A stretch of 10,850 nt of DNA from positions 1 to 10,850 of the forward strand of contig NW_021827273.1 in assembly GCF_006345805.1 (NCBI RefSeq), given 5' to 3'. A program made the position numbers and the translations under genes. Below are positions 1 through 10,850 of this stretch, piece after piece. The notes beneath the pieces are model-generated. The model ran no database searches, was not told the DNA's origin, and saw only the letters and a program-made list of their open reading frames with translations. Source of the stretch: Octopus sinensis (Eukaryota). Numbering within the stretch: the stretch's first letter is position 1; each line of letters starts with the position of its first letter.

Positions 1-1107
1 AACTTCCTCAAGTACCACTTGAAAAGGAAGTGAGAGTAGAGAGGCAAGTTTTGTCTAGCGAATGTTTTAAAAAAAGATGGGTGAATGTAGCAAGAATGGC
101 ACGTATGAATGACGAAGCCACCTTGAGCATGATCCTATGAACCAGAATTGAAACAGAGAGTTGCTTATTTGCAAAAAAAAAAAAAAAAAGAAATATAACA
201 TGTCACTACCCATTGACCGAGGTTACCGTGGTCTTTTCCGTAGGCTTTTCTTTCCACTGGTAAACCTCACCTGTCTCCCCCTTTACACTTCATATTGACA
301 TTTCTGTGATAACGATCCCTATTGATCAATTTTTTTTTTTCCTCTCCCCCTTTTTTTAACCAACCCCCCTTTTTTTGTCCTCTTTCTCTCCTTTTACGAT
401 CCCTTTTGATCGAAACTCCCCCTTCCATTTTTTATTTATTGTTTTTTTAAACCTTCAAAAAAAAGCTCTACCTTGTAATTTGTTCTATCTGTGTGCCCCC
501 TGTGTGGCTAATAAAGAAACATATCTATCTCTACCTATCTATCTATATATCTTTCTATCTATCTGTCTGTCAATCTCTCATCAACTTCTTCAAGTACTAC
601 TTGAAAAGGAAAGTGAGAGTAGAGAGGCAAGTTTTGTCTAGCGAATGTTTTAAAAAAAGATGGGTGAATGTAGCAAGAATGGCACGTATGAATGACGAAG
701 CCACCTTGAGCATGATCCTATGAACCCAGAAATTGAAAACAGAGAGTTGCTTATTCGCAAAAAAAAAAATAGAAATATAACATGTGACTCCATTGACCGA
801 GGTTACCGTGGTCTTTTCCGTAGGCTTTTCTTTCCACGGGTAAACCTCACCTGTCCTCCCCTTTACACTTCATATTGACATTTCTGTGATAACGATCCGT
901 ATTGATCAAAAAAAAAATTTTTTGTTTCCTCTCCCCCTTTTTTTTAACCCCCCTTTTTTTGTCCTCTTTCTCTCCTTTTACGATCCCTTTTGATCGAAAC
1001 TCCCCCTTCCTTTTCCTTTTTTTTTTTTTAAACCTTCAAAGAAAAGCTCTACCTACCTTGTAATTTGTTCTATCTGTGTGCAGCCCTGTGTGGCTAATAA
1101 AGAAACA

Positions 1108-1110
<3 letters not shown>
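1..1110. repeat. Direct tandem duplication, unit ~582-586 bp (copy 1: 1-~540, starting at or before the window edge; copy 2: 583-~1110). Each unit ends in AATAAA followed by a (TATC)n tail.
   Basis: aacttcctcaagtaccacttgaaaagg (1) matches aacttcttcaagtactacttgaaaagg (583). The copies are colinear to gtgtggctaataaagaaacatatctatct, with an identical stretch of >100 bp, roughly 10 substitutions and many homopolymer-length differences. Confidence 0.95.
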
Positions 1111-1168
<58 letters not shown>

Positions 1169-1172
1169 ATCT

Positions 1173-1232
<60 letters not shown>
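1107..1232. repeat. Compound microsatellite (TATC)n-(TC)n-(TA)n
   Basis: Read directly from the sequence. Confidence 0.97.
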
Positions 1233-1236
<4 letters not shown>

Positions 1237-1625
1237 CTGGAGATGAATGGATTTATGGTTAGATCGTATGTGATCTTCTTCTAGCATATGGCTGTCCACA
1301 TAGTGGTTTTTAGCCCTAAATATACACATGTATATATATATATATTAAACAATGATAGTTTTGATTGTTATTTTCATATTTGTGTATGTCTATGTCTCTA
1401 TTTGTGCGTTATCACCATCATCATCATCATCATCATCACCATCATTATCATCATTTAACATCCACTCACCATACTGGCATGTGTCGGCTGGTTTGACAGG
1501 AGATTATGAGTCGGTGAGCTGCCCCACGTTCCTGTCTGATTTGGCATGGTTTCTACAGCTCGATGTCCTTCCTAATGCTAACCACCCCAGGTGTGTAACT
1601 GGTGCTTTCAGATGCCACCGGCACG

Positions 1626-1845
1626 GGTGCCACTTGCATGACACCGACAATGGCACGACTACGATTCACGGATGGTTGCCATTTAAATGGCACCACCAAC
1701 GACGATAATTCCCAGGTGCCAATTTACATGGCACCATCGGTGACCACAACTATGATACCCAGGTGTCATTGACATGGCACCGGAAGCGAACAGCCACGGC
1801 TATGATGCACGGCTGCCACTTATAGGACACTGGCACGACCACATC
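1626..1845. repeat. Five-unit degenerate minisatellite (period 41-49 bp) in the RTE 3' UTR; each unit carries an imperfect GGTGCCA-N6/7-TGGCACC palindrome
   Basis: Palindromes at 1626-1645, 1674-1694, 1715-1735, 1762-1781 and 1811-1830. The intervening segments share an ACRRCTAYGAT-like motif (e.g. 1655-1665, 1746-1756, 1796-1806). Confidence 0.8.
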
Positions 1846-1888
1846 CTTATCGTCACTTGGCCTGACATGTCCTCTCCCGCAGAGAATA

Positions 1889-3170
1889 TCACCAGGGCTC
1901 TCGGTCACTTGTCATCTCCTCTATGATGTCCAACGGTTGGAGATCATTCTTCATCAACTCATCGAAAGTCTTCTTGGGTCTCCGTCTTCCAAAGGATCCT
2001 TCCACAGTTAGAGATCGGCACTTTTTGATACAGCTGTCCATGTCCATACACATCGCAAGACCATACCAACGCAGACGTCTCTCTTGCACACCCTATTTGA
2101 TGTCTTCAATGCTCAGCTTTTCTCTCAAGACTCCTATACTCTGTCGTACATGCACACTGACATTTTACATCCAGCGAGGCCTACTGGCTTCATTTCTTTC
2201 AAGCCTATGGAAGTCCTCAGAGAGGTCACATCCCATGTTTCACTGACATGTAACATAGTTGTTTACACACAGGCATCATAACGTCTGCCTTTCAATCTCA
2301 GGGAGACGCTCTTTGTTACCATTAGAGTTAAGATTACTCTGAACTTTGCACGTCTTATTCTTATTCTTGCAGCTACACTCAAGGAACAACCAACCACACT
2401 CCTGACTTGGCCACCTAGATGGCGGAAACTATCAACTCCCAGTAGCTTACCTACCTGGCAATTGATGGGCTCTATTTTCTCTACATTTGTGCTGTTTATT
2501 GTACCTGTGCACCTTCCACACAGAAAAACTATTATCCCCGTTAACCTTCCTCTGATATTGCTGCAACACTTATGTGTCCATACCTTACACTGGGCACATC
2601 TTATGAACTTCCTACCTACGCTTTTTCTACAGATCGAACAGTGCCATCTTCCTAAGGGGATTTGTGAATTGTCCGCTTTCCTACTTACTAAGATTGTTTT
2701 TTTTAGATGAAGTTTAAGGCTTGTTGATTCTAGTCCTTACTGATATACCTAAAATTTACCTAGTTCTGAAAGTTATTCGGCTATGATAACAAGGTCATCA
2801 GCATTGGAGATCTCCTAGAAGCGGTCATCTTAAATCCCTCTGTTATTGCCTGGAGGACTCTGATAAACAGGAAGGCGCTGAGGACTAATCCTACTTGTAC
2901 CCTAATTGATTGCTACACACGATGCTAAACCTCACCCTACTGACAGCATCCCTGTACATGACTTGTAACGCTCTCACCAACCATTCGTCCATCCCTAGCT
3001 TTTGCAGTGACCAGCAAATAAGGGATCGAGGGATCCTGTCAAAGCCTTTCTTCCGTGTTTAACAAATACCATGTACAAGGTTTTATCTTTGGCTTTGTAT
3101 TCTCCTGCATCTGCCTTATCAGAATATAGCATCAGAGGTGCTTTCGCTGTGGCATAAAACTAAATTGCAG
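1889..3170 (-). pseudogene. RTE ORF2 remnant (RT domain plus C-terminus) with stops and frameshifts
   Basis: Minus-strand peptides in order: LQFSFMPQR..STSDAIF, KGFDRIPRSLICWSLQKLGMDEWLVRALQVMYRDAVSRVR, EISNADDLVIIAE* (catalytic YADD changed to NADD, 2794-2805), KTILVSRK, GVDSFRHLGGQV..SVAARIRIRRAKFR..LKGRRYDACV*TTMLHVSETW, QERRLRWYG..CIKKCRSLTVEGSFGRRRPKKTFDELMKNDL..MTSDREPW (typical RTE C-terminus). Confidence 0.92.
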
Positions 3171-3599
3171 AAATGGAGTTAATGAAGTTGTTTATTCATC
3201 GCAAACGTTTGTTTCAATCCATCTTGCATCGGGCCCTTCAGGTAGGATATTGTATAACTGGTTGTGGTACATCCTCCGGTGCAGATGCATGTCATCGGGT
3301 GTCTTCTTTTAAAGAAGATACCTCTGTAAATATATTCGGGTTCGCTTGGAATGTTGTTGTTGCCAGAAGGCTGTTGTCTCTCATGTTGTAATCCAAGAAG
3401 CTTCTAGCAACAACATGTCAAGTGAAACTGAATATATTTAGTGAGGTATCTTTACATTAAAACAAGGCACCCGATGAGATGCATCTGCACTGGAGGATGC
3501 AACACAACATGTATAGTAGCCCACCCGCAAGCGACCGATGCAAGATGGGTCGAAACGGTCGTTGTGATGCATATTCTCGTGAACTCCGTTTCCCCAATT
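3163..3599. repeat. Long imperfect inverted repeat (foldback): arms 3163-3369 and 3401-3599, 31-nt spacer
   Basis: The reverse complement of the left arm aligns colinearly with the right arm, e.g. cacccgatgacatgcatctgcaccggaggatg vs cacccgatgagatgcatctgcactggaggatg, and gaatatatttacagaggtatctt vs gaatatatttagtgaggtatctt. Identity is roughly 75-80% by eye. Confidence 0.9.
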
Positions 3600-4039
3600 C
3601 ATTATATGTATTTATATATGTAACACTGATGTTTATGTGTGTGTGTGCGTGCGTGCGCATTAGTTTTATGCATGTGGACGCTAACCGGCTCAGCAGTTTT
3701 ATGAACCCCTTATTAATGTAGCAACGTCAAAAGTAAACATTAGAAATCATAATTCTTCTTTACTTGACTTGATCTGCTAATCATGTGTTTACTCTAGTTC
3801 TGTTGCCCTACAACTTACTATAGTGAGGGGCAAATGTAGGACATCTTAATATGTTTATCATGTCTCTAACACACACATGTATCAGGTTATAGAAGGTCCT
3901 TATGGAAGATTTATTTCACTGACAAACATCAAATGTATTTGATCAGTTTGATCTAGTACCCAGTAGAAAACTGTAATGACATTGATATCAACCCTGATTT
4001 TCATGTAAATTTTCATTTTCCATTTTTACCTCCACAAAG

Positions 4040-4245
4040 GATTCGGTGAATTTAGAATTGTGAACAAAGAATATAGGACACCATTGCTTGAAGCTGTTTC
4101 GGACGGTCACCTCGGAATAATGCAGCGGCTGATAGCCAGGGACGCGAATGTAAATGCCGTCGACCATGGAGGAAATAATTGCCTGCATCTGGCGTTAAAA
4201 AGAGACTTTCATTCTGAGGTGGAGCACATGACCATGTTAGATCAG
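4040..4245 (+). CDS. Internal coding exon of an ankyrin-repeat protein (possibly MIB2-like ankyrin family)
   Basis: Pyrimidine tract ending in AG at 4038-4039 (alternative AG at 4054-4055); donor CAG|GTAAG at 4245/4246, phase 0. Translation FGEFRIVNKEYRTPLLEAVSDGHLGIMQRLIARDANVNAVDHGGNNCLHLALKRDFHSEVEHMTMLDQ contains the ankyrin consensus TPLxxAxxxGHxxxxxxLxxxxAxVNAxDxxGxxxLHLA. Confidence 0.88.
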
Positions 4246-4271
4246 GTAAGTTTTCACATTGTTTGTGACTA

Positions 4272-4364
4272 TGTGTGTGTGTGTGTGTATGTGCGTGTGC
4301 ATTTGTGCGTCTGTGTGTGTGTAAAATAGACAAACAGACAGAGAAAGACAGACAGAAACAGACA
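4272..4364. repeat. (GT)n and (ACAG)n microsatellites
   Basis: Read directly from the sequence. Confidence 0.95.
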
Positions 4365-4759
4365 TTGTTTATATCGCAATTCTCACCTACCAACCCCATC
4401 CTCCATTACCATTTCCTGATCCAGTCACAATGGTAACCCTTAGTTATATTATTATGTAACAAACACTATTCTCTATTCCGTCCCCTTCCGTCCTCAAAGG
4501 CACGACCTCTCCATGGTAGAGAAGGTGATCCATCTCGAATGTTGGCCATACAAACACGGTCATCAAAATTTGAAGGAGAAATGATCTATTCAAGACAGGA
4601 GATATTATTCTGAATTAACAATGATACTGGGTAGAAGAGAGGTTCATATGATAGACAGTAACATTTATAGTGCTGGTGCCATGATAATAAATACATCTTG
4701 TCCATTCCATGAAGAATTCTGCCTGAAACAGCTCTCTGTCACATTTCTTTTATATAAAA

Positions 4760-5080
4760 CTAGCAGCATAGCCCGGCATTGCCTGGGTATGTAAGAGCCC
4801 CTAGTAGGCAACGACTAATCCCAATCTAGTCCTTTCCCTCTAGGGAACGAAGGCGCATGTGTAGGTTGCAATATCTTCTCTTCACTCGAATACTTCTGTG
4901 TATACGATATTCCTAGCTGTCCCTTTGGGCGATAAAAAGTCGAGTTGCGTCCTCTAGACAGATGTGTTGCATATAAAAGTTTAGATTCTCGACTCCATGT
5001 CGAATTTATCGATTTTTTTCAGAACTGGGGAAACTTTTCAAAATTTTCGCTGCGTTAGTTTTGAAATATGACATTGGGCT
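4760..5080 (-). mobile_element. Non-autonomous Helitron-like element; 3' end clear, 5' end not defined (end coordinate approximate)
   Basis: Minus strand reads CCCAGGCAATGCCGGG (GC hairpin, 4787-4772), an 8-nt spacer, CTAG (4763-4760), then T. This is the canonical Helitron 3' terminus (hairpin, CTRR, T). Confidence 0.6.
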
Positions 5081-5335
5081 ATTCCCATATGAATAAAGCT
5101 CACTACAGATGGCTGACTACTATTCAGGCAGTTGATGGTCATCTGTGTATTGTTGTAATGTCTACTTTGGTGAGAGGAACCTACTCTGGCAGCCAGCGAC
5201 CTCCCCACCTACTGGAATAGTCCATCAGACTGAACACTTATCAATCAACTGCGTTGGTGTTCTGCCTCAACTGTGACACCGATTCTTACTTCCCTTACTT
5301 CACTTTCTTCATCAAAAGATGTTTCCTTATTAATT

Positions 5336-5936
5336 CATCATCATCATCATCATCATAATGTATCGACTGTTTTCAAAGCTGGCATGGGTTCGACGCTTTG
5401 ACAGAAGCTGGTCAGCTGAAAAGCTACCTGGGCTCCATATCTCTTTTCGCATGGTTTCGACAGTTGGACGTCCTTCCTAATGCCACCCAATTTACATAAT
5501 GTACTGCGTGCTTTTCTGCAGCACCGACACGGATATTTGTATGTGACACCAGCATGGGTGATTTTTCCGAAGCATCAGCACCCATGATCCCACAAGATTA
5601 GGATATCTCAGACGAAGAATGATACAGGGGTCATGACAGTATGCAAGGACAACGACGACTTAGCTTGGCATATCATCTCAAGTACAGCAGACTGCCAAAA
5701 GTATCGCTCCCATTTCATCCCCTCTGTGAGGCCCAACGTCTGACGGTCCTTTCTCACCACATTATTGCACGTCTTTCTGGGTCTACCCCCTCCACACATT
5801 CCCTCCACAATGAGAGATCACCCTTCTTGATGAAGCTATCTTCATCCATATGCATCACATCCATACCATGGTAGACTTCTCTCTTGCGCACAAAATCCGA
5901 TGCCTTATATACCCTGTTTTTCTCTCCAATCCACTT
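5336..5936 (-). mobile_element. Short 5'-truncated RTE LINE, copy 2 (ORF2 C-terminus, 3' UTR, (TGA)n tail)
   Basis: (TCA)n at 5336-5356; tail blocks shared with copy 1 (ctggcatg, tttgacag, gcatggtttc.acag.t.ga.gtccttcctaatgc). Minus ORF MEGMCGGGRPRKTCNNVVRKDRQTLGLTEGM..RYFWQSAV matches the RTE C-terminal GRGRPRKTW..V..D...LGL motif. Confidence 0.88.
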
Positions 5937-6070
5937 AATTAAAGAAACATTATTGATCTGCGTGGATATGTCTATGTGGTGTTGATTTAGTTGTTATGTC
6001 TGAAGGCCTTGCTATGTTGTTGCTGTTCTCTTTTCTGGTATAACTTATATTATTTGTGGTGTTATTCATA

Positions 6071-6693
6071 TCTATAAGACAGTCCTTTGACGAAAATTTT
6101 ATGCACATTTTGCTTTGGAGGTTAATGGCAGCCAAACCGAGGCAAGGATACTAAATGCGTGGTGAGAATGAGACCCGCGATGGTTAAAATTCGCAAGCTA
6201 TAAGATGTGGTTGCTATGGCAAAAAGAGTGATTTTTTGATCCCTCTATAACGACGTCTCTCTGTCACTCTTTCTTCCACCACCTCTCTCACTGTACATCT
6301 GTCTGTATCTATAGACAGAAAGCGATGACAACCGCAAAAGTTTAAATATTCTCGCCACAGGTCTTTTAGAACGGTGAATTAATATCGCCCACCTCCATCG
6401 CACAGTCATAACAGATATTATTAAACAGATATATTGTGTTAATTTATATATATACTGTGTGCATATGTGGTTGGATTGTGCTAAAAATATGCACACCTAT
6501 GTTAAAAGTGCTAGCGAGTTTGTATTGGAACTTCGAATTTGCTCAATTGAAAGGCATGGACTCTAGGGCAAAATTCCTCATCTTTTAAAATGTGGCCCGC
6601 TTAGACCCGAATGAAATCGGGTTATAATACCAAAACGAGTAAAACAATAATAAACTATTTTAATCCCGAACAAGGCCGGGTATGTATTTCTAA
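6071..6693 (+). mobile_element. Non-autonomous Helitron-like element A (623 bp)
   Basis: 5' A|TCTATAAGAC at 6070/6071; 3' GC-rich hairpin CCCGAACAAGGCCGGG (6665-6680), 9-nt spacer, CTAA (6690-6693, fits CTRR). No transposase ORF. Confidence 0.65.
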
Positions 6694-7186
6694 TCTATCA
6701 AATGAAGAAGGCGAACGATGATACAAATTGGATTTTTATGTAAAAATATGTAATTGGGCCTGGAATGGGATTACAATTTAAAAGAGGGGGTAACTTGCGG
6801 TGAGAAATTGTTTGAGAGACTTTTGGGGCGCTACTGTGGTCGTTTTGGTGTGAAAATAGGGATTTTATTGATTTTGGGGGACAATTGGGGGTTTAGATTG
6901 GACACCTTTTGCCCGATTTCAATCAAATTTTCAACATGGTAAAGTAGAGATTTGTAATTTAAGCACGGAAATCTAATTTTTTATAAATGGGAGATAGATA
7001 GATAGAGAAAAGATAAAAGCAAGAGAAAGTGAGGGAGAGTCCGAGATAAAGGAAGTAAGAGAGTGGGGATGCGAGAGAGAAAGGAGAGAGGAACAAAGAG
7101 GGTGATATGGCGATAAGAAACAAGGAAGCAACAGAAAGTAACAATCACACCCTCACCCACGCGTAGAGCGGGTCACCTTAAGCTAG
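6694..7186 (+). mobile_element. Non-autonomous Helitron-like element B (493 bp), directly abutting element A
   Basis: 5' A|TCTATCAAATG at 6693/6694; 3' hairpin ACCCACGCGTAGAGCGGGT (7155-7173), 9-nt spacer, CTAG (7183-7186), then T. Internal AG-rich tract at ~6990-7135. Confidence 0.68.
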
Positions 7187-7693
7187 TACTTATATGTACA
7201 ATACTCTTCCGTAAGTATTTCTCTTGCTATGGCCATTTGGCTTTATCAAGCCAGTTGTAGAGATAGGTTCTTGTTGGTTTGTTGTCTTTCATTATTGTGA
7301 CATTTCTGTCCTTATATTTTGTATATTTGACTTGATGTTATAATAACTTTATATTGTGTTTTTATTGAATAGTTTGTGACATTTGTGATTGGCAAGTAAA
7401 TATTTACTCATTAAATATCATTGTTAAGCAATAACGTTGACCACTAATGTGCGTTTTGTTCAATATAATGATCATAATTTTTGTCTTAATGTAGAACGTA
7501 AAGTAAAACAAATGATAATGAAAAGTGGACTCAACTAAGAGATGATGTAAGAAATCAACGCTGTGTGAATAGTTTAATCACTGGAGAAACAAAACTATGT
7601 GTAAATGTAGTTGAACTGTTGTGTAATTTGGGGCATCTTTAGTATATGTTTGTGTAATCTTTAACTCATCATTTTATATTTCATCATTTGTAG

Positions 7694-7869
7694 TTCTGCG
7701 TAGAGCTGAAACTGGGAAACGAAGAAAGGTGCTCTGGTGTGGTAGTTGCCAGCTACCTAGCCCACCACGGGGCCAACTTTTACTGTAAAAACAAAAGTGG
7801 CAGAACACCATTGGACCTAATAAAAAAGGAAAATTTAAAAAAGATGTTAAAGACGTTATTCTCACCGCA
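7694..7869 (+). CDS. Next internal coding exon of the ankyrin-repeat gene (not in the supplied ORF track)
   Basis: Acceptor tttcatcatttgtAG|7694; donor CA|GTAAGT at 7869/7870 (phase 2). The phase-0 start matches the end of exon 4040-4245. Open frame FCVELKLGNEERCSGVVVASYLAHHGANFYCKNKSGRTPLDLIKKENLKKMLKTLFSP contains the terminal ankyrin signature YLxxxGAxxxxKNxxGxTPLDL. Confidence 0.88.
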
Positions 7870-8319
7870 GTAAGTATTCACTGGCAATGACAAGATAAAC
7901 CATTACATTTTCTGTTTTGTATATAACCGTGTTTATATGTTTATATTGTTTTAATTCTACTGATACATTATACTGTCTTAGTAGCTTAATGAAAGGTTAG
8001 ACAACAACAGTAAGAAGAACAATAAACAATATGCAGATGTTAAGCTAATTAAAAGAAAGGACACTATTTTGATTACATTCAAATGATTGGTTGCGTTGAC
8101 TGTTATACCTCTCCTAAAATCCCCACCCACCTCTCTCAATTCCCTATTTTAAAGATTTGGGACCAATGAGAAAATGTAGAAGTAAATAGTGAAGTGATGG
8201 AATTTATCTGTCTACCAACAGATTGTTCCTCTGTTTTCTCTGTCCCAGCCAGTCATGTCCATGTGAGCTATCCCGAGAAAATCGCCTACAAACACATACA
8301 ATGAGTGTACATACACGAA

Positions 8320-8528
8320 TACATACATACATACGTATTTATACATACATGCATACGTATTTACATGCATACATAGATACATACATACTATATATATATA
8401 TATATACATATATATACTATATACTATATATATAAATATATATATATTATATATATATATATTATAATATATTTTATATATATAATATATATATTTTATA
8501 TATATATATTATATATTTTATATATTAT

Positions 8529-8574
<46 letters not shown>

Positions 8575-8593
8575 ATATATATATATATATATA
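8320..8593. repeat. (TACA)n/(TA)n microsatellite; left part of the TA tract hosting the Tc1 element
   Basis: Read directly from the sequence. Confidence 0.96.
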
Positions 8594-8793
8594 CTGTGGG
8601 GAGGAAATAAATATTCGTCTGTCAAAATTCTTTATTTAATTTCTAATGAACATAAATGGGATATACCAATACTATATTCACATACACATGCATCAACTAA
8701 GAATATGCAAAAGAAACTAATAAATTATAGTAACTAAGGAATTTATATACAATCATAAATATTTAGGGGTGAAAAAAGTATTCGTACAGAATA
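8594..8793 (+). repeat. Left terminal inverted repeat of the Tc1 element
   Basis: Reverse complement of 9886-10086; the inner ~98 bp differ by one base. Confidence 0.95.
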
Positions 8794-8945
8794 AATGTAT
8801 GATTTTCTATGCCACAAAATACTGTTAAAATATTTTTTTACTAGAAATTTCTTGTTTATTCCAATAATCTTAGTTTTCATTTTTGAGTGTCAAAACACTA
8901 GCTTCTTCATTCAGCACTGAGACAACATAAAGTAATATCGCAATA

Positions 8946-9864
8946 ATGGCGAAAAGTAAAGAACTCACAAATTCAGAGAAAAACTTAATTATTGAACTGT
9001 AGAAAGTAGGTAAAAGTTACAGGAAAATATCAGAGACACTTTGTATTCCGCTTACTACCATATCTTCATTTATTCAAAGATATAAGGAGTCGGGAACTGT
9101 TGAAAACAGAATAGGATCCGGAGCACCACGCAAGATTTCCCCAAGATCTTTAAGAAAAATGAAGCGAAGAATCGGAAAAAAACGCAATAATCACCAGAAA
9201 GGAGTTTTCATAGGAATGAACTGAAGTCACGCTCTCCTAGAAAAACTCCTCTGTTGACTAAAAGGCATAGAGATGCCCGTTTAAAATTTGTTATGAACAT
9301 AAAGATAAATCTGATACATTCTGGGAAAATGTTCTATGGACAGACGAGACGAAAATTGAATTGTTTGGACGAAATTCGCTTACCCATGTTTGGAGTAAAA
9401 ACACAATTCCTACCGTAAAGATTGGAGGTGTGGGGGTGTTTCTCTGCAAATGGTACTGGCAATTTACATGTGATAGATGGTAGAATGAATGCAGAGATGT
9501 ACCAAAATATTTTGAACAATAATTTATGCGACTCTGTTGAAAAGCTCCAGCTTTGTGAAGGGTGGGTTTTACAACAGGGTAACGGCCCTAAGCACACGGT
9601 GAAGTCTACCAATATGGATTGTCAATCACAATATAAATTATTGTAATGGCCAAGCCTGTCACCTGACTTGAACCCCATTGAAAATTTGTGGCGTTATTTG
9701 AAAACTGAAATTCAAGAGCCCCAACATGCATTACAGATTTGAAGAAAATTTGTCAAGAAGAATAGGAAAAAATTCCTAAAGAAACATGCGAGTCATTGGT
9801 GAAGAACTACAAGAAGATATTGGTTGAAGTGGAACTGAATAATGGTTATGCTACGAAGTATTAA
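8946..9864 (+). pseudogene. Tc1-family DDE transposase pseudogene
   Basis: MAKSKELTNSEKNLIIEL*KVGKSYRKISETL..GSGAPRKIS (paired-like HTH; TAG at 9000-9002), RSPRKTPLL, FWENVLWTDETKIELFG (D1 at 9343), VWGCFSANGTGNL, WVLQQGNGPKHT (D2 changed to G at 9578), *WPSLSPDLNPIENLW (E at 9680), C-terminal NGYATKY*. Several deletions and frameshifts. Confidence 0.95.
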
Positions 9865-9885
9865 ATCAGAATTATCAGTTATTTA

Positions 9886-10086
9886 TATTCTGTACGAATA
9901 CTTTTTTCACCCCTAAATATTTATAATTGTATATAAATTCCTTAGTTACTATAATTTATTAGTTTCTTTTGCATATTCTTAGTTTATGCATATGTAAGTG
10001 AATATATAATGTATATCCCATTTATGTTCATTAGAAATTAAATAAATAAAGAATTTTGACATTACGAATATTTATTTCCCCCCGTG
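9886..10086 (-). repeat. Right terminal inverted repeat of the Tc1 element
   Basis: Reverse complement of 8594-8793. Confidence 0.95.
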
Positions 10087-10129
<43 letters not shown>

Positions 10130-10141
10130 ATATATACATAT

Positions 10142-10180
<39 letters not shown>

Positions 10181-10181
10181 T

Positions 10182-10213
<32 letters not shown>
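10087..10213. repeat. Compound (TA)n-(CA)n-(TA)n microsatellite
   Basis: Read directly from the sequence. Confidence 0.96.
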
Positions 10214-10214
<1 letters not shown>

Positions 10215-10396
10215 GGGAGAGTTTACGAAAAAAACAAAAGACGATGACAGGTGGTATTGAAGGAATAGAAAAAGTCTTTTACGTTTCGAGCCTTCGCTCT
10301 TCTACAGAAAGGGACACGGAAAAAAAACAAGGATAGAAACAAGGAGAGAAAAAAATGTGTGTAGCGGCTAACAATCTATCATGGCGACTGACTCGG
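10214..10396 (-). mobile_element. Short Penelope-like (pLTR-type) repeat fragment between microsatellites
   Basis: A ~180-bp island between (TA)n and (CA)n tracts carrying a minimal hammerhead-type fold. The Penelope assignment is inferred from that motif only; no RT or GIY-YIG ORF is present. Confidence 0.5.
10274..10315 (-). ncRNA. Minimal type I hammerhead ribozyme-like motif with variant core
   Basis: Minus strand GUCCCUUU-CUGUAGA-A-GAGC-GAAG-GCUC-GAA-ACGU-A-AAAGAC: stem I CUUU/AAAG (plus GU/AC across a 2-nt bulge), stem II GAGC/GCUC, palindromic ACGU stem III, GUA triplet. Core position 6 is U instead of the conserved A. Confidence 0.6.
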
Positions 10397-10430
<34 letters not shown>

Positions 10431-10550
10431 TATATATATAAGTGAATTATATTTCTGGAATATATGTTGTTCACTTTGCGTAAATCAGTTTTTGTGATGT
10501 ATCAATGTCATGACATATACTTATTAATATTTGTGTCCATTTATATATAT

Positions 10551-10622
10551 ATATGTGTGTATGTGTGTGTGTATCTGTGTCTGTGTCTGTGTGTCTGTGT
10601 CTGTGTCTGTGTGTCTGTGTCT
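10551..10622. repeat. (GT)n/(GTGTCT)n microsatellite
   Basis: Read directly from the sequence. Confidence 0.93.
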
Positions 10623-10744
10623 GCATTTATATACTCACAAATTCGCCCATATGTAATTGTTTAATTGTGGCGTCGCATAATATTCTCTACTGTAAATTAG
10701 AGTGTCTCTGTGTAACGAAATGTAACTTGCTATTTATTCCACAG

Positions 10745-10792
10745 CCATGGTGGAGGAAGACGCATGGATCAGGCACTGAAGGGACCAATCAG
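10745..10792 (+). CDS. Candidate 48-nt coding exon of the ankyrin-repeat gene
   Basis: Acceptor gtaacttgctatttattccacAG|10745; donor AG|GTAGTT at 10792/10793 (weaker). Open in phase 2 after exon 7694-7869, giving (H)HGGGRRMDQALKGPI. It is also open in phase 0, so the frame is not proven. Confidence 0.45.
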
Positions 10793-10850
10793 GTAGTTGA
10801 ACTATTTCTCACAGTCTTTCAGTCATTGAATAACACTGTACCTTGTAATG

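What the first reader, a model, noticed from the sequence alone, without database searches (positions are those of the whole stretch)
2509..2640. Complete C4HC3 PHD-finger motif inserted inside the reverse-transcriptase domain of an RTE LINE
Seen: an open minus-strand frame (2700 to ~2265) reads KTILVSRK..GRWH-CSIC-RKSVGRKFIR-CAQC-KVWT-H-KC-C-SNIRGRLTGIIVFL-CGRC-..-LGVDSFRHLG. The spacing is C-x2-C-x10-C-x2-C-x4-H-x2-C-x14-C-x2-C, with a W-x-H-x2-C core and an aromatic residue two positions before the seventh Cys. All eight ligands are intact although the catalytic YADD has decayed to NADD. Established: this is the PHD consensus; PHD fingers often read histone H3 tails; PHDs in LINEs are best known from ORF1 of CR1/L2-group elements. 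Here it sits between the RT subdomain-6 (KTK-like) and subdomain-7 (V.SF.YLG-like) motifs of ORF2. Inference: the family may carry a chromatin-reading module on its RT that steers insertion. I cannot confirm whether this has been described for this family.
Basis: partly seen in the sequence, partly recalled or inferred. Interest (0 to 1): 0.78.

Follow-up and report, generated by a model that had tools for sequence, protein, structure and literature searches.

The report
PHD zinc finger inside LINE reverse transcriptase
A dead octopus-type RTE jumping-gene copy carries a genuine PHD zinc finger inside its reverse transcriptase; hundreds of intact relatives keep it under selection, so it probably docks the enzyme on chromatin, though that role is untested.

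Summary
Window 2640-2509 (minus strand) encodes C-x2-C-x10-C-x2-C-x4-H-x2-C-x14-C-x2-C. It passes Pfam PHD (27.2 bits against a cut-off of 24) and is predicted to fold as a PHD finger.

It is a family feature, not a quirk of this copy. At least 610 protein clusters share the finger with its RT flanks. All 74 intact full-length relatives (APE + RT, about 1000-1126 aa) have it 57 residues after YADD. It is a roughly 60-aa insertion between RT motifs 6 and 7. Finger-less RTE relatives lack it, and finger-bearing elements form one clade.

Each ligand is kept in 100-106 of 108 diverged representatives. Finger dN/dS is 0.06-0.16, at or below the rest of the ORF.

The closest solved relatives are Pygopus PHD fingers, which read H3K4me. 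The family keeps the Trp and aromatic pocket walls and the Val and small-residue floor. It lacks the acidic residues Pygo uses.

R2's "motif 6a", whose name places it just after RT motif 6 and which touches target DNA, appears to occupy the same loop.

The window copy is 5'-truncated, frameshifted and decayed. Its eight intact ligands are compatible with chance (p about 0.14). Histone reading and insertion steering remain inference. I found no published description.

The parts
1455..3376 (-). 5'-truncated, decayed copy of an RTE-type LINE. It has the RT from about motif 1-3 onward, the finger, the thumb and C-terminal tail, and the 3' UTR. There is no APE domain. It has several frameshifts and stops.
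   Evidence: tblastn of intact relatives: P0237 aa 601-1038 maps to window 3170-1868, and P0048 aa 499-650 maps weakly to 3376-2903. The three-frame translations show stops and frame changes. The 5' limit is approximate.
2266..2733 (-). 156-codon open stretch: end of the RT palm (motif 6), PHD finger, motif 7 and the start of the thumb.
   Evidence: Translation. Used as the query.
2509..2640 (-). PHD finger from Cys1 to Cys8 (CSICRKSVGRKFIRCAQCKVWTHKCCSNIRGRLTGIIVFLCGRC).
   Evidence: translation; PF00628, 27.2 bits; pLDDT 89-94; the top 50 Foldseek hits are all PHD fingers, rmsd about 2 A.
2644..2646 (-). Trp at position -2 of Cys1. It aligns with the pocket-wall residue Tyr341 of human Pygo1.
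   Evidence: The family has Y/W/F here in 167 of 201 distinct fingers. Pygo residue roles come from PMC2726290.
2578..2580 (-). Trp of the W-x-H core. It aligns with Pygo1 Trp366, the wall between the K4me and A1 pockets that is essential for H3K4me binding.
   Evidence: Conserved in 106 of 108 representatives. Alignment. PMC2726290.
2794..2805 (-). RT motif 5, decayed from YADD to NADD.
2686..2703 (-). RT motif 6 (KKTILV; family consensus KTKVM).
2410..2436 (-). RT motif 7 (VDSFRHLGG; family consensus V..FCYLGD).
1889..2089 (-). RTE-type C-terminal tail (RLRWYG...GRRRPKKTF...DREPW, then a stop).
   Evidence: The same tail occurs in finger-bearing and finger-less relatives, including Necator and plant elements.
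1411..1454 (-). (GAT)n microsatellite at the 3' end of the element (ATC on the + strand).
   Evidence: TRF, period 3, 14.7 copies. A second truncated copy ends in the same repeat at about 5334-5356.

Best explanation
SHOWN. Window 2640-2509 (-) encodes a true PHD-type C4HC3 zinc finger. It is the lineage-defining, roughly 60-residue insertion of a large, old and still active subclade of RTE-type LINEs. In every intact member the single ORF reads APE endonuclease, then RT motifs 1-6, then a short conserved linker (SG-[KR]-[YWF]-P), then the PHD, then RT motif 7, the thumb and the RTE tail. The finger is kept by purifying selection at least as strong as on the rest of the protein. The window copy is a dead, 5'-truncated pseudogene of this family, so nothing works at this locus.

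INFERRED mechanism, for active family members. The finger is of the Pygopus-like kind also found in ORF1 of CR1/L2 LINEs. It keeps a semi-aromatic pocket: Trp of W-x-H, an aromatic at -2 of Cys1, and a Val and small-residue floor. It appears to sit in the loop where R2 elements have 'motif 6a', an RT loop that wedges into upstream target DNA. This placement rests on the motif's name; no solved R2 structure was aligned across the loop. I think it most likely binds a lysine-bearing tail, the best candidate being the histone H3 N-terminus in a K4-methylation-dependent way. That would dock or orient the RT-endonuclease on nucleosomal target DNA during target-primed reverse transcription and so bias where insertions occur.

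My confidence in identity and conservation is about 0.95. The confidence figure below is for the histone-tail docking function.
For: Identity:
- Pfam PHD at 27.2 bits on the window peptide, and 18-32 bits on relatives.
- AF2 model of the window peptide: finger pLDDT 89-94.
- All top 50 Foldseek PDB hits are PHD fingers: TAF3 rmsd 1.9 A, PHF23 TMt 0.70, ING1/4/5 TMt 0.68.

Family feature:
- 610 clusters at E<=1e-3. Most hits align in a single stretch across flank, finger and flank.
- 74 of 74 intact ORFs of 907-1126 aa have the finger at YADD+57, with YADD to FxYLG spacing of 125-132 aa. Finger-less RTE relatives have 63-70 aa.
- Finger-bearing elements are monophyletic in an NJ tree built on 886 non-finger columns.

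Selection:
- Each ligand is kept in 100-106 of 108 representatives that are under 50% identical to one another. G38, V39, G40, S43, I44, W52, S58 and L64 are also conserved.
- Among four intact elements, finger dN is 0.07-0.10 and omega 0.06-0.16. The rest of the ORF has dN 0.12-0.22 and omega 0.14-0.22.
- Clusters at >=90% identity hold dozens of intact copies on 3.3-4.7 kb contigs.

Architecture:
- Full-length model has pLDDT 90.3 and pTM 0.83, with the finger at 89-95.
- The whole-protein fold matches L1 ORF2p and R2.

Pocket:
- The finger profile's best PDB matches are Pygo1/2 PHD (E 1.3e-8), sharing YPCGxC..V..ILC..C.KW.H..C.G.
- In Pygo1, W366, Y341, V350 and A356 line the K4me2 cavity, and W366E abolishes binding (PMC2726290). 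The family keeps W, an aromatic, V and S at these positions.

Position:
- R2 RT motif 6a contacts or wedges into upstream target DNA (PMC11204384; PMC12180492).

Precedent:
- Pygo-like PHDs occur in CR1/L2 ORF1 and have been proposed to target chromatin (PMC4120745).
Against: - No binding data exist.
- The two acidic residues that Pygo needs have no counterpart. These are the D352 lip of the K4 pocket and E360 for A1/R2. The family loop is 2 residues shorter, and E360 aligns with T/S/N.
- The finger is strongly basic, at net +5.8 +/- 2.1 over about 44 residues. That sits awkwardly with a basic H3 tail and would suit nucleic acid. By the same count, though, the H3K4me3 readers PHF13 and PHF23 score +3 and +5.
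- 20 of 201 fingers have Asp instead of the aromatic wall.
- I could not obtain model coordinates. It is therefore unknown whether the pocket faces solvent or packs on the RT, and whether it lies near the DNA path.
- Equivalence to R2 motif 6a rests on sequence topology (an insert between motifs 6 and 7) and on the name only.
- Foldseek E-values for the isolated finger are weak (0.009-0.2) because the domain is small.
Confidence: 0.42

Rival explanations
1. The finger is a nucleic-acid-binding module. It would be an enlarged, zinc-stabilised version of the RT 'motif 6a' loop that grips upstream target DNA, the primer strand or the template RNA during target-primed reverse transcription. No histone would be involved.
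For: - Net charge is +5.8 +/- 2.1, with conserved K/R at HKRC and IKGRL.
- The acidic residues used by Pygo for the H3 tail are absent.
- The insertion point appears to be the loop that touches target DNA in R2.
- The RTE relatives scanned here show no Pfam domain after the thumb, and only two carry a C-terminal C2H2-like motif. L1 and R2 have a C-terminal Cys-rich domain or zinc knuckle (L1 from established knowledge; R2).
Against: - The best sequence and fold relatives are all histone-tail readers.
- The Trp and aromatic pocket walls and the Val and small-residue floor are the most conserved non-ligand positions. A generic electrostatic DNA binder would not need them.
- The basic H3K4me3 readers PHF13 and PHF23 have comparable charge.
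- Finger-less RTEs manage without such a module.
Confidence: 0.27
2. The finger is a structural or protein-protein interaction module. It would stabilise the palm-thumb junction, or recruit a host or element factor (as Pygo PHD binds BCL9 on its rear face), without reading chromatin or nucleic acid directly.
For: - High pLDDT for the finger and a high pTM of 0.83 for the whole model suggest a fixed position on the RT.
- The G-V-G-x-N-S-I loop is rigidly conserved, with a fixed 10-residue length in 198 of 201 fingers.
- Pygo PHD has a second, cofactor-binding surface (PMC2726290).
Against: - Conservation of the solvent-pocket Trp and aromatic pair is not explained by a purely structural role.
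- Finger-less RTE RTs fold and work without it.
- No partner is known.
Confidence: 0.2
3. The motif is a chance arrangement of Cys/His in a decayed pseudogene, or a host exon captured by this one copy.
For: The window copy is dead. Retention of its 8 ligands is not statistically remarkable (p about 0.14).
Against: - The same finger, in register with the RT motifs, is present in 74 of 74 intact relatives and in hundreds of clusters.
- Pfam, PDB sequence and fold searches all return PHD.
- Omega is well below 1.
Confidence: 0.01

Closest known systems
PHD fingers in ORF1 (types I-III variants) of CR1 and L2 LINEs (Kapitonov & Jurka 2003; Metcalfe & Casane 2014, PMC4120745)
   Same: Both are PHD fingers carried by a non-LTR retrotransposon, about 50 aa long. 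Both have Pygopus PHD (2vpb, 3zpv) as the best structural or sequence relative. Both have been proposed to target chromatin.
   Different: Those fingers sit in ORF1, or at the N-terminus of a single ORF, in the Jockey-superfamily clades. Here the finger is spliced into the catalytic RT domain between motifs 6 and 7 of an RTE-group element, which has no ORF1-type protein in the ORFs examined.
Pygopus PHD finger (human Pygo1/2, Drosophila Pygo; PDB 2vpe, 2vpg, 4up0)
   Same: It is the best PDB sequence match (E 1.3e-8). The two share YPCGxC, V, I-L-C, C-x-K-W-x-H and C-[ST]-G. The K4me-pocket residues W366, Y341, V350 and A356 all have conserved counterparts.
   Different: The EVND lip (D352) and E360 are absent. 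Loop 1 is two residues shorter, and Cys3-Cys4 is C-x2-C rather than C-x3-C. Pygo's long loop 2, which binds BCL9, is replaced by a short basic G-[KR]-L loop. The context is an RT, not a Wnt co-activator.
RT 'motif 6a' of R2 retrotransposons (PDB 8gh6, 9nl2, 9nl3)
   Same: Both are lineage-specific elaborations of what appears, from the motif's name, to be the same RT loop (after motif 6, before motif 7). In R2 the loop contacts or wedges into upstream target DNA.
   Different: R2 motif 6a is a short loop without zinc ligands. Here the loop holds a complete, independently folding roughly 45-aa zinc finger. Spatial equivalence was not verified with coordinates.
Chromatin-reader modules fused to other integration enzymes: the chromodomain of chromovirus (Ty3/gypsy) integrases and the RAG2 PHD finger that reads H3K4me3 (from established knowledge, not tested here)
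   Same: The concept is the same: a histone-mark reader physically coupled to a DNA-insertion or recombination enzyme biases or activates it on marked chromatin.
   Different: The enzyme classes differ (DDE integrase or recombinase versus RT/APE). Those readers are terminal appendages or separate subunits, not inserts within the catalytic domain. Function is demonstrated there and only inferred here.
Canonical RTE elements (C. elegans RTE-1, BovB; here Necator americanus RB195_012270/019713 and plant RTE-like proteins)
   Same: Single ORF with APE + RT. They share the C-terminal tail RLRW[FY]GH...GRP+..W...DR..W and have a microsatellite 3' end.
   Different: They have no finger. YADD to FxYLG spacing is 63-70 aa rather than 125-132 aa.

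Membership tests
PHD finger (Pfam PF00628) | C4HC3 ligand pattern with canonical spacing | tested here: met
   C-x2-C-x10-C-x2-C-x4-H-x2-C-x14-C-x2-C in the window. The ligands are kept in 100-106 of 108 relatives.
PHD finger (Pfam PF00628) | Profile score above Pfam's gathering threshold (24 bits) | tested here: met
   27.2 bits for the 51-aa window peptide, covering profile positions 1-47 of 47. The score is 22.2-24.9 bits in longer window contexts. Relatives score 18-32 bits.
PHD finger (Pfam PF00628) | Interleaved (cross-brace) two-zinc fold with a small beta-sheet | tested here: met
   AF2 model with pLDDT 89-94 across the finger and two short strands. The top 50 Foldseek PDB hits are all PHD fingers, with rmsd 1.9-2.4 A over 46-53 columns. 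This is a prediction only. Zinc binding itself is not testable in silico.
Histone H3K4me-reading PHD subclass (Pygo, TAF3, ING, BPTF type) | Aromatic or semi-aromatic lysine pocket (Trp of W-x-H plus a second aromatic wall) | tested here: met
   Trp in 106 of 108 representatives. Y/W/F at -2 of Cys1 in 167 of 201 fingers. The floor is V (189/201) and S (187/201). These map to Pygo1 W366, Y341, V350 and A356.
Histone H3K4me-reading PHD subclass (Pygo, TAF3, ING, BPTF type) | Acidic residues that hold H3 A1/R2 and the K4 ammonium (Pygo D352 and E360) | tested here: not met
   The loop is 2 residues shorter, with no Asp lip. The E360 position is T/S/N. Net charge is +5.8.
Histone H3K4me-reading PHD subclass (Pygo, TAF3, ING, BPTF type) | Measured binding to an H3 tail peptide | not testable with these tools
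   Needs peptide arrays, ITC or NMR.
RTE group of non-LTR retrotransposons | Single ORF with an N-terminal APE endonuclease and an RT, and no RNase H | tested here: met
   Full-length relatives show Exo_endo_phos + RVT_1 (+PHD) in one ORF of about 1000-1126 aa, on contigs of 3.2-4.7 kb. The window copy itself lacks the APE part because it is 5'-truncated.
RTE group of non-LTR retrotransposons | RT phylogeny placing it with reference RTE elements | tested here: inconclusive
   The nearest finger-less relatives are nematode (Necator) and plant RTE-like proteins that share the RTE tail. No curated Repbase or Dfam references (RTE-1, BovB, RTEX, Proto2) were available, so the subclade is not named.
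RTE group of non-LTR retrotransposons | Short 3' UTR ending in a simple repeat | tested here: met
   (GAT)n at 1411-1454 and at about 5334-5356, at the 3' ends of the two copies in the window.
CR1/L2-type ORF1 PHD | PHD located in ORF1, upstream of the APE | tested here: not met
   The finger lies inside the RT, 57 residues after YADD, in all 74 intact ORFs.
RT motif-6a-type insertion (R2) | Insert between RT motifs 6 and 7 | tested here: inconclusive
   The finger lies after KTK and before FxYLG. The L1 ORF2p alignment breaks at this point. That R2 motif 6a occupies this loop is taken from its name. No R2 alignment across the loop was inspected.
RT motif-6a-type insertion (R2) | Contacts upstream target DNA during TPRT | not testable with these tools
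It needs superposition on 8gh6, 9nl3 or 9hdo, or a cryo-EM structure.

The most novel reading that the evidence does not exclude
A whole, ancient and still active subclade of RTE LINEs has built a histone-tail (H3K4-methyl-state) reader into what appears to be the RT loop that touches upstream target DNA in R2. Recognition of a nucleosome mark would then be mechanically coupled to target-primed reverse transcription and would steer where these elements insert. That would make it the first chromatin reader embedded within a reverse-transcriptase catalytic domain.
Probability: 0.33. Interest if true: 0.8.

Novelty: new variant of a known kind. Interest (0 to 1): 0.55.

Why it matters
PHD fingers in LINEs are known only as ORF1 or N-terminal modules of CR1/L2 elements. 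Their role has never been shown. Here the same Pygo-like finger is spliced into the RT catalytic domain, apparently in the loop that recent R2 cryo-EM work shows touching target DNA.

If it reads histone tails, it would be a compact natural example of coupling chromatin state to target-primed reverse transcription. It would also give a directly testable handle on why some LINE families show insertion-site bias. The tests are pocket mutants, finger swaps with finger-less RTEs, and insertion maps compared with H3K4me maps. This is relevant too to current efforts to engineer non-LTR retrotransposon proteins for targeted gene insertion.

If it instead binds nucleic acid, it shows how the 6a loop can be elaborated into a zinc module.

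For genome annotation, the finger is a simple diagnostic of a large RTE subclade. It also warns that isolated 'PHD-finger' gene models in invertebrate genomes, such as O. bimaculoides A0A0L8FQH9, can be LINE fragments.

Tried and rejected
- **Word-index search with the decayed window peptide.** It gave only one hit, an O. bimaculoides fragment. The exhaustive HMMER search was needed.
- **Taxonomic distribution.** Two cluster look-ups and one contig look-up returned almost only unnamed ENA, JGI and Logan metagenome or transcriptome contigs. The only named finger-bearing proteins are from Octopus bimaculoides and Acanthocheilonema viteae, so the host range stays poorly defined.
- **Literature.** Ten full-text searches found no description of a PHD inside an RTE RT. 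The RTEX search was wasted on unrelated acronyms. Kapitonov 2003 and 2009 (PMC7528939, PMC2829327) are not held. Repbase and Dfam are not searchable here, so prior description cannot be excluded.
- **Octopus RTE-2_OV (PMC9115989).** I considered that its reported 'C2H2 zinc finger' might be this PHD. The sequence was not retrievable from the supplements. Finger-less sister RTEs (P0331, P0336) carry a genuine C-terminal C2H2-like motif, so RTE-2_OV more likely belongs with them. I dropped the idea.
- **Net charge as a discriminator between histone and nucleic-acid binding.** It is not decisive, because PHF13 and PHF23 are also basic.
- **Spatial placement of the finger relative to the RT cleft.** Model coordinates are not exposed to scripts, so no distances or superpositions could be computed.
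- **PF27108.1.** It appears in precomputed Pfam hits over the finger but is not in the local Pfam copy. Its identity is unknown.
- **Chance motif or single-copy exon capture.** Rejected.
Full report
**1. The observation**

The minus strand of window 2733-2266 is an uninterrupted 156-codon frame. It reads LESTSLKLHLKKTILVSRKADNSQIPLGRWHCSICRKSVGRKFIRCAQCKVWTHKCCSNIRGRLTGIIVFLCGRCTGT...VDSFRHLGG...YDACV and then a stop. Cys1 is codon 2640-2638 and Cys8 is codon 2511-2509. The spacing is C-x2-C-x10-C-x2-C-x4-H-x2-C-x14-C-x2-C.

NADD, a decayed YADD, is at 2805-2794. KKT (RT motif 6) is at 2703-2686. VDSFRHLGG (motif 7) is at 2436-2410.

The 51-residue peptide matches Pfam PHD (PF00628) over the whole profile at 27.2 bits (cut-off 24), E 3.9e-6. 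Embedded in longer window peptides it scores 22-25 bits. Against PDB sequences its best matches are the PHF13 and PHF23 PHD fingers.

**2. What surrounds it**

The window is eukaryotic. It contains microsatellites, TE fragments and an ankyrin-repeat exon. The only named close hit is an Octopus bimaculoides protein fragment, 70% identical.

tblastn with intact relatives shows that the finger belongs to a LINE copy on the minus strand, from about 3376/3170 to 1868.
- The copy is 5'-truncated and has no endonuclease.
- It is broken by frameshifts and stops.
- It ends in an RTE-type tail, RLRWYG...GRRRPKKTF...DREPW, at 2089-1889.
- A 3' UTR follows, then a (GAT)n repeat at 1454-1411.

A second 3' fragment of a related element lies at about 5925-5677 and ends in the same repeat.

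**3. The finger is a family feature**

An exhaustive HMMER search of 1.84 billion representatives with the 156-aa peptide found 610 clusters at E<=1e-3. Most hits align in one stretch across RT flank, finger and RT flank. The consensus is CGVCxKGVGxNSIxCxxCxxWVHKRCSGIKGRLxxxxxFxCxRC.

In 108 representatives, each less than 50% identical to the others, every one of the eight ligands is kept in 100-106 sequences. G38, V39, G40, S43, I44, W52, S58, L64 and F/Y70 are also conserved.

Profile searches recovered 74 intact ORFs of 907-1126 aa, and all of them carry the finger.
- It always starts 57 residues after YADD.
- YADD to FxYLG spacing is 125-132 aa.

The next-best hits have no finger and a spacing of 63-70 aa. 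They include Necator americanus proteins and plant RTE-like proteins. They share the same C-terminal tail. The finger is therefore a roughly 60-residue insertion between RT motifs 6 and 7.

In an NJ tree built on 886 columns that exclude the insert, the 74 finger-bearing sequences form a single clade. There is no bootstrap, and sampling is biased by the query.

Pfam on full-length members gives Exo_endo_phos, RVT_1 (ending near profile position 193 of 205) and PHD in one ORF. Several clusters at >=90% identity contain dozens of intact 1027-1107-aa copies on 3.3-4.7-kb contigs. This indicates recently active, probably transcribed, elements.

**4. Selection**

I fetched the coding DNA of four intact elements that are 67-77% identical in protein. 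Nei-Gojobori estimates are below.

| Region | dN | omega |
|---|---|---|
| Finger | 0.07-0.10 | 0.06-0.16 (where dS is not saturated) |
| Rest of the ORF | 0.12-0.22 | 0.14-0.22 |

The finger is at least as constrained as the enzyme around it.

The window copy is different. It has lost 4 of the 22 near-invariant positions in this stretch: G38S, S43F, Y105H and D108G. It also carries P31H, N42K, R56C and W128R. The probability that four such losses all miss the eight ligands is C(14,4)/C(22,4) = 0.14. The intact ligands in this dead copy are therefore not evidence of anything local.

**5. Fold**

An AF2 model of the window peptide, using an alignment of database relatives, gives pLDDT 89-94 across residues 31-80. 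Foldseek against the PDB returns PHD fingers for all top 50 hits.
- TAF3: rmsd 1.9-2.0 A over 48 columns.
- PHF23: TMt 0.70.
- ING1/4/5: TMt 0.68.
- PHF13: rmsd 2.0 A.

E-values are only 0.009-0.2 because the domain is tiny.

A full-length model of an intact relative (P0237, 1045 aa) has mean pLDDT 90.3 and pTM 0.83. The finger scores 89-95 and its two linkers 73-78. The whole model matches human L1 ORF2p (E 5e-40) and R2 proteins.

A sequence-profile alignment to L1 ORF2p runs from the endonuclease through motif 6 and stops exactly where the finger begins. L1 has only about 25 residues between motif 6 and KYLGI.

**6. What kind of PHD finger**

A finger-only profile finds Pygopus PHD fingers as its best solved relatives (2vpe, E 1.3e-8). 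The two share a striking string, YPCGxC..V..ILC..C.KW.H..C.G.

In human Pygo1 the H3K4me2 cavity has walls W366, Y341 and D352 and a floor of V350 and A356. I357 contacts T3. E360 is essential for the A1/R2 region. W366E abolishes binding (PMC2726290).

Mapping through the alignment gives the following.

| Pygo1 residue | Role in Pygo1 | Family counterpart |
|---|---|---|
| W366 | pocket wall | Trp, 106/108 |
| Y341 | pocket wall | Y/W/F, 167/201 |
| V350 | pocket floor | Val, 189/201 |
| A356 | pocket floor | Ser, 187/201 |
| I357 | contacts T3 | Ile, 172/201 |
| D352 | acidic lip | none (loop 2 residues shorter) |
| E360 | A1/R2 region | T/S/N |

The finger is strongly basic, at +5.8 +/- 2.1. 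By the same count the H3K4me3 readers PHF13 and PHF23 score +3 and +5.

A minority subgroup (20/201) has Asp in place of the aromatic wall. Metcalfe and Casane found the same Pygo structures (2vpb, 3zpv) as top hits for the ORF1 PHDs of CR1 and L2 elements (PMC4120745). The RT-embedded finger is therefore probably the same 'LINE-type' PHD relocated by domain shuffling. That is an inference.

**7. Where it sits, and the likely mechanism**

In R2 elements, 'motif 6a' contacts or wedges into upstream target DNA during target-primed reverse transcription (PMC11204384; PMC12180492). Its name places it after RT motif 6. The finger appears to occupy the same loop.

My best-supported reading for active family members has two steps.
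- The finger binds a lysine-bearing tail, most plausibly the histone H3 N-terminus in a K4-methylation-sensitive way.
- That binding docks or orients the RT-endonuclease on nucleosomal target DNA and so biases insertion.

Shown: identity, position, conservation and the pocket-wall residues. Inferred: the ligand, the spatial relation to DNA, and any effect on targeting.

The main rival is that the basic finger is itself a nucleic-acid-binding elaboration of the 6a loop. A structural or partner-binding role is the third option.

**8. Comparison with what is known, and novelty**

PHD fingers in LINEs are documented for ORF1, or the N-terminus, of CR1 and L2 elements. Ten full-text searches found nothing on a PHD inside the RT of an RTE element.

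Three caveats apply.
- Automated Pfam annotation already flags PF00628 on many of these database proteins.
- An unidentified newer Pfam family, PF27108, overlaps the finger.
- Repbase, Dfam and two key Kapitonov papers could not be consulted.

I therefore rate it a new variant of a known kind. There is a real chance that curators have seen it without publishing on it.

The octopus RTE-2_OV element reported with a 'C2H2 zinc finger' (PMC9115989) is probably a different lineage. Finger-less sister RTEs in my set carry a C-terminal C2H2-like motif.

**9. Verdict**

The functional inference of chromatin reading that steers insertion is plausible but untested, and I put it at about 0.4. The argument from ligand survival in this copy is not valid.

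Interest is moderate to good. This is a conserved, selectable reader-type module inside a reverse-transcriptase catalytic domain, apparently at a loop now known to touch target DNA in R2, and it can be tested directly with standard assays.

Noticed in passing
window 5677-5925 (-), with UTR and (GAT)n tail to about 5334: A second, much shorter 3' fragment of a related RTE element. It has the coding tail GGRPRKTCNNVV...LTEGM and ends in the same GAT/ATC microsatellite as the main copy.
   Followed up: partly
window 4060-4215 (+): An ORF encoding an ankyrin repeat (Pfam Ank, E 7e-8). It is likely an exon of a host gene, so the TE copies may be intronic.
   Followed up: partly
window 22-445 and 605-1029: Tandem duplication with a period of about 583 bp, in three collinear blocks at 98%, 97% and 83% identity. 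Its nature is unknown.
   Followed up: no
window 9254-9646 (+): ORF fragments resembling a Tc1/mariner transposase (WGCFSANGTGNLHVIDGRMN...LQQGNGPKHT). Pfam gave no hit at E<=0.01. I recognised it from memory only.
   Followed up: partly
proteins P0331 and P0336 (C-termini), finger-less sister group of the PHD-bearing clade: They carry a C-terminal C2H2-like motif (F.C..C......SRIGL.SH.R.C). This is probably the 'C2H2 zinc finger rare in RTE' reported for octopus RTE-2_OV. It suggests two independent zinc-finger acquisitions in RTE lineages.
   Followed up: partly
precomputed Pfam column for P0171, P0175, P0183, P0230, P0238 and others: Pfam family PF27108.1 is listed over the finger region but is absent from the local Pfam copy. 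Its name, and whether it was built for this LINE finger, are unknown.
   Followed up: partly
family fingers such as those beginning KSKVDPCGVC (20 of 201 distinct fingers): A subgroup has Asp instead of the aromatic residue at position -2 of Cys1 while keeping the W-x-H Trp. This could mean a different lysine-methylation preference or a different ligand.
   Followed up: no
UniProt A0A0L8FQH9_OCTBM (P0001): This 140-aa 'uncharacterized protein' of Octopus bimaculoides starts in the middle of the finger and continues into RT motif 7 and the thumb. It is a LINE fragment annotated as a gene.
   Followed up: partly
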